Shown here in pieces: positions 1 through 64,000 of a DNA stretch of 64,000 nucleotides. Numbering within the stretch: the stretch's first letter is position 1; each line of letters opens with the position of its first letter. Source of the DNA: Syntrophaceae bacterium UBA6078. GTDB taxonomy: Bacteria; Desulfobacterota; Syntrophia; Syntrophales; UBA2210. The notes below the pieces were generated by a model that was not told where the DNA came from, did not search any database, and saw only the letters and a list, made by a program, of their open reading frames with translations. The translations under genes and the position numbers were made by a program. The DNA is taken from contig DIXO01000044.1 in assembly GCA_002428735.1 (NCBI GenBank), positions 2,114-66,113 on the forward strand, in the 5' to 3' direction.

Positions 1-879
1 CATCGGGGAGATCTCAAGGCCCTGTACATCATGGGCGAGAACCCGATGATCTCGGATCCCGACCTTTCCCATGTCGAGGCGGCGCTGAAGAAACTCGATC
101 TCCTCGTCGTACAGGACATATTCTTGAATGAAACGGGAAGACTCGCCCATGTGGTGCTCCCCTCCGCCTGTTTCGCCGAGAAAGACGGAACCTTCTCCAA
201 CACGGAGCGGAGGGTCCAGCGCATCCGAAAGGCCGTTGACGCACCCGGCGAGGCACAGGCTGACTGGCAGATCATCTCCGAACTGTCAACACGGATGGGA
301 TACGCGATGAGCTACGCTTCCGCCGAGGAGATCATGGACGAGATCAACACCGTGACCCCCAGCTACGCGGGGATTACGTACGAGCGGATCGAGAAGGAGG
401 GGCTCCAGTGGCCCTGCCCCAATGTTGATCATCCCGGGACACGATACCTGCACAAGGACAAGTTCTCCCGGGGTCTGGGACTCTTTTCGGCAATCGAGTA
501 TCGTCCGTCTGATGAAGTCCCGGACAAGGAGTACCCGTTCTTCCTCACCACCGGGCGCGTTCTCTACCACTTTCACACGGCAACCATGACCCGCAGGAGC
601 GAGGGGCTTGTTGAACGGTACCCGGAGAGTCTGGCGGAAATCAATCCCCGGGACGCCGAGAAGCTGGGGATCAAGGATGGAGACTTTGTCGTGGTCACAT
701 CGAGACGCGGCAGTCTGAAGGTGAAGGCCAGCGTGATCGAGACCCCGCCAGAAGGAACGATCTTCATGAATTTCCATTTCAGTGAAGCCGCGGTGAATCT
801 TCTGACGAATCCCGCGCTCGACCCGGTCGGGAAGATCCCCGAATACAAGGTCTGCGCAGTGAAGGTTGAAGCCGCATAG
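1..879 (+). CDS. fdhA: Formate dehydrogenase catalytic (alpha) subunit, C-terminal part; the 5' end lies upstream of the window
   Basis: Frame 1 is open from base 1 (HRGDLKALYIMGENP...), so the listed Met at 31 is internal. The translation shows the molybdopterin-dinucleotide-binding C-terminal domain pattern of FdhF/FdhA enzymes (FFLTTGRVLYHFHTATMTRRS, GDFVVVTSRRGSLKVKA, KIPEYKVCAVKVE). A formate channel gene follows. Confidence 0.8.
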   Translation, partial: HRGDLKALYIMGENPMISDPDLSHVEAALKKLDLLVVQDIFLNETGRLAHVVLPSACFAEKDGTFSNTERRVQRIRKAVDAPGEAQADWQIISELSTRMGYAMSYASAEEIMDEINTVTPSYAGITYERIEKEGLQWPCPNVDHPGTRYLHKDKFSRGLGLFSAIEYRPSDEVPDKEYPFFLTTGRVLYHFHTATMTRRSEGLVERYPESLAEINPRDAEKLGIKDGDFVVVTSRRGSLKVKASVIETPPEGTIFMNFHFSEAAVNLLTNPALDPVGKIPEYKVCAVKVEAA

Positions 880-913
880 CGTTTATACGAAGCACGTGAA
901 AGGAGACGGAGCC

Positions 914-1156
914 ATGCCTCGATGGAAGTACAAGACAAGTATTGTTGATCTGGACAGCATTGTCCCCCCCGAAGCCATCTCATGCAATGATACGGGGACC
1001 TGTATCGTTGACGGCATACCCGGCGGGAAGGACCCTTTTAAGGGAATCCTCGACAAAGAAGGGGAAAGCGAATGGGAACTGGTCCAGTGCCAGACCCATG
1101 GTGGAAAGCTCCTCTGTATCTGGAAAAAAGAGGTCAAGGAAGCCTTCGCCAGCTAG
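914..1156 (+). CDS. Small hypothetical protein (about 80 aa) with a DUF4177-like pattern
   Basis: ATG at 914 lies 8 nt after GAAAGGAG (898..905); the listed TTG at 866 overlaps fdhA. The pattern MPRWKYKTSIVDL...EWELVQCQTHGGKLLCIWKKE resembles the DUF4177 layout (xxYKvv...GWELv...vfKr). Assigned from memory only. Confidence 0.45.
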   Translation: MPRWKYKTSIVDLDSIVPPEAISCNDTGTCIVDGIPGGKDPFKGILDKEGESEWELVQCQTHGGKLLCIWKKEVKEAFAS

Positions 1157-1327
1157 GGTGAATCCGTATCGTTCTCCCCCGTGTGCACGATGCCATTCCA
1201 AAGATCTGACAAGGGGTGGCGTTGATCTGCGCACAACTCGCACAGGCTGTTGAAAAGATGAAAAAATGTCCGCAGAAAGCGGACAGGGCGCATACAAAAT
1301 TTATACATATGGAGGAGGTATTTATTC

Positions 1328-2200
1328 ATGGCTTTCAACCCCCCGGCCAAAATGGTCGCTCTCGTCGGTACAGCGGGAGTCGGCAAGGCAAAGCTTTCAA
1401 TCTTTAACCTGCTCCTCAGGGGATTCATGGCTGGTGCGTACATCGCCATCGGTGCGGCGCTGTGTACCGTATGCGTCACGGGCATAGCGACACCGGGAAT
1501 CTCCAAGCTCGTCGGTGGCGCCGTCTTCCCCGTCGGCCTCATCGCCATCGTTCTCACCGGTATGGAACTCTTCACCGGTGACTGCATGATCGTCCCCATG
1601 GCCGCGATGATGAAGAAGGTCACCTGGGGAGCCGTGATGAGGAACTGGGTGTGGGTGTACATCGGCAACTTGGTCGGCTCGCTGGCCTACGCATACATCA
1701 TGACCGTGGGCCCCTTCGTGAGTGGACAGGCGGATGGTACCATGGCAGTCAACGCCTTCGGCATGAGCGCAGTAAGCATAGCGGTGGGAAAGATTCTGGG
1801 ATACAAGGCTGTCGGCGCCGCAGGGCTCTGGTCCTGCTTCATGAAGGCCATCGGTTGTAACTTCCTGGTCAATATTGCCATCCTCCTCGCCATTACGGCG
1901 GACGACGTGATCGGAAAGTTTTTCGGCATCTGGTTTCCGATCATGGCCTTCGTCTCCACCGGTTTCGAGCACTGCGTGGCCAATATGTATTTTCTGCCGG
2001 CCGGGAAGTTCCTCTGCGACTGGTATCCGGCGGTCATTGCGAAACAGGGCGGGCTTCTCCTCGCCAACGGAGGGCTTTCCTGGTCCGACGTATGGCTCTG
2101 GAACCTCATTCCCGCCACGATCGGAAACATCTTCGGCGGGTTCCTCTTCATCGGGGTTACGTATTTCCTGATGTTCAGGAAAGACCTGCCCGCCGAGTAG
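1328..2200 (+). CDS. focA: Formate/nitrite transporter family channel (FocA-like)
   Basis: GGAGGAGG SD precedes the ATG. FNT-family signatures are present: LTGMELFTGDCMI, YIGNLVGS, FEHCVANMYF. Six or more hydrophobic spans. Sits next to fdhA. Confidence 0.9.
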   Translation: MAFNPPAKMVALVGTAGVGKAKLSIFNLLLRGFMAGAYIAIGAALCTVCVTGIATPGISKLVGGAVFPVGLIAIVLTGMELFTGDCMIVPMAAMMKKVTWGAVMRNWVWVYIGNLVGSLAYAYIMTVGPFVSGQADGTMAVNAFGMSAVSIAVGKILGYKAVGAAGLWSCFMKAIGCNFLVNIAILLAITADDVIGKFFGIWFPIMAFVSTGFEHCVANMYFLPAGKFLCDWYPAVIAKQGGLLLANGGLSWSDVWLWNLIPATIGNIFGGFLFIGVTYFLMFRKDLPAE

Positions 2201-2209
2201 AGGGGACGG

Positions 2210-2677
2210 ATGTCAGCACTGGCCTGGGTGGTCTTTATTATCTGCACGGCGGCGGTCGCCCTCCGGTATGTCTCGACGGGTGATTCGCGTTTTCTGCTGT
2301 ACACCGTTCCAGGCCTGATACTGCTCTTAGTCATCCCCATGGTGCTGGCGTGGATGAGCCGCCGGAGCTTCGCACAGGCACAGGAGCAGTTCGAACCGCA
2401 GGCGCGGACGTGCATGATTGGAAAGATAAACCAGGCACTGGTCGGCGAGGTGGTACGGATATCAGGCGAGGTCATGAAGATCAGCTTCATGTGGCTCAAC
2501 AGACCTCACTTTCACATCAAAGACGCCACAGGGCAGATGCGGGTCATCATGTTTACCGCCCCTTCAAACAGGGTGACTGCGGGCGACAGGGTGGAGGCGG
2601 TCGGGATCGTGATGAAATACCCGCTGACAAAGGCCCGGTTCGTTATATCGGCCGTCAGTGTCAAAAGAACAGAATAG
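2210..2677 (+). CDS. Membrane-anchored OB-fold protein, function unknown
   Basis: Two N-terminal hydrophobic helices are followed by an OB-fold (tRNA_anti-like) pattern: GEVVRISGEVMKI...FHIKDATGQMRVIMF...VTAGDRVEAVGIV. Starts 10 nt after the focA stop. Confidence 0.55.
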   Translation: MSALAWVVFIICTAAVALRYVSTGDSRFLLYTVPGLILLLVIPMVLAWMSRRSFAQAQEQFEPQARTCMIGKINQALVGEVVRISGEVMKISFMWLNRPHFHIKDATGQMRVIMFTAPSNRVTAGDRVEAVGIVMKYPLTKARFVISAVSVKRTE

Positions 2678-2691
2678 TAAGGAGGAATATC

Positions 2692-2835
2692 ATGGACGGA
2701 AGAGAAGGGAGATGTGCATTCGGATTTCTTTTGCTTGGACTGACACCCATTCTGGCCACAGCGGGAGGGGCGGGTCTGGGAATCATTATCTTCGCTGCGG
2801 GATTGCTGATCGCCACCTCCGCGGCATTTGCCTGA
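2692..2835 (+). CDS. Tiny (47 aa) hydrophobic protein
   Basis: TAAGGAGG SD lies 6 nt before the ATG at 2692. The translation MDGREGRCAFGFLLLGLTPILATAGGAGLGIIIFAAGLLIATSAAFA gives two predicted TM segments. It is hidden inside the listed 161-aa ORF 2350..2835. Confidence 0.35.
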   Translation: MDGREGRCAFGFLLLGLTPILATAGGAGLGIIIFAAGLLIATSAAFA

Positions 2836-2879
2836 GGAAACGTTGATTGGGAGGGGGGGGTGGCCGGCGTCATCCCGCG

Positions 2880-3140
2880 CTACTTACCCTGTACCACTTG
2901 AAAGATTTTAAGGGCGTCTTCTATCTCCTTTTTCCCTACCTTCCCCTTCCATGCCTTCGTGTTGTCGAGAAGGTATTCCGACACCCTGTCCGCCATGCAT
3001 GCAGGGCAGAGATGCACCATCTTCATGCTCTCTATATGCCGGACGACGCATAACAGATCGGCTTGTTCTCCGCAAAGAAAACACCTGTCAGGCCTGTCGT
3101 CCTCGTGGCGTTCGTAGTATCCTTCATCGTAACACTTCAT
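2880..3140 (-). CDS. Hypothetical zinc-ribbon-like protein
   Basis: 86 aa with two CxxC pairs (CFLCGE...CPACM). Last gene of the minus-strand CheY / hybrid kinase run. Confidence 0.5.
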   Translation of the reverse strand: MKCYDEGYYERHEDDRPDRCFLCGEQADLLCVVRHIESMKMVHLCPACMADRVSEYLLDNTKAWKGKVGKKEIEDALKIFQVVQGK

Positions 3141-3207
3141 TATCTGCCCCAGCCTATTGTTCGGACCGCTTAAGAAACTGTCAATCTCTGAACCACTGAA
3201 GTTCTTG

Positions 3208-4311
3208 TTAGCGCGGAAATCGCAAGTTAAAGGTTGTTCCCCTTCCCTCCTCTGACGAAACTTCTATCTTCCCTGCGTGGGCGTCCATGATTCTCTTGCA
3301 GAACGTCAATCCCAATCCGGAACCTTCGATGTGTTCACCCCGTTCCTTGACCCGGTAAAAGGGCTCGAATATGAAGGGAATCTTGTCTTTGGGGATCCCT
3401 CTCCCTGTATCGGAGATGGCCACGTGGACATGGTAATCATCATGCCGGGCTCGAATGGATATGGTTCCTCCGGCGGGGGTGTACTTGGTCGCGTTCCCGA
3501 TAATATTCACAAAAACCCTGACAAGGCTTTCCCTGTCCCCGGTTATCGCGGGCAGATCTTCCGGGATATCGCTCTTCAGAACGATCCCTCTCTTTTCACA
3601 GAGCGGGGCCATATCCTCCATGCTGTGAAGAAGAATATCGGCGATATTGAGGATCCCTTTGTCCCGTATGAGCGTCCCTTCCTCTATCTGGCGTATATTG
3701 AGCCAGTGTTCAACCAGATCCTCCAGATTCCGAATCCGCTTCTCACATCGTTCTATGATCTGGTTCGCCTCATCGCTCAGGCAGTCCCCTGCCACTACCC
3801 TGAGTGACTCTAAACTCTGCTGGACGGTCATCAAGGGGGAGCGCATCTCATGGCTGACAAAGGTAATGAAATCCCTTGCCATCTCCTCCTGTGCAGCCCG
3901 CAGGCGTTCCGCCTCTATGATGAGCGCGTGGTGGTCAAGCCCCCTTTTCGTCACAGCCCTGAGCTGATCGGGGGTAAAGGGTTTGGGGAGATAGTCATAG
4001 GCCCCCCGCTTCATCGATTCCACCGCGGATACGATGGAGGCATACCCCGTAATGACAACGAGAACGATATGAGGGATATCTGCCAGCAGGATGTCGATGA
4101 CCTCCAGGCCTGACATGCCGGGCAGGTTGAGATCCACGAAGACCAGGTTAGGTTTTTGTTCCCTGGCAATCCTGATCCCTTCCGACCCGTCCCCCGTGGT
4201 GATGACATCGTAGCCTGACTTCTCGAGGACCTGTCGGCACCCATCCCGGATTGTCTCCTCATCATCAATGATAAGGACAAGATCCTCTTGGCTTTCATAG
4301 GACATGGGCAT
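3208..4311 (-). CDS. Hybrid sensor histidine kinase with an N-terminal receiver domain
   Basis: REC domain (LVLIIDDEETIRDG...VFVDLNLPGMSG...KP). HisKA H-box FVSHEMRSPL. HATPase_c N/G boxes (NIIGNATKYTP, DTGRGIP, GSGLGL). Confidence 0.85.
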   Translation of the reverse strand: MPMSYESQEDLVLIIDDEETIRDGCRQVLEKSGYDVITTGDGSEGIRIAREQKPNLVFVDLNLPGMSGLEVIDILLADIPHIVLVVITGYASIVSAVESMKRGAYDYLPKPFTPDQLRAVTKRGLDHHALIIEAERLRAAQEEMARDFITFVSHEMRSPLMTVQQSLESLRVVAGDCLSDEANQIIERCEKRIRNLEDLVEHWLNIRQIEEGTLIRDKGILNIADILLHSMEDMAPLCEKRGIVLKSDIPEDLPAITGDRESLVRVFVNIIGNATKYTPAGGTISIRARHDDYHVHVAISDTGRGIPKDKIPFIFEPFYRVKERGEHIEGSGLGLTFCKRIMDAHAGKIEVSSEEGRGTTFNLRFPR

Positions 4312-4698
4312 TCACCCCAGGAGCGCTTTGACGTGTTTTATCAGATCATCGGCCTTCACCGGCTTGTGCAGTATGAGATCCACCCTAGGGAATTGCTCAG
4401 AAGGCTCAAAGGACTGGTACGGACCCTGAAGATCAACCCCGCTCAGGATGATCAGCGGCAGATCTTTTCCCCCTTCCATGGCACGAACCTCGGAGATCAC
4501 GCTAAACCCTTCTCCCCATGTCTCCATCATCATGTCCACAATTGCCAGATCGGGACTGGCAGAACGGATCGCGTCGACGCCAGCCTTGCCATTCTCCGCC
4601 GTAAGCACCTCATACCCGTTTTTCTCAAGGATCAGTTTGGTCGCCATCAAAAAATCCCTGTCATCATCTATGAGCAGTATCTTCCTCTTCTCGGCCAT
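4312..4698 (-). CDS. Single-domain response regulator (CheY-like receiver)
   Basis: 128 aa: KILLIDDDRDF...DLAIVDMMME...HKP. AAGGAGG SD. Its stop abuts the start of the hybrid kinase. Confidence 0.85.
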   Translation of the reverse strand: MAEKRKILLIDDDRDFLMATKLILEKNGYEVLTAENGKAGVDAIRSASPDLAIVDMMMETWGEGFSVISEVRAMEGGKDLPLIILSGVDLQGPYQSFEPSEQFPRVDLILHKPVKADDLIKHVKALLG

Positions 4699-4736
4699 GA
4701 CTCGACACCTCCTTTATTGTTAGTATCGTTGAACAA

Positions 4737-4752
4737 AGCAAATCCAATGCCA
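4737..4752 (-). promoter_or_regulatory. Sigma-54 (-24/-12) promoter candidate for the CheY / hybrid-kinase operon
   Basis: The minus strand reads TGGCATTGGATTTGCT, giving GG-N10-GC spacing identical to the TGGCAC-N5-TTGCW consensus. It lies about 40 nt upstream of the ATG at 4698 and immediately downstream of an NtrC-family activator gene. Confidence 0.6.
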
Positions 4753-4914
4753 TAAATGTAACCGTCTGTAATACATTGATAAAATTCTTTCACTCTCTTC
4801 ATGTCATTGATCACAGCGGGGCAGAATGCCCCATCCGGGGGAAGACAGCCCCATCCAGCCAATGAACAACCGTACCGCGGACGGAAACAAAAGGGCTGTC
4901 TGAAAGCAAGTCCT

Positions 4915-6255
4915 TTATTCGTCCGCGTCGATACCGTAGTTCCTGATCTTCGACCTCAGCGTCTTTCTGTCGATGCCGAGAAAGGCCGCCGTTTTCCCGA
5001 TCCGGTAATCAAAATGCTCCAACGCCCTCGTGATATGTTCCTTCTCCACAGCTACAAGGGTCATCCGGCCGGTATGGACATCGCCCACGGGAACCTGCGC
5101 ACCTGTCTCCTGGCCGTAGTAAAGGATATCGGAAAGATTTATCGTTTCATTGTCACAGAAAACGGAGAGCCGTTCCATCGTATTCTTCACTTCCCTCACA
5201 TTTCCCGGCCAGGTGTAGGCTATGAGCGACTGCTGTGCTTCCCTGGAGAATTGCCCCTCTCTCCCCTTATGCCTCTTTGTGTACAGGTCCAAGTAGTACC
5301 GCGCGATAGGGAGGATATCGGACGGGTGTTCCCTGAGGGGTTGAAGCTCTATGGGAACGACGGATATGCGGTAAAAGAGATCCTCCCTGAACTGGCCGGA
5401 GGTTACCAGCGCCCGCAGGTCCCTGTTTGTCGCCGCGATGAGTCTCACGTCGACACTGTCGGCCTTCGAACTGCCGACCCGCGGGACCTCTCCTTCCTGA
5501 ATAACCCGCAGCAGCTTGGCCTGGGTGGCGAGAGAAAGGTTGGATATCTCGTCCAGAAAGAGCGTCCCTCCGTCGGCCATCTGGAAACGTCCTTCACGGG
5601 ACTGTTCCGCGCCGCTGAAGGATCCCTTTACATGACCGAAGAGCTCGCTCTCCATCAAATTTTCCACAAGGGAGGAGCAGTCGACCGGGATGAAGGGCTG
5701 TTCGCTCCTGGCACTGAGCCTCTGTATCGCGCGGGCCACCAGTTCCTTCCCTGTTCCGCTTTCTCCCGTGATCAGGACCGTGCTGTCGGTATACGCCACC
5801 CTCCTGATGGTGTCCTTCAATTTCAGCATGTAGTTGCTGTCACCAATGAGTTCACTGATATCTCCTTCAAGCAGTGCATTTCCCGGAGTCTTGAGGGCAC
5901 AGGTCGCCGCCTTTCTCAGCTCGGCGGCGCTGAACGGCTTCGCCAGGAAATCGAAGGCCCCGTGCCGCATGGCCTCCACAGCCATCTCAATGGTTCCGTA
6001 TCCGGTAATAATGACAACATGAGCCGATATGCCGGACTCCATCTTGAGTTGTTTCAGAATATCCAGACCGCTGATCCGGGGCATCTTCACATCGAGAAGG
6101 ATCAGATCGTAGGGATTTTTGAGCGCCATCCCAAGGCCGCGGCGGGCATCTCCCGTATCGTCCACCGAACACCCCATTCGCGAGAGCACCTGCCGGCATG
6201 CGTCACGTATGGAATCCTCATCGTCAATAATCAGCGCCCGCCTTTTTTCAGCCAA
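4915..6255 (-). CDS. Sigma-54-dependent response regulator (NtrC family: REC + AAA+ + Fis-type HTH)
   Basis: ALIIDDEDSIRD...LLDVKMP (REC). GESGTGKELVARAI and GSFSGA (AAA+/GAFTGA-like). A C-terminal HTH is present. I chose the TTG at 6255, which has GGAGGA 7 nt upstream. The listed start at 6369 would overlap the kinase gene by 120 nt. Confidence 0.85.
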   Translation of the reverse strand: MAEKRRALIIDDEDSIRDACRQVLSRMGCSVDDTGDARRGLGMALKNPYDLILLDVKMPRISGLDILKQLKMESGISAHVVIITGYGTIEMAVEAMRHGAFDFLAKPFSAAELRKAATCALKTPGNALLEGDISELIGDSNYMLKLKDTIRRVAYTDSTVLITGESGTGKELVARAIQRLSARSEQPFIPVDCSSLVENLMESELFGHVKGSFSGAEQSREGRFQMADGGTLFLDEISNLSLATQAKLLRVIQEGEVPRVGSSKADSVDVRLIAATNRDLRALVTSGQFREDLFYRISVVPIELQPLREHPSDILPIARYYLDLYTKRHKGREGQFSREAQQSLIAYTWPGNVREVKNTMERLSVFCDNETINLSDILYYGQETGAQVPVGDVHTGRMTLVAVEKEHITRALEHFDYRIGKTAAFLGIDRKTLRSKIRNYGIDADE

Positions 6256-8350
6256 CGGTATCCTCCCGTATCTGGGTCCGTGGAAAAGTCCCGTCCCCCT
6301 TCGCGGGGAGAAAAACAAAGAAGGTCGTCCCCTGCCCCGGTTCGCTCTCCACATCGATGAACCCGTCATGCTTCCGGACTATCCCATAGGCAATGGACAG
6401 TCCGAGGCCGGTTCCCTTCCCCGGATCCTTTGTGGTAAAGAAAGGTTCGAAGATATGGGACAGGTAGGCCTTGTCGATTCCCTTCCCTGTATCCGATATG
6501 GTGATCTTGACGGTGTGGGGACTGGCCAGGAGGCAGATCCGCTCCATCTCCGTTTCTTCTTGCCTGTCGGACGGGAACCTGCTGATCAGCTTCGTTGCCA
6601 CCGTCAGTCTTCCTCCCTCGGACATGGAATCGGAGGCATTGATAAAGAGATTCAGAAAAACCTGTTCCAGTCGCGACCGATCGCCGTTCACCCGGGGAAG
6701 ACCTTCCGCCAGGACCGTTTCTATCTCTATCCCATGAAACATGGATTGATCCCTTACCAGGCTGAGCGATGTCATGAGTACTTCGTTGATATCGAGGGGC
6801 ACCATCTCCCCCGACGGGGTTCGGGCAAAATCAAGGAGATTCTGGACGATCTCCCTGCACCGGTTTGTCTGGTAGATGATCTTGTTCAGATTCTCCCGCG
6901 CCGGGCTTGATTCGGGAAGTTCTTCAAGAATGAGGTTGCTGTACAGGAGAATGCCGCCCAAGGGATTGTTCATCTCGTGGGCAACCCCGGCTGCTATCTG
7001 CCCCAGAGAGACCAGTCGTTCAGTCTGTGTAATCTGCTGGTTTGCCTTTCTCAACCGTTCATCTCGATCCCTGAGAGAAATGACCATATCGTTGAAGGCC
7101 TCGTCCAGCATGCCGAAATCGGAGGACTTGCTGCAGGGAAGACGATAACCGAGATCGCCGGTGGCGATGGTCTCCGTGGCCTGCTTCAGTATCCGTATCC
7201 TTTCTATGATGGTCTGTCCCATGCGGAAGGAGATGATAAAGGCGACAACCATGCCGAGGGTTGTGATGCCGAGGAATATCCACAGGGCGTTCACTCGCAT
7301 ATCCCGGTATTTCTTTTCCAGTATCCCTACGTAGAGCATCCCTATGATGGCGTTGTCGCTGTTACATATGGGAACGTACGAACTCAGATACCAGTCGTTG
7401 ACGACAAAGGCCCTCCCGACCCAGTCTTTTCCCTGTGAGACAACCTGCTCGTATACCTCCTTTGACACGACCGTCCCGATCGCCCTCTCGGCAGTCTCCG
7501 TCAGTACGTTTGTGGATATGCGAACCCCTCCCTGGAATATGGTGGCGAATCCCATGTCGAGGTTTCGATATTTTTCGTCGTGGTACAGTGTCTCTTTTAT
7601 CTTGTCCACCATAGCGTAGTCACTGTTCAGCAGGATCCCTCCGGCAAGGGCGCCTCTCAGCGCACCCTGCCCGTCAAAAACGGGGAAAGCCGCTCTGAGC
7701 ACCATCCCCTCGGACAGACGCTCCCGACTGGTTTCGATCGACTGCGGTGTCTTGATAACTGGAATCGCCAGCCGCTCAGAGAGGAGGGGGTTTTCCCGCT
7801 TGATCCGCTCCAGCGGGATCAGTTCCGTTGACGACTGGGGAGCCCCATCTTCGAGACACCTCCGAATAACAGCGTCCCACAGGACATTGTCCCCTCTCGC
7901 CGCCGGATTGGAAGCACAATAGAGGACAGTGCCTTCCGCATCCACAAGTGAAAGCATGTCCAGAGGTATAAAGGGGGTTTTTCCTTCGCTCCGGGTCTGC
8001 CCGCCGCTGCGGATCAGATTTTTCAGATCTTCCAGAGAGGACATATTTCCGGACGATATGGCCTCGATCAGCGGGGACTGGAAAGCGACGGAGCTTACAT
8101 GGAAGGCCAGGCGTTCGAGGCTGTATCCATAGACGAGCTTCGCCGTGTTTATGTCCTGCTGGACCTTCCTCTGAGCCTCGTTCATGGTGCTGTCGCTGAT
8201 GATCTTTATCCCCACAAGCGTGGCCACTAATCCGGTGAGGCAGGTGGCAACCAGAAACCCCAGCACGAGCCGTTTCTGCAGTTTTTCTCTGAAGATATCC
8301 CGCAACAATGCCCTCTTCTCCTTACGGGGCAGAAGAAACAAACCCCTCAC
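6248..8350 (-). CDS. Membrane sensor histidine kinase (periplasmic Cache-like domain, HAMP, HisKA, HATPase)
   Basis: Two TM segments flank a region of about 300 aa. This is followed by a HAMP-like linker, H-box AAGVAHEMNNPL, and HATPase boxes (NLFINASDSM, DTGKGI, GTGLGLS). The start codon overlaps the yggU-like stop (GTGA). Confidence 0.85.
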   Translation of the reverse strand: MRGLFLLPRKEKRALLRDIFREKLQKRLVLGFLVATCLTGLVATLVGIKIISDSTMNEAQRKVQQDINTAKLVYGYSLERLAFHVSSVAFQSPLIEAISSGNMSSLEDLKNLIRSGGQTRSEGKTPFIPLDMLSLVDAEGTVLYCASNPAARGDNVLWDAVIRRCLEDGAPQSSTELIPLERIKRENPLLSERLAIPVIKTPQSIETSRERLSEGMVLRAAFPVFDGQGALRGALAGGILLNSDYAMVDKIKETLYHDEKYRNLDMGFATIFQGGVRISTNVLTETAERAIGTVVSKEVYEQVVSQGKDWVGRAFVVNDWYLSSYVPICNSDNAIIGMLYVGILEKKYRDMRVNALWIFLGITTLGMVVAFIISFRMGQTIIERIRILKQATETIATGDLGYRLPCSKSSDFGMLDEAFNDMVISLRDRDERLRKANQQITQTERLVSLGQIAAGVAHEMNNPLGGILLYSNLILEELPESSPARENLNKIIYQTNRCREIVQNLLDFARTPSGEMVPLDINEVLMTSLSLVRDQSMFHGIEIETVLAEGLPRVNGDRSRLEQVFLNLFINASDSMSEGGRLTVATKLISRFPSDRQEETEMERICLLASPHTVKITISDTGKGIDKAYLSHIFEPFFTTKDPGKGTGLGLSIAYGIVRKHDGFIDVESEPGQGTTFFVFLPAKGDGTFPRTQIREDTVG

Positions 8351-8664
8351 TGCCGTAGTGCGTCTTCCACATCCTGCCTGTCTATCCCCGAAACGGTGAC
8401 CCGTTTATTCTTTGATCGGTGTCCGGCGGTAATCCGTATCTGAGATTTTTTTACCCCCAGGATATCCGACAGGAAGCGGACGCACTCTGCGTTAGCCGCT
8501 CCTTCGACGGGGGGCGCGGTTATCCTGAGCTTCAAAGCGTCCCCCTGGATACCGGACAGTTCGCACCGGGAGGAACGTGGTATGACCCTGATATTGAACG
8601 CGATTCCGTCCGCCGTCTGATCGATGGAAATCATGATAGCGCTCATCCTTCCCGGGGAGGTCAC
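8347..8664 (-). CDS. DUF167 (YggU) family protein
   Basis: IRVIPRSSRCELSGIQGDALKLRITAPPVEGAANAECVRFLSDILGVKKSQIRITAGHRSKNKRV matches the YggU/DUF167 signature. Confidence 0.8.
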   Translation of the reverse strand: MTSPGRMSAIMISIDQTADGIAFNIRVIPRSSRCELSGIQGDALKLRITAPPVEGAANAECVRFLSDILGVKKSQIRITAGHRSKNKRVTVSGIDRQDVEDALRQ

Positions 8665-8666
8665 CG

Positions 8667-8966
8667 CTATCCGAAGTGCGCGGCGATCTGCAACATGCTT
8701 CTCACCACAAAGCTCTGGAGGAAAACGATAGCCAGGATCACGATAATGGGGGAAAAATCGATCCCCAGGCCCTTGATCGGTATCAGTCTTCTGACCTGGT
8801 AAAGTACCGGTTCCGTGGCCCTGTACAGGAACCGGACAACGGGGTTATAGGGATCGGGGTTCACCCAGGAGATGATGGCCCGTATGATGATGATCCACAT
8901 GTAAATGGTCAGACCTATATCGATAATCCGCGCGAGGGCTTCGATAAAATTGCCTATGATAAACAT
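8667..8966 (-). CDS. YggT family membrane protein
   Basis: 99 aa. IIIRAIISWVNPDPYNPVVRFLYRATEPVL...GIDFSPIIVIL is the typical YggT pattern. Confidence 0.85.
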   Translation of the reverse strand: MFIIGNFIEALARIIDIGLTIYMWIIIIRAIISWVNPDPYNPVVRFLYRATEPVLYQVRRLIPIKGLGIDFSPIIVILAIVFLQSFVVRSMLQIAAHFG

Positions 8967-9089
8967 CTCTTCCCCTTTATATTAAAATAAGTTATGAATA
9001 GTGACTGCCATCTTAAAAGTCAAGACATGTTTTCCGGAGAGGACGGGAGTTCGCTTCATGCCGCGCAGAAAAGGAGGGTGCTGGATACG

Positions 9090-9899
9090 ATGCCCAAAGA
9101 GAAGATATGCATCATAGGAGGGGGGAATATGGGGGAAGCCCTTGCGGGCGGGATCATTGCCGGGGGGCTGGCGCGGCCGGAGTACATAACCGTTCATGAC
9201 ATACGCAGAGAACGGCTCAATCACCTCTGCGATACCCTGCATGTCGGCATTACGGATACCATGGAGACCGCCGTGCAGGATTCGGCCATCATCATTCTGG
9301 CAGTCAAACCCCAGAACATGGAGGACGTGCTACGGGACATCGCCGGTACCGTCTCAGGCAGGCTCGTCATCTCCATCGCGGCGGGAGTCACCCTCGGGTT
9401 CATGGAAGGAATACTGGGAGACAGGACCCGCGTCATACGGGTCATGCCGAACACACCCGCCCTGATCGGAGAAGGGGCAACGGCCCTCGCCGGGGGGAGC
9501 AACGCCACGGAGAATGACATCGCCGCGGCCCGCCGGATATTCGATTCCGTCGGCATGACCGTAGTCGTGAAAGAGGGGCTGATCGACGCCGTCACCGGAC
9601 TGAGCGGGAGCGGCCCGGCCTACGGATTCATCATCATAGAGGCCCTGGCCGATGCCGGGGTGCGCCAGGGGCTTGATGCCCAAACCGCCCTGAGACTGGC
9701 GGCTCAGACCATGGTGGGGGCCGCGAAACTCTGCCTCAGGGGGGAACGGACACCGGCCCAGCTTACCGATATGGTCACGTCCCCCGGCGGCACTACCATT
9801 GAGGGGATCAAGGCGCTCCGGGCCGGGAGGATCAGTGAAACCATTGCCGCGGCGGTGGAGGCCGCAACACGGAGATCAAAGGAACTGGGGAAAAAATAA
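9090..9899 (+). CDS. proC: Pyrroline-5-carboxylate reductase
   Basis: AAGGAGGG SD at 9071..9078, then ATG at 9090. NAD(P) fold ICIIGGGNMGEALAGG. The C-terminal P5CR motif is SPGGTTIEGI. The listed start at 8994 adds an unlikely 32-aa extension. Confidence 0.9.
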   Translation: MPKEKICIIGGGNMGEALAGGIIAGGLARPEYITVHDIRRERLNHLCDTLHVGITDTMETAVQDSAIIILAVKPQNMEDVLRDIAGTVSGRLVISIAAGVTLGFMEGILGDRTRVIRVMPNTPALIGEGATALAGGSNATENDIAAARRIFDSVGMTVVVKEGLIDAVTGLSGSGPAYGFIIIEALADAGVRQGLDAQTALRLAAQTMVGAAKLCLRGERTPAQLTDMVTSPGGTTIEGIKALRAGRISETIAAAVEAATRRSKELGKK

Positions 9900-9902
9900 T
9901 CA

Positions 9903-11144
9903 TCACAGAGATGCCGGCTTTCTCGAGGACATCTTTTTCTCCAGAATCCCCCCGATGTGATCGATGAATCCCGCCGTGTTCACCTGCCGGTTCTTCGGGT
10001 CCGGGTCCGCGATTCTCATGAGGTCCCCGGTCATGATTCCCCCCTCGATCGTTTCGATGACCGCCTCTTCGATCTTCTGCGCGAACACCGTCACCTCGGG
10101 GGTCCCGTCGAGTTCCCCCCGTTTTTTCAATCCCCCCGTCCAGGCGAAGATCAGCGCCGTGGAGTTCGTGGAGGTCTCCTCTCCCGCGAGATGCCGGTAG
10201 TAGTGCTTCTGTACGGTGCCGTGGGAGGCCTCGTACTCGAAGTGCCCCTTCGGAGAAACAAGGACGGAGGTCATCATTGCCAGGCTCCCGTACGCCGAGG
10301 CGAGCATGTCAGACATGACATCCCCGTCGTAGTTCTTGCATGCCCAGAGCATCCCGCCCCCCGATTTCATGATCCGGGCCACGGCATCGTCAATGAGGGT
10401 GAAGAAGTACTCGATCCCGGCCTCCTCGAAAGGCTTCTTCCACTTCGCTTCGTACTCCTCGTCGAAGATCTCGCGGAAACGCGCATCGTAGGTCTTGGAG
10501 ATGGTATCCTTCGTCCCGAACCAGAGGTCGATCTTCTGGTCCAGTGCGTAGGTGAAGCAGGCGGTGGCAAAACTCCGGATGGAACTGTCCAGGTTGTGGA
10601 TCCCCTGAATGATCCCCGGTCCCGCAAACTCATGAATGACCTTCCGCACCGGCTTCCCTCCGTCGCGGGGCGTGAAGACCAACTCGGCCGTTCCCGGACT
10701 CGATACCCGGATCTCCCTGTTCGCGTAGACATCCCCGTAGGCGTGCCGCCCGATATGGATCGGCCGTCTCCAGCCGGCGACCGCCGGCCGTATGTTCTTC
10801 ACCAGGATGGGCGCTCTGAAGACCGTCCCGTCGAGCATCCCTCGGATGGTGCCGTTGGGGCTGTTCCACTGTTTCTTGAGGCCGTACTCCTCGATCCGGT
10901 CCGCGTTGGGGGTGATGGTCGCGCATTTGACCCCCACCCCGTATTTCATGATGGCGCGGGCCGCGTCGATCGTGACCTGGTCGTCGGTATCGTCCCGCAT
11001 CCTGAGACCGAGATCGTAATAGTCGATCTCCATGTCGAGGTACGGGAGGAGCAACTTGTCCTTGACCATTCCCCACATCACCCTCGTCATCTCATCCCCG
11101 TCCAGTTCCACCAGCGGGTTCTTTACCCTGATCTTTTCACCCAT
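9903..11144 (-). CDS. icd: NADP-dependent isocitrate dehydrogenase (about 410-aa homodimeric type)
   Basis: [17 protein letters not shown]...KCATITPN...GTVFR...NYDGDVMSD...HGTVQKHY are the characteristic IDH motifs. Confidence 0.9.
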
Positions 11145-11149
11145 TCACA

Positions 11150-13096
11150 CTACTCCTGCTTTCCCGCGTTCCTGATGAGAGACAGCATCCCCCCGGCGAG
11201 GAGGATCTTTCCCGCCCGTTCCGAGAGATCGCACGCAACCTCATATTCGGCCCCTCGGGTGGTGTTTCTGACGACCAGCGGCCTGCCGGTCTCGATCCTT
11301 CCGCGGATATCGGGGATCTTCAGTGAATCCCCTTGCTGCACCGCCTCGTAATCTTCTTCATTTTTGAAGGTAAGAGGGGCAATCCCGAAGTTGATCAGGT
11401 TTGCCGCGTGTATCCGTTCAAAGGACCGGGCAATGACCGCCTTCACCCCCATGTACAGGGGGCAGATGGCGGCATGTTCGCGCGAAGAGCCCTGGCCGTA
11501 ACTCAGCCCGCCGACAATAATGTTGTGCCGGCCGGCATCTTTTACTTCCCTGGCACGCGCGTAGAAATCCGGATCAACAACTTCAAACAGATACCGGGAA
11601 TAAGCGGGAATATTCGACCGGTATTTCATCCGCGCCCCGGCCGGTAGGATGTGGTCTGTGGTGATGTTATCCCCCACCTTGATGGTCACGACACCGGATA
11701 TCGTCCCGGGAAACGGTTCGCTCGCCGGCGGCTCTCCCATGTTGGGGCCCCGGTAGATCTCGATCCTCTCCGGGTCGTCGGGAGGCGGGATGATCATCGA
11801 ATCGTCGATGAGGAACGAGTTGGGCATCGCGATCTCCGGGCAGGGGATACCGATCTCCCGCGGGTCCGTGATCCTCCCCGTTATCACCGCGGCAGCCGCC
11901 GTCTCCGGACTGACCAGGTAGACATTGGCGTCCTTCGTCCCCGACCGGCCGAGAAAGTTCCGGTTGCTGGTTCTGAGAGAAACGGCCCCGCTCTGAGGGG
12001 ACTGGCTGTTACCGATGCAGAATCCGCACGCGTTTTCCTCCAGCCTGACCCCCGTCTCGATGAGATCGGCCAGGGCCCCGTTTCTCGCAAGCATTGCCAC
12101 CACCTGCCGGGAACCCGGGGCCAGGATGAAACTGACCCCCGGGTGGACCTTCTTCCCCTTCAGGGTCTCCGCGACCACCATCAGGTCACGGTAGGACGAA
12201 TTGGTGCAGGAGCCGACGCAGACCTGGTGCACCTCCATCCCCTCAAGATCATTGACGGCTCTTATATTGCCGGGGCTGTGCGGGGTCGCCGCCAGAGGGA
12301 CCAGTTTGGAGAGGTCTATCGTGATCACCTTATCGTACAGGGCGTCCGGATCCGCGGCGTGTTCTTCCCATTCCCCCTCCCGCCTCTGAGCCCGGAGAAA
12401 CCTTTTTGTTTCTTCGTCGCTGGGGAAGATGGAGGTCGTAACACCGCACTCCGCCCCCATGTTGGCGATCGTCGCCCGTTCCGGGACGCTCAGCATGGGA
12501 ACTCCGGGACCGCCGTACTCGAAGACGCATCCCACATTCCCCTTCGTCCCGAATAGTTCCAGGATTTTGAGGATGATGTCTTTGGCACTCACCCAGGGCC
12601 GGAGTTTCCCCGTCAGGGTGATCCCGATCACCCGGGGACAGGTCAGGTAGAAGGGCTGCCCGGCCATGGCCAGTGCCACGTCCAGCCCACCCGCCCCGAT
12701 GGCGATTTGTCCGACGCCTCCCCCCGTCGGGGTATGGCTGTCGGAGCCCAGGAGTGTCGTCCCCGGTCTGCCGAACCGTTCGAGGTGAACCTGGTGGCAG
12801 ATCCCGTTTCCCGCCCGGGACAGATAGACGCCGTACCGGGCGGCCACGTTCTGGAGATACCGGTGGTCGTCCGCGTTCTCAAACCCGATCTGCACGGTAT
12901 TGTGATCAATATAACTGACCGAACGATCGGTCCGCACCCGGTCAACCCCCATGGCCTCGAACTGCAGAAAGGCCATCGTCCCGGTGGCATCCTGCGTGAG
13001 GGTCTGGTCGATGCGGACCCCGATTTCACTCCCCGGCTCATAGATCCCCGCGACGAGGTGCCGCTCCAGCATCTTCTGCGTGAGGGTCTTGCCCAT
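11150..13096 (-). CDS. Aconitate hydratase (about 650-aa form)
   Basis: Aconitase-family Fe-S ligand motifs: GSDSHTPTGG, VGSCTNSSYRDL, NRNFLGRSG. The swivel domain carries SSREHAA. Lies 6 nt upstream of icd on the same strand. Confidence 0.9.
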   Translation of the reverse strand: MGKTLTQKMLERHLVAGIYEPGSEIGVRIDQTLTQDATGTMAFLQFEAMGVDRVRTDRSVSYIDHNTVQIGFENADDHRYLQNVAARYGVYLSRAGNGICHQVHLERFGRPGTTLLGSDSHTPTGGGVGQIAIGAGGLDVALAMAGQPFYLTCPRVIGITLTGKLRPWVSAKDIILKILELFGTKGNVGCVFEYGGPGVPMLSVPERATIANMGAECGVTTSIFPSDEETKRFLRAQRREGEWEEHAADPDALYDKVITIDLSKLVPLAATPHSPGNIRAVNDLEGMEVHQVCVGSCTNSSYRDLMVVAETLKGKKVHPGVSFILAPGSRQVVAMLARNGALADLIETGVRLEENACGFCIGNSQSPQSGAVSLRTSNRNFLGRSGTKDANVYLVSPETAAAAVITGRITDPREIGIPCPEIAMPNSFLIDDSMIIPPPDDPERIEIYRGPNMGEPPASEPFPGTISGVVTIKVGDNITTDHILPAGARMKYRSNIPAYSRYLFEVVDPDFYARAREVKDAGRHNIIVGGLSYGQGSSREHAAICPLYMGVKAVIARSFERIHAANLINFGIAPLTFKNEEDYEAVQQGDSLKIPDIRGRIETGRPLVVRNTTRGAEYEVACDLSERAGKILLAGGMLSLIRNAGKQE

Positions 13097-13110
13097 GTGC
13101 CCTTCCTCCC

Positions 13111-14073
13111 TCAGATCGCCTCGATTGTTGAGGGAGGCTTGGACGCGATGTTGTACGTGACACTGACAACGACCGGGATCTCGCGGATGATGTCGCCGGC
13201 AATCGCCTCGAGGGTCTCAAATGAAAGCCGGGTGGGGGTCGCGGTCCGCGCGTCGACACTGTCCCAGCAGCGCACCTCGATCTGCAGGCCGAAGTCGCGC
13301 TTCCCGTCGCGCATCCCGGTCACGCGGTCCTCGTGGAGGATCGCCATGTACTGAAAGGCGCCGCTGCCCTTGAGCAGGCGTTCAACAATGAGATTCGCCT
13401 TCCTGACCACCTCGATCCGCTCCGGTGTCACCTCCCCGATGACACGCGCCGCAAGGGCTGGTCCCGGGAAGGGGATGCGGTTAAACAGTTCGGTCGGGAG
13501 TCCCAGTGCCTCGCCGACCTTCCGCACGCCGTCCTTGCGGAGTTGAATGAGTGGTTCGAGGATGCGGTAACCGAAGGCCTTCTGGGGATCGATGCCGAGC
13601 TGTTCGAAGACGTTGTGCTGCCGCTTGATCCCCGCCACGGTCTCGTCGATATCGGTCAGGATCGTCCCTTGGAGGAGACATGTGGCCGCGCTTTCCCTGA
13701 CGATGCGCCCGAAGACCTCCCGATAGAAGGTCTGGGTGATCGCCTCGCGCTTCTCTTCCGGATCAGTAATCCCCTTGAGAGCGGTGAAGAACTCATCGCG
13801 CGCGTCAACCACCTCGACCGTCACCCCGAGCTTCCGGAAGAATCCGACCACCTGCTCGGCCTCCCCCTCGCGCATGATTCCGTTTTCAACAAAAATAGTC
13901 CTCAGGCGATCGCCCAGGGCCTTATGCCCGAGCATGGTGACCGCCGACGAATCGACCCCTCCGGAGAGGGCGTTGATCGCGGTGGTATCCCCCACGGCCT
14001 CTCTGATCTCCCCCACCTTCTCCGTGATGAATGCCTCCGTGTTCAGATCCTGAACGGTTATCTCCTTAGCCAT
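13111..14073 (-). CDS. guaA: GMP synthase ATP-pyrophosphatase subunit (GuaA C-terminal half only, no GATase domain)
   Basis: PP-loop ALSGGVDSS. GMP-synthase C-domain motifs: LLQGTILTDIDE, PFPGPALAARVIGEVT, KPPSTIEAI at the C-terminus. GGAGG lies 6 nt before the ATG at 14073. Confidence 0.8.
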   Translation of the reverse strand: MAKEITVQDLNTEAFITEKVGEIREAVGDTTAINALSGGVDSSAVTMLGHKALGDRLRTIFVENGIMREGEAEQVVGFFRKLGVTVEVVDARDEFFTALKGITDPEEKREAITQTFYREVFGRIVRESAATCLLQGTILTDIDETVAGIKRQHNVFEQLGIDPQKAFGYRILEPLIQLRKDGVRKVGEALGLPTELFNRIPFPGPALAARVIGEVTPERIEVVRKANLIVERLLKGSGAFQYMAILHEDRVTGMRDGKRDFGLQIEVRCWDSVDARTATPTRLSFETLEAIAGDIIREIPVVVSVTYNIASKPPSTIEAI

Positions 14074-14228
14074 GTATGCCTCCGTTTTCTCTGGTAGTCT
14101 CGAATCCCGCTGCACGCTGTCACGCGCCGTATAATGCCTGACGGTTCGGCTGGTTGTCGCCGGTGAATTCGTTTCGAGCTCTCATACCATAACACCTCTC
14201 CCGGCACAACATTCTCCGGCTGCGCCGC

Positions 14229-16817
<2,589 letters not shown>

Positions 16818-17003
16818 GCGGAATACCTCCTTGCAGGGATTCGAGACGGATCAACCCGCCACTTTGTGAAGAATACCATACCTTCATTCTTCGGCACAGC
16901 GTACATTCCGACACCAGAAAAAAGATTTTCCGTGTGCTCCTCTTTGTCAGTATAACATTTCGGCAATAAGCCTCTTGCGATAATTTTCATAGGATCTGAG
17001 ATT

Positions 17004-17843
17004 CTACCGAAGCATAATGAAGCTCAGCTGTCTGCCCGTATCTCCCCCCTCCCCCCGGTGGGAAAAGAAGATGTCACGCCGGCAGGAGGTGCAGAGGTCC
17101 ACGGCGAATATGTTTTTCGGGGAAATTCCCACTCTCTGCAACTGAAATCTGTTGGCGGCAATCAGATCGAACATCCATTTCCCTTCCCCTGTTCCCCCCG
17201 TGAAGGCATGTTTCTGAAATTCGGTATTATTGAATCCATGAAAGACCGGGGCGTCAACCTCGTAACAGCACCGTCCAATGGCGGGACCGATGGCAACCCG
17301 GATATCCTCGGGTACAGAGGAAAATGACCGGATGAACACGTCCACGGCTTTGGCAGCGATTCCAAGGGTTGTTCCCCGCCAGCCGGCATGGATGGCTCCC
17401 ACAACTCCCTGTTCCGGGTCGGCCAAGAGGAGGGGAACGCAGTCGGCCGTCTTGATGCCGACAGCGATCCCGCGCCCGGCGGTAACGACACCGTCATATG
17501 CGAGAGGACTGCCCGTCTCCTCAGCCTGAAATGTCTCATCGATCACCATAATGCCGTCTCCGTGGACCTGCGCCACCGTTACGGGGTTGTCTCCCGGCAG
17601 GCCGAAGGCTGAGCGGAGCCGCTGCCGGTTGCGTGCGAGGTGTTCTTCGCTGTCCCCCACATGGATCCCGAAGTTGAGATCAGCCAGTCTCCCTTCGCTG
17701 GTCCCGCCCCACCGTGTGCAAAAGGCGTGGGTGATGCATCCGCACTCCTCAAAAGCACGGCACTCGAGGTATTGAATACCGCCGCGACGGGCGAAGAAGA
17801 ATTCCCCGTCGGTGCCATATCGATGATCCTGGTTTTCAGACAT
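17004..17843 (-). CDS. pgeF: Peptidoglycan editing factor PgeF (YfiH/DUF152, laccase-domain protein)
   Basis: QVHGDGIMVI, KTADCVPLLLAD, AIHAGWRGT and GRCCYEV are the DUF152 His/Cys/His signature. It follows rluD, as in E. coli. Confidence 0.85.
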   Translation of the reverse strand: MSENQDHRYGTDGEFFFARRGGIQYLECRAFEECGCITHAFCTRWGGTSEGRLADLNFGIHVGDSEEHLARNRQRLRSAFGLPGDNPVTVAQVHGDGIMVIDETFQAEETGSPLAYDGVVTAGRGIAVGIKTADCVPLLLADPEQGVVGAIHAGWRGTTLGIAAKAVDVFIRSFSSVPEDIRVAIGPAIGRCCYEVDAPVFHGFNNTEFQKHAFTGGTGEGKWMFDLIAANRFQLQRVGISPKNIFAVDLCTSCRRDIFFSHRGEGGDTGRQLSFIMLR

Positions 17844-18831
17844 CTGTTGCCCGCTCTTTCAAGGCCGCGCAGGTCAGCGCCATGTCATCCGGAAGGGGAG
17901 AGGAAAAACACAGCGGGGCGGTTGTGATGGGATGATGAAAGCGCAGTTCGCTCGCATGGAGGGCCTGCCGGCGCATCTGTTTCAGCGCGGTCTGCCCGGC
18001 GTTATCCTGCACCATGACGATCTGTTTCTTTGAATTTCCATAGACGGCGTCCCCCACAACGGGATAGCCAATAGCGCTGAGATGCACGCGGATCTGATGC
18101 GTTCTCCCCGTTTCAATCCGGACACCCAGGAGCGCGGCGATCCCGTAGCGCTCTTCGACGCGCCATCTGGTCAGAGATTCCTTTCCCCTCCTGCTGACCG
18201 TGGACATCCTTTTTCTGTCCACGGGGTGTCTGCCGATGGGAAGATCGACAACCCCCTCTGACTCCTTCGGATTCCCGTGCACGAGAACGCGGTATATCTT
18301 GGTGACGAGGTGTTCCTTGAATTGTCGTGACAGCCCCGCATGAGCCGCGTCCGATTTGGCGACCACCATCAGGCCCGATGTGTTCTTGTCGAGCCGATGC
18401 ACAATCCCGGGCCTTCTGACGCCGCCGATCCCGGAGAGATCGGCGCAGTGGAACAGGAGGGCGTTCACGAGGGTACCGCCGGGATTCCCCGCCGCGGGAT
18501 GCACCACCATACCGGCGGGCTTGTTGACAACCAGGAGGTGCCCGTCTTCATGGTATATATCGAGGGGGATATTCTCCGGGGCCAGATCGTATTCCGCCGG
18601 CTCCGTCCGCCGGACCCGGATCAGATCGCCGTCCTTCAGACGGTAACCCGGTTTTACCGCCACATCGTCGACAGTGATTTGTCCATGCTCGATCGCCCGC
18701 TTTATCTGGGAGCGGGTCCCGAAAAGTCCCGTATGGGACAGAAAGATATCAAGTCGCTCACCACTCCCCGGGGAGGGCACCTTCAGGATGGATTCTCCAT
18801 CATCTCCTGAAATTGGCTGCATAGGTATCAT
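17836..18831 (-). CDS. rluD: 23S rRNA pseudouridine synthase, RluA/RluD family
   Basis: N-terminal S4 domain, then catalytic HRLDKNTSGLMVVAK and the GRTHQIRVH motif. Confidence 0.9.
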   Translation of the reverse strand: MIPMQPISGDDGESILKVPSPGSGERLDIFLSHTGLFGTRSQIKRAIEHGQITVDDVAVKPGYRLKDGDLIRVRRTEPAEYDLAPENIPLDIYHEDGHLLVVNKPAGMVVHPAAGNPGGTLVNALLFHCADLSGIGGVRRPGIVHRLDKNTSGLMVVAKSDAAHAGLSRQFKEHLVTKIYRVLVHGNPKESEGVVDLPIGRHPVDRKRMSTVSRRGKESLTRWRVEERYGIAALLGVRIETGRTHQIRVHLSAIGYPVVGDAVYGNSKKQIVMVQDNAGQTALKQMRRQALHASELRFHHPITTAPLCFSSPLPDDMALTCAALKERATDV

Positions 18832-18878
18832 GGGGGATCGCTACGGAAAGGAGTCGGCTGCATTGTCTTGTTAAAAGC

Positions 18879-19532
18879 TCATTTCTTTGCTCCAACGATT
18901 AGGTAAATAGTGTTGGACTGGGCTCCGGAAAAAGAGTTTTCGCGAATTTTGTCAAGATTCTTTGCCTTAATGCCAACGTTGTTTAGTGCACGAATGATTC
19001 GGTTAGCTACATCAATTTGATCGTTTTCAGTGATTGCGACTACTACATCACTATCAATGTCATCCAAGAAACTTCGGTTTGTCTCTATAACTTTCCATTT
19101 TGCTTTCCGAAAAACGGACAACAATTGCTCGGCATAACTATAGCTCTCGGGGTCCATCATACGGCACATACCCGCAACTTGAAATTTTGATTCGAAAGAT
19201 AGTAGACAGTCTAATTTTTTGCTCTGTTCTTCCGTTAGCCCCCTGGGAGATGTTTTCTTCTCCAGCTTGGCTATGGTCTCGTTGCTTACACTCAATTCCT
19301 TAGACAGAACTGCATTTTCTGCTGAAAGTTTTGATGTTATGTCCTTATTGATCTCTATCTGCTCGAAGAGTGCCGTTTTGTCCCTACTCTCCAACCTATT
19401 CTTTTGTACAGACGCCCAAATTGTGAATGCAGTTATGCTCACGATCAGTATTTGACCAATAAGGATAAGTTTCGTCAGAATATCTATAGAATTAATCCAC
19501 CCCATGAATTTACCTTTTAATGTAGAAGTCAC
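18879..19532 (-). CDS. Orphan membrane-anchored coiled-coil protein (AT-rich gene)
   Basis: One N-terminal TM helix (ILTKLILIGQILIVSITAFTIWA), then a heptad-like stretch, then a C-terminal domain of about 110 aa. Codon usage is clearly more AT-rich than in the neighbours. I recognise no family. Confidence 0.6.
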   Translation of the reverse strand: MTSTLKGKFMGWINSIDILTKLILIGQILIVSITAFTIWASVQKNRLESRDKTALFEQIEINKDITSKLSAENAVLSKELSVSNETIAKLEKKTSPRGLTEEQSKKLDCLLSFESKFQVAGMCRMMDPESYSYAEQLLSVFRKAKWKVIETNRSFLDDIDSDVVVAITENDQIDVANRIIRALNNVGIKAKNLDKIRENSFSGAQSNTIYLIVGAKK

Positions 19533-19550
19533 CGGCGTTGCGCGGCTTTA

Positions 19551-19700
19551 TCACGCAGCATCGGTGTGGACCGCCGGTTTAACCGTTCCTCTCAGCTTGA
19601 CGCGCTTTTTTTCTTCAACAGCCGCCTGAAAATCATCTCGGTCAGGAAGCCAACCGTCAAGCGTAGCGATCGGCTGGATTGCCCTTGTTGGGCAATCCAT
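19551..19700 (-). pseudogene. Possible remnant of a ferredoxin-type gene (C-terminal about 49 codons)
   Basis: A GC-rich 150-nt block sits between two AT-rich genes. It translates to ...IECMDCPTRAIQPIATLDGWLPDRDDFQAAVEEKK..., and CPxxAI is the end of a 4Fe-4S binding motif, but the cysteine spacing is incomplete. Confidence 0.25.
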
Positions 19701-19704
19701 ACAT

Positions 19705-20439
19705 TCAATCAATTTTGACTGTGACGGATTTCTCAATGTCCTCAATAATCTTTGTCGGTGCCGCCAGAAATAAAAGCATCTCAACAAAGTATGGTTTTCG
19801 AGTGCCATAAACCTTCTCTGACAAATCTTGAAGAAGGGTACAATAGTTATGATAAGCGGTTTTATGTGAATGATACTGATGGGCAATTCCCGAAAGTGCA
19901 AACAGAGTCCGGGTGTCGTACTTGGAAACTGCCGTGTTGCGTCCGACCGGCTGCGGGAAAAGCTGTTTGTCATTGGAGTGGCGGAAAATTACCCAGTTTA
20001 AAGAAAAAACAGCCCGTGAATCATAAATAGCATATTTTCCCGGCTCCCAAAAGGAACTCAGTTTCGACAAGGAAGAAATCGAAGAAAATGAAGATCGGGT
20101 GAGCTTTCCTCGCTGGACCTCCTTTTTGAAAGTTTTGATAACCTCGGCATTGCGGTCGCCAACCTTAAATGTTCGGATTCCGCCCCAGTCACGGATAATC
20201 CAGTAGTGGATACTCAAATCATTATCCTGTTCTAATACAGGGGCAAGATTCTCTTTCAAATAGATGTTTTGCGAGAAAGATCCGATGACATTGACGGGGA
20301 TGTCTATTGGAAGGCCCGTGGGTAACTCCCAACGATATTCTGTTTCTAATTTTATGTTTCTCGCCATTTCTTTCAGATATTCAATCATTGTATTCATTCC
20401 GTTGCCTAACAGAGAAATCAGCCGCGACTGAAGTTTCAC
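19705..20439 (-). CDS. Orphan protein (AT-rich gene); central motif resembles the 'OGG-fold' hypothetical family
   Basis: 244 aa. The motif WGGIRTF...ISSLSKLSSFWEPGKYAIYDSRAV resembles the ..ASKxLHFxxPxxxxIxDSR.. motif of proteins annotated as 8-oxoguanine-glycosylase-fold; this is a memory-based, weak assignment. The listed GTG start overlaps the selA stop. An ATG at 20397 is an alternative start. Confidence 0.55.
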   Translation of the reverse strand: MKLQSRLISLLGNGMNTMIEYLKEMARNIKLETEYRWELPTGLPIDIPVNVIGSFSQNIYLKENLAPVLEQDNDLSIHYWIIRDWGGIRTFKVGDRNAEVIKTFKKEVQRGKLTRSSFSSISSLSKLSSFWEPGKYAIYDSRAVFSLNWVIFRHSNDKQLFPQPVGRNTAVSKYDTRTLFALSGIAHQYHSHKTAYHNYCTLLQDLSEKVYGTRKPYFVEMLLFLAAPTKIIEDIEKSVTVKID

Positions 20440-21854
20440 GACTCTCCGGCTATCCGTTTTATCCCGTCCCGTATCAAGGGAAAGTCCTCTTGTGCAATCG
20501 TTCGCAGGTCAAAAAGGACCCTGTCCTCGTAAATTCTTGCAATGATGGGAATTTCCAGCGTGCGCAACTTTCTCTCCAGCCTGCTCGCCGAGAGAGTCCG
20601 CGACTCCACCGCGATAACGGCGGTGGGGATCTCCTGCGTGGGAAGCGAACCGCCTCCGGCCATGGACGTGGCCTTCATCATGGAAAATTCCAGACCTTTC
20701 AGTGATAACTGTTTCAGGAGGGCGATCAGCTCATGAGCCCGTTTTTCGACCTCGGCCACCGGTTCGGTCAGCGCCCGGAGTACCGGTATGTCGGAAATCG
20801 CCCGACCGAGATCCAGATAATGGATCATGGTCGCCTCAAGGGCCGCCAAGGTTAATTTGTCTATCCGGAGGGCGCGATTGAGGGGGTTCTTCTTTATCTT
20901 CGCAAGGATCGCCCCCTTCCCCAGGATGACCCCGGCCTGCGGCCCTCCGAGAAGCTTGTCCCCGCTGAAGGTGACCACGTCCACCCCCGTCTTGACAACC
21001 TCCTGAACCGTCGGCTCCTTCTCGAAGCCATACATATCAAGCGGAACGAAGCAGCCGCTCCCCAGATCGTTCATCACCGGGACTCCCCTGTTGTTCCCCA
21101 GCGTCACCAGTTCTTCCAGACCAACCTCATTGGTGAATCCGAGCACCTTGAAGTTGCTCGTGTGCACCTTCAGAATCACTCCGGTAGTGCTTTCCACGGC
21201 ATTTTCGTAATCCGACAGATGGGTTCGGTTCGTTGTTCCCACCTCCCGGAGAACGGCGCCGCTTTTTCCCATCACCTCGGGGATGCGAAATTCCCCCCCG
21301 ATCTCAATCAATTCGCCCCGCGACACAATGGCCTCCTTCCCCTCGGACAGGGTGTTGAGGGCAAGGAGAACGGCGGCGGCGTTATTATTGACAATCAGGG
21401 CATCTTCGGCCCCCGATACGGAGCAGAGGAGTTCTCTCACGTGATCGTAGCGCACCCCCCGCTTCCCCGTGTCGAGATCGAATTCGAGATTTGAATATCC
21501 GGCGCTGACATCGATTATCCGTGCGAGGGCCTCAGCGCAGAGCGGGGCGCGCCCCAGGTTTGTGTGCAGGATTATGCCGGTCGCATTGACCACCCGGCGG
21601 AGGCTGGAGGTATACAGATCGAGAAGCCGTTTCCGTACCGCCTGCGCGGCCTCGGCTGCCGGCACAGGAAGAGGGTTTTTTCCTCCCTTTTTTGGATGCA
21701 GAATTTGCAGCCGCATCTCGTCGACCACTTGACGGCATTTCGCCACCACAATGTCCCGGGAGATCCCTTCACAGGAGCCGTCCTTTTCGAGAATGTGGAG
21801 CATATCGTCGATCTTCGGGAGATCTTTCAGCAGTTCTCTAGTTGCGTCATTCAT
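20436..21854 (-). CDS. selA: L-seryl-tRNA(Sec) selenium transferase
   Basis: The N-terminus MNDATRELLKDLPKIDDML aligns with the SelA N-terminal pattern. The PLP-lysine motif FSGDKLLGGPQAG is present. A GGAGG-type SD precedes the ATG at 21854. Confidence 0.9.
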   Translation of the reverse strand: MNDATRELLKDLPKIDDMLHILEKDGSCEGISRDIVVAKCRQVVDEMRLQILHPKKGGKNPLPVPAAEAAQAVRKRLLDLYTSSLRRVVNATGIILHTNLGRAPLCAEALARIIDVSAGYSNLEFDLDTGKRGVRYDHVRELLCSVSGAEDALIVNNNAAAVLLALNTLSEGKEAIVSRGELIEIGGEFRIPEVMGKSGAVLREVGTTNRTHLSDYENAVESTTGVILKVHTSNFKVLGFTNEVGLEELVTLGNNRGVPVMNDLGSGCFVPLDMYGFEKEPTVQEVVKTGVDVVTFSGDKLLGGPQAGVILGKGAILAKIKKNPLNRALRIDKLTLAALEATMIHYLDLGRAISDIPVLRALTEPVAEVEKRAHELIALLKQLSLKGLEFSMMKATSMAGGGSLPTQEIPTAVIAVESRTLSASRLERKLRTLEIPIIARIYEDRVLFDLRTIAQEDFPLIRDGIKRIAGES

Positions 21855-21940
21855 CCCGCTCCAAATCCTCCGCCTATCGGCAATCGGCACGTGTCAGACA
21901 TGAGTTTTAGGGGAAAAGGCCTGAAATTGCAAATGGGAAA

Positions 21941-23206
21941 TCACTGTCTCTTCAGACAGAAGTCCCTGAAGTTGTTGACCGCGGTGAAGAACTCCCGCAT
22001 CATGATGACCCAGTAGTATCTGCCGCGGTCTGTCAGAAACAGCGTGCCCTTGTTGTATCGCACCCCCCCGATCAGCATGAAGGCGAGGATCTCCTTCCAG
22101 AGATACCGCAAGGCCCGCCCCCGGTATTTCTCATTCAGAGACGCCATATCCATCTCCATGCCGAAGAGGCGCATGAGAAAATCATACCGGGCCTGCTGTG
22201 CGATTGAGAAGTCGCGCGACGCCATCAAGGGAAATTCTCCTCTGTCGAGGGTCTCGATGTAGCGGGGGATATCAAAGGTGTTCGCGTAGCACCTTCCCCC
22301 CATGTATCCGATCGAACCGCTCCCGAGACCCGCGTATTCGTCATAGTCCACAATGTATTCATCGACCATCGTTCCGCGCCGGGAAAAGCACCACGCCGAA
22401 GAGAACCGGTACGAAGGCGCCAGCCGTTCCGATATGATCCGGTACAGCGTTTTCTCTTTCCCGAAATCGACCCGCCCCATCGTCCCTTCCACCTTCCGGC
22501 GCGTGGAATCGGAAACCATGAGCGGATAATAGGTGATCTGATCCACCCCGGTGCCGATGAGGATGTCCAGATCCCTCTTCAGTATTTCCTCCGTCTGGAC
22601 CGGAAAATTGAAGATCATGTCCGCGTTCAGGGTATCGAACTGACCGGCCATCTCCGCGATCTTTCCGGCGATTACCTCGCCGCTCCCGTATTTTTCGTAT
22701 CGTCCCATGGCCTTGAGGAGTCCGTCATCGAAACTCTGCACCCCCACCGAGAGTCTGTTGACACCGCTTTTCTTCAGAACGTCGACGTTGTGCGGGGTCA
22801 GATGATTGGGGTTGGTTTCGACGGAGACCTCCCTGATGCTGAAACACTCTCTCGCCACTCCCAGGGTCCGTTGCAGTTCATCGATGAGAATCGTCGGTGT
22901 GCCGCCCCCCACATACACACCGGTAAAATTGTACCCCGCGTCCCGGTAGAGGCGAATCTCGGTTCGGAGGGCCTCATGGTACCGCCGGCAGAGCGGCGCG
23001 TCCAGCACCACCCGGTTGAAGGAACAATAGGGACAGAGGCTCTCGCAGAAAGGGATATGGAGATAGAGGAGCCGGTCCGCCCGTTCTCCTCCCCGTGGGA
23101 GCGACGCGCCCACCCCTTCTTCAAACCGCATGGCCCGGGAAAATTCCCGCTTTGTCACCGCTGTAATAAGCGCGCCGATCACTGGATGGGACTCTCCTTT
23201 CGCCAC
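21941..23206 (-). CDS. Radical SAM protein of the HemN/coproporphyrinogen-dehydrogenase-like family
   Basis: YLHIPFCESLCPYCSF (CxxxCxxC), VYVGGGTPT and the HemN-like C-terminal region are present. Length about 420 aa. Confidence 0.8.
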   Translation of the reverse strand: MAKGESHPVIGALITAVTKREFSRAMRFEEGVGASLPRGGERADRLLYLHIPFCESLCPYCSFNRVVLDAPLCRRYHEALRTEIRLYRDAGYNFTGVYVGGGTPTILIDELQRTLGVARECFSIREVSVETNPNHLTPHNVDVLKKSGVNRLSVGVQSFDDGLLKAMGRYEKYGSGEVIAGKIAEMAGQFDTLNADMIFNFPVQTEEILKRDLDILIGTGVDQITYYPLMVSDSTRRKVEGTMGRVDFGKEKTLYRIISERLAPSYRFSSAWCFSRRGTMVDEYIVDYDEYAGLGSGSIGYMGGRCYANTFDIPRYIETLDRGEFPLMASRDFSIAQQARYDFLMRLFGMEMDMASLNEKYRGRALRYLWKEILAFMLIGGVRYNKGTLFLTDRGRYYWVIMMREFFTAVNNFRDFCLKRQ

Positions 23207-23318
23207 TATGGCTTGTGGACTATCAGGGTTTCAATATTATTGCAACAGCGTTGAAATAACAGCCTCATGGTGCTATAGAAGCGACATACCACGAACGGAA
23301 AGGCCCCGACGGAGAACG

Positions 23319-23876
23319 ATGAAAACCTGGAAATTGTGGGAAAACGAGCGGATCAACGAAGAGGAAACGCGGCTTCTGCGGAGACGCGCCGATGAAATCC
23401 CTGTTCCCTTTGACGATGAGGGAAAGCGTGACATAGAAACACTGATCGATGCCTTCGTCGGCCGGGATGACGCCGCGGGTCTTGCCGCTCCCCAGATAGG
23501 AATCAGCAAGCGCGTGGTGGTCTTCAAGAACGGGCAATTCAATGAGAGAGGTCCTCTTCAGAAGGGAGGCGGCCAGTATGATGTTCTGGTAAATCCGCGA
23601 ATCACGCAGATACGGGGAGACACGGAAAAGGGGCAGGAAGGATGCCTGTCATGTCCCGACATCAGCGCCGATGTGGTGAGGGCGACTTCCATTAAAGTGA
23701 AGGCCTACGACGAAAAGGGGAACAAGATCAACCGGCGCTACACGGGATTTCTTGCCCGCGTTGTCCAGCACGAACTCGACCACCTCGACGGGAAGCTCAT
23801 TGTGGATCGAGGCACGGCCATATATTTTCCAAAAGAGAAGGCCCCCTTTTTCGACAAGATATTCAAGGACGCGTAA
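23319..23876 (+). CDS. def: Peptide deformylase
   Basis: Three Def motifs: GLAAPQIG, EGCLSCP, HELDHLDG. I used the ATG at 23319 (GGAGA SD); the listed start at 23130 overlaps the divergent radical-SAM gene. Confidence 0.9.
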   Translation: MKTWKLWENERINEEETRLLRRRADEIPVPFDDEGKRDIETLIDAFVGRDDAAGLAAPQIGISKRVVVFKNGQFNERGPLQKGGGQYDVLVNPRITQIRGDTEKGQEGCLSCPDISADVVRATSIKVKAYDEKGNKINRRYTGFLARVVQHELDHLDGKLIVDRGTAIYFPKEKAPFFDKIFKDA

Positions 23877-23968
23877 TTCACCCCGGAACAAAGGCCGGGG
23901 AGTCAGATCGAGACCGGAAGGCGCAAAAAAAGCATCTGCACGCATTCAATATTTCAAAGAGAGTTTTC

Positions 23969-25171
23969 ATGCCACTGACCACATCTCATCTTGAAGGATA
24001 CGCCGACGCCCTGATATGGGGGCTTCTAAAGTCCCGAACGGCCCGGTTCAGGCGGGGGGACATCATCCTGATCCGGTACGATTCACCCGCCGCGGGCCTC
24101 CTCGAAATTCTCTATGACAAGCTCCTGGATCGCGGCATGCATGTCATCCCCCGCGCGGGACTGAGCGCACGGATGGAACGATCCTTCTTCGAAAAAGCGA
24201 ACGGTCGGCAGCTCGTGTTTCTCCCCCCCGGCGAACGAGAATTGTACGAGGCGCTGAGCGGGAGCATCTATCTCCACGCCCCCGAATCCCTGACCCACCT
24301 GAAAGATGCGGACCCAAAAAAAATAGCCGGATCGGTGATCGCGCGAAAGGCGCTGCGCGAGATCCTGGACCGGAGAGAAGCGGCGGGGCGATTCGGCTGG
24401 ACCCTCTGCACCTTTCCCACGATTGAACTGGCCCGGAACGCGCGCCTTACCATCGAGGAATATACGGATCAGATCATCAAGGGCTGTTTCCTGGACAGCG
24501 ACAGCCCCGCGTCCCGATGGGAGAACGTGTTCCGGCAGGCGGGGGCGATCAAGAAATGGCTGAACGGCATGGACGTCTCATATTACCATGTAGAGTCGGA
24601 CAACGTGGACCTGCGGATACGACCGGGGAAACGGAGACGGTGGATAGGCGTTTCCGGCCACAACATTCCCAGCTTTGAGCTGTTTCTCTCTCCCGACTGG
24701 CGGGGAACCGAGGGGCGTTATTTCGCCAACCAGCCTTCATTCAGAAGCGGAAACTACGTGGAGGGGATCAGGCTCCTTTTTGAGAAGGGGCGCGCCGTAA
24801 AGGTCGAAGCCGCTTCAGGCGAAGACTTCGCGGCGGGTCAGCTTTCCATGGACCGGGGGGCCGGCCGGGTGGGTGAATTTTCTCTTACCGACAGACGTTT
24901 TTCCCGGATCGACCGGTTCATGGCGGACACCCTTTTCGACGAGAATTATGGAGGGCAGTGGGGGAACTGCCACATAGCCCTGGGGGCGTCCTATGCGGAT
25001 ACCTACGACGGCGACCCGACCGAACTGACAAAAGAAATGAAACGGAATCTCGGATTCAATGATTCCGCGCTGCACTGGGACCTGGTAAACACGGAGCGAA
25101 AGGTTGTGCGAGCCCGCCTGTCAACCGGGGAAATCATAACAATCTTTGAAAATGGCGTCTTCTGCCGATAA
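23969..25171 (+). CDS. Aminopeptidase, M29 (AmpS/PepS-like) family
   Basis: 400 aa. The overall pattern, including ...EFSLTD...LFDENYGGQWGNCHIALGASY..., is typical of thermophilic-metalloprotease M29 proteins. Confidence 0.7.
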   Translation: MPLTTSHLEGYADALIWGLLKSRTARFRRGDIILIRYDSPAAGLLEILYDKLLDRGMHVIPRAGLSARMERSFFEKANGRQLVFLPPGERELYEALSGSIYLHAPESLTHLKDADPKKIAGSVIARKALREILDRREAAGRFGWTLCTFPTIELARNARLTIEEYTDQIIKGCFLDSDSPASRWENVFRQAGAIKKWLNGMDVSYYHVESDNVDLRIRPGKRRRWIGVSGHNIPSFELFLSPDWRGTEGRYFANQPSFRSGNYVEGIRLLFEKGRAVKVEAASGEDFAAGQLSMDRGAGRVGEFSLTDRRFSRIDRFMADTLFDENYGGQWGNCHIALGASYADTYDGDPTELTKEMKRNLGFNDSALHWDLVNTERKVVRARLSTGEIITIFENGVFCR

Positions 25172-25181
25172 GGTGACCATC

Positions 25182-26189
25182 ATGGCGAAAATGAACAATA
25201 ACACGGAAGGGGAGAATATGAGCCGAGAGAGAACAACTCCCAAGGAGGAGCAGATGCTTCGGGAGGTAGTGGACAGCTCTCCCATACCCATGTTCGTTAT
25301 TGACAAAGACCACACGGTTATCGGCTGGAACAGAGCTCTGGAGGCGATGAGCGGCATCCCGGCCCAGGAGATCATCGGCACGCGGGATCACTGGAAGGCT
25401 TTTTACTACCAGCCCCGGCCCACCATCGCCGATCTGATTGTGGATGGGCTCCAGAACGATATTCGGCGCTGGTACCAGGGAAAATACAAGCGATCCAAGT
25501 TTGTGGAGGATGCCTACGAGGTAACCGATTTTTTCACCATCCTTGACGGAAAGGCTCGGTGGCTCCGGTTTACCGCATCCCCCTTGAAAGATGCCGAGGG
25601 TTGTCTCAGCGGAGCTGTGGAGACCCTTGAGGATATCACAGACCGCAAGCTCGCAGAAGAGGCGCTACGGGAGAGCGAAACTCGATACCGAACCCTGAGC
25701 GTCACCGATTCTCTGACCGAACTGTATAATTCGCGTCGATTCTACGAGGAACTGCAAGTGGAGGTTGAACGGGCCGAGCGATACGGACACCCCCTCTCCC
25801 TTCTCCTCCTGGATATCGACAATTTCAAGCACTTCAACGACACATACGGGCACCTGGAAGGGGATGAGGTCCTGATCAGGCTGGGACAGGTCGTCCAGAG
25901 ATGCCTGAGAAAAACGGATTCCGCGTACCGGTTCGGCGGAGAGGAGTTTACCATTATCCTGCCGGATACGGCCGGTGACGCAGCAACAGTACTTGCCGAA
26001 CGGATACGGGAAGAGTTCGCGAACGAGAAGTTTCAACCCGCGGACAGTCCCGAACCAGCACGTGAAACGGTGAGTATCGGAGTGGCCCAGTATCGGCCCG
26101 AGGAAGAGGCGCGCGCCTTCATTAAACGGGCGGACCACAACATGTACGGGGCCAAGGAACAGGGGAAAAACAGGATCTGCTACCAGTGA
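25182..26189 (+). CDS. PAS-domain diguanylate cyclase (GGDEF)
   Basis: A PAS region (MFVIDKDHTVIGWNRALEAMSG) is followed by a GGDEF domain with an intact GGEEF active site and RxxD-like upstream residues. Confidence 0.85.
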   Translation: MAKMNNNTEGENMSRERTTPKEEQMLREVVDSSPIPMFVIDKDHTVIGWNRALEAMSGIPAQEIIGTRDHWKAFYYQPRPTIADLIVDGLQNDIRRWYQGKYKRSKFVEDAYEVTDFFTILDGKARWLRFTASPLKDAEGCLSGAVETLEDITDRKLAEEALRESETRYRTLSVTDSLTELYNSRRFYEELQVEVERAERYGHPLSLLLLDIDNFKHFNDTYGHLEGDEVLIRLGQVVQRCLRKTDSAYRFGGEEFTIILPDTAGDAATVLAERIREEFANEKFQPADSPEPARETVSIGVAQYRPEEEARAFIKRADHNMYGAKEQGKNRICYQ

Positions 26190-26303
26190 CCTGCACGGTC
26201 TTCCCACAGGTGCGCCTCCTTCGACAAAACCCTTGACATGACAGTGCACAGGCGATATCACCCCTGCCGGCTGCGCCCAGGGGGTGCTGTTCCAGGAGGT
26301 CGT

Positions 26304-27602
26304 ATGTCTTTTATGCTGGGTATCCCGGCCATCGTGAGGATCCTGATCGTATTCATCTGCGTTCTCCTGGCAATCAGGAAAAAGGTCTCGCTGGGAAACG
26401 CCTTCGTCTTGGGGGCACTTCTGATCGGGTTCTTCTTCGGCCTGGGAATCCGGCAGATGGTTTCCTCGGCCACCGCTTCAGTCATGATGCCCAAGACCCT
26501 GTCCCTCGCCGTGGTCGTCACCCTCATCCTTATCCTCAGCAGCAGCATGGAGACCGGAGGCAACATGGAGCGGCTCGTCAGGAATTTTCGCGGCCTCGTG
26601 GCAAACCCGCGTCTGAACCTCGCCATCTTTCCGGCGCTGATCGGCCTGCTTCCCATGCCCGGCGGGGCAATTTTCTCCGCCCCCATGGTCAAAGAACTGG
26701 GAAATCAGAGCGGCCTGAGTCCGGAGCAGCTCAGCTTCATCAATTACTGGTACCGCCATATCTGGGAATACTGGTGGCCACTCTATCCCGGAGTCCTCCT
26801 TGCGGTTACCCTGGCCGGAACCGGTCTCTGGACCGTCGTTCTGGTCATGTGGCCACTTACCATCATAACCATTTCCCTCGGCTCTCTCTCCATCAGGGGA
26901 GCCGATCTGACACGGGCCGCCGGTAATCGTGACAGGACACGTCCCGTCACGCCCTTTTTGAGGGAACTTGTTCCCATACTCATAGTGATTTGCGTGGGAC
27001 TCGGCATGGGCGTGCTCCTCGCGGTCATATTCCCCGGACTCGGCATAGCCAAGGAAATCGGACTGATCATTGCCCTGATCCTGTCAATCGGGCATGTCTG
27101 GATCCGGAGCGAAATGACCACCGGCAAGATCCGTGCAATCCTCGTCTCGCCCCACATCCTGAAGATGTTCTACATGGTGATTGCCATACTGATCTTCAAG
27201 GGAATGCTTGAAGACAGCCGCGCCGTAGCCGCCATCAGCGCGGAATTTATGGCGCTGTCTGTCCCTCTCGTTCTCATCGTGGTCGTTCTTCCCCTGATCG
27301 TGGGAGGGGTCACGGGAATCACCATCGCTTTCGTGGGGAGCACCTTCCCCATTATCATCCCCCTGATCCATACCATGGGTGAGGCATCCTTCATGCTGGC
27401 CTATGTGGCGCTTGCTATGGTGAGCGGTGTCTTAGGGGTGCTCATTTCGCCCCTCCATCTCTGCCTGCTCCTTTCCAATCAACACTTCGGTGCCGCCTTC
27501 GGCCCCGTGTACCGCCATCTTCTCCTGCCCTGCGCGGTCCTTCTGGCCACCGCCCTTGCCTACTTTTTCTTTCTCCATTGGCTCTTGGCTCGGATGTTGT
27601 GA
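26304..27602 (+). CDS. Polytopic membrane protein, DUF401-like putative transporter
   Basis: About 430 aa with 10 or more hydrophobic spans. CAGGAGG SD precedes the ATG at 26304. The family assignment is by overall resemblance only. Confidence 0.55.
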   Translation: MSFMLGIPAIVRILIVFICVLLAIRKKVSLGNAFVLGALLIGFFFGLGIRQMVSSATASVMMPKTLSLAVVVTLILILSSSMETGGNMERLVRNFRGLVANPRLNLAIFPALIGLLPMPGGAIFSAPMVKELGNQSGLSPEQLSFINYWYRHIWEYWWPLYPGVLLAVTLAGTGLWTVVLVMWPLTIITISLGSLSIRGADLTRAAGNRDRTRPVTPFLRELVPILIVICVGLGMGVLLAVIFPGLGIAKEIGLIIALILSIGHVWIRSEMTTGKIRAILVSPHILKMFYMVIAILIFKGMLEDSRAVAAISAEFMALSVPLVLIVVVLPLIVGGVTGITIAFVGSTFPIIIPLIHTMGEASFMLAYVALAMVSGVLGVLISPLHLCLLLSNQHFGAAFGPVYRHLLLPCAVLLATALAYFFFLHWLLARML

Positions 27603-27714
27603 GCCGCCCGATCTCATTCCTTTTTCTGTTTGACAATTCCGGAACGATGCCTATCGTATAATCGTGTATTGACGATAAGCACTATCTGTGGTAGGAAGCC
27701 GCGCGGACATGAGG

Positions 27715-27743
27715 GAAAAAGAACGGAACACGCGTTCTTTTCT
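27715..27743 (+). terminator. Intrinsic terminator-like hairpin
   Basis: AAAAAGAACG-GAACACG-CGTTCTTTTCT: a 6-bp stem (longer if the A/U flanks pair) followed by a T-run. It lies about 115 nt after the DUF401-like gene and 40 nt before arsR. Confidence 0.5.
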
Positions 27744-27784
27744 GTATATGGGAGCTAAAACCGCTCAGGGGATGTGAACGAACG

Positions 27785-28150
27785 ATGGTGACGGATGGTT
27801 GCGCGGGAGGACCTCACGCTGTATATATCGAAACGCTCGACACGACGGACCTTGAAACGTGCAAAAAGATTCTGGCACGGCTTGCAAAGGGACTTTCCCA
27901 CCCTGCCAGGATTGAAATTATCCGAATGCTGTGCAATAAACCCCCCGACCAGGAGTTCATCTGCTCGGATATCGTCAGGGCCCTTCCCCTGGCGCAGGCG
28001 AGTGTCTCTCAGCATTTGAAGATACTCAGGGAAACGGGCTGGATTTACGGTGAAATCGACGGCCCCCGGGTCGTATGCCGTCTTGTGGAAAACATTATGG
28101 CATTTTATCAACAGCTCATGAGAAAAGTAACGCATGAGCAACACACATAA
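27785..28150 (+). CDS. ArsR/SmtB family metalloregulator
   Basis: The winged-HTH pattern LSHPARIEIIRML...SDIVRALPLAQASVSQHLKILRETGW is present. Confidence 0.8.
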   Translation: MVTDGCAGGPHAVYIETLDTTDLETCKKILARLAKGLSHPARIEIIRMLCNKPPDQEFICSDIVRALPLAQASVSQHLKILRETGWIYGEIDGPRVVCRLVENIMAFYQQLMRKVTHEQHT

Positions 28151-28164
28151 AAAGGAGAAAAAGC

Positions 28165-28485
28165 ATGTTTGCAGTTTCGGAAAAGGCGCAGGAGATGATC
28201 AAGAAGGTTCTCGAATCGAGAGACGACAACCTCCCGGTTCGGTTGATATATGCCGGAGGCGGGTGATCGGGCCCCTCACTGGCAATGTCTCTGGATGAGG
28301 CAAAAGAAGGCGACAAGACGTTTCAGGAAGATGGCATCACCTTTGTCATCGAGGAATCGCTGTTTGAGCAGGCGAAACCGATCAACATAGATTTTATTGA
28401 TTCGGCCAGTGGGTCCGGTTTTTCCATTACCTCGAACCTGTCCCTCGGCGCCGCCTGCGGCACCTGCGGCGGAGGATGCGGTTGA
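28165..28485 (+). CDS. IscA/HesB-like selenoprotein (in-frame UGA at 28264..28266 read as Sec)
   Basis: AAAGGAG SD (28151..28157) precedes the ATG at 28165. The frame is open except for one TGA. The joined product ...VRLIYAGGG-U-SGPSLAMSLDE...GFSITSNL...CGTCGGGCG aligns with IscA (...[14 protein letters not shown]...), with U at the conserved Cys. The track shows only the 3' piece (28285..28485). Confidence 0.75.
28274..28300 (+). promoter_or_regulatory. Candidate SECIS stem-loop
   Basis: CCUCA-CUGG [CAAUGUCU] CUGG-A-UGAGG: 5 + 4 bp (two G-U pairs) with a bulged A, and an 8-nt loop containing GU. It starts 10 nt after the U of the UGA. Confidence 0.35.
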
Positions 28486-28492
28486 TTCAATC

Positions 28493-28816
28493 ATGGCTGA
28501 AGCGGGCCAATACTGCGTCATACTGACCACATGCCCGGACCGCGAAGAAGGGGAACGGCTTGCCCGTCTGCTCGTTGAGTCCAGGCTGGCGGCCTGTGTG
28601 CAGATAACGGGTGTCACCAGTTTTTACGAGTGGGACGGCGCCCTCAACAGGGACGACGAACAGTTGCTGTTGATCAAGGCGCCGTCTTCTTCGTACGGGG
28701 AGATTGAAACGGTCATTTCCCAAAATCACCGCTATGCTGTACCGGAGATAATCAGGATTCCGGTAACGGCCGGTAGTGAACAATACCTGCGGTGGATCGA
28801 CACCGTCACAAAGTAA
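28493..28816 (+). CDS. cutA: Divalent-cation tolerance protein CutA
   Basis: CVILTTCPDREEGERLARLLVESRLAACVQI...SFYEWDG...EQLLLIKA...YAVPEII is the classic CutA1 pattern. I used the ATG at 28493; the listed earlier start overlaps the hesB-like gene. Confidence 0.85.
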   Translation: MAEAGQYCVILTTCPDREEGERLARLLVESRLAACVQITGVTSFYEWDGALNRDDEQLLLIKAPSSSYGEIETVISQNHRYAVPEIIRIPVTAGSEQYLRWIDTVTK

Positions 28817-28846
28817 CGGCATATGTCAGGGGTCTGGTTTCGCCTG

Positions 28847-29002
28847 CTACCACGGCATGTACTGATGGAACAGACAAAGGCCCGCTACGGTGACCGCCAG
28901 GATGATGACGCCGGCATAGAATATTTTCAGGTAGGAATCCTCCCTGGCGGCGTATTCATCCCAGTCGGTTTTCTCAAGGTTATGTCTGAATTTGCTTAAC
29001 AT
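28847..29002 (-). CDS. Possible 51-aa single-pass membrane protein
   Basis: Below the track's size cutoff. Translation: MLSKFRHNLEKTDWDEYAAREDSYLKIFYAGVIILAVTVAGLCLFHQYMPW. Weak GAGG SD. No family recognised. Confidence 0.25.
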   Translation of the reverse strand: MLSKFRHNLEKTDWDEYAAREDSYLKIFYAGVIILAVTVAGLCLFHQYMPW

Positions 29003-29249
29003 GTTCCTCTGTACTCACCACTCGTATGATACCTGCCGGACGCAACAGCACACAGGAAAACCCCCCGTGCTATTACAATCGGCACAGCCAGCCATGGTCT
29101 TGAATGATATCTTCACCGATCGATCTGTTGAGATTGCCGATGCCAGGCACGCTTTTTTCAGGCATTTGAGATTACTAATGAATCAGTCACTGTCCCCATA
29201 AACGGATAATCGGAAATACCCTCATGACCCGGCAGGTACAGACGCCCCG

Positions 29250-30086
29250 ATGAAACCACATCCTTCCCGAATTGTTGATTTCCACGTGCACCTCTTTCCC
29301 GACAAGGGGTTCGATGCTGTCTGGAACTTCTTCGCCTCGTCGGGGACGGATGTGGTGTATAAGTATTACAGCGGGGAGTGTGTCAAATATTTGAACGGGC
29401 GGGGTGTCTCACCCATTGTCTTCTCAAATTACGCGCACAAAAAAGGGATCGCGGAGCCAATGAACGAGTGGAACATCGCCCTCCTCGAGCAATTTTCCGA
29501 TCTTTACTGCTTCGCCGCCTACCACCCCGATGACGGCAACGCCCTACAGTACGCGGAACGGATGATAGCGCATCCCCGTGTCGTCGGCGTCAAGATGCAT
29601 TTTCACGTTCAGAGGCTGTATCCCCACGACCAGCGCCTGTTTCCTCTGTACGAAATGATTCGTGAGAAAGGGAAACGCCTGCTCCTCCATGTGGGGAACG
29701 GACCACGCACGAACCAGTTCGTGGGTATGGGCCACTTCAGAAGGGTCCTCGAACGCTTTCCGGACCTCCCGGTCACTGTCCCCCACATGGGAGGGCTCGA
29801 ATTCGCAGAGTGTATGGACCTCCTGGACGATCATCCCGGGATCTATCTCGATACCGCCTACAGCTTCTGGCCCGGCCTCCCCTTCACCTTCAACCTCGAG
29901 ACGGAATACCTGGAGCGATACAGGGACCGTATCCTCTACGGATCGGATTTCCCCAACATGATACTCCCCCGTGAGAGGGAGATCGACTATCTTTTGGGTC
30001 TTGATCTTTCAGACGATTTCTACGATAACATGTTTTACGCAAACGGCATGAGACTGCTTGCCGAGACCTGCCCGGCGGCTCGATAA
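29250..30086 (+). CDS. Amidohydrolase-family metal-dependent hydrolase (TIM barrel)
   Basis: The N-terminal IVDFHVHLFP metal-binding HxH motif is present, along with a later HVG...PHMGG and a C-terminal YGSDFP (Asp ligand). Confidence 0.7.
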   Translation: MKPHPSRIVDFHVHLFPDKGFDAVWNFFASSGTDVVYKYYSGECVKYLNGRGVSPIVFSNYAHKKGIAEPMNEWNIALLEQFSDLYCFAAYHPDDGNALQYAERMIAHPRVVGVKMHFHVQRLYPHDQRLFPLYEMIREKGKRLLLHVGNGPRTNQFVGMGHFRRVLERFPDLPVTVPHMGGLEFAECMDLLDDHPGIYLDTAYSFWPGLPFTFNLETEYLERYRDRILYGSDFPNMILPREREIDYLLGLDLSDDFYDNMFYANGMRLLAETCPAAR

Positions 30087-30157
30087 CCGGGTGCCAGCGA
30101 TGAGTGTCTGATGTTGAGATCCGCCGCAACATTTCTCAGGATGAAAGGAGAAACGAC

Positions 30158-30751
30158 ATGGCTATTACCCTGCCTGATCTTCCCTACGCAAAGGACGCCC
30201 TCGAGCCGTACATCAGCTCGAAGACGCTGGAGTTTCATCACGGGAAGCACCACAACGCGTATGTAACCAATCTCAAGAATCTTATCGAAAATACCGAACT
30301 GGCCGGTGAGTCGCTGGAAAACATCATCATGCAGACCGCGGGCAATCCCGACAAGGCGGGCGTATTCAACAACGCGGCCCAGGTCTGGAATCACACTTTT
30401 TATTGGCTCTGCATGAAACCCGAGGGCGGTGGTCTCCCCACGGGCGCCATCAGAGAAAAGATCGAAGCCGTGTTCGGGGCCTACACCTCCTTAGCCAAGG
30501 AGCTCAAAAACGCCGGCCTGACTCAGTTCGGGAGCGGCTGGGCGTGGCTGGTACAGAAGGACGGCAGGCTTGAGATCATGAAAACGGCAAACGCCGACAC
30601 CCCCCTCGCCCACGGCGTGAAACCCCTGCTCACCGTGGATGTCTGGGAGCACGCCTACTATCTCGACTACCAGAACGCGCGCGGCGATTATCTCGACATC
30701 TTCATGAAGCACCTGATCAACTGGGAGTTTGTCAATTCCCAGATGGAGTAG
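30158..30751 (+). CDS. sodB: Fe/Mn superoxide dismutase
   Basis: MAITLPDLPYAKDALEPYIS..LEFHHGKHH...DVWEHAYYLDYQN is the canonical signature. AAAGGAG SD precedes the ATG at 30158. Confidence 0.9.
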   Translation: MAITLPDLPYAKDALEPYISSKTLEFHHGKHHNAYVTNLKNLIENTELAGESLENIIMQTAGNPDKAGVFNNAAQVWNHTFYWLCMKPEGGGLPTGAIREKIEAVFGAYTSLAKELKNAGLTQFGSGWAWLVQKDGRLEIMKTANADTPLAHGVKPLLTVDVWEHAYYLDYQNARGDYLDIFMKHLINWEFVNSQME

Positions 30752-30780
30752 TGGGAAAAAGCAAAGAAGGAGAAGCAACC

Positions 30781-31125
30781 GTGTTTCGGAAACGCAGTGA
30801 GGGTGGATACACCCCCGCTATCCCGGGGATCGAGCTCAAAACGACCGTGTATGGGGACAGAACGCTCATGACCGAGTTCCAGTTGAAACAGGGGAGCGTG
30901 CTGCCGCGGCACGCGCACCCTCACGAACAGACAGGCTACCTCGTGAAGGGGAAGATGCGCCTTTCTATCGGTCCGGACGAACATGACGTGATGCCCGGCG
31001 ACAGCTGGTGTATTCCGGCCAATGTTGAGCACGGCGCCACGATTTTTGAAGACTCGGTTGCCGTGGAGGTCTTCTCCCCGGTGAGAGACGATTATCTCCC
31101 GCAGAAACAGGGAGGCGGTCGATAG
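30781..31125 (+). CDS. Cupin-domain protein
   Basis: Cupin_2 motifs are present: GSVLPRHAHPHEQTGYLVKG...PANVEHGA. I preferred the GTG at 30781, 5 nt after GAAGGAGAAG; the listed GTG at 30751 overlaps the sodB stop. Confidence 0.7.
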   Translation: MFRKRSEGGYTPAIPGIELKTTVYGDRTLMTEFQLKQGSVLPRHAHPHEQTGYLVKGKMRLSIGPDEHDVMPGDSWCIPANVEHGATIFEDSVAVEVFSPVRDDYLPQKQGGGR

Positions 31126-31268
31126 TCTCCGGGCCATTGTGAAGAGTATGCGAGCCTGAGGCGGCGCGGCGGGGTCGGCGAAAATCAACATGACAAAAGA
31201 AAAGAACCTTCCTCCGATATTCCGCGCCCAAGTCCGAAAGAAGCCGCTCCACACAGGGAGGGTCAACC

Positions 31269-31853
31269 ATGAACCCGAGGAACGGATGGATACGCCTCAT
31301 ATACACCGTGGCAACGGGGAGCAGAAGGCTCCGCCTGCTCTTGACCCCGATTGTCGCCCTTTCCTATTTCCTCTTCGCCTTACTCTTTCTCATCCTCTCA
31401 TTCCCGTTGGACCGTTTCTTCGGCTTTTCCGGCTTCCTTCACCCCTCGGTCAGTATCGTCCTGTCAGTGCCCCTGATCTTCATCGGACTCTTTCTGGCCT
31501 TCTGGTCAGCGCTTCATTTCTTACGGGTCAAGGGAACACCCGTTCCCTCTAACCCGCCCCCCGAACTTGTCACGTCAGGTCCGTATGCCTACATCCGCAA
31601 TCCCATGCTCAGCGGCGTCTTTATCTTCCTCTTCGGCCTTGCCTTGGCCTTCAATTCCGTTTCTCTCTTCTTCATCTTCACACCCCTCTTCATCCTTGCA
31701 AACGTCCTGGAACTGAAAGCGATCGAAGAACCGGAACTTGAGATGCGGCTCGGCGGGCACTATCTCGAATACAAGGAGCAGACACCCATGTTCTTCCCGT
31801 GGAGAAGAACGGGTCAATCAAGGAGCCATCGAGATACCGAGGGTATCTCCTGA
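31269..31853 (+). CDS. Isoprenylcysteine carboxyl / phospholipid methyltransferase family membrane protein
   Basis: Four or five TM segments plus LVTSGPYAYIRNPMLSG, the ICMT/PEMT-family motif. Confidence 0.7.
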   Translation: MNPRNGWIRLIYTVATGSRRLRLLLTPIVALSYFLFALLFLILSFPLDRFFGFSGFLHPSVSIVLSVPLIFIGLFLAFWSALHFLRVKGTPVPSNPPPELVTSGPYAYIRNPMLSGVFIFLFGLALAFNSVSLFFIFTPLFILANVLELKAIEEPELEMRLGGHYLEYKEQTPMFFPWRRTGQSRSHRDTEGIS

Positions 31854-31901
31854 CTCACGGAACCATTGCAAAACAAACAAAGGGATAAAGGAGGAAAAAC
31901 C

Positions 31902-33350
31902 ATGGGAATTCGTACCGTAGAGCAGTACAAGGAAAGCCTGAAAGACGGGAGGCGCGTCTACATCAGTGGCGAGAAAGTGGCGGATATAACCAAACACCCG
32001 ATTCTGGGGATTACCTGCGACACGATCGGGGCCGGGTATGAGCTGACCGCCTCGAAGAACCCCGATGTGAAGAACCTCTTTGTGGCCCCTCACCCCGAAA
32101 CGGGGGAACCGATCAATCGCCTCTTCATCACCCCCAAGGGTCCCGAGGACCTGGCGAACCGCACGAAGATAATTCAGCGCTCCATCCAGCTCACCGGGGG
32201 ACTGCCCTTCGGAAAGGATATCGGGACAGACTGCCTCAACGCGGCCTTCGTCGTCGCCGGCCAGATGGGAAAGAAGGAGTACCAGGAGAACGCGAAAAAT
32301 TTCCTGGAGCACCTGCGGGCAAACGACCTGCACACCTGCGGCGCCGTGAGCTGCGTCAAGGGGGACCGATCGAAGGAGCCAGCCCGGCAGAAGCACCCCG
32401 ATTATTACCTCCGCGTGGTCGACAGGAACAAGGAGGGGATCATCGTCAAGGGAGCCAAGATCCACATCACCAGCGCCCCGGCGGCCAACGAGATCATCGT
32501 CGTCCCCACCCGGCAGATGCGGGAGAACGAGGGGGACTATGCGGTCAGCTTCGCCATACCGGCCAACACGGAGGGGGTCACCTTCATCTGCCGCGGCGGA
32601 CGCGGGCCCTGGTCGAACCGCGAGTTTCACCCCGATCGCCCGGTCAGGGAGCTGACGGAGGCAATGATCGTCTTCGACAATGTCTTCGTTCCCTGGGAAC
32701 GGGTCTTCATGTGCGGCGAGTGGCAGTTCTCCATGCTCCTGGCCTATACCTTCGCCACCTTCCACCGCTTCACGGCGATCAGCTACAAGGTCCCCTCGGT
32801 CGAGGTGATGGCGGGCTGCGCGGTCGCCATGGCCAAGTACAACGGCCTCGAGAAGGTGGGTCACATACGGGACAAGCTGGCGGACATCGCCGCCTACGTG
32901 GAGACACTCCGCGCCCTGGCCAACGCGGCGGCCCAGAATCCCGTGATGTACGGGGAGATCGCCGTCCCCAACCCCCTCATCGCGAACATGGCCAAACTCC
33001 ACTTCGCCGGCAAATACCACGAATTCATCAAGCTGATACAGGATATCGCCGGGGGAATCATCGCGACCTCCCCGGACAGGCGGGACTGGGACAACCCCGA
33101 CATCCACGATTATCTCGAACATTACCTGGGAGGGAGTGAGAAGTACAGCACCCTCGAGCGGATGCAGATGATCCACGAGACGATGCGGCACGTCTGCTCG
33201 CACGAGTCGGCCTTCCACGAGGTGACGACGGTCCACGCCGAGGGATCGATGGCGGCGCAGAAGATGATGATCCTGGCCGAGTCCCCCCTCGCGCAGTATG
33301 AAACCATGGCAAAGGTCGCGGCAGGGATCCTGCCCCCAGCGAGCTTTTGA
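31902..33350 (+). CDS. 4-hydroxybutyryl-CoA dehydratase / 4-hydroxyphenylacetate 3-hydroxylase (HpaB) family protein
   Basis: AAAGGAGG SD precedes the ATG at 31902. The N-terminus GIRTVEQYKESLKDGRRVYISGEKV and the ...KGDRSK... pattern are typical of the AbfD/HpaB family. Substrate not determinable. Confidence 0.7.
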   Translation: MGIRTVEQYKESLKDGRRVYISGEKVADITKHPILGITCDTIGAGYELTASKNPDVKNLFVAPHPETGEPINRLFITPKGPEDLANRTKIIQRSIQLTGGLPFGKDIGTDCLNAAFVVAGQMGKKEYQENAKNFLEHLRANDLHTCGAVSCVKGDRSKEPARQKHPDYYLRVVDRNKEGIIVKGAKIHITSAPAANEIIVVPTRQMRENEGDYAVSFAIPANTEGVTFICRGGRGPWSNREFHPDRPVRELTEAMIVFDNVFVPWERVFMCGEWQFSMLLAYTFATFHRFTAISYKVPSVEVMAGCAVAMAKYNGLEKVGHIRDKLADIAAYVETLRALANAAAQNPVMYGEIAVPNPLIANMAKLHFAGKYHEFIKLIQDIAGGIIATSPDRRDWDNPDIHDYLEHYLGGSEKYSTLERMQMIHETMRHVCSHESAFHEVTTVHAEGSMAAQKMMILAESPLAQYETMAKVAAGILPPASF

Positions 33351-33683
33351 GGAAACCCCCAGCAAGGGTGCATACATCAGCGGGCTACTGCCCAAGACAC
33401 ACCAAACAAAAAGGGCAAGTAATGTAAGGAACCCTTACAGGCGATCAAATAGCGGCGCAGCATACGAAAATCCAGGAATGATCCCGTTTATGCCTCTCAT
33501 GGGTCCTCATGGAACTTTTGGGTTGACATTTACGGAAGCGTCATTTAGCGTGCGTGCTACACTGGGTTTTTTTATCAAAAAACAGACATTCCAATACACT
33601 CTTATCGGCTCAGATGGTGCCCACAGAGCAACGTGCCGTATTTGTTCCTTGGATAACACCAATCAACTCATGGAGGGGATAGA

Positions 33684-35033
33684 ATGAAACAAGCGGATGT
33701 GGTTATTTTAGGTGGATTATCAGGAATCACGGCAGGAATCAGTTGCCGGAGACACTACCCCGACAAAAAGGTCATCCTTATCAGAAAAGAGGGAACTGTC
33801 CTCATTCCCTGCGGTATTCCCTATATTTACGGGACCGTGGGCGGCCCCGAAAACAATGTCATCCCGGACGGCCTTCTGGAAAGCAATGGGATAGAGCTCA
33901 TCAAAGGCGAGGCCGTCGATGTTGACCGCAAGAGCAAAGTTGTCACCATGAAGGACGGCGAAACCATCGGGTATGAGAAGCTCGTTTTTGCTACCGGCTC
34001 GGTTCCGCTCATTCCGCCTATTCCCGGAATAGAAAAAGAAAATGTGTACCCGGTCAAAAAAGAATTCGACTATCTATCACACGTTTATCGTCATATGAAC
34101 GATGTGAAAGATCTGGTCATCATCGGAGGCGGCTTTATCGGCATGGAGTTTGCCGATGAATGCAGAAAGGGACGAGATGTCAATGTAACCATCGTGGAGG
34201 CCCTGCCTCACTGCCTGCAGATAGCGCTGGATAACGAGTTCTGTGAAGAGGCGCAAAAAAAACTGGAAGAGGCCGGGGTCACTATTCTGGTAAACGAGAA
34301 AGTGCAGGCCATCCTAGGTGATGGAAGGGTCACCGGGGTCAAACTTGCAAGCGGCCAAGAGCTGAAGGCTGACATGGTAATCCTCGGGATAGGAGCTGTC
34401 CCTAATACAGAGCTCGCGAAAAAAACCGGTTTGGAACTCGGTTTCAGAGACACAATCAAAGTGGATCGTTATATGCAAAGCTATACCGACCCCGATGTCT
34501 ATGCCTGCGGCGACTGCGCTGAGAAACAATCGTTTTTTGACGGGAGGCCCATCGGGATCATGCTTGCGTCCATTGCCACTTCGGAAGCTCGGATCGCGGG
34601 GGCAAATCTCTTTTCCCCGACACATCATAATTGCGGCTCCATCAGCGTTTTTTCCACGGTCATCAACGATAGGGCCTTCGGTGTCGCGGGCCTTACCGAA
34701 AGGACGGCGACCCACATGGGAGCCAGGATCGTGATCGGCACGGCGGAAGCCCCGGATACCCATCCGGGCGGCATGCCGAATTCCAGTCATACCAAGGTAA
34801 AACTGCTATTTTCCAAGGACACCGGTGTCATCATGGGTGGTTCCATGTCAGGAGGTAAGTCTGTCGGGGAAATGATCAATGTGGTAAGCGCCTGCATCAT
34901 GCACAGGATGACGGCAGACGATATCGTAAAATTCCAGATGGGGACCCATCCGGCGCTGACCTCCTCGCCGATCGTATACCCCATCGTCAATGCCGCATGT
35001 AAGGTAGTCATTCCTCTGAAAGGCATTGTCTAG
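33684..35033 (+). CDS. FAD-dependent pyridine nucleotide-disulfide oxidoreductase (NADH oxidase / CoA-disulfide reductase-like)
   Basis: The N-terminal dinucleotide fold is DVVILGGLSGITAG, with a second fold at DLVIIGGGFIGMEFA. A single N-terminal Cys (VLIPCGIPY) is present, together with YACGDCA. Confidence 0.8.
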   Translation: MKQADVVILGGLSGITAGISCRRHYPDKKVILIRKEGTVLIPCGIPYIYGTVGGPENNVIPDGLLESNGIELIKGEAVDVDRKSKVVTMKDGETIGYEKLVFATGSVPLIPPIPGIEKENVYPVKKEFDYLSHVYRHMNDVKDLVIIGGGFIGMEFADECRKGRDVNVTIVEALPHCLQIALDNEFCEEAQKKLEEAGVTILVNEKVQAILGDGRVTGVKLASGQELKADMVILGIGAVPNTELAKKTGLELGFRDTIKVDRYMQSYTDPDVYACGDCAEKQSFFDGRPIGIMLASIATSEARIAGANLFSPTHHNCGSISVFSTVINDRAFGVAGLTERTATHMGARIVIGTAEAPDTHPGGMPNSSHTKVKLLFSKDTGVIMGGSMSGGKSVGEMINVVSACIMHRMTADDIVKFQMGTHPALTSSPIVYPIVNAACKVVIPLKGIV

Positions 35034-35275
35034 GGCATTCATACAAACAATTTCTTCTATCGCACCGGGGAGAGCGAGGCCAACAAGCATCTAAGCGATT
35101 TTTTGCCTTGCTTTCCCTTTTTTTGATCATATTGATCATCCGGTAGTTTAGCATCGTAAAAGAAATTACAACTCCTGAACCACAATAATCGCGGCCATCT
35201 CACCGGAACCGACGCATTTCTCCGATTTCTCCTGATTTCACAAGATCCGCATTGCTCTCACAAGTCACTTTATAC

Positions 35276-35303
35276 TTGACAAGGAACCTTTTGGGACTAT
35301 ATT
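35276..35303 (+). promoter_or_regulatory. Sigma-70-type promoter candidate for the arsR-pnt operon
   Basis: TTGACA, a 16-nt spacer, then TATATT. It is followed by a direct repeat GAATAT-N10-GAATAT (possible operator) before the arsR ATG at 35346. Confidence 0.45.
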
Positions 35304-35345
35304 AGAAAAAAAGAATATATCATAATCTGAATATTGTGGTGATCT

Positions 35346-35624
35346 ATGAATAACGGGGATTATGAGAAAATGTCAGTCTTTTTCAGGACCATCGGCAACC
35401 CCACCCGACTCAAGATTTTGACGGAACTGTTGAAAAACGAAAGGTGTGTCGGTGATGTAGAAAACCACATAGGAACAGGCCAGGCAAATATTTCTCAGCA
35501 TCTGGCAATTCTCAAACGGCACGATATCGTCGACTGCCGTAAAGAGGGAAACATGCGCTGTTATTTTCTCAAGGACCCTCTTCTATTGAAAAAGATCCTG
35601 GATCTTGCCGCACAGGGAAACTGA
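35346..35624 (+). CDS. ArsR family transcriptional regulator
   Basis: GNPTRLKILTELLKNERCVGDVENHIGTGQANISQHLAILKRHDIV is the ArsR/SmtB HTH pattern. Confidence 0.8.
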   Translation: MNNGDYEKMSVFFRTIGNPTRLKILTELLKNERCVGDVENHIGTGQANISQHLAILKRHDIVDCRKEGNMRCYFLKDPLLLKKILDLAAQGN

Positions 35625-35709
35625 CATGTCGCATGTGTTATTATTCCATATCGTCAGAATATCGAGGGGCAGATAATGCGCGTAAACAGCACACAACGGG
35701 AGAACAGAT

Positions 35710-36840
35710 ATGAAGATTGCCATTCCGAGAGAACAGACACCTCACGATAACCGTATCCCGATGATTCCTTCCGATGTGAAACGCCTTGTTCAGCGTGGCG
35801 CCGAGGTTGAAATCGAAACGAAGATGGGGGAGCCCTCCGGCTATACTGATGACGTATACGAATCCGAGGGGGCTTCGGTCAGCCCGGACCGGCAGAGGCT
35901 CCTGTCCGACGCCGACCTGGTATTGCGACTGCACAAACCTCCTCTTGAAGAAATTAGGCTTCTCAAAGAGGGAAGCATTCATATCAGCCACCTCGACCCG
36001 TTCAACGAGAAAGAGATTCTCGACGCGTTCGTCGCACAGGGAGTGAGCACCGTCAGCATGGAGATGATCCCGAGGATCACCAGGGCGCAGAAGATGGATG
36101 CCCTGAGTTCCCAAGCGAGCATTGCCGGATACGTGGCGGTCATTACCGCGGCGGAGAAACTCAACAAGATGTTCCCCATGATGATGACACCGGCGGGGAC
36201 CATCGCCCCTTCCCGCGTCTTTATCATCGGGGTTGGTGTGGCCGGTCTCCAGGCGATCGCAACCGCGAAACGGTTGGGGGCCCGGGTCGAGGCGTTCGAC
36301 ACGAGGCCTGTCGTCGAAGAACAGGTACAGTCGCTCGGAGCGAAATTCGTCAAAGTAAATCTCGGGGAAACGGGAGAGACGCAAGGCGGATACGCCAAGG
36401 CCCTCTCTGAGGAACAGATCCGCCTGCAGCGACAGGAAATGGCAAAACACTGCGCCACGGCCGACGTGGTCATCACCACCGCGCAGGTCTTTGGGAAAAA
36501 ATCGCCCTTGATCGTTACCGGCGAGATGATCTCCTCCATGAAGAAGGGAAGCGTCATCGTGGATCTTGCCGCGGGAAACGGGGGAAATGTTGAAGGTACG
36601 ATTGCCGGAGAAGAGGTCGTCATAGACGGGGTAACGATCATGGGGCTGACCGACGTGGCGGGCCGCGCGGCCGAACACGCAAGCCAGATGTATTCGAGCA
36701 ATCTTTTGAATTTCATTACCGAATTCTGGGATAATGATGCGAAGCAACTGGTCCTCCGCCTGGATGACGAGATTATCAGGGGGTGCCTGGTTGCCCACAA
36801 ACATGAAATCTTCAGTGAGACTTTGAAAAAGGTTACGTAA
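35710..36840 (+). CDS. pntAA: NAD(P) transhydrogenase subunit alpha, part 1 (dI, alanine-dehydrogenase-like)
   Basis: MKIAIPRE...RIPMIP..., the NAD fold VFIIGVGVAGLQAIATAKRLGA, and the downstream pntAB/pntB genes support the call. Confidence 0.9.
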   Translation: MKIAIPREQTPHDNRIPMIPSDVKRLVQRGAEVEIETKMGEPSGYTDDVYESEGASVSPDRQRLLSDADLVLRLHKPPLEEIRLLKEGSIHISHLDPFNEKEILDAFVAQGVSTVSMEMIPRITRAQKMDALSSQASIAGYVAVITAAEKLNKMFPMMMTPAGTIAPSRVFIIGVGVAGLQAIATAKRLGARVEAFDTRPVVEEQVQSLGAKFVKVNLGETGETQGGYAKALSEEQIRLQRQEMAKHCATADVVITTAQVFGKKSPLIVTGEMISSMKKGSVIVDLAAGNGGNVEGTIAGEEVVIDGVTIMGLTDVAGRAAEHASQMYSSNLLNFITEFWDNDAKQLVLRLDDEIIRGCLVAHKHEIFSETLKKVT

Positions 36841-36850
36841 GGAGAAAACA

Positions 36851-37168
36851 ATGGATCAGATTGCCTGTCAGGGCGCCTGTCTCATCTGTATGAGTATGGT
36901 GCTTGTACTCGCCATATTTGTCGGGTTCGAGGTGATATCGAAGGTTCCCGCGCGGCTTCACACGCCGCTTATGTCCGGAAGCAACGCCATTTCGGGGATC
37001 ACCCTCGTTGGGGCCGTGATAGCGGCGGGATCCGCCGAAAGCACCCTGAGCGTCATTCTGGGAACATCGGCCGTGATTTTCGCGACGATCAACGTGGTCG
37101 GGGGATACCTGGTTACCAACAGGATGCTGGAAATGTTCAAGAAGAAACCGAGTGGGGGTGAGAAATGA
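36851..37168 (+). CDS. pntAB: NAD(P) transhydrogenase subunit alpha, part 2 (membrane dII-a)
   Basis: About 100-aa protein with 3 TM segments: HTPLMSGSNAISGITLVGA. AAGGAG SD. The stop overlaps the pntB start. Confidence 0.85.
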   Translation: MDQIACQGACLICMSMVLVLAIFVGFEVISKVPARLHTPLMSGSNAISGITLVGAVIAAGSAESTLSVILGTSAVIFATINVVGGYLVTNRMLEMFKKKPSGGEK

Positions 37169-38541
37169 TCATACCGATTCTCATAAATCTGGTGTACATC
37201 ATCTCCGCGATCCTCTTTGTCTTCGGCCTCAAGATGCTGACCTCGCAGGCCACAGCACGAAAGGGAAATCTGCTCTCCGCGCTCGGCATGTTTCTCGCCG
37301 TCATAATGACTCTCCTCAGCCAGGGGATTATCGATTACAAGTGGGTGGCGGTGGGGATTATCGTGGGGAGCATCATCGGCGCCTTCTCAGCACGGCTTGT
37401 CGCCATGACCCAGATGCCACAGATGGTGGCTTTGTTTAACGGTTCCGGCGGTCTCGCGAGCCTCCTGGTGGGATGGACAACCTACCATTCGATGGCCACC
37501 TTCGATCTCTTTACTACCACCACGATCTTTCTCGCCGTGCTGATCGGCGGTATCGCTTTTTCGGGGAGTGTCGTTGCCTGGGGCAAACTGGCCACATACA
37601 TCACCGGGAAGCCTATTCTTTTCCCCGGCCAGACCGTGCTGAACGGGGTGCTGTTCGTGGCAACGCTTCTGGCGGGAGCCCTCCTGATCATGCATCTGCC
37701 GATCAGCTATTCGATACTGATAGTCATTATCGTCCTGTCGCTGATCCTGGGTATCATGGCGGTCATCCCCATCGGCGGCGCCGACATGCCGGTTGTGATT
37801 TCGCTTCTGAACAGTTACTCCGGCATCGCAGGGTGCGCGGCGGGACTGGCGATTCAAAACAACATCCTGATCGTTGCCGGGGCCCTGGTGGGAGCCAGCG
37901 GGATTATTCTGACCAACGCCATGTGCAAGGCGATGAACCGTTCGCTCGGCAATGTCCTCTTCGGGGGGTTCGGCGCCACCACAACAGAGGGTGTCATGGC
38001 CATCGAGGGCGAGGTGAAACCCATCTCGGCGGAAGACACCTACTTTATTCTCGAGGCCGCGAGTTCGGTGGTTTTTGTCCCAGGGTACGGAATGGCCGTC
38101 GCGCAGGCCCAGCACGCCATCCATGAACTGGAAACAATCCTGGAGAAAAACGGGAGTGACGTGCGGTACGCCATCCATCCCGTGGCCGGGCGCATGCCGG
38201 GGCATATGAACGTGCTCCTCGCCGAGGCCAACGTGTCGTATGACAAGCTGGTCGAGATGGACGATATCAACCGGACGATCGCGGGAGTCGATGTATGCGT
38301 GGTGGTCGGCGCCAACGACGTGGTTAATCCGGCGGCCCGGGAAAGCAAGAGCAGTCCGATCTACGGCATGCCGATTATCAACGTGGATCAGGCGAAAACG
38401 GTCATCGTCTTGAAACGTTCCATGGCCCCCGGCTTCGCGGGGATCGAGAACAACCTCTTCTACAAGGAAAACACGCGGATGCTCTTCGGCGACGCAAAGG
38501 CAAGTATCGAGGCCCTTGTCTCGGAATTCAAGAGAAAATGA
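37165..38541 (+). CDS. pntB: NAD(P) transhydrogenase subunit beta
   Basis: A multi-TM N-terminal half is followed by a C-terminal dIII NADP(H) domain (VPGYGMAVAQAQH, AIHPVAGRMPGHMNVLLAEA, VVGANDVVNPAA). Confidence 0.9.
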   Translation: MIIPILINLVYIISAILFVFGLKMLTSQATARKGNLLSALGMFLAVIMTLLSQGIIDYKWVAVGIIVGSIIGAFSARLVAMTQMPQMVALFNGSGGLASLLVGWTTYHSMATFDLFTTTTIFLAVLIGGIAFSGSVVAWGKLATYITGKPILFPGQTVLNGVLFVATLLAGALLIMHLPISYSILIVIIVLSLILGIMAVIPIGGADMPVVISLLNSYSGIAGCAAGLAIQNNILIVAGALVGASGIILTNAMCKAMNRSLGNVLFGGFGATTTEGVMAIEGEVKPISAEDTYFILEAASSVVFVPGYGMAVAQAQHAIHELETILEKNGSDVRYAIHPVAGRMPGHMNVLLAEANVSYDKLVEMDDINRTIAGVDVCVVVGANDVVNPAARESKSSPIYGMPIINVDQAKTVIVLKRSMAPGFAGIENNLFYKENTRMLFGDAKASIEALVSEFKRK

Positions 38542-38655
38542 TCATGGAAAAATGGAAGATCCGGTTCACAATGGCGGAGTAATAACCAAGTGCAGATAAG
38601 GCGGATACACTGTGGTTATAGTTAGCCATGAAACACAAAGAGAGGAAGGATTTGT

Positions 38656-39063
38656 ATGAAATTGACTATTGCTTTCTCAACGGATGACGGGAACTCTTTC
38701 AACAATGACCATTTCGGCATGGCACGGTATTTTCGCGTGTATGAGTTTTCAGATTCAAAGGAAGAGTTCATCGAAACACGAGAAAATGTAAAATATGTCG
38801 AAGACGCATCAATAAAACATGGCGATCCGGGCAAGGCGAAGGCAACATCTTCGGCACTGGGCGGTATTGATGTGATAGCGGGCAGAAAATTCGGGCCCAA
38901 TATCGTGAGGCTGCTGAAGAAATTTGTCTGCGTTGTGGTCAAAACCGACAGCATTGCCGATGCCGTACAGTTGATACACGAAAATATCGGTTTGATAGAA
39001 AAAGCCAAGAATGAAGGCGATACTAGAAAACACATCGTTCTGAAGCGACCGGCGAAAGGGTAA
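38656..39063 (+). CDS. NifB/NifX-family (dinitrogenase FeMo-cofactor-binding-like) domain protein
   Basis: MKLTIAFSTDDGNSFNNDHFGMARYFRVYEF...GIDVIAGRKFGPN resembles the NifX/NafY-like fold family that is common in anaerobes outside nif clusters. Confidence 0.7.
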   Translation: MKLTIAFSTDDGNSFNNDHFGMARYFRVYEFSDSKEEFIETRENVKYVEDASIKHGDPGKAKATSSALGGIDVIAGRKFGPNIVRLLKKFVCVVVKTDSIADAVQLIHENIGLIEKAKNEGDTRKHIVLKRPAKG

Positions 39064-39194
39064 AGAGGATTCGCCCGACCGGAAACACGGTGGCCATTGT
39101 AACATGAAACCCGAGTGTCCAGGGAACAATCCGCGGAGAATAATCACGGACTGATCGTCGTTGACAGATGAAAAAACGAAAGGAGGTAATCGCA

Positions 39195-39422
39195 ATGCCA
39201 AGAGGAGATGGAACAGGACCGCAGGGAGCGGGACCGGGAACGGGACGAGGTATGGGGCGAGGCTCGGGAGGTACCGCCGGCCGGGGAAGAATGGGAGGCC
39301 AGGGGCTCGGAACAGGGGGAGAGTGTGTCTGTCCCAATTGTGGCCACCGGGTTCCCCATGAGGTCGGCATACCGTGCAATGAAACGAAGTGCCCCCACTG
39401 TGGAAACCAGATGACACGGTAA
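39195..39422 (+). CDS. DUF5320-like protein (Gly-rich N-terminus, C-terminal zinc ribbon)
   Basis: AAAGGAGG SD precedes the ATG at 39195. Translation: [23 protein letters not shown]...[12 protein letters not shown]...CPHCGNQM. Confidence 0.65.
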
Positions 39423-39511
39423 ATACGAAATCGCAATCGTAGATTTCTTTTTCTCTCGCCGTTCCGGCGAGGACGGACAGGTGGGCAGGTATGTCGTAAG
39501 AGAAGAGAGCC

Positions 39512-40537
39512 ATGGTATTCGAAAGTGTCAAGCACGCATTGACCATAACGAGCTTCGTGTTCGTTATGATGCTGATCATTGAATACGTCAATGTACTAAC
39601 CAGAGGAGACTGGCAGGACTCATTACAGAAATACCCCTGGATGCAATATCTCCTCGCCGCTTTCTTAGGCGCCACGCCCGGCTGCCTGGGGGCGTTCACC
39701 ATTGTGGCCCTCTACGCCCACAATGCGGTCAGATTCGGCGCGCTGGTCACCGTCATGATCGCAACCAGCGGCGATGAAGCCTTCGTCATGCTCTCTCTGT
39801 TTCCGGGCACGGCAATCATTCTGACGCTGATCCTGATGTTAATCGGGATGGTCGCGGGATTCCTGACAGACCTGTTCTTCAAACCGGGGATGGTCGCCCT
39901 GGGGAGTCAAGACAGGAGATTTATATTTCATGATGAGGACTGTGTCTGTTATCCCCGGGGCGAAATCCTGAACCAGCTGAAAAACCTCACCCTGCAGCGG
40001 GGAGTGCTGATCTTTTCCCTGGTATTATTCATATTTGCGCTGATCTCCGGAGGGATGGGTCCCTCCGTGTGGAACTGGATAAAGGTGACCCTCCTGGGGG
40101 GCTCTCTTGTCGCGCTCTTTATTACAGCGACGGTGCCTGAACACTTCCTTGAGGAACACCTGTGGGAACATATCGTGAAAGTCCATGTACCGCGTGTATT
40201 CCTTTGGACATTCAGCGCATTGCTATTGATGGCTGTGTTGCTTCATTATCTTGATCTCGATTCCTGGATTCGCTCAAATTATCTGACCGTTCTCCTGATC
40301 GCATGCCTCGTGGGGCTCATTCCTGAATCGGGTCCGCACTTGATATTTGTAACCCTCTTTGCCGAAGGAGCGATTCCTTTCGGTATCCTCCTGGCGAGTT
40401 CCATCGTACAGGACGGCCATGGGATGCTCCCCCTGCTCGCGGAATCAAAAAGAGACTTCGTCTCCGTCAAGGGTATCAACCTGGCAGTGGGTTTGCTGGT
40501 CGGTCTGGCATGGTATGCAGGAGAGATCTATCTGTAA
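39512..40537 (+). CDS. 10-TM putative heavy-metal/manganese exporter family (ArsP_2-like)
   Basis: Its motifs TSFVFVMMLIIEYVNV...GATPGCLGAF...TSGDEAFVML...GLIPESGPH match my recollection of the 'putative manganese transporter' family. Not verified. Confidence 0.5.
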   Translation: MVFESVKHALTITSFVFVMMLIIEYVNVLTRGDWQDSLQKYPWMQYLLAAFLGATPGCLGAFTIVALYAHNAVRFGALVTVMIATSGDEAFVMLSLFPGTAIILTLILMLIGMVAGFLTDLFFKPGMVALGSQDRRFIFHDEDCVCYPRGEILNQLKNLTLQRGVLIFSLVLFIFALISGGMGPSVWNWIKVTLLGGSLVALFITATVPEHFLEEHLWEHIVKVHVPRVFLWTFSALLLMAVLLHYLDLDSWIRSNYLTVLLIACLVGLIPESGPHLIFVTLFAEGAIPFGILLASSIVQDGHGMLPLLAESKRDFVSVKGINLAVGLLVGLAWYAGEIYL

Positions 40538-40661
40538 CGGACGACCAACCACTACGGTTCAGGCACGACAGACAGGTATCAATCAAAAAAAGGGAGGATT
40601 CGATAGAAAACGGAACACACAAGCAAACATCCGTATTACACCAAATAAAAGGAGGCCTTCC

Positions 40662-42554
40662 ATGCAGTTACTGCCAACAGAGCTATCTATCGGGAACACG
40701 ATAATAAAGAACAGGACTATCATGGCCCCGATCAAAACGGGGTATGGAATACCCACAGGGGAAGTAACCGACCGTCATCTCCGGTTCTTCGAAAGGCGAA
40801 ACAGGCACGTCGGGGCCGTCACTCCGGAACCGTTTTTCCTGCACCCGGCACTGCGGGAATTGCCGGTTCAGATAGGGATTCACAGTGACGATATGCTGCC
40901 GGGGCTCAAGAGACTCGCGGATGTCATCCATGGAAAGGGGGCCCTGGCGATCGCCCATCTGAATCATCCGGGGAGAATGGCGAACCCAGCCATCCCGGGC
41001 AATCAATTTTTTTCCTCCTCTACGCGGATGTGTCCCTCCGGCGTCAAAGAACCTCAGGCAATGGATCAATCCCGCATCGAAGAGTCCCAACTACTCTTCG
41101 AGAAGGCCGCCGTCAGAGCCGAGAGGGCGGGGTACGATTTTGTTGAACTCCAATTCGGGCATGGATACCTGATCGCTCAATTTCTTTCGGAGGCAGTGAA
41201 TAACCGTACCGATCAGTACGGCGGGAGCTGGGAAAACCGGCTTCGTTACGGCCTCGAAGTTCTGGAACGGGTGAAAAAGGCCGTCACGCTTCCGATCATC
41301 GTCCGACTGAGCGCAGATGAGATGATACCGAACGGACTCAGACTCGAGGATGCGATGCGGCTCGCGGTCGCTCTCGAGGAACGGGGTGCGAACGCACTGC
41401 ATGTCTCAAGCGGTTCCGTCTGCGAAACGCCCCCCTGGTATTTCCAGCATATGGCAGTCCCCAAGGGGAAAACCTGGGACTTTGCTTTGCGTATCAGGGA
41501 GAAGGTGGGGCTCCCGGTGATTGCCGTCGGTCAGATCAATGAACGGAAGGATCCGGAAACAATTCTCCAAAACGATATGGCAGATGCTGTCGCCATCGGG
41601 AGGGCCCTCATAGCAGACCCTGATTTTGTAGGCAAGGTACTGGGAGAAATCAGCGATCCCATTCGTCCCTGCGCTTCCTGCCTCGAAGGGTGTCTCGGAG
41701 GAGTGAAGAGCGGAAAAGGTTTGATGTGCCTCGTGAATCCCACTGTCGGAAAGGTTGAAGAAGCGGTCCCCACGGTCGAGAAATCTCGGAACATAGCCGT
41801 TGTGGGCGGCGGGCCCGCAGGTATGGAAGCTGCGCTTGTCCTGAACGAGAGGGGGCACAATGTAACCCTCTACGAAAAGGACAAACTGGGTGGGCTGTTC
41901 AATCTCGCTTATCTGACGCCGAGAAAAGGGAACCTCAAACGAATAAACGATTATTTTATTCAAGAGGTGCAAAGGAAGATTTCCGTGGTCCACAGAGAAG
42001 CCGATGTAGAGAACCTGGTCGATTCGTATGATGCCGTGATCGTGGCGACGGGCTCTCACCCCCAGCCTCCACTCATCCCAGGGTTGAAGGAATGGAGATG
42101 GGCGGAGATTCTCCAGGAAGACCAAATGCCCGCAGGCAAAAAGGGCATCGTCGTCGGCGGCGGCTTCATCGGGGCCGAGACGGCCGAGGTCCTCGCCAGG
42201 AAGGGGAACGATATCACCATCCTGAAACGGTCACGAGAGATCGCCCCCGCTATGGAACCGATCGCGCGGAAACTGTTGCTACGGGCCCTGGAGGAACTGA
42301 ACATCCCCATTATCACGGACGCGGACGTCACGAGGGTTGAAGATGGAACGGTCTACTTTACACAAGGCGACGGGGAAAATTCCATCGAGGGTGTCGACTT
42401 TATCGTCTACACGAAGGGCATGGTGCCGGAGGATTCTCTCAAGGAACACCTTTCCGGGAAAATTCCGGTGTATGTGATCGGGGATTGCAGAGCGATAGGA
42501 AGGGTAATGGATGCCATCCACGATGCCTATGATTACGCCATGTCCATTTGCTGA
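40662..42554 (+). CDS. 2,4-dienoyl-CoA-reductase-like enzyme: Old-Yellow-Enzyme (FMN) domain + Fe-S linker + FAD/NAD(P) oxidoreductase domain
   Basis: AAAGGAGG SD precedes the ATG at 40662. The OYE pattern is NRTIMAPI...AHLNHPGR...GYDFVELQFGHGYLI. A Cys cluster RPCASCLEGCLGG....C follows, then two dinucleotide folds (VVGGGPAGMEAA, VVGGGFIGAETA). The listed start at 40359 overlaps the upstream gene. Confidence 0.85.
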   Translation: MQLLPTELSIGNTIIKNRTIMAPIKTGYGIPTGEVTDRHLRFFERRNRHVGAVTPEPFFLHPALRELPVQIGIHSDDMLPGLKRLADVIHGKGALAIAHLNHPGRMANPAIPGNQFFSSSTRMCPSGVKEPQAMDQSRIEESQLLFEKAAVRAERAGYDFVELQFGHGYLIAQFLSEAVNNRTDQYGGSWENRLRYGLEVLERVKKAVTLPIIVRLSADEMIPNGLRLEDAMRLAVALEERGANALHVSSGSVCETPPWYFQHMAVPKGKTWDFALRIREKVGLPVIAVGQINERKDPETILQNDMADAVAIGRALIADPDFVGKVLGEISDPIRPCASCLEGCLGGVKSGKGLMCLVNPTVGKVEEAVPTVEKSRNIAVVGGGPAGMEAALVLNERGHNVTLYEKDKLGGLFNLAYLTPRKGNLKRINDYFIQEVQRKISVVHREADVENLVDSYDAVIVATGSHPQPPLIPGLKEWRWAEILQEDQMPAGKKGIVVGGGFIGAETAEVLARKGNDITILKRSREIAPAMEPIARKLLLRALEELNIPIITDADVTRVEDGTVYFTQGDGENSIEGVDFIVYTKGMVPEDSLKEHLSGKIPVYVIGDCRAIGRVMDAIHDAYDYAMSIC

Positions 42555-42673
42555 CGGAACGGAGAACACATACATATACACTTATAATCGTTACATGAAA
42601 GGGAGAAGGAAGGGAGAGGGGACTCAAAACAACATGGCAACTTACCTGAAGCATGGAAAGGAGGTGAGGGAGT

Positions 42674-42820
42674 ATGGCAAACTTAGAAAATCCTACACTC
42701 GAATTCCTGATCTATTTAATCCAATGTTGCGTGAGGCAATGCGAAATTGACCCTGACAAAACTACCATCACGGAGTTGATTAAAAAGATTCAAGAGGCTG
42801 AAATGCCTATTGTTTTCTAA
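42674..42820 (+). CDS. Possible 48-aa Cys-containing peptide
   Basis: AAGGAGG lies 9 nt before the ATG. Translation: MANLENPTLEFLIYLIQCCVRQCEIDPDKTTITELIKKIQEAEMPIVF. A terminator hairpin lies 22 nt downstream. An alternative 38-aa frame also exists (ATG at 42634). Confidence 0.3.
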   Translation: MANLENPTLEFLIYLIQCCVRQCEIDPDKTTITELIKKIQEAEMPIVF

Positions 42821-42842
42821 AAACCGAAAACCCTGAGAAGCT

Positions 42843-42895
42843 GGGGACATCCCATCTTGGATTATTTTCAAATTCTGGGAATGTCCCCATTTTTT
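42843..42895 (+). terminator. Intrinsic terminator
   Basis: GGGGACATCCCA ... TGGGAATGTCCCC: a stem of about 12 bp with one bulge, followed by ATTTTTT. Confidence 0.55.
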
Positions 42896-42934
42896 ATTGA
42901 TATCCATCCAGCGAGTACAACATGGCTACCCCTT

Positions 42935-43262
42935 GCCTTGTGGTTGTGATTATGGTACCAATGTCCTCAACATTAGCTTCTAGAAAAGCACAGCCATGCC
43001 AGTCCAGAAGCTCCACCACTGTCGTGTTCGAAAGGGAATTGGTCATTGTTCCGGTCGCGATGGACAGGGGTAAAATGGACGTATTCCCTCCATCCAGATT
43101 GGGAATCGCGCTCGAACTCCAATAACGTGAATCCCGTATACCCAACATAAACCGTTTGAAAACACATCGACAGATACAATAATGAATAGTTTGAAGCACA
43201 CGCCGATGCCTATCACGCCGAATTGGAAGCGGTACGCTGGTAAAGCCCCCTCCCCCGGCGAG
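42935..43262 (+). pseudogene. Decayed paralogous copy of the 3' two-thirds of the small U-x-x-C ORF plus the first ~45 codons of the methyltransferase gene
   Basis: Aligns base-for-base, by eye at about three-quarters identity, with 44300..44635. The equivalent of the methyltransferase ATG is ATA. A 1-nt deletion (GAAAACAC versus GAAAAACAC) shifts the frame and TAA/TGA codons follow. Homology stops at CCCCCGGCGAG. Confidence 0.65.
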
Positions 43263-43342
43263 CTTTTAAGGAAATCTTTCACAGGGTTCTAAGATCAGCG
43301 AGCGGAGGCCCACGACACACAAAACATAGGGAGAAATTACAC

Positions 43343-43954
43343 ATGGAACTCATGCGCGTTATCGAAGAGCGGCGTAGTATTCGCAGATTCAGGGACGACC
43401 CGGTTTCGGAGGAGATAATCAATGAGCTGCTCAACGCGGCCCGTCTGGCTCCCTCGGGAACCAATACCCAGGTATCACGGTTTGTTGTCGTCAAATCGCC
43501 CGCCATGCGCGCCAAACTGGGGACCGCCACACCGTACACATTTATCACCCGGGCCCCCGTTATTTTTGTGTGCTGTTGTGATTTGACGGCCATGACGACC
43601 CGGGAATTGCGCCGGGCCGAATTACTCGAAGCCGGGATCTTCGAGGGCGTCGATGTGAATGAGGATATGGCCGATTCAAGAGCACGCGCCTTCAATCAGA
43701 TAGGAGTGGAAGCGGCGCGGGCATATCTTTCAATGAACACCGCCATAGCGATAGAGCACATGGTTCTCCGGGCCGTTGACCTCGGTCTGGGAAGCTGCTG
43801 GGTTGGAGGATTCGACAAGGAGAAAGTACGCGAGATACTGGAACTGGATGACAGCATCCACATCGTTATGCTTCTCCCCGTTGGGTATCCGGATCAGTCG
43901 CCCCCGCAGCGCCCCCGCTTCCCGGTGGACCATCTGGTCCTGAAAACTGTTTGA
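43343..43954 (+). CDS. Nitroreductase family protein
   Basis: IEERRSIRRFRDDPVS...LNAARLAPSGTNTQ...GLGSCWVGGF is the classical nitroreductase (FMN) pattern. Confidence 0.85.
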   Translation: MELMRVIEERRSIRRFRDDPVSEEIINELLNAARLAPSGTNTQVSRFVVVKSPAMRAKLGTATPYTFITRAPVIFVCCCDLTAMTTRELRRAELLEAGIFEGVDVNEDMADSRARAFNQIGVEAARAYLSMNTAIAIEHMVLRAVDLGLGSCWVGGFDKEKVREILELDDSIHIVMLLPVGYPDQSPPQRPRFPVDHLVLKTV

Positions 43955-44108
43955 TTTTTAATCGGCCGGTTGGTTGTCTTCAGAAATCATGGCACTTATA
44001 GCAAAAGCGATACATTGCAATGATGCGATGGTGCGCCTTTTGCCGAGGATATCTTTCCGTAGCTGATGATCTCTTCACTGACGGAATGCCGGTTCGCCCA
44101 TAAATCAC

Positions 44109-44137
44109 TTGACATACTCTGTTGCAGTACCTAGACT
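44109..44137 (+). promoter_or_regulatory. Sigma-70-type promoter candidate
   Basis: TTGACA, a 17-nt spacer, then TAGACT. It lies about 70 nt upstream of the SD/ATG at 44209. Confidence 0.45.
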
Positions 44138-44208
44138 CGCTTGGGTTATTGAATTACTGGCCTTTAAAACAGGAGAAAACAACGAAGGGTAAAGGAGGTC
44201 TCAAAACG

Positions 44209-44484
44209 ATGTTGGAATTGCTGGTTTTTCACAGCGGAAATCCCGCCTGAATGTCGTGCAAAAAGGCTATAGGCGTAGCCAGAGAAATGAAGGAAAAGTA
44301 TATGAATAAACTGAAAGTGGCGATCCACACGACAGACTCCAAAGAGGCACAGCCGTATCAGTTCAGAAGTTCAACCAATGTCTTGCTTGAGAAGGAACTG
44401 GTCCCTGTGGCGGTCGCAACGGACAGGGATAAAATGGATGCATTTCTTTCCGCGAGATTGGGAACCGGACCCGAAACCCGGTAG
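44209..44484 (+). CDS. Candidate small thioredoxin-fold-like selenoprotein (U-M-S-C motif; in-frame UGA at 44248..44250)
   Basis: AAAGGAGG (44191..44198) lies 10 nt before the ATG at 44209. Thirteen sense codons are followed by TGA, then the listed 77-aa ORF in the same frame. The product begins MLELLVFHSGNPA-U-MSC-KKAIGVAREMKEKY...: a beta strand followed by UxxC at a helix start. The 44251 ATG has no SD. Confidence 0.55.
44265..44280 (+). promoter_or_regulatory. Candidate SECIS stem-loop
   Basis: GGCUA-UAGGCG-UAGCC: 5 bp with a 6-nt loop, beginning 17 nt after the U of the UGA. Confidence 0.3.
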
Positions 44485-44496
44485 CGTGAATCCTGT

Positions 44497-45123
44497 ATGC
44501 CCAATATAGAGCCGTTTGAAAAACACAGCGACAGATACGACGAATGGTTTGAAGCACACGCCGATGCCTACTACGCCGAATTGGAGGCGGTACGCCTGGT
44601 CATGCCTCCTCCCCCGGCGAGGGGGCTGGAGGTCGGCGTCGGTTCAGGCAAATTCGCGGTTCCTCTGGGGATACAGATCGGTGTGGAACCATCGGAGAAG
44701 ATGGCGGGCAAGGCGGAGAAACAGGGAGTCCGGGTTTTCCGGTGCGTGGCTGAGAAGCTGCCCTTCCCTGCCCCTGAATTCGACTTTGTGCTGATGGTAA
44801 CAACCATCTGTTTTGTCGATGATATTCTCCAGTCATTCAAGGAAGCATTCCGGGTGCTGAAGCCGGGGGGGTGCGTTATTGTCGGCTTTGTGGATAAAGA
44901 AAGCGAATTGGGCAAAGAATACATCGCCAAGCGGGATGAAAGCGTTTTCTACAAAGACGCCACCTTTTTCTCAACCCAGGAAGTGAGCGGGCATCTCAGA
45001 GATGCCGGATTTGAAAATCCGTCCTTCAAACAGACGCTGATCCCCGGAGAGCCACAGGGAACAATCAAGGACGGCTTCGGTACAGGCGCATTTGTGGTAG
45101 CCAAAAGTGTGAAACAGGGTTGA
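44497..45123 (+). CDS. Class I SAM-dependent methyltransferase (Methyltransf_11-like)
   Basis: SAM-binding motif I (GLEVGVGSGKFAVPLG) is present, with post-I/II motifs (FDFVLMVTTICFV, LKPGGCVIVG). It starts 12 nt after the small ORF's stop and has no SD of its own. Confidence 0.85.
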   Translation: MPNIEPFEKHSDRYDEWFEAHADAYYAELEAVRLVMPPPPARGLEVGVGSGKFAVPLGIQIGVEPSEKMAGKAEKQGVRVFRCVAEKLPFPAPEFDFVLMVTTICFVDDILQSFKEAFRVLKPGGCVIVGFVDKESELGKEYIAKRDESVFYKDATFFSTQEVSGHLRDAGFENPSFKQTLIPGEPQGTIKDGFGTGAFVVAKSVKQG

Positions 45124-45139
45124 AAGCAGGTTGCGGCAA

Positions 45140-45270
45140 TTATTGTTCCGCAGAGCGCGGGCATATTCCTGCTGAATGATTATTCGTCATCACCGGATCA
45201 GCCGATGGGCGAAGGGCAAACCTTCCGCTTCTCGGGGGACCATCTGGCCCCGAAGACTGTGCGATTCTAA
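45140..45270 (+). pseudogene. Remnant of a second nitroreductase copy (internal piece plus 3' end)
   Basis: 45193..45270 translates to PDQPMGEGQTFRFSGDHLAPKTVRF*, compared with the 3' end of the intact gene, PDQSPPQRPRFPVDHLVLKTV*. The sequence GCGCGGGCATAT at about 45155 matches 43714..43725 inside the intact gene. Confidence 0.55.
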
Positions 45271-45384
45271 TAATCCATTGTTTGTCTTTGAAACACACGA
45301 GGCACGGCGCACAAGAGATGTTCACCCCCGACATCGTCCTGTCACACTCACTTTTACAAACAGAACATATGCAGGAGATTATTT

Positions 45385-46800
45385 TTGAAGGATTTGAAAC
45401 GGTTTTTTGAACCCCGCGCTGTTGCCGTTATCGGGGCCTCTTCGACTCCCCATAAACCCGGCAACGACGTCATTCGAAATATGCTCGCCAACGGGTACAC
45501 CGGAAAGATATTTCCGGTTAATCCAAAAGGCGGCGAGATACTGGGGATACGGGCCTTTCGTTCCATCCAAGATCTTCCCGAAGGTCTGGATCTGGCTATA
45601 ATCATCCTCCCGGCCAAGGCAAACCCCGCCGCCGTAAGGGAATGTGCGGCCAGGGGAATCGAGGCCGTGGTGCTCGCCGCGGGAGGATTTTCCGAGGTGG
45701 ACGAGCAGGGCAGGGCCTTGCAGGAGGAGCTTCTGCGGGCGATCAAAGAGACCGGCATCCGCGCCCTGGGACCCAATACGTCCGGTCACTCATCGATGCC
45801 TCACCATTTCACGTCCAGCTTCTTTCCCCTGGGCAGAATCCCCCGGGGCCCCATATCCTACATAGCCCAGACGGGAAATTTCGCCACCCATACCATGCGT
45901 TACATCTCGACCGAGGAACACTTCGGGGTTGCCAGGGTGGTGGGGCTTGGAAACAAGCTGGACATCGATGAAAACGATATTCTCGAATATTACGCGACCG
46001 ACCCGGAGACAAAGGCGATCTTCGTATATCTGGAAAGCTTCAAAAATCCGAAGCGGTTTATGAAGATTGCCGGTGAGGTGACGAGATCAAAACCGGTCAT
46101 CCTCCTCAAGGGAGGGGGCACTGTCGAAGGGGCAAAGGCAGCCGTCGCCCACACGGCGGCCATGGCGTCGGACGACAGATTGATTGACGCCGCCTTAAAA
46201 CAGGCCGGTGTCGTCAGAATCTACGAATACTCTCATCTTGTTCTGGCCGCCAAGGTCCTGGCATGCATGCCCCTTCCCAAGGGCAACCGGGTCAGTTTCC
46301 TGGCGCCTTCGGGGGCTCAACTTGTCTGCATCACCGATTTATGCCGTCGTACGTTGGAGCTGGACGTCCCGGAGGTGGAGGAGACAACCCGGCGCCGTCT
46401 TCAGGAAATCAGTCCGTCCTTCATCAGAATGAGGAACCCGGTGGACATCTGGCCCGCGGCATCGGTGAGAGGGATGTTGGAGGCGTACCGGGAGGGGATG
46501 GAGGCCGTGTTGAAGGACCCCAACATCGACGCGGTTGTCCCGATTCTCCTGCTGACCGATGAGACAGGGGTTCCTCCTCTCGATTTTCTTGTCGATCTGT
46601 CCCGGAAATATCCCGATAAACCGATCCTCACAACCTTCACCGGGGAGAAGAAACACCGGGAAGCAGCGCAGGCCTTTCTTGAGCCCGGGGGCGTCCCGAC
46701 CTTTCCGCTGATCGAGGAACCGTTCAAGGTCCTCAGCATACTCGCCGCGTGCAGGCGCGCCCGGGACCGTTCAGACCTCAGAAGAATTGAGAAGGATTGA
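45385..46800 (+). CDS. ADP-forming acyl-CoA synthetase alpha-type protein (CoA-binding + CoA-ligase domains)
   Basis: FFEPRAVAVIGASSTPHKPGNDVIRNM...GKIFPVNPKG...LAIIILPA, then GPNTSGH (catalytic His loop). TTG start with a GCAGGAG SD. Confidence 0.8.
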   Translation: MKDLKRFFEPRAVAVIGASSTPHKPGNDVIRNMLANGYTGKIFPVNPKGGEILGIRAFRSIQDLPEGLDLAIIILPAKANPAAVRECAARGIEAVVLAAGGFSEVDEQGRALQEELLRAIKETGIRALGPNTSGHSSMPHHFTSSFFPLGRIPRGPISYIAQTGNFATHTMRYISTEEHFGVARVVGLGNKLDIDENDILEYYATDPETKAIFVYLESFKNPKRFMKIAGEVTRSKPVILLKGGGTVEGAKAAVAHTAAMASDDRLIDAALKQAGVVRIYEYSHLVLAAKVLACMPLPKGNRVSFLAPSGAQLVCITDLCRRTLELDVPEVEETTRRRLQEISPSFIRMRNPVDIWPAASVRGMLEAYREGMEAVLKDPNIDAVVPILLLTDETGVPPLDFLVDLSRKYPDKPILTTFTGEKKHREAAQAFLEPGGVPTFPLIEEPFKVLSILAACRRARDRSDLRRIEKD

Positions 46801-46817
46801 TACAAAAGGAGGTTGAA

Positions 46818-48776
46818 TCAGCGTATCGACCACTGATCGAAGGGAAGCTCCTCCGGTTCGCGGTCGGCGGGGGCCAGCTCCGCGATGAAGCGCGACGGGA
46901 CGGCGTCCATCCCCCACGCGTTTCCGGCGCGGCTGATCAGGGGATGGCAGAAGTAGAGCTGGTCCTTCGCCCGCGTGGTGGCGACGTAGAAGAGCCGCCG
47001 CTCCTCGTCCTCGCCTCCCGGTTCCTTCAGGGCGCGGGCCAGCGGGAACATCCCCTCCGAGCACCAGATCATGAAGACGACCGACCACTCCAGCCCTTTG
47101 GCCTGGTGGATCGAGCTGAGGACGACCCGGTGGTTGTTCTCCTCCGGCCGGTAGGCGGCCTCCTCCTCCGTGATGTTCGTCATCAGGGCCAGGTCGCTGA
47201 GGAACTCCTCCAGCGAATCGAACTCCGCTGAGAAATCCGACAACTGCCGCAGGTCCTCCTCGCGCGAGGCCCCGTCCCCGTATCTCTCGTCCATGCGCTC
47301 CCGGTAGCCGCCCTGCAGTATCACGTCGATAATCTGGGTCAGGGCATGGGAAGCGGCCAGCTCCCGGACGGCCTTCAGGGTCTCTCTGAATCCGCCGATC
47401 CCGGCCGCGGCCCCTTTCGGGACCTGCTTCATGAACTCGTCGGAAAAAACGGCATCCAGCGGCTCGGACCGCGAGGCGACGAACTCCCATATCTTGCGCG
47501 CCGTCACGTCCCCGATCTTCGGGTAGAGTTTCAGCACCCGCTTCCACGCGATCTCGTCGAGGGGATTCGCCGCGATCCGCATGAAGGCGGTCGCGTCCTT
47601 GATGTGGGCCTGTTCGAAGAACCGTATCCCCGACCTGATCTCGAAGGGGATTCCCCGCCTGACCAGTTCCATCTGCAGTTCCATGGAGTGGTAGTGGGCC
47701 CGGTAGAGGACGGCGATCTCCCCCAGCGGAACCCCCTCGTCGGCCAGTTCGATGATCCGCTGGGCGACGAAATCGGCCTGCTGGAGAACGTTCCGCAGGG
47801 GAACGAAAACGGGCCGCACCCCCTTCTTTCTGACCGCCCGCAGGACCTTTTCAAACTGCTGGCGGTTGTTCACGATGCTCATGTTGGCCAGGGCAAGGAT
47901 CTCCGGGGTGCTCCGGTAGTTGGTCTCCAGCTTGAAGACCTGCGTGTCCGGGTAGCGCTCCGGAAACCGGAGGATATTTGAAAAATTCGCCCCCCGGAAG
48001 GAATAGATGCTCTGGGAATCATCCCCCACCACCATCAGGTTCCGGTGGCGGGCGGCGAGAAGGTCCAGGATCTCGGCCTGGATGATGTTGGTGTCCTGGT
48101 ACTCGTCCACCAGAATGTGGCGGAACCGCTCCGCGTACTCGCCCTGTATCTCGGGAAAATCGGTCAGGATGGTGCGCCAGTTGAGGAGGATATCGTCGAA
48201 GTCCATCACGTTCAGCTCTTTTTTGCGGAGCCGGTACCGCAGGGCGACCTTGAGGATATCGGTGATGCAGCGGGAAAGACTCCGGTATCTGCCCTCGATG
48301 ATCTCTTCGATCGCGACGCCGGTGTTCGCGGAGAGGCTGATGATCTCTCCCACGACGCTGGGCTTGGGAAAGACCCCGTCCGCGGTGTGAATCCCCATCT
48401 CCCGAATGCAGGTATTGATGAGCTGCCGGGAATCCTCGGCGTCCACGATCGAATAGCTCAGGTCGTACCCGAGCATCCCGGCGTGCCGTCGGAGGATGCG
48501 GTTTCCCACATGGTGGAAGGTCCCCCCCCACAGCCTTCCCAGGTCCACATCCACCAGCGTCTGCACGCGCGACAGCATGGAGCGGGCGGCCTTGTTGGTA
48601 AAAGTGGCGAGGAGGATCTGCCCCGGATCGATCCCCTGCTGTATCAGGTGGGCGACCCGGTAGGTCAGCGCCCGCGTCTTGCCGCTCCCGGCGCCGGCGA
48701 TTACGAGGATCGGGCCGTCCGGGGCCGTAACCACGCCGCGCTGTTCGGGGTTGAGTTCCTTCTCGTAGTCGATCAC
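46818..48776 (-). CDS. ATP-dependent DNA helicase, UvrD/PcrA/Rep family
   Basis: Helicase motifs are present: AGAGSGKTRAL (I), VDEYQDTN (II), GDDSQSIYSFRGA (III), TFHHVGN, and VATTRAKD (VI). Confidence 0.9.
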   Translation of the reverse strand: MIDYEKELNPEQRGVVTAPDGPILVIAGAGSGKTRALTYRVAHLIQQGIDPGQILLATFTNKAARSMLSRVQTLVDVDLGRLWGGTFHHVGNRILRRHAGMLGYDLSYSIVDAEDSRQLINTCIREMGIHTADGVFPKPSVVGEIISLSANTGVAIEEIIEGRYRSLSRCITDILKVALRYRLRKKELNVMDFDDILLNWRTILTDFPEIQGEYAERFRHILVDEYQDTNIIQAEILDLLAARHRNLMVVGDDSQSIYSFRGANFSNILRFPERYPDTQVFKLETNYRSTPEILALANMSIVNNRQQFEKVLRAVRKKGVRPVFVPLRNVLQQADFVAQRIIELADEGVPLGEIAVLYRAHYHSMELQMELVRRGIPFEIRSGIRFFEQAHIKDATAFMRIAANPLDEIAWKRVLKLYPKIGDVTARKIWEFVASRSEPLDAVFSDEFMKQVPKGAAAGIGGFRETLKAVRELAASHALTQIIDVILQGGYRERMDERYGDGASREEDLRQLSDFSAEFDSLEEFLSDLALMTNITEEEAAYRPEENNHRVVLSSIHQAKGLEWSVVFMIWCSEGMFPLARALKEPGGEDEERRLFYVATTRAKDQLYFCHPLISRAGNAWGMDAVPSRFIAELAPADREPEELPFDQWSIR

Positions 48777-48797
48777 GTCTTTAGAGACTGTTCACCT

Positions 48798-49445
48798 TCA
48801 GCCCTTGAGGCTCTTTGCGATCTCGGCGACCGTGTCCTTGCTGCTGAGGGAGGTAAAATTCCGGAGAAGCCCCCTCCCCTTGTAGAAGCCGATCAGCGGG
48901 GCGGTCTTTTCGTTGTACGTTTCGAGGCGGTTCAGGATCGCCTCCTCCGTCTCGTCGTCGCGCTGGATGACGGGGCTGCCGCACTTCTTGCACGTCCCGT
49001 CCGGGTTGGGCGGATTGCTCTTGATATTGTATATCTCCTGGCATGCCGAGTTGGAGCAGGTCCGGCGCGTGGTCAGGCGGTCGAGGATGACGTCCCGGGG
49101 GACCTCCAGACTGGCCACGAAATCGAGGGCGATCCCCAGCTTCGCCAGCAGTTTTTCGAGCGCCTCGGCCTGCGGGATCGTCCGCGGGAAGCCATCGAGG
49201 AGGAACCCCTTTGTGCAGTCGTCCTCTTGGAGACGGGCCTCCATGATCTCCATGATCAGGGAATCGGGCACCAGTCCGCCGCTGTCCATATATGACTTCG
49301 CCTTTGTGCCGAGTTTGGAACCGCTCTTCACGGCGGCGCGCAGGATATCTCCCGTCGAGATCTGCACGGACCCGTCGAGTTCCGACAGGAGCTTCGCCAC
49401 CGTGCCCTTACCCGCGCCGGGCGCGCCCAACAGTACAATCTTCAT
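48798..49445 (-). CDS. adk: Adenylate kinase (zinc-lid type)
   Basis: MKIVLLGAPGAGKGT (P-loop). GFLLDGFPRT. The lid carries C..C...C..C (CSNSACQE...CKKCGS). Confidence 0.95.
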   Translation of the reverse strand: MKIVLLGAPGAGKGTVAKLLSELDGSVQISTGDILRAAVKSGSKLGTKAKSYMDSGGLVPDSLIMEIMEARLQEDDCTKGFLLDGFPRTIPQAEALEKLLAKLGIALDFVASLEVPRDVILDRLTTRRTCSNSACQEIYNIKSNPPNPDGTCKKCGSPVIQRDDETEEAILNRLETYNEKTAPLIGFYKGRGLLRNFTSLSSKDTVAEIAKSLKG

Positions 49446-49475
49446 GATACAACCTCCTTGGTAATATAAAACGGG

Positions 49476-49530
49476 TTCGTTATATAGGGAACCCCCGGCG
49501 GGGTCAAGGGAATAGCGTGGCGGGGAAGTG
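49476..49530 (-). repeat. Direct repeat copy 1, containing a near-consensus sigma-70 promoter for adk
   Basis: The minus strand reads GCTATTCCC-TTGACC-(17 nt)-TATAAC-GAAC. The -35 is at 49503..49508 and the -10 at 49480..49485. About 80% identical, by eye, to 51949..52006. Confidence 0.6.
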
Positions 49531-49672
49531 GGGGAGAATATCGATTGTCTTCGTTAGATGCGGCTGTTTTATGGTTTACGGGGTTGAGCGCGATGAAAGG
49601 ACGCGAACCGATTACCTGTGCAGGGGTCAAGAAAATAGGTATGGTGTCACCGGATTTACCACCAGTAATTTA

Positions 49673-50317
49673 TTAGCTCTCCCCATTGTCGAGCTTTATA
49701 GAGATCGACCTATTGCCCTCATAATGTTCTTTCATCAATTTGAATAGTTCCTTTTGGTTACAAGCGAACTCCTCATCAACAGGGAATTGCTTTATTGCCA
49801 TTGGGATTGATCCTTCACCAAGAAACATCTCCACTATTTTTCTACGTATAAAATTTGTTTCAAATTCTTGATCTGCATAAGCTTGAGGAGAATAACCAGC
49901 CTTTTTAATATGAACTTTATCAAATTGAAAACCAAGTGACTCACCCATTTCATAAAGTAAATCTGAAAGCTGGTCATCCTTTTTTTCGGCCCAGATTTTC
50001 TGCATGTTTTCATCATCTTTTGGATATGAAGCTAAATGGTCCAAATAGGTTTTCCACGCGTTAACCACTTTAGTATACTTTTTTCCATTGAATTCTAAGC
50101 CAACCATATTCAGTGCTGATACATGCTGAAAAGCTAGTGTTGTGGCTCTGGTTGTCATAAGATCTCGAAAAACTCTTAATTTCTTGTTTCTATCTTCTGC
50201 TCTTCTATCAATGAATTTTTGTATTTGTACAGCAAGGATAGGTCCTAAAATTACAGCAACAATCATCAGCCAGTCGCTTATCGTAATACCCGTTTCGACA
50301 ATATTGCTTGGTTCCAT
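49673..50317 (-). CDS. Orphan protein with one N-terminal TM helix (AT-rich gene)
   Basis: 214 aa: DWLMIVAVILGPILAVQIQKF, then a soluble helical region. AT-rich codon usage. No family assigned. Confidence 0.6.
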   Translation of the reverse strand: MEPSNIVETGITISDWLMIVAVILGPILAVQIQKFIDRRAEDRNKKLRVFRDLMTTRATTLAFQHVSALNMVGLEFNGKKYTKVVNAWKTYLDHLASYPKDDENMQKIWAEKKDDQLSDLLYEMGESLGFQFDKVHIKKAGYSPQAYADQEFETNFIRRKIVEMFLGEGSIPMAIKQFPVDEEFACNQKELFKLMKEHYEGNRSISIKLDNGES

Positions 50318-50347
50318 TACTTTCTCCTTTAAAAACTAGGAAAACTA

Positions 50348-50408
50348 GGGGCACTTTCCCCATTTTTTAGCCACCCCATCTTTTCCATGAAAACGGGGAA
50401 GTGCTCCC
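50348..50408 (-). terminator. Terminator-like long hairpin after the lipoprotein gene
   Basis: The minus strand reads GGGAGCACTTCCCC-(33 nt)-GGGGAAAGTGCCCC-TAGTTTTCCTAGTTTTT. The arms are about 13 bp, but the loop is unusually long. Confidence 0.35.
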
Positions 50409-50437
50409 AATTATTCCATTATTTAATCAAACAGATC

Positions 50438-50947
50438 TCACCTTATTTTCTTCATCTTATCTCTAAGTTCCCGGGGCACGTTCTCAAGTAAAACTATAGA
50501 AATAGCCCCCTCCGAGAAATTATTATGAAACGATGCCTGCTTTCCTAAAGACGCTGTAACCTGTTCAGGGCTTAAAGTGTACATGGCTCCATTGAACGGA
50601 TCAACTATGAACCACCCAATTAACCCACCAAAAACGAGATTACCCGCAATATACCAGCCATTGGCACTGGCAGTCAAAGAAATGGTCTGTGCGTCATAAC
50701 CTTCCTTAGAGATTATAACGGAATAATTTTTCTTACCCCAATAACTACCGTCACTTTTATGCAATGTCACGGATGTAGGCGTTTTCCCTCTAAATACTTG
50801 TGCTCCTTTTTCATCTGTTATGAGAACTGTTGCACTATCGGGAGTGCTGCTTATCGGTATGAGTTGGGTTTTGTCACCGACAATCGTTGCGCAACCCATA
50901 AATACTACCATCAAAATCAATGCCATCGGTTTTAAATATTTTTTCAT
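50438..50947 (-). CDS. Lipoprotein (AT-rich gene), PEGA-like beta domain plus a C-terminal hydrophobic segment
   Basis: Signal peptide with lipobox: MKKYLKPMALILMVVFMGC. The stretch ISSTPDSATVLITDEKG...GKTPTSVTL resembles a PEGA domain. Confidence 0.65.
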   Translation of the reverse strand: MKKYLKPMALILMVVFMGCATIVGDKTQLIPISSTPDSATVLITDEKGAQVFRGKTPTSVTLHKSDGSYWGKKNYSVIISKEGYDAQTISLTASANGWYIAGNLVFGGLIGWFIVDPFNGAMYTLSPEQVTASLGKQASFHNNFSEGAISIVLLENVPRELRDKMKKIR

Positions 50948-51035
50948 TCATTCGCTCCTTTCTCTTGTACCAACTTTGAGTTATTAGAATAGGGTAAACC
51001 TTGTTTGGAAAACCATGGACATTTCCCATATTTCC

Positions 51036-51076
51036 AAACAAAAAGCCCCATCTCTCGTTTTGAGAAACAGGGCTTT
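51036..51076 (-). terminator. Intrinsic terminator candidate for the SRAP gene
   Basis: The minus strand reads AAAGCCC-TGTT-TCTC-AAAAC-GAGA-TG-GGGCTTTTTGTTTGG: an interrupted stem followed by a T-run. Confidence 0.45.
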
Positions 51077-51190
51077 CGATGACCAGGCCATAATCCCCCC
51101 CGGTTTACAGCTGTTCACACGTACACAGAATGCATCAAGATCAAAGCATGTGAAGCTCCTAACTCTATTACGCTATCGTGTCAAGAAGTT

Positions 51191-51847
51191 TTACACGGAT
51201 ACCGGTTCGATGCAGCGCGGGTCGTTGTTCCCGGGTGAATCGACGAATTTTGAAACGGGGTACGTCTTGACTGTGGTCACCCGGCCGTCCGTGAGGATCG
51301 CCCGCAGGGCAGCCGGGTCGGTCGTTTGGGGATCGAGCCATGCCTCCATCGCCTCGGGGGTGAGGATCACCGGCATCCGGTCGTGGATCTCCCGCATCGA
51401 TCCGCCCGCCTCCGTCGTGATGATCGCGCAGGAGTGATAGGGAGATTGATCGGCCCCCCGCCACGTATCCCAGAGCCCCGCGAAGCCGAAGAGGGTGTCG
51501 CCGATTGGAGTACAGTACCAGGGCTGCCGGTCCTTCCATTCATAAAAGCCGTCGGCCGGTATGAGGCAGCGCCTCTCCCTGAAGGCCCTTTTGAAGCTGG
51601 GTTTTTCCGCCAGGGTTTCCACGCGGGCGTTGATCAGCGTGGGTCTCCGGGGCAGATCTTTCGCCCAGGGGGGGACCAGCCCCCAGCGCAGCTTCCCGAG
51701 GCGGGTGTTTCCCTGCCGGATGATCGCGCAGACCTCGTCGCCGGGAGCGATGTTGTAGCTGGGTTGCATCTCGTCGGTGACGGTGTCGACACCGAAGACT
51801 TTTTTCACGTGGTTGAGCGAACTGTATAAGGTGAACCGTCCACACAT
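51191..51847 (-). CDS. yedK: SOS-response-associated peptidase (SRAP/YedK) abasic-site processing protein
   Basis: MCGRF (catalytic Cys2)...SYNIAPG...WGLVPPW...NARVET...CLIPADGFYEW is the canonical SRAP pattern. Confidence 0.9.
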   Translation of the reverse strand: MCGRFTLYSSLNHVKKVFGVDTVTDEMQPSYNIAPGDEVCAIIRQGNTRLGKLRWGLVPPWAKDLPRRPTLINARVETLAEKPSFKRAFRERRCLIPADGFYEWKDRQPWYCTPIGDTLFGFAGLWDTWRGADQSPYHSCAIITTEAGGSMREIHDRMPVILTPEAMEAWLDPQTTDPAALRAILTDGRVTTVKTYPVSKFVDSPGNNDPRCIEPVSV

Positions 51848-51948
51848 GACCGTTACAGAAATCCGAGCATACTTCCCATTGTTTTTTTACGATATCTTCT
51901 TTCCCAGTGGTTTCGTATCCGATTTTCCCTCTATCAGCATGTATATGA

Positions 51949-52006
51949 GTTCGTTATATAGGGACCCACGAACGGAATCAAGGGAATAGCGTGCCGGCAG
52001 GGGAAG
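51949..52006 (-). repeat. Direct repeat copy 2, containing a sigma-70-type promoter upstream of the SRAP gene
   Basis: The minus strand reads GCTATTCCC-TTGATT-(17 nt)-TATAAC-GAAC. The -35 is at 51976..51981 and the -10 at 51953..51958. Paralogous to 49476..49530. Confidence 0.55.
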
Positions 52007-52101
52007 CGGCCTATTGCCGTGAGGGCTGAAACGCGGCGGTTTTTACCCTTGACAAACCGTGTCATGGATGTACCTATTGATGTGAAATAAGGAGGTGAGG
52101 C

Positions 52102-52584
52102 ATGAGTGATACGGAAAGAGTCGATCCCACACCGGCCCCCGACTTCGAGCTTGCCGACAGCGAAGGCCAACCGGTAAAATTGTCCGGCTACAAGGGCAGC
52201 CGACATGTCGTTCTTATCTTTAACCGCGGCTTTGTCTGACCATACTGCCGAAAGCACATGGCGCAGTTGCGCCGTGACTATCAGGAATTCGTGAAAAGGG
52301 GCGCCGAGGTCATCGCCATCGGCCCTGAGAAACCGCACGCCTTCGCCGACTGGTGGCGTGAACATAAGATGCCCTTCCCGGGACTGGCCGACCCGGAGCA
52401 CCGCGTATCAAAGCTGTACGGGCAGGAGGTCCGGATCTTCAAACTGGGACGCATGCCGGCACAGCTCATCATCGACAGGAACGGCATGATACGCTACAAA
52501 CACTACGGCGCTTCCATGAAGGACATTGCAGAAAACAGCGAACTGCTCTCAAGGCTGGATGAATTGAACAGGGAAGAAGCGTAA
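52102..52584 (+). CDS. Peroxiredoxin/redoxin (AhpC-TSA family)-like selenoprotein, U-P-Y-C motif (UGA at 52237..52239)
   Basis: TAAGGAGGTGAGG SD precedes the ATG at 52102. The frame is open apart from one TGA. The product ...PAPDFELADSEGQPVKLSGYKGSRHVVLIFNRGFV-U-PYC-RKH...AIGPE... has the thioredoxin-fold Prx/BCP layout, with U at the active-site Cys position. The track shows only 52258..52584. Confidence 0.8.
52257..52276 (+). promoter_or_regulatory. Candidate SECIS stem-loop
   Basis: CAUGGCGC-AGUU-GCGCCGUG: an 8-bp stem (one G-U pair) with a GU-containing tetraloop, starting 20 nt after the U of the UGA. Confidence 0.45.
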
Positions 52585-52700
52585 TCCGTGCTTCGTTGAG
52601 GACTGCTCACGAAGGGTCCCCCCTCAGAAAGACTGGGAGCACCCTCTCTATCCCCACAGAGCTCCCCCTTTTTCTTAAAAATAGGGGCTCTGTCCCTCAT

Positions 52701-53648
52701 TTACACATGGTTGCGAAGCTGCAACTCTAGGGGATGGGGATTGAGATAAAACTGTTCTTTCAGGTACGGCTCGTCGTATTTCCTGACATAGTGATTCATC
52801 AGGGTTACCGGCACGATCAGGGGAATGAGACCGTTGCGGTATTGCTCGACGATCTCCAGAATCTCCTTCTTCTCATCGGAGGATAGTTGCTTCTTGAAGT
52901 AGCCCATGATGTGATGCAGGACATTGGTGTGCTTCGCTGTCGTGGGCTTGAGGGCCATGGCCTCCATAAGCAGCTTCTCATACTGCGTGATGAACTCGTT
53001 CGGCGGAAACTCTTTCGCATGGGCCACAAGATTCCCCATCTGCCGAAGGTGTTTCGGGCTGTGGGCCATGAAAAGCAGCTTGTTTTTCGTGTGAAAGGCC
53101 ACAAGATTCCTGATCAGGTCTTTCCCCCGCATCGCCTCCCGGTAGCGCTTATATGTGAAGATACGTTCGATGAAGTTTTCCCGCAGAACAGCGTCGTGGA
53201 GCCTCCCTTCCTCCTCGACGGGCGTGAGGGGAAAATGTTCCATAAAGATCCGGGCGAAGACCCCTACGCCGATCTTCCGGGGCATCCCCTTGTCGTCATA
53301 TACCTTGACGCGCTCCATCCCGCTCGATGGTGAATCGCTTTTGAAGACAAATCCGCAGAGATCCTCCTTATCGAGGGCTTTCACACGCTTTCCGGCCCAT
53401 GTCTCCATCCGTTCCGTGTGATCGATGCCTGTTTTGCCCGTCACAAGGCGGGGCCGCGCAGGATCGCCCACGAGCCGCAACGTTTCACGCGGGACGCCGA
53501 GGCCGCATCCCACCTCGGGGCACACGGGAACATACTGAACATATCTGCCCAGGGTATCGCGCAGAAAACGGTCCAGCGCGTGGCCGCCGTTATAGCGGAC
53601 ATTTTCACCCAGCAGGCAGGAACTGATGCCGATCGGAATCTTTTCCAT
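52701..53648 (-). CDS. DUF523 (TudS-like) - DUF1722 (YbgA-like) fusion protein
   Basis: The N-terminal IGISSCLLGENVRYNGG...VPVCPE matches the DUF523 Cys pattern. The C-terminal half (HTKNKLLFMAHS...) resembles YbgA. Confidence 0.75.
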   Translation of the reverse strand: MEKIPIGISSCLLGENVRYNGGHALDRFLRDTLGRYVQYVPVCPEVGCGLGVPRETLRLVGDPARPRLVTGKTGIDHTERMETWAGKRVKALDKEDLCGFVFKSDSPSSGMERVKVYDDKGMPRKIGVGVFARIFMEHFPLTPVEEEGRLHDAVLRENFIERIFTYKRYREAMRGKDLIRNLVAFHTKNKLLFMAHSPKHLRQMGNLVAHAKEFPPNEFITQYEKLLMEAMALKPTTAKHTNVLHHIMGYFKKQLSSDEKKEILEIVEQYRNGLIPLIVPVTLMNHYVRKYDEPYLKEQFYLNPHPLELQLRNHV

Positions 53649-53789
53649 ACGTCATCCTCGCAATAGTTTTCCTTCCTCTATTCATGAAAGGCATGGTTTT
53701 GTCCAGATGAAAAAGCATCAGTCGGGCGATTTTTGTCTTGGATATGCTTCCATATTTCCCGGAATTTGAGAACCGCAGAGGCTTCAGCC

Positions 53790-54392
53790 CTAATCAAGAT
53801 AGGCGGCAAGAGATTCCTCTATGCACTGTTCATATCCGAAGTAGAAATGATCGGCTCCCCGGACTACCGCAAGCCGGCACCCCACTTGTTTCACTATTTT
53901 CTCCAGGGAAGGCAAGGGGCAGAACTGATCCCGGTCACCGCAGATGATAAACCCGCATCTTCCTGTGAGGTGGGAAAAGTCGAATTGCACGAAATCGACA
54001 GGGGGCGAAACCAGGATGACATCGGAAAGACCTTCGTAACCGGCAACAGCTCTCGAAATGACCCACGCCCCGAAGGAATAGCCCGCCAAGGTTATATCGT
54101 CCAACCCTCTTTCTTTCAGAAAGGCAATGGCCCCCTTGACGTCGTCCTGTTCACCTTCACCGTCGTCGAAGTCTCCTTCACTCCCCCCCACGCCCCTGAA
54201 ATTAAACCGCAGGGTCGTGTACCCGTGGTCATGAAAAGCGGTAACGAGTGCCTCCACGACATTGTTCTCCATGCTCCCTCCCATCTGGGAATGGGGATGG
54301 GTGACGACCATGCCCTTTGAATTGCTCCCCGGGGCATACAGTCCCTCAATGGTCAGGCCTGCGCTTTTGAAGAATATCCGCTCTTCGTTCAT
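53790..54392 (-). CDS. Alpha/beta hydrolase (about 200 aa)
   Basis: Nucleophile elbow GYSFGA. Also THPHSQMGGSM...RFNFRGVGGSEG. I used the ATG at 54392, 6 nt after the MFS stop; the listed start at 54680 lies inside the MFS gene. Confidence 0.75.
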   Translation of the reverse strand: MNEERIFFKSAGLTIEGLYAPGSNSKGMVVTHPHSQMGGSMENNVVEALVTAFHDHGYTTLRFNFRGVGGSEGDFDDGEGEQDDVKGAIAFLKERGLDDITLAGYSFGAWVISRAVAGYEGLSDVILVSPPVDFVQFDFSHLTGRCGFIICGDRDQFCPLPSLEKIVKQVGCRLAVVRGADHFYFGYEQCIEESLAAYLD

Positions 54393-54397
54393 AATAG

Positions 54398-55618
54398 TCA
54401 AGCTTCTCTTGGGTTTTTTAGGAGTAACGAGCAAAAGATAGCTAAAAGCATCCCAATAATACACATGACGATCATGTAATGATAAGAGTGAGTAACATCG
54501 AAGATATATCCCCCCAGAAAAGAGCCGCCCGCAACACCCAGCCCGGCAATCATCAATACAAAACCAAATATGGAACCAGTTGCTTTGAGCCCGAAATAGT
54601 CGGCGGGGAAAGCGGGGATCACCCCGGCCCATCCACCAAAACTGATCCCGAAGAGGGGGGCAAAGACAAAAAACATCCACAGCTCCTGTGAAAACAGAAG
54701 CCAGACCACCATCACTGTTTGAAGCGTAAACGCAGCGATAAGAATCTGTTTTCTCCCCAGTTTATCTGAAAGAAAACCAGCCATTATCCTGCCAATAATG
54801 CTTCCACCTCCCACTAAACCCGCAAGAAACCCGGCTGTGGTCAAGGGAACGCCTTTATCTGTGATAAGCGGGACCATATGGATCATAATGGCCCATAACG
54901 CCAGGGCTGCAAAGGCCCAGCTTAAACTTAAGGCCCAGAAAGACCTTGTTTTGACAGCATTCAGGAAGGAAAAATCATCAGTAGATTTCACTGCGTTTGG
55001 CGTTTCTTCGCTTCCCACTTTAAAATTTTCACGCGGTGATTTTTTGATAAACGTTACTATGGGAATGAATACCGTAAAAACGATAGCTCCCACAACAACA
55101 TACGCTGTTCTCCAACCATAAGAAGTAATCAGCCATGCAGCCAAAGGTGATAGCACCAATGAACCGGTACCGACTCCTGTTACGGTTAAACTGATAGCAA
55201 GGCCTCTCTTAACGGTAAACCATCGGGAAACCGTGGTTACCATAGGTGTATAAGCAGCAGCGACTCCCCATCCAAGAAGAAAAACATAGTACACATAGAA
55301 CTCCCACAGCGTTGTTATAGAACTCATCATAATCATTGAACCCGCCAGGCATATGCCACCAGTTGCGGCCACTATTCTCGGGCCCCATTTGTCGGTCAAC
55401 CATCCGGCGAAAGCGGCAAAAACGGTATGAGAGACGGCATATGCACTAAATGCTCCTGCTGTCATTGCTCTGGTCCATCCAAAATCAGAATAGAGCGGTT
55501 TTAAAAACACACCGGAAGAATAGGTAATCCCATACCCCATCATGGTCGCCAGAAAAGCCGTTGCCACGACTATCCAGCCGTAATACAAACGACTTGATTC
55601 GTTGTCGATACTCTTCAT
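54398..55618 (-). CDS. MFS transporter (oxalate/formate antiporter-like subfamily)
   Basis: 12 predicted TM segments, with an N-terminal YYGWIVV and a G..TDKWGPR loop motif. The start is ambiguous (55618, 55642 or 55705). Confidence 0.8.
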   Translation of the reverse strand: MKSIDNESSRLYYGWIVVATAFLATMMGYGITYSSGVFLKPLYSDFGWTRAMTAGAFSAYAVSHTVFAAFAGWLTDKWGPRIVAATGGICLAGSMIMMSSITTLWEFYVYYVFLLGWGVAAAYTPMVTTVSRWFTVKRGLAISLTVTGVGTGSLVLSPLAAWLITSYGWRTAYVVVGAIVFTVFIPIVTFIKKSPRENFKVGSEETPNAVKSTDDFSFLNAVKTRSFWALSLSWAFAALALWAIMIHMVPLITDKGVPLTTAGFLAGLVGGGSIIGRIMAGFLSDKLGRKQILIAAFTLQTVMVVWLLFSQELWMFFVFAPLFGISFGGWAGVIPAFPADYFGLKATGSIFGFVLMIAGLGVAGGSFLGGYIFDVTHSYHYMIVMCIIGMLLAIFCSLLLKNPREA

Positions 55619-55728
55619 GGTTTTCGGGAACCTTTCAGGCATAATTCCGGCAATATGTATATTGAATGAAGAACCCCGCAGCAAGTTGCGGAGGATTAGA
55701 CCCAAAAGAGATTCAAGACAATACTAGC

Positions 55729-55911
55729 TCAGTCTATGGCCAATTTTCCGGCTTTCCCCCGGTTTTCTTTTTTCCCTTCATGAATCAAAACCGTCACTGC
55801 CTCGGGAGGGACTTTGAAGTGCGTACACACGGCCTCGGTGATGTCCCTTACAAGCCCTCTCTTTTGTTCGACGGTCCGTCCTTCGTCCGCCTCGACGATA
55901 ATGGTAGGCAT
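55729..55911 (-). CDS. 4-oxalocrotonate tautomerase family enzyme
   Basis: 60 aa beginning MPTIIVE (catalytic Pro1), with ...EQKRGLVRDITEAV. AGGAGG-type SD. Confidence 0.8.
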   Translation of the reverse strand: MPTIIVEADEGRTVEQKRGLVRDITEAVCTHFKVPPEAVTVLIHEGKKENRGKAGKLAID

Positions 55912-56024
55912 CGTTTATTCCTCCTTTTCCTTCTTGCTCGGCTCTCTGATGGGCCTGAGCGGTGTCTCAGGCATTTCCGCTTTTTCCCTCATTATCAAAC
56001 AATGAGCCTTCCCCGATCAACCGG

Positions 56025-57176
56025 TTAGACCTCGATCTTCCCCTCTTTCATGAGCTTCGTCGGTTTGAAGATCTCCAGCTTAAATGTGTTATAGATCTCC
56101 TCCAACTTCGCGTTCAGTACGTCATACCCGATTCCCTTTGCCAAGGCGAAGGGGCCGAAGGGCGAGCCGCCGCCGTTGGCCATGGCAAGATCAATCTCCC
56201 TGGGATCGGAGCAGACGCCCTCTTCAATAAGTTTCGTCGCCTCGTTCACCTGCAAGGCAATCAGGTGGTTCAGGTCATACTCCGTGGTTGCCTTTGAGAG
56301 GTCGATCTGGGGTCTTCCCTGCGACCAGTCGTAAAACCCCTTCCCCGTCTTTTTTCCCAGATCGCCCGCCTTGATGTAGGCCGACATGGCATCGGATGGT
56401 GTGTAATCGGGGGACAGGACCTGGGCGAAGTATTCCATGCCGTGGTACGCAATGTCGATACCGACGTAGTCCAGCAGTTCAAAAGGCGCCATGGGCATGA
56501 AGGGTTTCATGGCCGCGTCGAACTCCTCCGGTGTGGGATGACCCGCTTCCAGGATCTTCGAGAGAAAAACCAGGGTGGGTTCGTTGGCCCGGTTATAGAT
56601 GAAGCCGGGCGAATCCTTTTCGACAATAACGGGAACCTTGCCAATCTTCTTCGCCAGTTCATAGCCGATCCGGATCGATTCGTCCGAGGACCAAGCTCCC
56701 CGGGTAACCTCCACCAGCTTCATCAGAATGGCGGGATTGAAAAAGTGGTATCCGATCACCTTGTCCGGTCTGTTTGTCGCCTTCGCAATCTCGGTAATGC
56801 TGATGTTCGATGTATTGGACGCGAGGATGGCATGTTCGGGGGCGAACCTGTCGACTTCGGTGAAAACGCTCTTTTTGAGTTCCAGTTTTTCCGGAACCGC
56901 TTCAATCACGAAATCGGCATCTTTGACCGCCTCCTGGAGATCAACGACGGGAATCAGCCGCGCCAGCGCGTCGTCGTGCGCTTCCGGGGTAATCTTCCCC
57001 TTTTCCTTGAACCGAGCCAGGCTCTTCCGAATCCCTTCGACACCGCGATCCACAAATTTCTGCTCAACATCACGGAGCGCTACCGTGTATCCGCCAAGAA
57101 GACAGGACGCGGCGATGCCGTGCCCCATGTCACCGGCGCCGATCATGGCAATTTTCTGCACATTCTCCAGTTTCAT
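56025..57176 (-). CDS. 3-hydroxyacyl-CoA (3-hydroxybutyryl-CoA) dehydrogenase family protein
   Basis: NAD fold IAMIGAGDMGHGIA. The 3HCDH motifs are SNTS.ISIT, HFFNP and the C-terminal 3HCDH_C repeats. Confidence 0.85.
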   Translation of the reverse strand: MKLENVQKIAMIGAGDMGHGIAASCLLGGYTVALRDVEQKFVDRGVEGIRKSLARFKEKGKITPEAHDDALARLIPVVDLQEAVKDADFVIEAVPEKLELKKSVFTEVDRFAPEHAILASNTSNISITEIAKATNRPDKVIGYHFFNPAILMKLVEVTRGAWSSDESIRIGYELAKKIGKVPVIVEKDSPGFIYNRANEPTLVFLSKILEAGHPTPEEFDAAMKPFMPMAPFELLDYVGIDIAYHGMEYFAQVLSPDYTPSDAMSAYIKAGDLGKKTGKGFYDWSQGRPQIDLSKATTEYDLNHLIALQVNEATKLIEEGVCSDPREIDLAMANGGGSPFGPFALAKGIGYDVLNAKLEEIYNTFKLEIFKPTKLMKEGKIEV

Positions 57177-57202
57177 ACCGTGACCTCCTTTGTTGCAATC
57201 AG

Positions 57203-57967
57203 TTATTCCCCCGTAAAATTGGGCGGACGTTTTTCGAGAAAGGCGGTGAAACCTTCAATGGCGTCCTTTGACGACGCTACCTTCTGAGTCCCTTCCCACT
57301 CCACCTTTGTCCCTTCGAGCAGTCCTTTTTCAAGTCCCGTATTCACGGCATTCAGAACAGCTTCTACGGCGAGGGGCGGACGCTGTGCCAGAAATTCGGC
57401 CATCTCCATGACGTCGCTCATCAGAGCCCCTCCTGCGGATACCCTGTCGACGAGACCGATTTCCAGAGCCTCCTCTGCGGTCAGGCGCTTGCTGAAGAGG
57501 ATCAGTTCCAGCGCCTTCGCTTTTCCCAGTATCCGGGGCATGCGCTGCGTCCCGCCCCATCCGGGGATGATGCCGAGATTGAGTTCGGTGAGGCCGATCT
57601 TCGCCCCCTCCTGCATAACCCTGAAGGTCGATGCCATGGCCAGTTCGCAGCCGCCGCCAAAGGCATAGCCGTTGATTGCGGCGATGACCGGCTTGGGAAA
57701 CCGGTCGATCCTCGTCCAGAGCTCCTGGCCTTTGGGTCCTGTAATATGGGCGTTCGCAACATCGCCCACATCGAATCCCGCTGAGAACCCCTTCTCACCG
57801 GCCCCGGTAATAATGAGAACTCTCACTTCCCTGTCCTGCCCGGCATCATCAAGGGCCTTCTCAAGCTCGGACAGCATGGCCAGGTTCACCGAGTTGGCCG
57901 GAGGACGGTTCAGAGTCAGCGTAGCAATGTGCCCCTGCTTTTCATAGCGGATGGTTTCGAAAGTCAT
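57203..57967 (-). CDS. Enoyl-CoA hydratase/isomerase (crotonase)
   Basis: LTLNRPPANS...ITGAGEKGFSAGFD...AINGYAFGGGCELAMA is the crotonase-fold signature. Confidence 0.9.
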   Translation of the reverse strand: MTFETIRYEKQGHIATLTLNRPPANSVNLAMLSELEKALDDAGQDREVRVLIITGAGEKGFSAGFDVGDVANAHITGPKGQELWTRIDRFPKPVIAAINGYAFGGGCELAMASTFRVMQEGAKIGLTELNLGIIPGWGGTQRMPRILGKAKALELILFSKRLTAEEALEIGLVDRVSAGGALMSDVMEMAEFLAQRPPLAVEAVLNAVNTGLEKGLLEGTKVEWEGTQKVASSKDAIEGFTAFLEKRPPNFTGE

Positions 57968-58022
57968 ATGTCTCCCCCCCCCCTTTCATGGAATGTACAC
58001 AATCTTGATCGTGTATAACAAT

Positions 58023-58050
58023 AAAAAAGGAAAGGTGTTGTCACCTTTCC
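58023..58050 (-). terminator. Strong intrinsic terminator (minus strand)
   Basis: The minus strand reads GGAAAGGTG-ACAA-CACCTTTCC-TTTTTT: a perfect 9-bp stem, a tetraloop and a T6 run. It lies about 240 nt downstream of the PPIase stop. Confidence 0.7.
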
Positions 58051-58289
58051 TTATATGGCTGAGCAATCAGGGTCCATCCGTCGCACTCTGCGAGGCTTGT
58101 CCATCCTGCATATCTGTACGATGTCGGAAGCGGGCATGGTACCCCCGGTCACAGAGAAAATTGCCCGGGACAATCAGCGCGTCATCAGAAAAAACCTCAC
58201 CGTTCATGGCCGCCTGGTCTCACCCACCGCCCCGGCAATGAAGAATCGTCCCCTTGCCACCGCAAAAATAAATTCGTCCTATGAATGCG

Positions 58290-59297
58290 TTATTTGGCCG
58301 GGTCCTGTTTTTTCGGTTCCGGAAGGAATCGTTCTATCTTCGCTTCGTTCTTCAGTTTCTCGATATATTTTTCTCCCTCGGCCCTGGTCTCCATACTCTT
58401 GAGGTACTGGGCGATCCGATCTTTGACTTCTCCGTATTCGCTTATGGTCTCCGGTTTTTTCTCCCCCGCCAGTATGAGATGATAGCCAAAATCGGTTTCG
58501 ACTATATCGCTTATTTCTCCCTTTTTCAGGGCGAAGGCCGCGTCTTCAAAAGGTTTGATCATCTGACCCCGCCCGAACTCTCCCAGGTTACCGCCGTCAG
58601 CGCTGCTGGGGCACTGGGAATATTTTTTAGCGAGTTCGGCGAAATCCGCCCCCCCCTTCAGTTCCTTCTGTATATTCTTGATCTCTTTCAGCGCCTTGGC
58701 CTTCGCGGCCTTATCCCCCGCTGGTTCAGCCTTGATCAGAATGTGCCGCGCCTGAATCTTTTCGATCTGTTTGAAAAGATCGGGATTTTTATCGTAATAG
58801 TCCTTTGTTTTTTCATCCGATATCTCGATCCGGTTTACAACCTCCTGGTCCACAAGTTTCTGGATTGCTATCCCCTCACGGAACTGGACCTTCAGCTTCT
58901 CTTCAGTCAGGTTCATCTCCTCCAGCATTTTCTCGAAACCACCCTGCTCCTGAAATTGTTTCTTTATATTCGCAATCTGCTCATCGACAGCCGTTTCCTC
59001 TACCTGTACCCCTTTTTTCCGGCTTTCCTGGTAGAGAATCTCATGGGCAATAAGACTTTCAAGAATTTCTCTCTTTATTCCAGCCAGCTTTTCTCCATCC
59101 GCCTGCGCCAGTTCGGTATATTGCTTTTTCACAAGAAACAGATCCGCGTCCAGTTCATCCTGGGTAATTACTTCCCCGTTGACCATAGCTACCGCGCCCT
59201 CGGGGACTTTCGGTTCCCCCTTGCATCCCTGCAGAACGCAGAAGGCCATGACAATAACCACGAGGATGTAAAGCCACCTTTTTTGTACTATATGCAT
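58290..59297 (-). CDS. Parvulin-type peptidyl-prolyl isomerase lipoprotein (SurA/PrsA-like)
   Basis: Signal peptide and lipobox MHIVQKRWLYILVVIVMAFCVLQGC. PPIC domain ARHILIK...GGNLGEFGRGQM...FGYHLI. I used the ATG at 59297, preceded by AAGGAAAGGA. Confidence 0.85.
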   Translation of the reverse strand: MHIVQKRWLYILVVIVMAFCVLQGCKGEPKVPEGAVAMVNGEVITQDELDADLFLVKKQYTELAQADGEKLAGIKREILESLIAHEILYQESRKKGVQVEETAVDEQIANIKKQFQEQGGFEKMLEEMNLTEEKLKVQFREGIAIQKLVDQEVVNRIEISDEKTKDYYDKNPDLFKQIEKIQARHILIKAEPAGDKAAKAKALKEIKNIQKELKGGADFAELAKKYSQCPSSADGGNLGEFGRGQMIKPFEDAAFALKKGEISDIVETDFGYHLILAGEKKPETISEYGEVKDRIAQYLKSMETRAEGEKYIEKLKNEAKIERFLPEPKKQDPAK

Positions 59298-59423
59298 CTG
59301 GTATGTCCTTTCCTTCAAGAATACACCCCTTCTACACTAATGAGCCCGCAATGCAAGCGTTTTCTTGTGCTTGCGCGTGTAACGTTTGCCGCTTTTCCCT
59401 CGGCCGTGAATCATAGTTGCCCG

Positions 59424-59452
59424 TTGACAATACACCGGGGAACGATTAGTAT
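59424..59452 (+). promoter_or_regulatory. Sigma-70-type promoter candidate for the hemolysin-III-family gene
   Basis: TTGACA, a 17-nt spacer, then TAGTAT. Confidence 0.45.
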
Positions 59453-59549
59453 TGATTCCCGGCCTTGAGGGATCAGCAACGCGGGCCGGCGGGCGTATAC
59501 CGGTTGCGGAACATTCCGCCCCGTTATTCCCAACAGGAGAACCACTGCC

Positions 59550-60200
59550 ATGATAAAACTGAAGGATCCCGTGAGCGGGCTGACCCATTTCATCGGTCTT
59601 GTCCTCGCTGTGACCGGGCTCGTATTCCTGATATGGGGAGCCACCCACCCCGTCAGGCCTGTTCACATCGCGGCCTTTTCCGTATTCGGTGCCGGGATGA
59701 TTCTGCTCTATACGGCAAGCACTCTGTATCACTGGCTTCCCGTTTCAGAAACAGTCAGCCAGCGTCTCCGCAAGATCGATCACATGATGATCTTCATCCT
59801 CATCGCCGCCACCTACACCCCCGTCTGCCTGATCCCCCTGCGGGGCGCCTGGGGGTGGAGTCTGTTCGGCGTCATCTGGGGATTGACCGTCATCGGCATT
59901 CTGATGAAGATTTTCTGGATGCAGGCCCCACGGTGGCTCTACACCCTCATCTATATCGCTACCGGGTGGGTGGCGGTGGTAGCCATCTGGCCGTTGATAC
60001 AGGCCCTTCACCTCGGCGGGATGGTCTGGCTGTTCCTTGGCGGGCTGTTCTATACGACGGGCGCCGTGATCTATGCCATCAGGAAACCCGACCCGTGGCC
60101 CCGTGTCATCGGCTTTCATGAAATATTTCATGTCTTCGTCATGATGGGAACCTTCTCACACTTCTGGATGATGTACCGCTACGTCATGCCCTTCAGCTAA
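59550..60200 (+). CDS. Hemolysin III / PAQR family membrane protein
   Basis: Seven TM segments with family motifs: STLYH...LRKIDH..IFILIAATYTP...FHEIFHVFV. Confidence 0.85.
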   Translation: MIKLKDPVSGLTHFIGLVLAVTGLVFLIWGATHPVRPVHIAAFSVFGAGMILLYTASTLYHWLPVSETVSQRLRKIDHMMIFILIAATYTPVCLIPLRGAWGWSLFGVIWGLTVIGILMKIFWMQAPRWLYTLIYIATGWVAVVAIWPLIQALHLGGMVWLFLGGLFYTTGAVIYAIRKPDPWPRVIGFHEIFHVFVMMGTFSHFWMMYRYVMPFS

Positions 60201-60286
60201 GGAGATCTCCCGAACACCAGACCGGTTCAGGATATGGTAATCCCCAAATCCCGACACCTTCTCATTTCCTGGAAAATCAAACTCAT

Positions 60287-62572
60287 ATGGAACTCACACA
60301 ACAGATGCCGGACACACATATCGCTCAGATCGCGCGCGAACTCAATCTGACGGAAAAACAGGTACGCGCGGCCGCCCTCCTTCTCGAAGAGGGAGCGACC
60401 GTCCCCTTCATTGCCCGATACCGCAAGGAAGCAACGGGCGGACTCGATGAAGTCAATATCATATCAATCCGGGACCGCCTCGAACAACTCGACACGCTGG
60501 ACAAGCGCAGAGAGGCCATCCTCAAATCACTGGAGGAGCAGGGAAAGCTTACCGACGAGTTGCGGGGGGCGGTCATGTCCGCACCGACCCTGGCCGCGCT
60601 GGAGGATATCTACCTCCCCTACCGGCCGAAACGCCGGACCCGGGCGACCGTTGCACAGGAGCGGGGGCTCGAACCGCTGGCCACTCTGCTTTTCGAGCAG
60701 GGAGATATGGACCCGCTCGTGGAGGCATCCGCCTTTATTGATCCGGAAAAGGGGGTGGCAACGGCGCAGGACGCGCTCGCCGGTGCCCGCGACATCATTG
60801 CCGAGTGGATCAACGAAGACGCGAAGGTCAGGGACGCCCTCCGTGAACTTTTTGCCAGGAAGGCGCTGATCCGCGTGAAGGCAGTCAAGGACAAGGAAGA
60901 AGAGGGATCGAAGTACACGGATTACTTCGACTGGGAGGAACCGGTCGCCACGGCCCCATCGCACCGAGTTCTGGCCATCCGCCGGGGAGCCGCCGAGGGA
61001 TTCCTCAACTTTCGGGTCCTCCCTGATGAGGAAAGGACCATGGCCATCCTGGAGCGGCATTTTGTCAAAGGCGCCGGTCCCGCTTCACAGGAGGTACGCC
61101 TCGCCGTTCGCGACGGCTACAAGCGCCTCCTCGCCCCTTCCATGGAAACGGAGACCCGCCTGGAAAGCAAAAACAGGGCTGACGCGGAGGCGATCAGGGT
61201 CTTCTCGCAGAATATCCGGAATCTCCTTCTCACGCCGCCCCTCGGCCAGAAGCGGGTTCTCGCCATCGATCCGGGGCTGCGCACCGGGTGCAAGATCGTC
61301 TGCCTCGACCCGCAGGGGAAGCTCGTGCACAACGATACCATCTATCCCCTGGAACCGCGGAACCGCGTGAAGGAATCGGAAGAAACCCTGCGAAATCTGG
61401 CGGAGCGGTTCGGTATCGAGGCCATCGCCATCGGCAACGGCACGGGGGGGCGGGAGACCGAGGCGTTCTGCAAGGGAATCGACTTCGGCAGGAAGATCCC
61501 GGTAATCGTTGTCAGCGAGAGCGGGGCGTCGGTCTATTCCGCCTCGGAAGCCGCCCGTGAAGAATTCCCCGACCACGACCTGACCGTCCGCGGCGCCGTT
61601 TCCATCGGGAGGCGTCTCATGGACCCCCTGTCGGAACTGGTCAAGATCGACCCCAAGGCCATCGGCGTGGGGCAGTATCAGCATGACGTGGATCAGAAGG
61701 CCCTCAGAAAATCGTTGGACGATGTGGTCTCAAGCTGCGTCAACATGGTCGGCGTGGAGGTGAACACCGCCGGCAGACAGATCCTGAGCTACGTCTCCGG
61801 CCTCTCGGAACGGCTGGCGGCGCACATCGTGGCCTATCGCGACGAAAACGGCCCCTTCCCGTCGCGCGCCGAACTGAAAAAGGTCCCCGGCATGGGGGCG
61901 AAGTCCTTCGAGCAGGCCGCCGGGTTTCTCAGGATCCACGGCGCGAAGAATCCTCTCGACGCCTCCGCCGTCCACCCCGAAAGCTATGAGATCGTGGAAC
62001 GAATGGCCCTCGATCTGGACTGCACGGTTCCGGACCTGATGACGCAACCTGAACTGCGCGACAGGATTATCCTGAAAAAATACGTGAGCGACACCATCGG
62101 CATTCCCACCCTCACCGATATCATGGATGAACTCGCCAAACCCGGCCGCGACCCGCGGGAGCCATTCGAACTCTTTGCCTTCACCGAGGGGGTGAAGACG
62201 CTTGCGGACCTGCAGACAGGGATGAAGCTTCCCGGCGTGGTGACAAACGTGACGGCCTTCGGCGCCTTCGTGGACATCGGTGTCCACCAGGACGGACTCG
62301 TCCATATCAGCGAACTGGCCGATCGCTTTATCCGCGATCCCCACAGCCTTTTGACAGTCAATCAGAAAGTATCCGTCACGGTCATTGACGTGGATATGAA
62401 ACGACACCGCATCGCCCTTTCCATGCGCACCAATCCCCTGAAGCCGCGAAGCGGAAAAGGGAAGAAGCCATCTTCCGGGGGAAAGGGTTCAAACGGCGCA
62501 TCAGGAGGGGACACGGCAGGAAAAAAGAAACCGGCGGGACCATCCGCCGACCCTCACACTCACGCGCTGTGA
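60287..62572 (+). CDS. tex: Tex-like transcription accessory protein (YqgF/RuvC-like, HhH and S1 domains)
   Basis: The N-terminus is IAQIARELNL..KQVRAAALLLEEGATVPFIARYRKE. The C-terminal S1 domain is GVVTNVTAFGAFVDIG.HQDGLVHISE. Confidence 0.9.
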   Translation: MELTQQMPDTHIAQIARELNLTEKQVRAAALLLEEGATVPFIARYRKEATGGLDEVNIISIRDRLEQLDTLDKRREAILKSLEEQGKLTDELRGAVMSAPTLAALEDIYLPYRPKRRTRATVAQERGLEPLATLLFEQGDMDPLVEASAFIDPEKGVATAQDALAGARDIIAEWINEDAKVRDALRELFARKALIRVKAVKDKEEEGSKYTDYFDWEEPVATAPSHRVLAIRRGAAEGFLNFRVLPDEERTMAILERHFVKGAGPASQEVRLAVRDGYKRLLAPSMETETRLESKNRADAEAIRVFSQNIRNLLLTPPLGQKRVLAIDPGLRTGCKIVCLDPQGKLVHNDTIYPLEPRNRVKESEETLRNLAERFGIEAIAIGNGTGGRETEAFCKGIDFGRKIPVIVVSESGASVYSASEAAREEFPDHDLTVRGAVSIGRRLMDPLSELVKIDPKAIGVGQYQHDVDQKALRKSLDDVVSSCVNMVGVEVNTAGRQILSYVSGLSERLAAHIVAYRDENGPFPSRAELKKVPGMGAKSFEQAAGFLRIHGAKNPLDASAVHPESYEIVERMALDLDCTVPDLMTQPELRDRIILKKYVSDTIGIPTLTDIMDELAKPGRDPREPFELFAFTEGVKTLADLQTGMKLPGVVTNVTAFGAFVDIGVHQDGLVHISELADRFIRDPHSLLTVNQKVSVTVIDVDMKRHRIALSMRTNPLKPRSGKGKKPSSGGKGSNGASGGDTAGKKKPAGPSADPHTHAL

Positions 62573-62577
62573 ATGAA

Positions 62578-63054
62578 ATGATCGAGAAGATAGTATCCGG
62601 CGGCCAGACCGGCGCGGATCAGGCGGCCCTCGATGTCGCCATACAGGCGGGCATCCCTCATGGAGGCTGGGTGCCGAGAGGACGGATGACCGAAGCGGGA
62701 GCACTCTCCGATAGATACCGGATGCGGGAGATGCCCACCGACGGCTATGCGGAGCGCACCGAGCGGAACGTAATCGATTCGGACGGAACCATTATCTTCT
62801 CTCACGGAGCGCTCGACGGGGGATCGGCACTGACGGAAATACGTGCAGAAGAACATGGGCGCCCACATCTCCACCTCGATATGGAAAGGCTCTCCATCGC
62901 CGGGGCGGCGGGTACGCTGAAGGAATGGATTAAAAACAACGCGATACGGGTCCTGAACGTCGCGGGCCCGCGGGCGAGCAAAGACCCCGATATCTATCGT
63001 GTCACGACCGCGGTTCTGGAATCCCTGCTCGGAAAAAACAGGGCGGCGATATAG
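62578..63054 (+). CDS. SLOG-fold 'putative molybdenum carrier' (YpsA-like) family protein
   Basis: MIEKIVSGGQTGADQAALDVAI..GIPHGGWVPRGR...E is the family's N-terminal motif. The listed GTG at 62569 overlaps the tex stop. Confidence 0.6.
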   Translation: MIEKIVSGGQTGADQAALDVAIQAGIPHGGWVPRGRMTEAGALSDRYRMREMPTDGYAERTERNVIDSDGTIIFSHGALDGGSALTEIRAEEHGRPHLHLDMERLSIAGAAGTLKEWIKNNAIRVLNVAGPRASKDPDIYRVTTAVLESLLGKNRAAI

Positions 63055-63060
63055 CCGTTA

Positions 63061-63561
63061 TTATCTCAACAGACACTCGAAGCGCTGTTCGTTAACCTCA
63101 GTCCCCCACTGCGTTCCCCTGCGTTCCTCAACCAACATGAAACCCGCCTTTTCGTAGAGGCACTTGGCGGCTCCGAGCCCCTCGAATGTCCAGAGATAAA
63201 CCTTCCCGAATCCCTTGTCCCGGCAGAACCTCATGGCGGTCTCGATGAGCCGGGTGCCTGCTCCGTTTCGCTGGAAGGCATCGGAAACGATGAACCACCG
63301 AACATGCGCCCCCTCGCTTTCGGCGTGGATGCCGTCAATAACGATGGAGCCTTCGACGCTTCCGTCCGCCAGGGCAAGCCAGAAACCATCCCGGCTTTCG
63401 TCATATCGCTTGAGAAAATCGGAAAGCTCAGTTGCAACCTTTACTTCGAAAAAGAGCCCGAAGCCCCAGTGTTGATGGTAGTAGGCGCCGTGCAGTTGGA
63501 CAACGCGCCCAAGCGATCCGGGGATATATCCCTGAGCAATCCTGATTTCCGGCATACGCAC
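63061..63561 (-). CDS. GNAT family N-acetyltransferase
   Basis: The acetyl-CoA motif A is FQRNGAGTRLIETAMRFCRDKGF, and the length fits one GNAT domain. Confidence 0.8.
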   Translation of the reverse strand: MRMPEIRIAQGYIPGSLGRVVQLHGAYYHQHWGFGLFFEVKVATELSDFLKRYDESRDGFWLALADGSVEGSIVIDGIHAESEGAHVRWFIVSDAFQRNGAGTRLIETAMRFCRDKGFGKVYLWTFEGLGAAKCLYEKAGFMLVEERRGTQWGTEVNEQRFECLLR

Positions 63562-63618
63562 CTCTGCTTTACGTCGCAGCGCGCGGGACGGGACATGACC
63601 GGCCTCAGAGAGGGGCTA

Positions 63619-64000
63619 TCAATCCGCCTGCCCTTTTCCTACCACAAATTTACCCGTGAAATACTTCTTCCGTATATTCCCCGCTTCTTCCGCGATCCAT
63701 CGTTCTATCCCGACGTTTTTGATCCGGCCGAGGTTGTACACCTTCATGTTATGAGGATACCGGGCAGCCTGGTCGGCCATCGGCGCCAGGAAAGCGCATG
63801 GAAAATCACTGCAGTCGCAGCACAAATCGACACCCCTGGCCTTGACGCAATTCAGGGTCACGCACCCCTCCACCGGCAAATGGAAGTGCTTTCCGTCCTG
63901 CTGCCGGCAGCCTTTACACGGGATCGCCTCTTTCGGGATACCCATTTTCGTGTGAAAAATGTCAACAAGTTTGTCCGTCAGATTCAGTTCGTACAGTTCG
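63619..64000 (-). CDS. DUF3795-like Cys-rich protein; the frame stays open to the window end, so the 5' end may lie outside
   Basis: CKGCRQ...CVTLNCVKARGVDLCCDCSDFPC resembles the DUF3795 pattern. No in-frame stop lies between the listed Met (63945) and base 64000. Confidence 0.5.
   Translation of the reverse strand, partial: ELYELNLTDKLVDIFHTKMGIPKEAIPCKGCRQQDGKHFHLPVEGCVTLNCVKARGVDLCCDCSDFPCAFLAPMADQAARYPHNMKVYNLGRIKNVGIERWIAEEAGNIRKKYFTGKFVVGKGQAD

Follow-up and report, generated by a model that had tools for sequence, protein, structure and literature searches.

The locus at positions 28165-28485 of the window (the whole 64,000-nt stretch of DNA that was analyzed, from contig DIXO01000044.1 of Syntrophaceae bacterium UBA6078) raises the question of whether two neighboring stretches of one frame, separated by a TGA codon, encode a single selenoprotein or are the remains of a broken gene. 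The sequence-only reading had taken the locus for an IscA/HesB-like A-type carrier with selenocysteine (Sec) in place of the first cluster-ligand Cys. According to the analysis reported here, 28165-28485 is very probably a single gene that encodes a HesB-like (IscA_HesB_Se) selenoprotein of 106 residues; the genome is of Syntrophales type and reads UGA as Sec.

The reading frame and its interruption

By direct reading and translation, the plus-strand frame at 28165..28485 runs from an ATG (28165-28167) to a terminal TGA (28483-28485) and comprises 106 codons and a stop; the sole in-frame stop inside it is the TGA at 28264-28266, codon 34. The ATG is preceded by the Shine-Dalgarno sequence AGGAG (28153..28157, plus strand) with a 7-nt spacer, a region that is conserved in the Cys-containing orthologs L090 and L093. 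The read-through product, with a length of 106 aa, is MFAVSEKAQEMIKKVLESRDDNLPVRLIYAGGG-U-SGPSLAMSLDEAKEGDK...GFSITSNLSLGAACGTCGGGCG; its predicted Sec34 is surrounded by ...IYAGGG-U-SGPSLAMSLDEAK, in the motif GG-U-S-G-P, and takes the place of the first cluster-ligand Cys. The sequence-only reading had described a 66-aa open reading frame at 28285..28485 as the only one listed in this frame, an ATG at 28165 with AAAGGAG 7 nt before it, an interruption by the TGA at 28264..28266 alone, and a joined length of 106 aa. The list of open reading frames and the translation agree with this description throughout, and the observation of a split gene at 28165-28485 is confirmed.

Family identity of the joined protein

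The joined protein scores 113 bits against the NCBIfam model NF038090 ('IscA_HesB_Se'; cutoff 85 bits), with residues 1-100 aligned to positions 1-101 of the 101 in the model, and the gene scores 105.9 bits in a six-frame search of the genome. Further, the two pieces match separate parts of the same model, the N-terminal 33 aa with 17 bits over positions 1-33 and the 66-aa piece with 66 bits over positions 41-101. Since the pieces alone score 17 and 66 bits and the joined protein scores 113 bits over its full length, the joining of the two frames goes beyond chance; the first of these matches also upholds the expectation that the N-terminal 33 codons resemble IscA/HesB N-termini. The Pfam model PF01521 (Fe-S_biosyn), suggested earlier as a check, is passed with 32.1 bits (gathering score 26.3). 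The other model suggested, TIGR01911 (HesB_rel_seleno), turned out to be the wrong one: the protein reaches 46 bits over positions 5-91 of 92, below the cutoff of 66.35, which places it outside that model's membership, and the fitting model is NF038090.

HMMER alignments match the protein end to end with the structures of Aquifex AQ_1857 (1NWB, E = 8e-13), HI1723 (2APN) and E. coli IscA (1S98/1R94). In particular, Sec is aligned with the Cys within 'GGCSG' of 1S98/1R94, 1NWB and 2APN, which is Cys35 of E. coli IscA, and the sequence-only reading had likewise placed U on the conserved Cys; C97-G-T-C100 of the product falls on the C-G-C motif of IscA. The residues around codon 34, GGG-U-SGP, conform to the first-ligand pattern of NF038090 (G-G-[UC]-x-G-P), and the three ligand positions of A-type carriers (Cys35, Cys99 and Cys101 in E. 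coli IscA) are all occupied, with variation, by Sec for Cys and by C-x2-C for C-x-C. The matches to NF038090 and PF01521 and the alignment to IscA Cys35 thus support the core reading, in which the predicted product is an IscA/HesB-type carrier with Sec at the first ligand Cys.

HesB-like selenoproteins are, as the sequence-only reading stated, an established family. A catalogue of 2006 counts 11 members, and Syntrophus aciditrophicus, Syntrophobacter, Desulfovibrio and Geobacter are among the genomes listed with one (Zhang et al. 2006, PMC1794560); the family's motif is given as UxGP in a review (PMC13188914), and the HesB-like selenoprotein of Methanococcus maripaludis was identified by 75Se labelling (PMC11097638).

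Selenocysteine decoding in the host genome

The host genome has a size of 3.0 Mb and is 99.5% complete. Profile searches of it return selB with 361 bits, a tRNA-Sec with anticodon UCA (75.6 bits) and selD with 383 bits; selD is itself a selenoprotein gene, with one in-frame TGA at GAG-U-ACK (G000:C1:810-1727, locus L017). The selenocysteine synthase gene selA lies within the window, on the minus strand at 20466..21827 (TIGR00474, 604 bits; converted to window coordinates from G000:C11:22579-23940). With selA, selB, selD and tRNA-Sec each above its cutoff, the genome contains the set by which Sec decoding is recognized, and, judged by this gene content, the organism is able to decode UGA as Sec. 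Short hairpins with a GG loop also follow the Sec sites of selD and TsoX in this genome, 21-26 nt after the UGA; the one of selD is also placed at about 16-28 nt.

A covarying hairpin downstream of the UGA codon

A SECIS-type hairpin, UGUCUC-UGGAU-GAGGCA, is found on the plus strand at 28286..28302, beginning 20 nt after the UGA (+23..+39), with six base pairs that include one U-G pair and with GG in its apical loop. The family consensus is (U)GGCUC-UGGAY-GAGCC(A), a stem of 5-6 bp located 20 nt past the UGA. Across 62 sequences, 96.8% of the cells are paired, as compared with 18-51% when the partners are slid, and three of the five core pairs show double-sided changes; shuffles never reach the observed values. 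RNAalifold, unaided, returns the same stem at 28286-28302.

An enlarged locus set, containing 100 unique Sec-type genes and 20 unique Cys-type genes, separates the two types sharply. All five core pairs are formed in 98 of the 100 Sec-type genes; in contrast, they are formed in 1 of the 20 Cys-type genes. Compensatory changes occur at four of the five core pairs among the Sec-type genes, where C-G is swapped to U-A in six sequences (through the synonymous change of GAG to GAA), U-A to C-G in three, G-C to U-G or U-A in 15 (the window among them) and G-C to U-A in one. All 100 Sec-type genes have CUG as the Leu codon at the stem/loop junction (positions 28-30), versus 11 of 20 Cys-type genes, and the codon before it ends in U in 96 of 100 versus 6 of 20. 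Overall, the synonymous sites over the hairpin are frozen in Sec-type genes.

The hairpin at 28286-28302 folds alone with -6.5 kcal/mol. Single-sequence folding of the region after the UGA is no better than that of shuffles (minimum free energy z = +0.45 and +1.14) and, being unremarkable, leaves the SECIS call to the comparative data; a search of the whole window at Rfam gathering thresholds gave no match, to the hairpin or elsewhere. On the comparative data, 28286-28302 qualifies as a bacterial SECIS-type element, to which SelB would be predicted to bind.

A bulged stem-loop at 28274..28300 had been noted after the UGA in the sequence-only reading. It can be drawn in the window sequence, where it borrows the 3′ arm of the 28286-28302 hairpin. 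On 62 orthologs, its pairing is 73.7% versus 73.2% in column shuffles, 49 of 500 of which reach the observed value, and 60 of the 62 sequences do not form its outer pair; this stem was rejected and replaced by 28286-28302. The expectation that a SECIS-like structure is conserved in orthologs was therefore right for the latter hairpin and wrong for the 28274-28300 stem.

A variant of the hairpin occurs in L112 (labelled Syntrophorhabdus) and in L115 and L116 (labelled only as deltaproteobacterial metagenome-assembled genomes), where the peptide A-L-D-G-P replaces A-L-D-E-P and the hairpin becomes GGCCC-UGGAY-GGGCC; the substitution of Glu by Gly accompanies a swap from U-A to C-G, and the stem is kept.

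Conservation of the UGA codon and of the terminal TGA

A six-frame search of 401 sampled genomes of the phylum yields NF038090 matches over the cutoff in 168 of them; among the 150 matches listed, about 124 contain exactly one in-frame TGA and about 26 contain none. The TGA occupies one column, GG-U-[SA]-G-P, in 29 of 30 fetched loci, the 30th having Cys, and in the enlarged set the 100 unique Sec-type genes and the 20 of Cys type have their Sec or Cys at that same column.

Among full-length database homologs, the closest two, P0002 (82% identity) and P0003 (68%), carry TGT at the Sec codon, one base from TGA, so that a pseudogene or a sequencing error needed checking. On that view, a Cys-type iscA would recently have acquired a nonsense mutation, or the TGA would be an error of the assembly, leaving a pseudogene or a gene from which only the 66-aa C-terminal piece is made, and gene callers everywhere do output a 64-66 aa open reading frame. 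However, the 64-66 aa database 'proteins', at 76-97% identity, are the same split gene. The same codon is TGA in four metagenome contigs (L097, L098, L099 and L101) and in all ten of the closest species-level genomes (L102-L111, labelled Syntrophales or Syntrophaceae), and the 33 codons before it differ from the window mostly by synonymous changes, with synonymous to non-synonymous counts of 8:3, 6:2 and 0:0. These synonymous differences imply that the two halves evolve as one protein; together with the retention of the TGA in the ten Syntrophales genomes, the purifying selection on the upstream codons indicates that the gene is no pseudogene; in the relatives, purifying selection acts on either side of the UGA. 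Moreover, TGA-bearing genes retain the hairpin, whereas it is broken in L090 (P0002), a Cys ortholog that has lost one pair through a change of GAG to GAA; it is intact in the other Cys ortholog, L093 (P0003). The complete Sec machinery of the genome also speaks against a nonsense mutation or error, as does the makeup of the 66-aa piece, which would have neither the first ligand nor the beta-strands at the N-terminal end of the fold. A broken or misassembled Cys-type gene is accordingly a very improbable account of the locus.

A further alternative accepts the Sec at codon 34 and treats the terminal TGA (28483-28485) as a second Sec codon, which would extend the protein to a C-x-U version of C-x-C with two selenocysteines. 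The window tail is C-x2-C-x3-C-G, with C97, C100 and C104; many family members have ...C-[GS]-C-stop as their terminus, where ...C-G-TGA stands in the window and several others, and TGA is commoner as a stop after 'C-x' tails than after 'C-x-C' tails. Against this, the tail of L107 is the same, CGTCGGGCG, yet its stop codon is not TGA, and L104-L106, L023-L025, L032 and L082 end in C-x followed by TAA or TAG. Protein-level conservation 3′ of the terminal TGA is absent, a reading of the sequence after it finds no hairpin like that at 28286-28302, and C97 and C100 already align with the C-G-C of IscA. Given the L107 tail and the many members ending in C-x-TAA or C-x-TAG, a second Sec at 28483-28485 was rejected and is hardly credible; the TGA excess after 'C-x' tails is best explained by mutation of TGY to TGA in the codon of a dispensable last Cys.

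Two further observations concern Sec-type and Cys-type genes. L090 and L093 resemble recent Sec-to-Cys conversions, and conversion with a remnant SECIS element has already been described for the HesB-like family (Zhang et al. 2006, PMC1794560). Tandem Sec-type and Cys-type copies, a few hundred bases apart, occur in L023-L026, L031, L060, L077 and L085; in these pairs the hairpin is kept by the Sec copy only, and the arrangement resembles the Sec/Cys isogene pairs of methanogens.

Gene neighborhood and putative regulation

The selenoprotein gene lies between two genes on the plus strand. Upstream, an ArsR/SmtB-family regulator gene at 27785..28150 (NF033788, 54.7 bits with a cutoff of 55; PF01022, 36.7 bits) terminates with TAA at 28148-28150, 14 nt before the selenoprotein ATG; downstream, cutA (CutA1 family; PF03091, 117.7 bits) at 28493..28816 starts 7 nt after the selenoprotein stop. 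These gaps of 14 and 7 nt suggest co-transcription, and the selenoprotein gene is probably transcribed together with arsR and cutA. Assignment of the regulator as TsoR or BigR was rejected, with 29-30 bits versus cutoffs of 115 and 155.

The sequence-only reading had pointed to this neighborhood and had suggested looking for Cys-containing orthologs that share it. An arsR ortholog is located 5′ of the Sec gene in L097-L099, L102-L105, L109 and L111, and cutA is located downstream also in L090-L092 and L097; within the near Syntrophales subclade, arsR precedes the gene in 6 of 10 genomes and cutA follows it in 8 of 10. In a tblastn search over 70 loci across the phylum, in contrast, arsR is near the gene in one and cutA in none. 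The flanking genes are thus real in the window and in the near subclade, and were rejected as a trait of the family. As for Cys orthologs, P0002/L090 has TGT and the order DUF401-iscA-cutA, so that the cutA half of the expected synteny is present and arsR is absent.

A trio of genes lies directly upstream in L097, L098 and 7 of the 10 subclade genomes: a lyase-like gene (491 bits to the cysteine-desulfurase family TIGR01977; 416 bits, short of the cutoff, to the SclA selenocysteine-lyase model), YedF (TIGR03527, 222 bits) and a DUF3343/Se_S_carrier gene. The combination of a Sec-lyase-like protein, YedF and DUF3343 was proposed as a selenium-trafficking cluster by Lin et al. 2015 (PMC5322559), a paper in which HesB and CutA each have 0 occurrences. 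The window's genome has no DUF3343 match, and its best lyase match, at 30% identity, is on another contig; in the window, L103 and L104, DUF401 is followed directly by arsR. Among 129 loci, YedF/DUF3343 is found nearby outside the subclade only in L125.

Upstream of arsR, on the plus strand at 27657..27677, lies a 21-nt block, TATAATCGT-nn-ATTGACGATA, which does not vary among the ten aligned loci, whether or not they have the SclA trio. It contains the inverted repeat ATCGT-N6-ACGAT and a TTGACG hexamer resembling a -35 element; a plausible role for it, as a candidate, is that of promoter/operator of arsR-iscA-cutA, which would make these genes a separate unit.

Between this block and the arsR ATG at 27785, positions 27717-27741 hold a perfect inverted repeat of 9 bp (AAAAGAACG / CGTTCTTTT) with a T-run after it, and relatives have a small hairpin plus T-run at the corresponding place. 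The element could act in the leader, as a terminator or attenuator, or could terminate the DUF401 gene that lies upstream. On the other side of the unit, a 51-aa open reading frame with one hydrophobic helix and no family match lies on the minus strand at 28847-29002, convergent on cutA, and minus-strand frames of 51-87 aa occupy the same place in L090-L092 and L097.

Proposed function

By the established bacterial mechanism, a complex of SelB, GTP and Sec-tRNA(Sec) would bind the 28286-28302 hairpin on the translating mRNA and deliver Sec to the UGA. The product would then dimerize, as its homology to A-type carriers suggests, and would hold or transfer an Fe-S cluster through Sec34, C97 and C100, possibly with C104, by homology to Cys35, Cys99 and Cys101 of IscA. 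We infer, accordingly with its homologs, an A-type carrier that ligates an Fe-S cluster via Sec34, C97 and C100. A whole-genome PF01521 search was insensitive, returning nothing, not even this gene, and was replaced by TIGR00049 and by tblastn with 24 family proteins; these searches found no other A-type carrier homolog in the 99.5%-complete genome. As the sole detectable homolog of its kind there, the protein is favored to have a housekeeping carrier role.

The subclade's neighborhood invites a different function for the same gene model, in which the protein of this Syntrophales lineage is a relay or buffer for selenium (or for sulfur or a metalloid), and no generic Fe-S carrier; it would accept selenium from the SclA-like lyase, YedF and DUF3343, under the control of a Cys-rich ArsR-type sensor and with CutA as partner. 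The position of the trio directly 5′ in 7 of 10 subclade genomes and in two metagenome contigs, the frequent presence of arsR and cutA there, and the link that Lin et al. 2015 (PMC5322559) draw between the trio and selenium trafficking are consistent with such a role, as is the Cys ortholog L090, which is without arsR. However, the window's genome has kept the Sec gene without the trio, the linkage nearly vanishes outside the subclade, the promoter-like block conserved ahead of arsR points to a transcription unit of its own, and the protein retains the three ligand positions of A-type carriers. Further, Fe-S assembly operons normally pair a cysteine desulfurase with an A-type carrier, so that a desulfurase-like gene adjoining such a carrier is also their usual layout. 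A relay or buffer function is thus unlikely, though clearly less so than a broken gene or a second Sec. In its fullest form, which is speculative to a similar degree, the HesB-like selenoprotein and CutA of the subclade would form an ArsR-controlled unit coupled to the SclA-like/YedF/DUF3343 cluster, the Sec-containing IscA homolog would be an acceptor or buffer of reactive selenium or a builder of Se clusters, and the window's genome would have kept the acceptor unit and lost the mobilizing module. The preferred function remains that of an Fe-S carrier; the lineage-specific linkage to Sec-lyase/YedF/DUF3343, ArsR and CutA provides a modest functional hint for the HesB-like family.

Comparison with known systems and consequences for annotation

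The window gene shares with the NF038090 subfamily its length of ~105 aa, U-x-G-P at the first ligand, a C-terminal tail rich in Gly, Ser and Cys, and the downstream hairpin, and with the HesB-like family a host of the same kind, a Sec-rich anaerobic deltaproteobacterium. The window's subclade differs from the subfamily in having one hairpin pair as U-G instead of G-C and the peptide M-S-L-D-E-A, not M-A-L-D-E-P, over the hairpin, and the window tail is C-x2-C-x3-C-G rather than ...C-x-C; none of these differences is essential. TIGR01911, whose members include the M. maripaludis protein, shares the fold family of the window protein and likewise has Sec at the first ligand position. That model stops before the Cys-rich tail, which, together with the score of 46 bits versus 66.35, places the window gene in a sister subfamily. 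IscA, SufA and ErpA (PF01521; 1S98, 1R94, 1NWB, 2APN) are homologous over the whole length with three ligand positions aligned, whereas the window protein has Sec as first ligand, C-x-x-C for C-x-C, and no isc or suf operon context. In contrast to the arrangement in close relatives, where the cluster of Lin et al. 2015 (PMC5322559) lies directly 5′ of arsR-iscA(Sec)-cutA, the cluster is absent from the window.

Because the family was catalogued in 2006 and the protein passes a dedicated NCBI model, the locus represents a correct detection of a known gene type: it is an ordinary representative of that selenoprotein family, of a kind that callers of open reading frames miss. Its main value is a correction of annotation, as calling genes with UGA as a stop splits this one into open reading frames of 33 and 66 aa, and the identical miscall is present in dozens of database entries named 'hypothetical protein'. 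In this genome, the miscall hides the only detectable A-type carrier homolog, so that an automated metabolic reconstruction would wrongly infer its absence. The hairpin GGCUC-UGGAY-GAGCC, ~20 nt after the UGA, covarying and decayed in Cys paralogs, is a clean family-specific SECIS signature, which could serve to flag such genes automatically.

Some database homologs listed as full-length have another residue at the Sec column of the alignment, namely W in P0005, P0014, P0048 and P0060 and R in P0049; these are probably TGA codons read by another code, or near variants. Finally, a sub-branch made up of L114, L138, P0006, P0013, P0015 and P0018 contains 'GG-C-C-SGP', with two neighboring Cys versus the single U or C elsewhere, and one of its members, P0015, carries the JGI name 'HesB-like selenoprotein'.

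Follow-up and report, generated by a model that had tools for sequence, protein, structure and literature searches.

The DNA at positions 44209..44484 raises the question of whether an in-frame TGA, directly followed by an ATG, ends a short reading frame or serves as a selenocysteine (Sec) codon within a longer gene, and of what kind of protein such a gene would encode. The window considered here is the whole 64,000-nucleotide (64-kb) stretch analysed from a contig of Syntrophaceae bacterium UBA6078; in it, a standard open reading frame listing shows only a 77-aa piece (44251..44484), and in the public annotation of two near-identical metagenome contigs the gene is likewise called as this 77-aa piece. 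The original prediction, made from the sequence without database searches, was of a UGA-interrupted thioredoxin-fold selenoprotein that might represent a new family. We give a probability of roughly 0.88 to the reading that one gene, spanning 44209..44484, encodes a TsoX-family selenoprotein of 91 residues, with a hairpin that would direct Sec insertion and a thioredoxin-type fold that would act as a redox carrier with a methyltransferase. The parts of this reading that computation supplies are a conserved TGA in frame, membership in the family, conservation of the hairpin and the predicted fold; Sec insertion, the redox chemistry and the methyltransferase partnership are the parts that we infer.

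The frame of the annotated piece is open back to an ATG at 44209 and runs on the forward strand to a TAG stop at 44482-44484, giving a coding sequence (tsoX) of 91 codons including one Sec codon. A Shine-Dalgarno sequence, AAAGGAGG, can be read at 44191..44198 with a 10 nt spacer to this ATG, and inspection of the sequence found no canonical Shine-Dalgarno sequence before the ATG at 44251. The TGA occupies 44248..44250, immediately ahead of that second ATG, and is the predicted Sec codon (U14). About 70 nt before the start codon, a consensus scan recovered the promoter-like sequence TTGACA-17 nt-TAGACT (44109..44137, forward strand; 10/12 matches), one of three promoter-like sites in the region, as judged by consensus match only, compared with 1.0 ± 1.0 in shuffles. 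All of these features lie where they had been predicted, including the lack of a ribosome-binding site at 44251. The read-through product consists of MLELLVFHSGNPA, the TGA-encoded residue and MSCKKAIGVAREMKEKYMNKLKVAIHTTDSKEAQPYQFRSSTNVLLEKELVPVAVATDRDKMDAFLSARLGTGPETR, that is, MLELLVFHSGNPA-U-MSC-KK..., with F-H-S-G-N-P-A-U-M-S-C encoded at 44227-44259. The TGA provides the first residue of the putative U-M-S-C redox motif, in which Cys17 (codon 44257-44259) would be the partner of Sec14. A decayed partial copy of the pair formed by tsoX and the adjacent methyltransferase gene was observed ~1.3 kb upstream.

Contrary to the suggestion that it belongs to no named family, the full-length translation, with U written as C, matches the NCBIfam model NF045809, "HSGNPxU motif (seleno)protein TsoX", at 134.1 bits (cutoff 52, E = 1.5e-39). 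The match pairs residues 3-82 with profile positions 2-81 of 82 and spans the TGA, and the truncated 77-aa piece alone still scores 103 bits. The public gene call bears the precomputed domain PF26315:TsoX; no Pfam match was obtained with a search set that did not include PF26315. A review of 2026 (PMC13188914) lists TsoX as a UxxC selenoprotein with one Sec, crediting its publication to Haft and Tolstoy (2025, mSystems 10:e0141724) and its name to the tsoA/tsoB/tsoC "three selenoprotein operon". The window protein shares with described TsoX proteins an equivalog-level match over the full length, the exact FHSGNPxU motif, the U-x-x-C dyad, a length of ~85-91 residues and a host lineage of the Desulfobacterota/Syntrophia type, differing from the consensus in an extra 6-residue C-terminal tail (GTGPETR). 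H-S-G-N-P-x-U followed by x-x-C is found in 98 of 101 related loci by strict pattern and in all 101 when variants are allowed. By sequence comparison, the predicted product is thus a plain member of an already described family, so no new type of selenoprotein is involved, and the 77-aa call is a gene-calling error within that family.

The family name derives from the Tso operon neighbourhood, which forms no part of the HMM definition. The window tsoX differs from that operon in having no adjacent tsoA, tsoB or tsoC; its partner here is a gene for a class I methyltransferase. Neither the TsoA motif LULAxC nor the TsoC motif NEPxGxxU occurs in any frame of the 64-kb window, and no credible case of the TsoB UxxxxU rhodanese loop was found there. 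Among ~101 related loci, TsoB/TsoC motifs lie near tsoX in only one (L016).

Conservation of the TGA itself argues for a Sec codon. The homologous position is TGA in 18/18 genome loci and in 101/101 loci overall (~80 distinct genes), spanning many Desulfobacterota lineages in which the coding sequence is otherwise intact and under purifying selection. Metagenome-assembled genomes that carry related genes include ones assigned to Desulfatirhabdium butyrativorans, Desulfonema limicola and Desulfobacula. The 13 codons upstream of the TGA show the conservation periodicity of coding sequence (entropy 0.34/0.34/0.92 at codon positions 1/2/3, vs 1.40 in the 5' UTR) and are conserved at the protein level to the same degree as the remainder of the gene. 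An AGGAG-type Shine-Dalgarno sequence stands at the same place before the upstream start in 18/18 genomic homologs. Recurrence of the TGA together with the upstream extension and the hairpin described below in 101/101 related loci is far beyond chance.

These data bear directly on the alternative that the TGA is a true stop, with a 13-codon leader uORF coupled through a TGA-ATG overlap to a 77-residue protein starting at Met 44251. Stop-restart via TGAATG is a common arrangement, the 77-aa product is what gene callers annotate, and the codon after the TGA is ATG in 56/98 loci and GTG in a further 13/98. That codon, however, is unable to initiate in at least 18 of the 98 loci (GTA, AAA, AGG, CGG, GCG, AAC or GTT), so that the downstream part cannot start after the TGA in these genes, and it is CTG, ATT or ATA in 11 more. 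The 13 leader codons are moreover conserved as protein and, in the modelled thioredoxin fold, make up the active-site loop together with strand beta-1; a 77-aa product would be without one of its two redox residues and without one core strand. Both the family HMM and a rare Cys-containing form of the protein (P0071) run continuously across the TGA position, and 44251 has no Shine-Dalgarno sequence of its own. We regard a genuine stop as very improbable.

That Cys form carries HSGSPTCTSC in place of the Sec motif and scores 110 bits to NF045809, and in a Thioredoxin_3-like relative (P0129) the TGA position aligns with the first Cys of a CxxC (CKNC). Homologs with Cys or Sec aligned at the TGA, as expected of a selenoprotein family, are accordingly on record. 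In full-length database entries the residue here appears as W or G, and one could take this to mean that an alternative genetic code assigns TGA to Trp or Gly; most simply, such entries come from metagenome gene callers that translated TGA with code 4 or code 25. The neighbouring methyltransferase gene and many others end with TGA as an ordinary stop, so TGA is not globally reassigned. Nonsense inactivation of a pseudogene might be entertained because the decayed copy upstream indicates that gene decay does happen at this locus, but a pseudogene or a recoded genome is hard to reconcile with TGA at every one of the 101 loci in intact, selected genes of many lineages, and with the presence of selA in the window; we consider either explanation extremely improbable. 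Reading the TGA at 44248 as a conserved in-frame codon, translated as Sec within a single gene, is most plausible on the sequence evidence; TsoX is placed among the predicted, not verified, selenoprotein families (PMC13188914).

A candidate SECIS element lies within the coding sequence at 44265..44280 (forward strand), where a 6-bp stem is formed by 44265-44270 and 44275-44280 (GGCUAU/GUAGCC; that is, GGCUA/UAGCC plus a closing U.G pair) around the apical loop AGGC (44271-44274). This is the hairpin that had been described as 5 bp long and proposed as a SECIS; with the closing pair counted it has 6 bp, and it proves to be a conserved element. The bacterial SECIS criteria (PMC13188914) are an apical loop of 3-9 nt on an upper stem of 4-16 bp, a G among the first two loop nucleotides, a UGA-to-loop distance of 16-37 nt and a minimum free energy of -7.5 kcal/mol or lower. 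With its 6-bp stem, 4-nt AGGC loop with G at position 2, UGA-to-loop distance of 20 nt (14 nt from UGA to stem) and energy of -7.7 kcal/mol alone (-8.6 in context), the hairpin lies within all four, although the result hinges on the closing U.G pair: were that pair uncounted, the loop would be UAGGCG, with no G at either of its first two nucleotides. The closing pair is U.G or U-A in 21/21 sequences.

The hairpin, with a loop of the type xGGx, was found in all 79 distinct genes. In a set of 19 sequences 96.5% of cells are paired, and in 21 sequences (the first 19 plus two more divergent ones) 93.7%, compared with 17-48% for slid controls. Covariation is thin: the 19 sequences contain one compensatory change, equalled by 119/500 shuffles and hence not significant, and the 21 sequences contain two such pairs, equalled by 23/500 shuffles. 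The case for the hairpin is therefore built on synonymous-codon bias and the two divergent sequences. Codons within the stem are biased towards the pairing bases, with GCT for Ala20 in 19/19 (36% elsewhere), GCC for Ala24 in 18/19 (24% elsewhere), AAG for Lys19 in 15/19 (22% elsewhere) and GTA for Val23 in 12/13 (17% elsewhere). Part of the stem's conservation is at the protein level, since it coincides with the codons for the conserved K-A-I-G-V-A. A fusion of TsoX to thioredoxin reductase keeps the GG-loop hairpin despite encoding a different peptide. The single-sequence fold of the region is unexceptional (z = -1.5), and an Rfam search of the window returned no match. RNAfold also predicts an optional 4-bp lower helix enclosing the hairpin (44254-44257 with 44287-44290; forward strand, 44254..44290), with 80% of cells paired across 19 loci, which is missing in loci of the Syntrophaceae type where Ser16 is encoded by AGC. 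We rejected this partly conserved helix as part of the element, and it is probably not essential.

Selenium-related genes occur elsewhere in the window. The original prediction noted selA and two clearer Sec genes; selA was confirmed (20436-21890, reverse strand; TIGR00474, 604 bits), and at least one further selenoprotein gene is present, for a Prx-like UxxC protein (52102-52584, TGA at 52237), but the second Sec gene was not recovered by a crude, noisy screen for TGA-bridging frames. No selB, selC or selD was found within the 64-kb window, from which tRNA genes are likewise absent. We predict that translation starts at the ATG at 44209 behind its strong Shine-Dalgarno sequence and that UGA 44248 is decoded as Sec by SelB and Sec-tRNA(Sec), which would be recruited by the small GG-loop hairpin 14-32 nt downstream, inside the coding sequence.

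The fold was approached through P0004, the closest full-length homolog (72% identical), whose AlphaFold2 model, computed with Trp at the Sec position, represents the homolog and not the window protein (mean pLDDT 83.5, core ~90 or higher). Its topology is b1-a1-b2-a2-b3-b4-a3 (E2-8, H15-34, E35-41, H45-49, E56-60, E63-65, H73-90). In a Foldseek search against the PDB, the top 50 matches were all thioredoxins or thioredoxin fusion tags with probability 1.00; TM scores were 0.46-0.61 (mostly 0.54-0.61), lowered because the last ~25 residues of P0004 are junk from read-through. TsoX is thus predicted to have a minimal thioredoxin-type fold (beta-alpha-beta-alpha-beta-beta-alpha) with U-x-x-C located where helix 1 begins, and the model and Foldseek matches bear out the earlier placement of the motif.

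At the sequence level, thioredoxin-type NCBIfam models were insignificant on the window protein (E = 0.085-0.14), and sequence and profile searches of the PDB found nothing significant (1NHO at E = 0.22). The Thioredoxin_3 and TIGR00412 models stayed below threshold for the window protein itself; only the relative P0129 scores above both the TsoX and the Pfam Thioredoxin_3 thresholds, making the sequence tie to thioredoxin models indirect, since it runs through that protein alone. The small archaeal-type thioredoxins (PF13192 Thioredoxin_3, TIGR00411 MJ0307, TIGR00412 MTH895/ArsE) are equal in size and fold to TsoX and also carry their dyad at the N-terminus of helix 1, and the CxxC of P0129 aligns on the TsoX UxxC without gaps. 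The window protein differs from them in having Sec for the first Cys, an H-S-G-N-P-x loop and S-S-T-N-V for S-T-P-T-V, the last two sequences lying opposite each other in the gapless alignment with P0129. Facing the active site, thioredoxins hold a cis-Pro loop; at that position the window protein lacks Pro and instead carries Thr56-Asn57 (codons at 44374..44379, forward strand), as originally noted; both residues are invariant in 41-42 homologs. Lacking the canonical cis-Pro, TsoX may differ in its chemistry from classical thioredoxins.

Other UxxC selenoproteins of thioredoxin fold, namely Sec-thioredoxin, Sec-glutaredoxin, SaoT (NF040730), HUIPC-motif proteins (NF047660) and the homolog of the AhpF N-terminal domain (TIGR02187), resemble TsoX in substituting Sec for the attacking Cys of CxxC, in having a bacterial SECIS within the ORF directly downstream and in often being encoded beside further selenoprotein genes. 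They are set apart by their insignificant HMM scores against the window protein (within the E values given above), by a different motif context and by the cis-Pro that TsoX lacks.

What TsoX might do is suggested by the genes to which it is joined. As the original prediction had it, tsoX heads a methyltransferase pair: the co-directional gene 12 nt downstream (44497..45123, forward strand, 208 aa) encodes a class I SAM-dependent methyltransferase (Pfam Methyltransf_11, 62 bits) and is a probable operon partner. Its NCBIfam similarity to DVU_1556-family and arsenite methyltransferases is weak and below cutoffs, and we rejected it as an ArsM ortholog, the 31% identity covering only the SAM-binding core and reflecting generic SAM-fold similarity. 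Orthologs of this methyltransferase follow tsoX at three other loci, L013 (44% identity), L101 (46%) and L007, and more distant methyltransferases do so at L036, L037 and L046. The pairing is a minority arrangement, with 5 cases among 80 distinct tsoX loci, and no gene neighbourhood was conserved across most of these 80. The largest apparent neighbour clusters turned out to be a convergent membrane-protein gene and a shadow ORF of that gene, and were set aside as giving no clue to function.

At L021 a Sec-containing TsoX domain is fused N-terminally to a thioredoxin-disulfide reductase (TIGR01292, 370 bits; AhpF models 252-283 bits), resembling AhpF and NTRC-type fusions in which a flavoenzyme reduces its own thioredoxin-fold domain, although L021 is a relative and the window gene is free-standing, with no thioredoxin reductase gene identified adjacent to it. 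At L022/L023 a Sec-containing TsoX domain is fused to an ArsM-type methyltransferase with a Sec of its own, and upstream of that fusion stands a gene for an ArsR-type HTH protein. These two kinds of fusion, together with the methyltransferase gene 12 nt downstream of tsoX in the window, point to a selenol/thiol redox carrier as the likely role of TsoX. Sec14 and Cys17 would form the redox pair at the helix 1 N-terminus, and TsoX would cycle between the selenol/thiol and the selenenylsulfide, and would thereby serve as a dedicated reductant of low potential or as a partner in thiol-selenol exchange. The oxidised protein would be re-reduced by a flavoenzyme of the thioredoxin reductase type, and in the window TsoX would serve the methyltransferase encoded next to it.

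The same arrangements could be read differently, with TsoX as a carrier not of electrons but of a metalloid or metal, Sec14 and Cys17 binding a soft ligand such as As(III), Se or Hg and passing it to a methyltransferase, whether neighbouring or fused, or to an efflux system, much as ArsA receives arsenite from ArsD. ArsD, too, has a thioredoxin fold. The Sec-containing ArsM-type fusion partner and its upstream ArsR-type gene would suit such a role, as would the loss of the cis-Pro, which suggests non-classical thioredoxin chemistry, and the weak similarity of the window methyltransferase to arsenite methyltransferase models. A gene for a permease of an arsenic-efflux family also lies in the window at 39512-40537, ~3.7 kb upstream of tsoX, but two unrelated genes and the decayed remnant stand between them. 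The window methyltransferase, moreover, lacks ArsM-level similarity, arsenic or metal genes are missing from the surroundings of most tsoX loci, and fusion to a bona fide thioredoxin reductase at L021 fits an electron carrier better. We therefore consider a metalloid carrier unlikely in place of a redox carrier, although the two roles are not mutually exclusive.

On a more speculative reading, in which we place little confidence, TsoX may be a subclass of the thioredoxin fold, with Thr-Asn for the cis-Pro and Sec for the attacking Cys, that serves as dedicated reductant or metalloid-carrier partner of SAM-dependent methyltransferases including the ArsM type. The window pair would then be a two-gene module methylating a soft metalloid or a sulfur or selenium compound, independently of the Tso operon.

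TsoX is a known selenoprotein family, and its kind is left unchanged by the leads to function that the analysis offers: the predicted thioredoxin fold, Thr-Asn in place of cis-Pro, the fusions to thioredoxin reductase and to a Sec-containing methyltransferase of ArsM type, and an occurrence mostly outside the Tso operon. Some of these may already be contained in Haft and Tolstoy (2025). The window tsoX and nearly all of its database relatives are called as fragments of 58-77 residues that miss both the Sec and beta strand 1; of ~140 database entries, no more than a handful are full length. Since the genes are called as fragments, selenoproteome counts for the Desulfobacterota and Syntrophia miss tsoX unless the NCBIfam rule is applied.

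With a probability of about 0.9, the forward strand carries a selenocysteine-encoding tsoX gene at 44209..44484, in which an in-frame TGA (44248-44250) specifies the predicted Sec14 of a U-x-x-C motif completed by Cys17. The sequence AAAGGAGG (44191-44198) stands 10 nt ahead of ATG 44209, from which 13 codons, MLELLVFHSGNPA, lead to the TGA; a second ATG (44251) follows directly, and the same frame runs on to TAG 44482-44484. These coordinates and the frame are exactly those of the original prediction, and the promoter-like site that it named, TTGACA-17-TAGACT at 44109-44137 (+), was recovered by a consensus scan. A mechanical ORF listing of this region gives only 44251..44484 (77 aa), and the identical call appears in the public annotation of two near-identical contigs from metagenomes (JGI 3300001567, Logan SRR943309); the selenoprotein gene is mis-annotated here in a routine way.

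The 91-residue product (U written as C) matches NCBIfam model NF045809, “HSGNPxU motif (seleno)protein TsoX” (E = 1.5e-39, 134 bits; curated cutoff 52 bits), over profile positions 2-81 of 82 and thus across the TGA, so that the HMM check proposed for the read-through product did yield homology on both sides of that codon. No model in the Pfam copy searched matches the product, and homologs, like the public gene call, carry PF26315:TsoX as their precomputed annotation. In its account of the family, a 2026 review (PMC13188914) credits TsoX to Haft and Tolstoy 2025 (mSystems 10:e0141724), and presents Tso as a “three selenoprotein operon” that has additional selenoprotein genes, otherwise unrelated, next to it. 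The profile match and this attribution place the window gene in a family that already has a name and was published recently, and the suggestion of a new one does not hold. It has the defining HMM match and motif of TsoX but lacks the Tso-operon context, which is the source of the name and not part of the model. This kind of gene is already known and curated (NCBIfam, Pfam, the 2025 paper, the 2026 review), and our additions are modest: a fold prediction, a Thr-Asn substitution, fusions to thioredoxin reductase (TrxR) and ArsM, and independence from the Tso operon, part of which may already be in Haft and Tolstoy 2025. Only 79 relatives emerged when 1.84 billion representatives were searched exhaustively with an HMM, and nearly all of them start just 3' of the TGA or at a Met further on.

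A TGA occupies the homologous position in each of 18 reference-genome and MAG loci (52-69% identity; Syntrophaceae, Desulfobacteraceae, Desulfobulbus, Desulfatiglandales and others), and is always preceded by M-x-E-L-x-V-F-H-S-G-N-P-x and an AGGAG-type Shine-Dalgarno sequence (SD). It is kept in 101/101 loci (~80 distinct genes), comprising the 18 genome loci, 80 metagenome loci, 2 loci with TsoX fusion genes (one of them represented by two contigs) and 3 variant-motif loci. The entropy of alignment columns across the 12 upstream codons (0.34/0.34/0.92 at codon positions 1/2/3, compared with 0.50/0.35/1.01 in the downstream part and 1.40 in the 5' UTR) indicates that the N-terminal extension evolves as protein. 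Termination and restart at the next codon is excluded as a general mechanism: among 98 loci, just 56 have ATG there and at least 18 have a codon that cannot initiate (GTA, AAA, AGG, CGG, GCG, AAC, GTT). Full-length database entries with W or G at the Sec position represent TGA translated with code 4 or 25. Homologs with Sec or Cys here, as sought by the original prediction, exist in both kinds, with the putative Sec codon TGA in every locus and a true Cys form in one database relative (P0071, ...FHSGSPTCTSC..., 110 bits to NF045809); another (P0078) is a non-redox form with S in place of U and Y in place of C. The adjacent methyltransferase gene ends at TGA as an ordinary stop, so the genetic code is standard. 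The window does contain the anticipated selA (20436-21890, −; L-seryl-tRNA(Sec) selenium transferase, TIGR00474, 604 bits), and no tRNA gene of any kind, hence no selC, lies within the 64 kb. Two clearer Sec genes had also been claimed; one is probably a TGA-interrupted gene at 52102-52584 (+; TGA 52237-52239), which encodes a Prx-like, SelL-related thiol:disulfide oxidoreductase of the AhpC/TSA type with the sequence ...VVLIFNRGFV-U-PYC-RKH.... Once U is replaced by C, this product scores 103 bits against Pfam AhpC-TSA and 80 bits against NF040769 (SelL-related redox protein), a model whose cutoff of 120 it does not reach.

Two contigs with identical tsoX regions (L091 4001-4252, L093 3628-3879) have two in-frame TGAs, ...LLFHS-U-NPS-U-MSC..., the extra one standing in place of the motif Gly codon (GGA); it may encode a second Sec, or stem from a recent nonsense mutation or from faulty assembly. 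In a Deltaproteobacteria MAG (L003, 1945-1950) the conserved extension, which elsewhere begins with ATG or GTG, opens with ATA (ATA AAG GAA...) 8 nt after a good SD; this ATA may be a start codon of an unusual kind, or the sequence may be in error here.

The predicted hairpin is present at 44265-44280 (+; GGCUAU-AGGC-GUAGCC, G18-C33 when numbering starts at the U of UGA). Its stem has five Watson-Crick pairs and ends in a U.G pair that closes a loop of 4 nt. It lies 20 nt from UGA to loop, has an energy of -7.7 kcal/mol in isolation and -8.6 within its context, and agrees with all four bacterial SECIS criteria given in PMC13188914. As a single sequence its fold is unremarkable (z = -1.5; equalled by 19/200 shuffles). 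In an alignment of 19 loci, 96.5% of stem positions are paired versus 17-47% with the 3' partners slid, and there is only one compensatory change, matched by 119/500 shuffles. The stem overlaps the conserved K-A-I-G-V-A codons, and synonymous sites were therefore examined. The stem uses GCT for Ala20 in 19/19 (36% elsewhere in these genes), GCC for Ala24 in 18/19 (24%), AAG for Lys19 in 15/19 (22%) and GTA for Val23 in 12/13 (17%). That the two alanines are fixed on different synonymous codons, each the pairing one, argues for selection on the RNA. In the ArsM fusion C-G replaces the U21-A30 pair; in the TrxR fusion the peptide A-L-D-A-A takes the place of A-I-G-V-A, and the hairpin persists with a UGGAU loop and its register shifted one nucleotide. 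With both fusions added, 93.7% of cells are paired (reached by 4/500 shuffles) and two pairs show compensatory changes (23/500). The hairpin occurs in all 79 distinct genes, with an xGGx loop in nearly all and AGUU in three; a 4-bp lower helix is conserved in part only.

Sequence searches of Pfam, NCBIfam and the PDB do not connect the window protein to thioredoxins. A structure of its closest full-length homolog (P0004, 72% identical) was modelled from a 42-sequence alignment, giving a mean pLDDT of 83.5 (core ~90 or higher) and the elements beta1 2-8, a Sec-position loop, alpha1 15-34, beta2 35-41, alpha2 45-49, beta3 56-60, beta4 63-65 and alpha3 73-90. The top 50 Foldseek hits in the PDB are all thioredoxins or fusion tags made of thioredoxin. 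Their probability is 1.00, their TM-scores span 0.46-0.61 (most of them 0.54-0.61) and their E-values run from about 3e-4 to 2e-3; a non-native 25-residue tail of the model lowers these scores. One relative (P0129) exceeds the thresholds of both NF045809 (53.6 vs 52) and Pfam Thioredoxin_3 (41.3 vs 24.8), and its gapless alignment with the window protein places C-K-N-C on U-M-S-C and S-T-P-T-V on S-S-T-N-V; T56 and N57 are invariant across the family. Model, alignment and invariant residues together point to a divergent thioredoxin fold lacking cis-Pro, as anticipated on both points. The window protein would work like thioredoxin-fold UxxC selenoproteins, but it differs from thioredoxins in having neither cis-Pro nor a significant model score.

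tsoX was proposed to head a methyltransferase operon, and a co-directional Methyltransf_11-type gene (208 aa, 44497-45123, +) does begin 12 nt downstream, followed by a 261-nt gap with another promoter-like site and an ADP-forming acyl-CoA synthetase alpha gene. Upstream, a ~790-nt gene-poor gap between an OYE/FadH-type flavoenzyme gene (ending at 42554) and a nitroreductase gene (43343-43954) holds, at 42970-43265 (+), the decayed trace of a tandem duplication in which the tsoX-methyltransferase pair was copied. It covers the tsoX 3' half and methyltransferase 5' end (~81% DNA identity over roughly 285 nt; by tblastn, TsoX residues 41-89 at 57% and methyltransferase residues 9-39 at 72%), with frame-breaking indels and the methyltransferase ATG now ATA.

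Across about 80 distinct tsoX loci there is no general neighbour. A co-directional Methyltransf_11-type gene adjoins five distinct genes, the window included (orthologs in L013, L101 and L007), and a J-domain protein gene adjoins eight. In 7/18 genome loci and one metagenome locus (L005, L006, L010, L013, L014, L015, L018, L097), all Desulfobacterales-type, tsoX forms a selenoprotein gene pair with a co-directional DsrE-family gene 15-20 nt downstream (~103 aa; PF02635 at 43 bits; no NCBIfam match at E <= 1e-8), which has its own in-frame TGA (FYVUGVC, in ...GDFYV-U-GVC-MKSHG...) and is absent from the window. The window also has no TsoB- or TsoC-type motifs; among the related loci only a Desulfobacula sp. 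MAG (L016, 1469-3515, +) has them, directly upstream of tsoX, as a TsoB-like rhodanese-type loop ...FY-U-AGLT-U-VRS... and the TsoC motif ...LNEPNGKP-U..., the remaining ~100 loci, many on short contigs, being without.

The most informative functional evidence comes from two natural fusions. In the first (L021, 197-1424, +; ENA ERZ24794671 NODE_558517), an N-terminal TsoX-type domain, M...VVHSGDPNUKPC..., is fused with an entire thioredoxin-disulfide reductase (370 bits to TIGR01292; active site CAVC); its database entry begins 3' of the TGA, and the architecture was not found in the selenoprotein table of PMC13188914. In the second (L022, 2923-~3990, +; L023 identical), a TsoX domain, M...VIHSDNASURSC..., is joined to an ArsM-type methyltransferase, the frame continuing across a second TGA (...SSWSQ-U-IAGAIPG...). 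This is a probable double selenoprotein, and both TGAs truncate its database entry (P0100, 269 aa). WSQUIAG fits the UxxG motif given for arsenite-methyltransferase selenoproteins (PMC13188914). A gene for an ArsR/HTH_5 regulator is located ~1 kb upstream of this fusion, and an arsenic-efflux-family permease gene (39512-40537, +; NF037962, 151 bits vs cutoff 100) ~3.7 kb upstream of tsoX in the window, although a functional tie of the latter to the tsoX-methyltransferase pair is speculative. The main alternative for its function is that TsoX would be a metalloid carrier. By the usual logic of domain fusions, TsoX may be reduced by TrxR-type flavoenzymes and partner methyltransferases, and we consider a selenol/thiol redox carrier the best reading of its role, one held less firmly than the identity of the gene.

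Follow-up and report, generated by a model that had tools for sequence, protein, structure and literature searches.

A predicted Prx-like UxxC selenoprotein, called only as a truncated reading frame, in Syntrophaceae bacterium UBA6078

Known Prx-like selenoproteins and the present locus

The closest described relatives of the gene analysed here are the selenoproteins of the 'Prx-like thiol:disulfide oxidoreductase' family, a family of pfam00578 proteins with a UxxC or UxxU motif (PMC9312934, PMC13188914). Both papers credit the first prediction of the family to Kryukov & Gladyshev 2004, and the family is rated 'predicted with high confidence' (PMC13188914). Zhang et al. 2006 reported one Prx-like member in Syntrophus aciditrophicus, and also members in Geobacter spp. 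and Desulfotalea (PMC1794560), and 225 sequences were named 'Prx-like 1' in the GOS analysis (PMC2398784). The relation between the peroxiredoxin and thioredoxin active sites has been described by Atkinson & Babbitt 2009 (PMC2757866), according to whom the thioredoxin CxxC site has become 'cxxC' (TxxC) in the peroxiredoxins, with the arginine of the latter at the position where thioredoxins and cytochrome-maturation proteins have the cis-proline.

The locus described here lies in a window of 64,000 nucleotides, the whole stretch of contig DIXO01000044.1 that was analysed, and its features are listed in Table 1. By the published definition, the predicted product of 52102-52587 matches the known Prx-like thiol:disulfide oxidoreductase family, of which WP_010940744.1 is the type example. 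The PF00578 domain, the UxxC motif pairing with Cys, the TGA-containing orthologues, a SECIS-type element and the Sec trait were all found. Like the described members, the gene combines an AhpC-TSA domain with Sec as the first residue of UxxC, Cys in the homologues and a bSECIS directly downstream of the UGA; it likewise occurs in a Sec-rich anaerobic group of the Deltaproteobacteria and has a function known by prediction only. No difference in kind from the family is apparent, and the locus falls in a clade of its own with the signature FNRGFxUP[YF]CRxHMAQLR, which is centred on Chloroflexota and Syntrophales and in which the hairpin sequence is almost invariant. Our analysis makes it very likely that 52102-52587 is a single gene with Sec at codon 46, encoding a protein with a peroxiredoxin-type scaffold and a thioredoxin-type active site, for which a disulfide-reductase mechanism is proposed.

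Table 1. Coordinates of the features at and around the locus (positions of the window; predicted features are marked as such)
Feature	Position	Strand	Remarks
Shine-Dalgarno region TAAGGAGGTGAGG	52088..52100	+	AGGAGG core 52090-52095, 6 nt 5' of the ATG; read from sequence
CDS, 160-residue Prx-like UxxC selenoprotein (predicted)	52102..52587	+	ATG 52102, UGA 52237, TAA 52585-52587
UGA codon 46, predicted Sec, first position of U-P-Y-C	52237..52239	+	aligns with Cys of homologues; TGA in 80/80 loci
Cys49 codon TGC, second position of UxxC	52246..52248	+	invariant; aligns with the peroxidatic Cys
SECIS hairpin (predicted) CAUGGCGC-AGUU-GCGCCGUG	52257..52276	+	loop 52265-52268; inside codons H52-D59
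Pro119 codon, G-R-M-P-A motif	52456..52458	+	invariant; cis-Pro position (Trx fold), catalytic-Arg position (Prx)
SRAP (yedK-like) gene, divergent, upstream	51191-51847	-	
2-thiouracil-desulfurase/DUF1722 gene, convergent, downstream	52701-53648	-	
selA (selenocysteine synthase)	20466..21827	-	TIGR00474, 604 bits; contig 22579-23940; outside the locus

Reading frame and the codon at position 46

The mechanical list of open reading frames contains only the frame 52258..52584 (108 aa) at this place. An earlier note, made from the letters of the sequence, had regarded this frame as truncated and had extended it to an upstream ATG across a single TGA, giving NRGFV-U-PYC-RKHMAQL around that codon. 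All coordinates of this extension proved correct, and the 108-aa piece does begin too late to include the active site or the first third of the domain. The TGA at codon 46 is the sole one in the frame, and another in-frame TGA at 52096-52098 sets the upstream limit. When TGA is translated as U, the product starts MSDTERVDPTPAPDFELADSEGQPVKLSGYKGSRHVVLIFNRGFVUPYCRKHMAQLRRDY..., of which the N-terminal MSD.E is kept in close orthologues. The Shine-Dalgarno sequence proposed for this start is also present, with TAAGGAGGTGAGG separated from the ATG by a single base. A search upstream of ATG 52258, the start of the 108-aa frame, revealed no Shine-Dalgarno sequence.

Profile searches bear out the suggestion that the read-through product belongs to AhpC-TSA/Redoxin. 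The Pfam AhpC-TSA profile (PF00578) matches it once with an E-value of 9.8e-30 (103.5 bits; cut-off 26), the match spanning residues 11-132 and profile positions 4-123 of 124 and running straight across the TGA, and the Pfam Redoxin profile matches it at 3.1e-22. Of the 124 positions of the AhpC-TSA profile, the 108-aa piece taken alone accounts for 45-123 and the 45 codons 5' of the TGA for 4-32. As the two halves match complementary parts of the same profile, the TGA splits a single domain. Homologues likewise align across the TGA and not merely after Met 52258. Among 75 distinct orthologues, the residues A12, P13, F15, D19, G22, L27 and R42, all 5' of the TGA, are conserved as protein and variable as codons, with codon entropies of 1.6-2.3 bits at the four- and six-fold degenerate sites (1.6-1.8 bits for A12, P13 and G22). 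Amino acids that are conserved while their codons vary indicate that this stretch is translated and is under purifying selection.

These observations bear on the simplest alternative, according to which the TGA is a true stop, the gene is split or in decay, with a 45-aa peptide and a 108-aa fragment that has its own initiation, and the hairpin downstream is incidental or an antisense terminator. This reading would agree with the ORF list, in which the 108-aa frame stands alone, with TGA being the most frequent stop in the window, and with a simple scan that flags the hairpin as terminator-like on the minus strand. However, a pseudogene would not hold the same stop codon in 80 of 80 loci of several phyla (see below), and selection on the protein 5' of the TGA, a 108-aa piece that has neither the active site nor the initial third of the domain, and the missing Shine-Dalgarno sequence at ATG 52258 all speak against it, as does the antisense frame in this region, which has no family match. 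We consider the probability of a true stop to be negligible. The antisense frame itself (51934-52401, 155 aa) was considered as a gene and rejected, as it has no Pfam match.

An alignment of full-length homologues, a check that the earlier note had proposed, shows Cys in the column of U46 in the genuine Cys homologues, where it is the first Cys of CPYC or CPFC. In many other homologues the same column holds 'W', a residue obtained solely by taking TGA as Trp; these homologues therefore represent the same TGA, mis-translated. In a collection with one genome per species, the codon of U46 is TGA in all 80 of the best related loci, and the loci that retain it come from several phyla. Within the same order, the gene is present in 13 of 41 genomes, and every one of the 13 carriers has the TGA. 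As judged from these alignments, the predicted Sec alternates with Cys at position 46 across the homologues. In total, 472 stretches of the genome collection encode relatives of the protein.

The distribution of the gene can also be followed at the DNA level by the TGA together with the hairpin core, a pattern of 35 nt with 23 specified bases. For this signature about 0.02 matches are expected by chance in 596 Gb (both strands), and more than 120 species-level genomes are found among the matches listed. Most carriers among these matches belong to Desulfobacterota or to Chloroflexota, with Anaerolinea thermolimosa IMO-1 as a cultured representative of the latter; the remainder includes MAGs under the labels Spirochaetota, Actinomycetota, Firmicutes, Zixibacteria, Rokubacteria and further taxa. 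All of these are ordinary code-11 phyla. In the window itself TGA is the commonest stop among the long ORFs (35 of 60 in a crude count), which indicates that the host does not use an alternative code.

The Sec-decoding machinery is complete in this genome. Apart from selA, which is located in the window, tRNA-Sec (75.6 bits; ARAGORN call SeC/TCA), selB (361 bits) and selD (383 bits, containing one TGA) were found on other contigs, and tRNA-Sec, SelA, SelB and SelD all score above their curated cut-offs.

It could also be argued that the ribosome inserts a standard amino acid at the TGA, either Trp by an alternative code or Cys or Trp by near-cognate suppression, since Trp stands at this position in 30 of the 120 best database clusters. 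However, these Trp calls are gene-caller artefacts that exist only when TGA is translated as W, TGA terminates most long ORFs of the window, and the carriers use the ordinary code. Moreover, homologues have the redox Cys of CxxC at this position, and the gene has a dedicated SECIS-type hairpin in a genome with complete Sec machinery. Like a true stop, decoding as a standard amino acid is thus extremely improbable in our judgement, and Sec is the preferred identity of residue 46.

The hairpin 3' of the UGA

The hairpin noted earlier downstream of the UGA, with an 8-bp stem and an AGUU loop, folds as described. Its stem consists of eight pairs, one of them U.G, and its minimum free energy is -14.4 kcal/mol (z = -4.2), a value that none of 200 shuffled sequences reached. 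The distance from the UGA is 17 nt to the start of the hairpin and 25 nt to the loop. The apical loop is 4 nt long, with G at its second position followed by U. The bacterial SECIS model asks for a loop of 3-9 nt, an upper stem of 4-16 bp, a distance of 16-37 nt between UGA and loop, a G in the first two loop positions and a minimum free energy of -7.5 kcal/mol or lower (PMC13188914). With a loop of 4 nt, 8 bp, G at loop position 2, 25 nt and -14.4 kcal/mol, the hairpin at 52257-52276 lies within all of these limits. An Rfam scan of 52000-52700 at E <= 10 gave no SECIS and no other credible RNA family. The sole hit of the terminator scan, on the minus strand, is this same SECIS hairpin in the opposite sense and was rejected as a terminator.

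The earlier note had asked whether the stem-loop is conserved, and across orthologues the hairpin core AUGGCGC-AGUU-GCGCC is indeed nearly invariant. The usual stem in the family has 6 bp and a closing pair beyond a 1x1 mismatch; the copy in the window is among the few with a continuous 8-bp stem. The level at which this conservation acts was examined by a codon-entropy test on the 75 distinct orthologues. In the hairpin, Ala54 is encoded by GCG in 97%, Gln55 by CAG in 100% and Leu56 by TTG in 100% of the orthologues, although six Leu codons are possible, and Arg57 is encoded by CGC or CGT in 100%, both of which pair in the stem. Equally conserved Ala, Gly, Pro, Leu and Arg residues outside the hairpin have codon entropies of 1.4-1.9 bits. 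Since synonymous sites are frozen in the hairpin codons and variable elsewhere in the gene, the codon comparison reveals a constraint at the RNA level on exactly the codons of the predicted hairpin.

Pairing in register is found in 88% of cells over the 75 orthologues, against 22-55% when the partner strand is slid. A covariation test on the same orthologues did not rise above its shuffle controls and yielded only five cells with a double change, including cells of loci L053 and L040. The covariation is weak because the hairpin hardly varies, and the argument for an RNA element therefore rests on conservation and not on compensation.

Five lineages with Cys forms served as a control for the hairpin. 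It has been lost in three of them (P0010, P0047 and P0033), is partly decayed in a fourth (P0018) and is perfect in the fifth (P0009), in which the codon is TGT. The last case is most simply explained as a recent conversion of Sec to Cys with a fossil SECIS. In the clade as a whole, the 16-nt hairpin AUGGCGCAGUUGCGCC is essentially invariant and is common to at least six phyla. One less likely reading is that it acts as a minimal SECIS of a portable kind, with which the gene could keep working after horizontal transfer.

According to the mechanism proposed here, SelB and Sec-tRNA(Sec) would decode the UGA at codon 46 as selenocysteine, being recruited by the hairpin that begins 17 nt 3' of the UGA (52257-52276). 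This hairpin lies within the codons for the first turns of helix alpha-1 (H-M-A-Q-L-R-R-D).

Active site, mechanism and annotation

The AF2 model of the 160-residue product has a pLDDT of 93 and a pTM of 0.89, and in this model a helix comprising residues 47-65 begins directly after U46. The top Foldseek matches are BCP, AhpE and 2-Cys peroxiredoxins, with TM scores of 0.82-0.85. The active site was mapped on the solved peroxiredoxin structures 2ywn, 3drn and 2cx3 by profile alignment. U46 aligns with the Thr/Ser of PxxxTxxC in all three structures, and C49 aligns with the peroxidatic Cys of 2ywn and 2cx3 and with the Ser at that position in 3drn, a Cys-to-Ser variant. R42 aligns with the Pro of PxxxTxxC, and P119 with the catalytic Arg, in 2ywn and 2cx3. 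Tested against the PxxxT/SxxC signature, the protein thus reads R42...U46..C49, in which only the Cys position is retained, and the catalytic Arg of peroxiredoxins is replaced by P119. Further residues are invariant in the clade besides those of the motif, namely R42, R117, H100, Q108, R131 and H134.

The BCP/AhpC-TSA layout that the earlier note had recognized is therefore upheld with respect to the AhpC-TSA domain and fails with respect to the peroxidatic motif, as U46 falls on Thr/Ser and P119 on Arg. With the Pro, Thr and Arg of the peroxiredoxin signature changed to R42, U46 and P119, the site appears thioredoxin-like and not peroxiredoxin-like. The predicted active site is a thioredoxin-type UxxC with a Pro at the cis-Pro position, carried on a peroxiredoxin scaffold.

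This arrangement places the protein between several known systems. With the canonical peroxiredoxins (BCP/PrxQ and AhpE; PDB 2ywn, 3drn, 2cx3 and 1xvw) it shares the fold, the Pfam family and C49 at the position of the peroxidatic Cys, and it differs from them in the three signature residues named above. PrxU (NF040737) has Sec at the peroxidatic position (TxxU), whereas Sec is located three residues upstream here, and with the PrxU model the product reaches 26.8 bits, where the cut-off is 270. The thiol-disulfide oxidoreductases of the TlpA/ResA/CcmG type (cytochrome-maturation proteins) and the thioredoxins appear to resemble the protein in two respects: their CxxC-type dyad is located where helix alpha-1 begins, as UxxC is in the AF2 model, and by alignment P119 takes their cis-Pro position, ahead of strand beta-3 and in the context G-x-x-P-x-x-h-h-D-x-x-G. 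ResA structures are matched at about 1e-13. However, the first Cys of the dyad is a predicted Sec here, the overall sequence is nearer to BCP, and the ResA model reaches 57.4 bits against a cut-off of 170. In contrast to TlpA/ResA/CcmG, the N-terminus MSDTERVDPTPAP also contains no signal peptide, membrane anchor or hydrophobic segment, and the absence of a signal peptide suggests that the protein is cytoplasmic. Finally, the SelL-related redox protein (NF040769) and eukaryotic selenoprotein L share with it a Prx-like fold and a Sec-containing dyad. NF040769 is the best match among the NCBIfam models, with 79.6 bits against a cut-off of 120 over profile positions 2-99 of 173; a score below the cut-off and a partial profile indicate that the protein does not belong to the SelL-related subfamily.

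The geometry of the motif makes a disulfide-reductase mechanism the most likely one. In this mechanism U46 would be the exposed nucleophile at the N-terminus of helix alpha-1 and would attack a substrate disulfide or another oxidised species. C49 would then resolve the intermediate, giving an intramolecular selenenylsulfide between U46 and C49, which a thioredoxin-type system would re-reduce, and P119 would serve as the cis-Pro of the substrate-binding loop.

The same gene with the same Sec could, on the other hand, encode a Sec-dependent peroxidase, in which H2O2 or an organic hydroperoxide oxidises U46 to the selenenic acid as in the glutathione peroxidases, C49 resolves it and thioredoxin recycles the enzyme. 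In glutathione peroxidases Sec is likewise situated at the N-terminus of helix alpha-1, and Sec is well established as a better peroxide nucleophile than Cys. The best matches in sequence and structure are BCP, AhpE and 2-Cys peroxiredoxins, within Pfam AhpC-TSA, and the invariant R42 and R117 adjoin the motif and the Pro in sequence and could conceivably replace the charge of the peroxiredoxin Arg. Peroxide scavenging would also be valuable to the carriers, which are mostly strict anaerobes as judged from the record titles. However, three of the four positions of the peroxiredoxin catalytic signature are replaced (P by R42, T by U46 and R by P119), the Sec-peroxiredoxin model PrxU remains far below its cut-off, and CxxC combined with a cis-Pro is the arrangement of thioredoxins and cytochrome-maturation proteins (PMC2757866). 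We therefore regard a peroxidase as unlikely, though worth keeping in mind, and favour the disulfide reductase. It is still more doubtful that the clade FNRGFxUP[YF]CRxHMAQLR represents, instead of a generic disulfide reductase, a distinct enzyme that is Sec-dependent almost without exception; such an enzyme may combine the hybrid site, UxxC and Pro on a BCP scaffold, with a specific substrate of its own.

The genes on either side were analysed by an all-against-all BLAST of the flanking ORFs of 81 loci. The gene is monocistronic, and no conserved neighbour was found among the 81 loci; the context therefore gives no clue to the substrate. A cluster of neighbours present at 48 loci was rejected as a GC-rich shadow frame. 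A promoter scan upstream of the gene revealed nothing convincing, its sole promoter-like match being inside the CDS. The 2-thiouracil desulfurase/DUF1722 neighbour recurs in 6 of the 81 loci only.

It had also been stated in the earlier note that Prx-like selenoproteins occur in Sec-rich Deltaproteobacteria and are missed by standard gene callers. Both the literature and the databases agree with this statement. The 120 protein clusters that match best comprise 73 cut short at the Met that follows the TGA, 30 with Trp, 12 genuine Cys forms and one form with Leu; truncation or translation with Trp affects at least 103 of them. With the read-through product, every NCBIfam model stays below its cut-off, which is probably the reason for the mis-annotation. 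The gene is a mis-annotated member of a predicted family and a clean and well-controlled example of systematic mis-annotation. A dedicated model for the clade would fix several hundred gene calls, given the 472 relatives in the genome collection. As the prediction of the family dates from 2004, the scientific value of the locus is modest. Nevertheless, the frozen hairpin and the hybrid thioredoxin/peroxiredoxin site offer a convenient system for testing the portability of SECIS elements and the advantage of Sec in a CxxC-type site.

The gene adds one member to the selenoproteome of this genome, beside SelD and a TsoX-type selenoprotein gene. The latter is located within the same window.

Gain or loss and possible transfer of the selenoprotein gene

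The gene for the Prx-like UxxC selenoprotein is present in only four of the eight genomes of the window's own genus, and it is therefore frequently gained or lost, even between close relatives. A copy in the Dehalococcoidia MAG contig JBAZEO010000001.1 (L020 / L182) shares 79% protein identity with the Syntrophales gene, from which the other Chloroflexota copies are far more distant (55–65%). This closeness suggests either horizontal transfer or a mis-binned contig; however, the 1.2 Mb length of the contig speaks against mis-binning. In a Clostridiales MAG, the TGA-plus-hairpin signature occurs twice on one 3.5-kb contig (L113:259–293 and 3252–3286) with about 3 kb in between, and this contig may carry two paralogous copies of the gene.

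Codon replacements, additional TGA codons and a second hairpin

Two related loci have another codon in place of the TGA, with an intact hairpin. At the locus of the homologue P0009 (L099:866–931), TGA is replaced by TGT, giving the Cys form, while the hairpin ATGGCGCAGTTGCGCC is identical letter for letter; this looks like a recent Sec-to-Cys conversion with a fossil SECIS. The P0112 locus (L106:1266–1331) has TTA (Leu), a single base off TGA, with a fully intact hairpin; either this allele has been inactivated, or the TTA stems from an error in sequencing or assembly. At a further related locus, L026, a second in-frame TGA (..LSGYUGDKH.., near position 3058) lies 15 codons 5' of the Sec codon, at a position occupied by Arg in the close relative L085. 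The locus may be a pseudogene, the extra TGA may be erroneous, or recoding may take place at this codon too. Two TGA codons are also shown for the gene copy of one relative genome (G025).

Cys49 is encoded by TGC in 97% of the orthologues. Between the UGA and the SECIS, in the region of window positions 52246–52256, is a small UGCC...GGCA hairpin (alignment columns 10–20) in which about 90% of the cells are paired. This hairpin may belong to the recoding signal or may simply reflect codon bias.

Neighbouring gene and Sec machinery

Genes of the Sec machinery and the downstream neighbour
Gene	Location	Strand	Remark
selA	window 20466–21827	-	same window as the selenoprotein gene
selD	G000:C1:810–1727 (genome of the window)		one in-frame TGA, GAGUACK motif
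2-thiouracil desulfurase plus DUF1722	window 52701–53648	-	convergent, downstream of the selenoprotein gene

Because of the in-frame TGA in its gene, SelD is also a selenoprotein in this genome. Association with the 2-thiouracil desulfurase/DUF1722 gene is weak, the two genes being adjacent in 6 of the 81 loci compared for gene neighbourhood. A simple terminator scan made no call for the inverted repeat GAGCTCCCCC...GGGGCTC present between the convergent stops (window 52616–52700), which is flanked by T and A runs and, from its sequence, looks like a putative bidirectional terminator.
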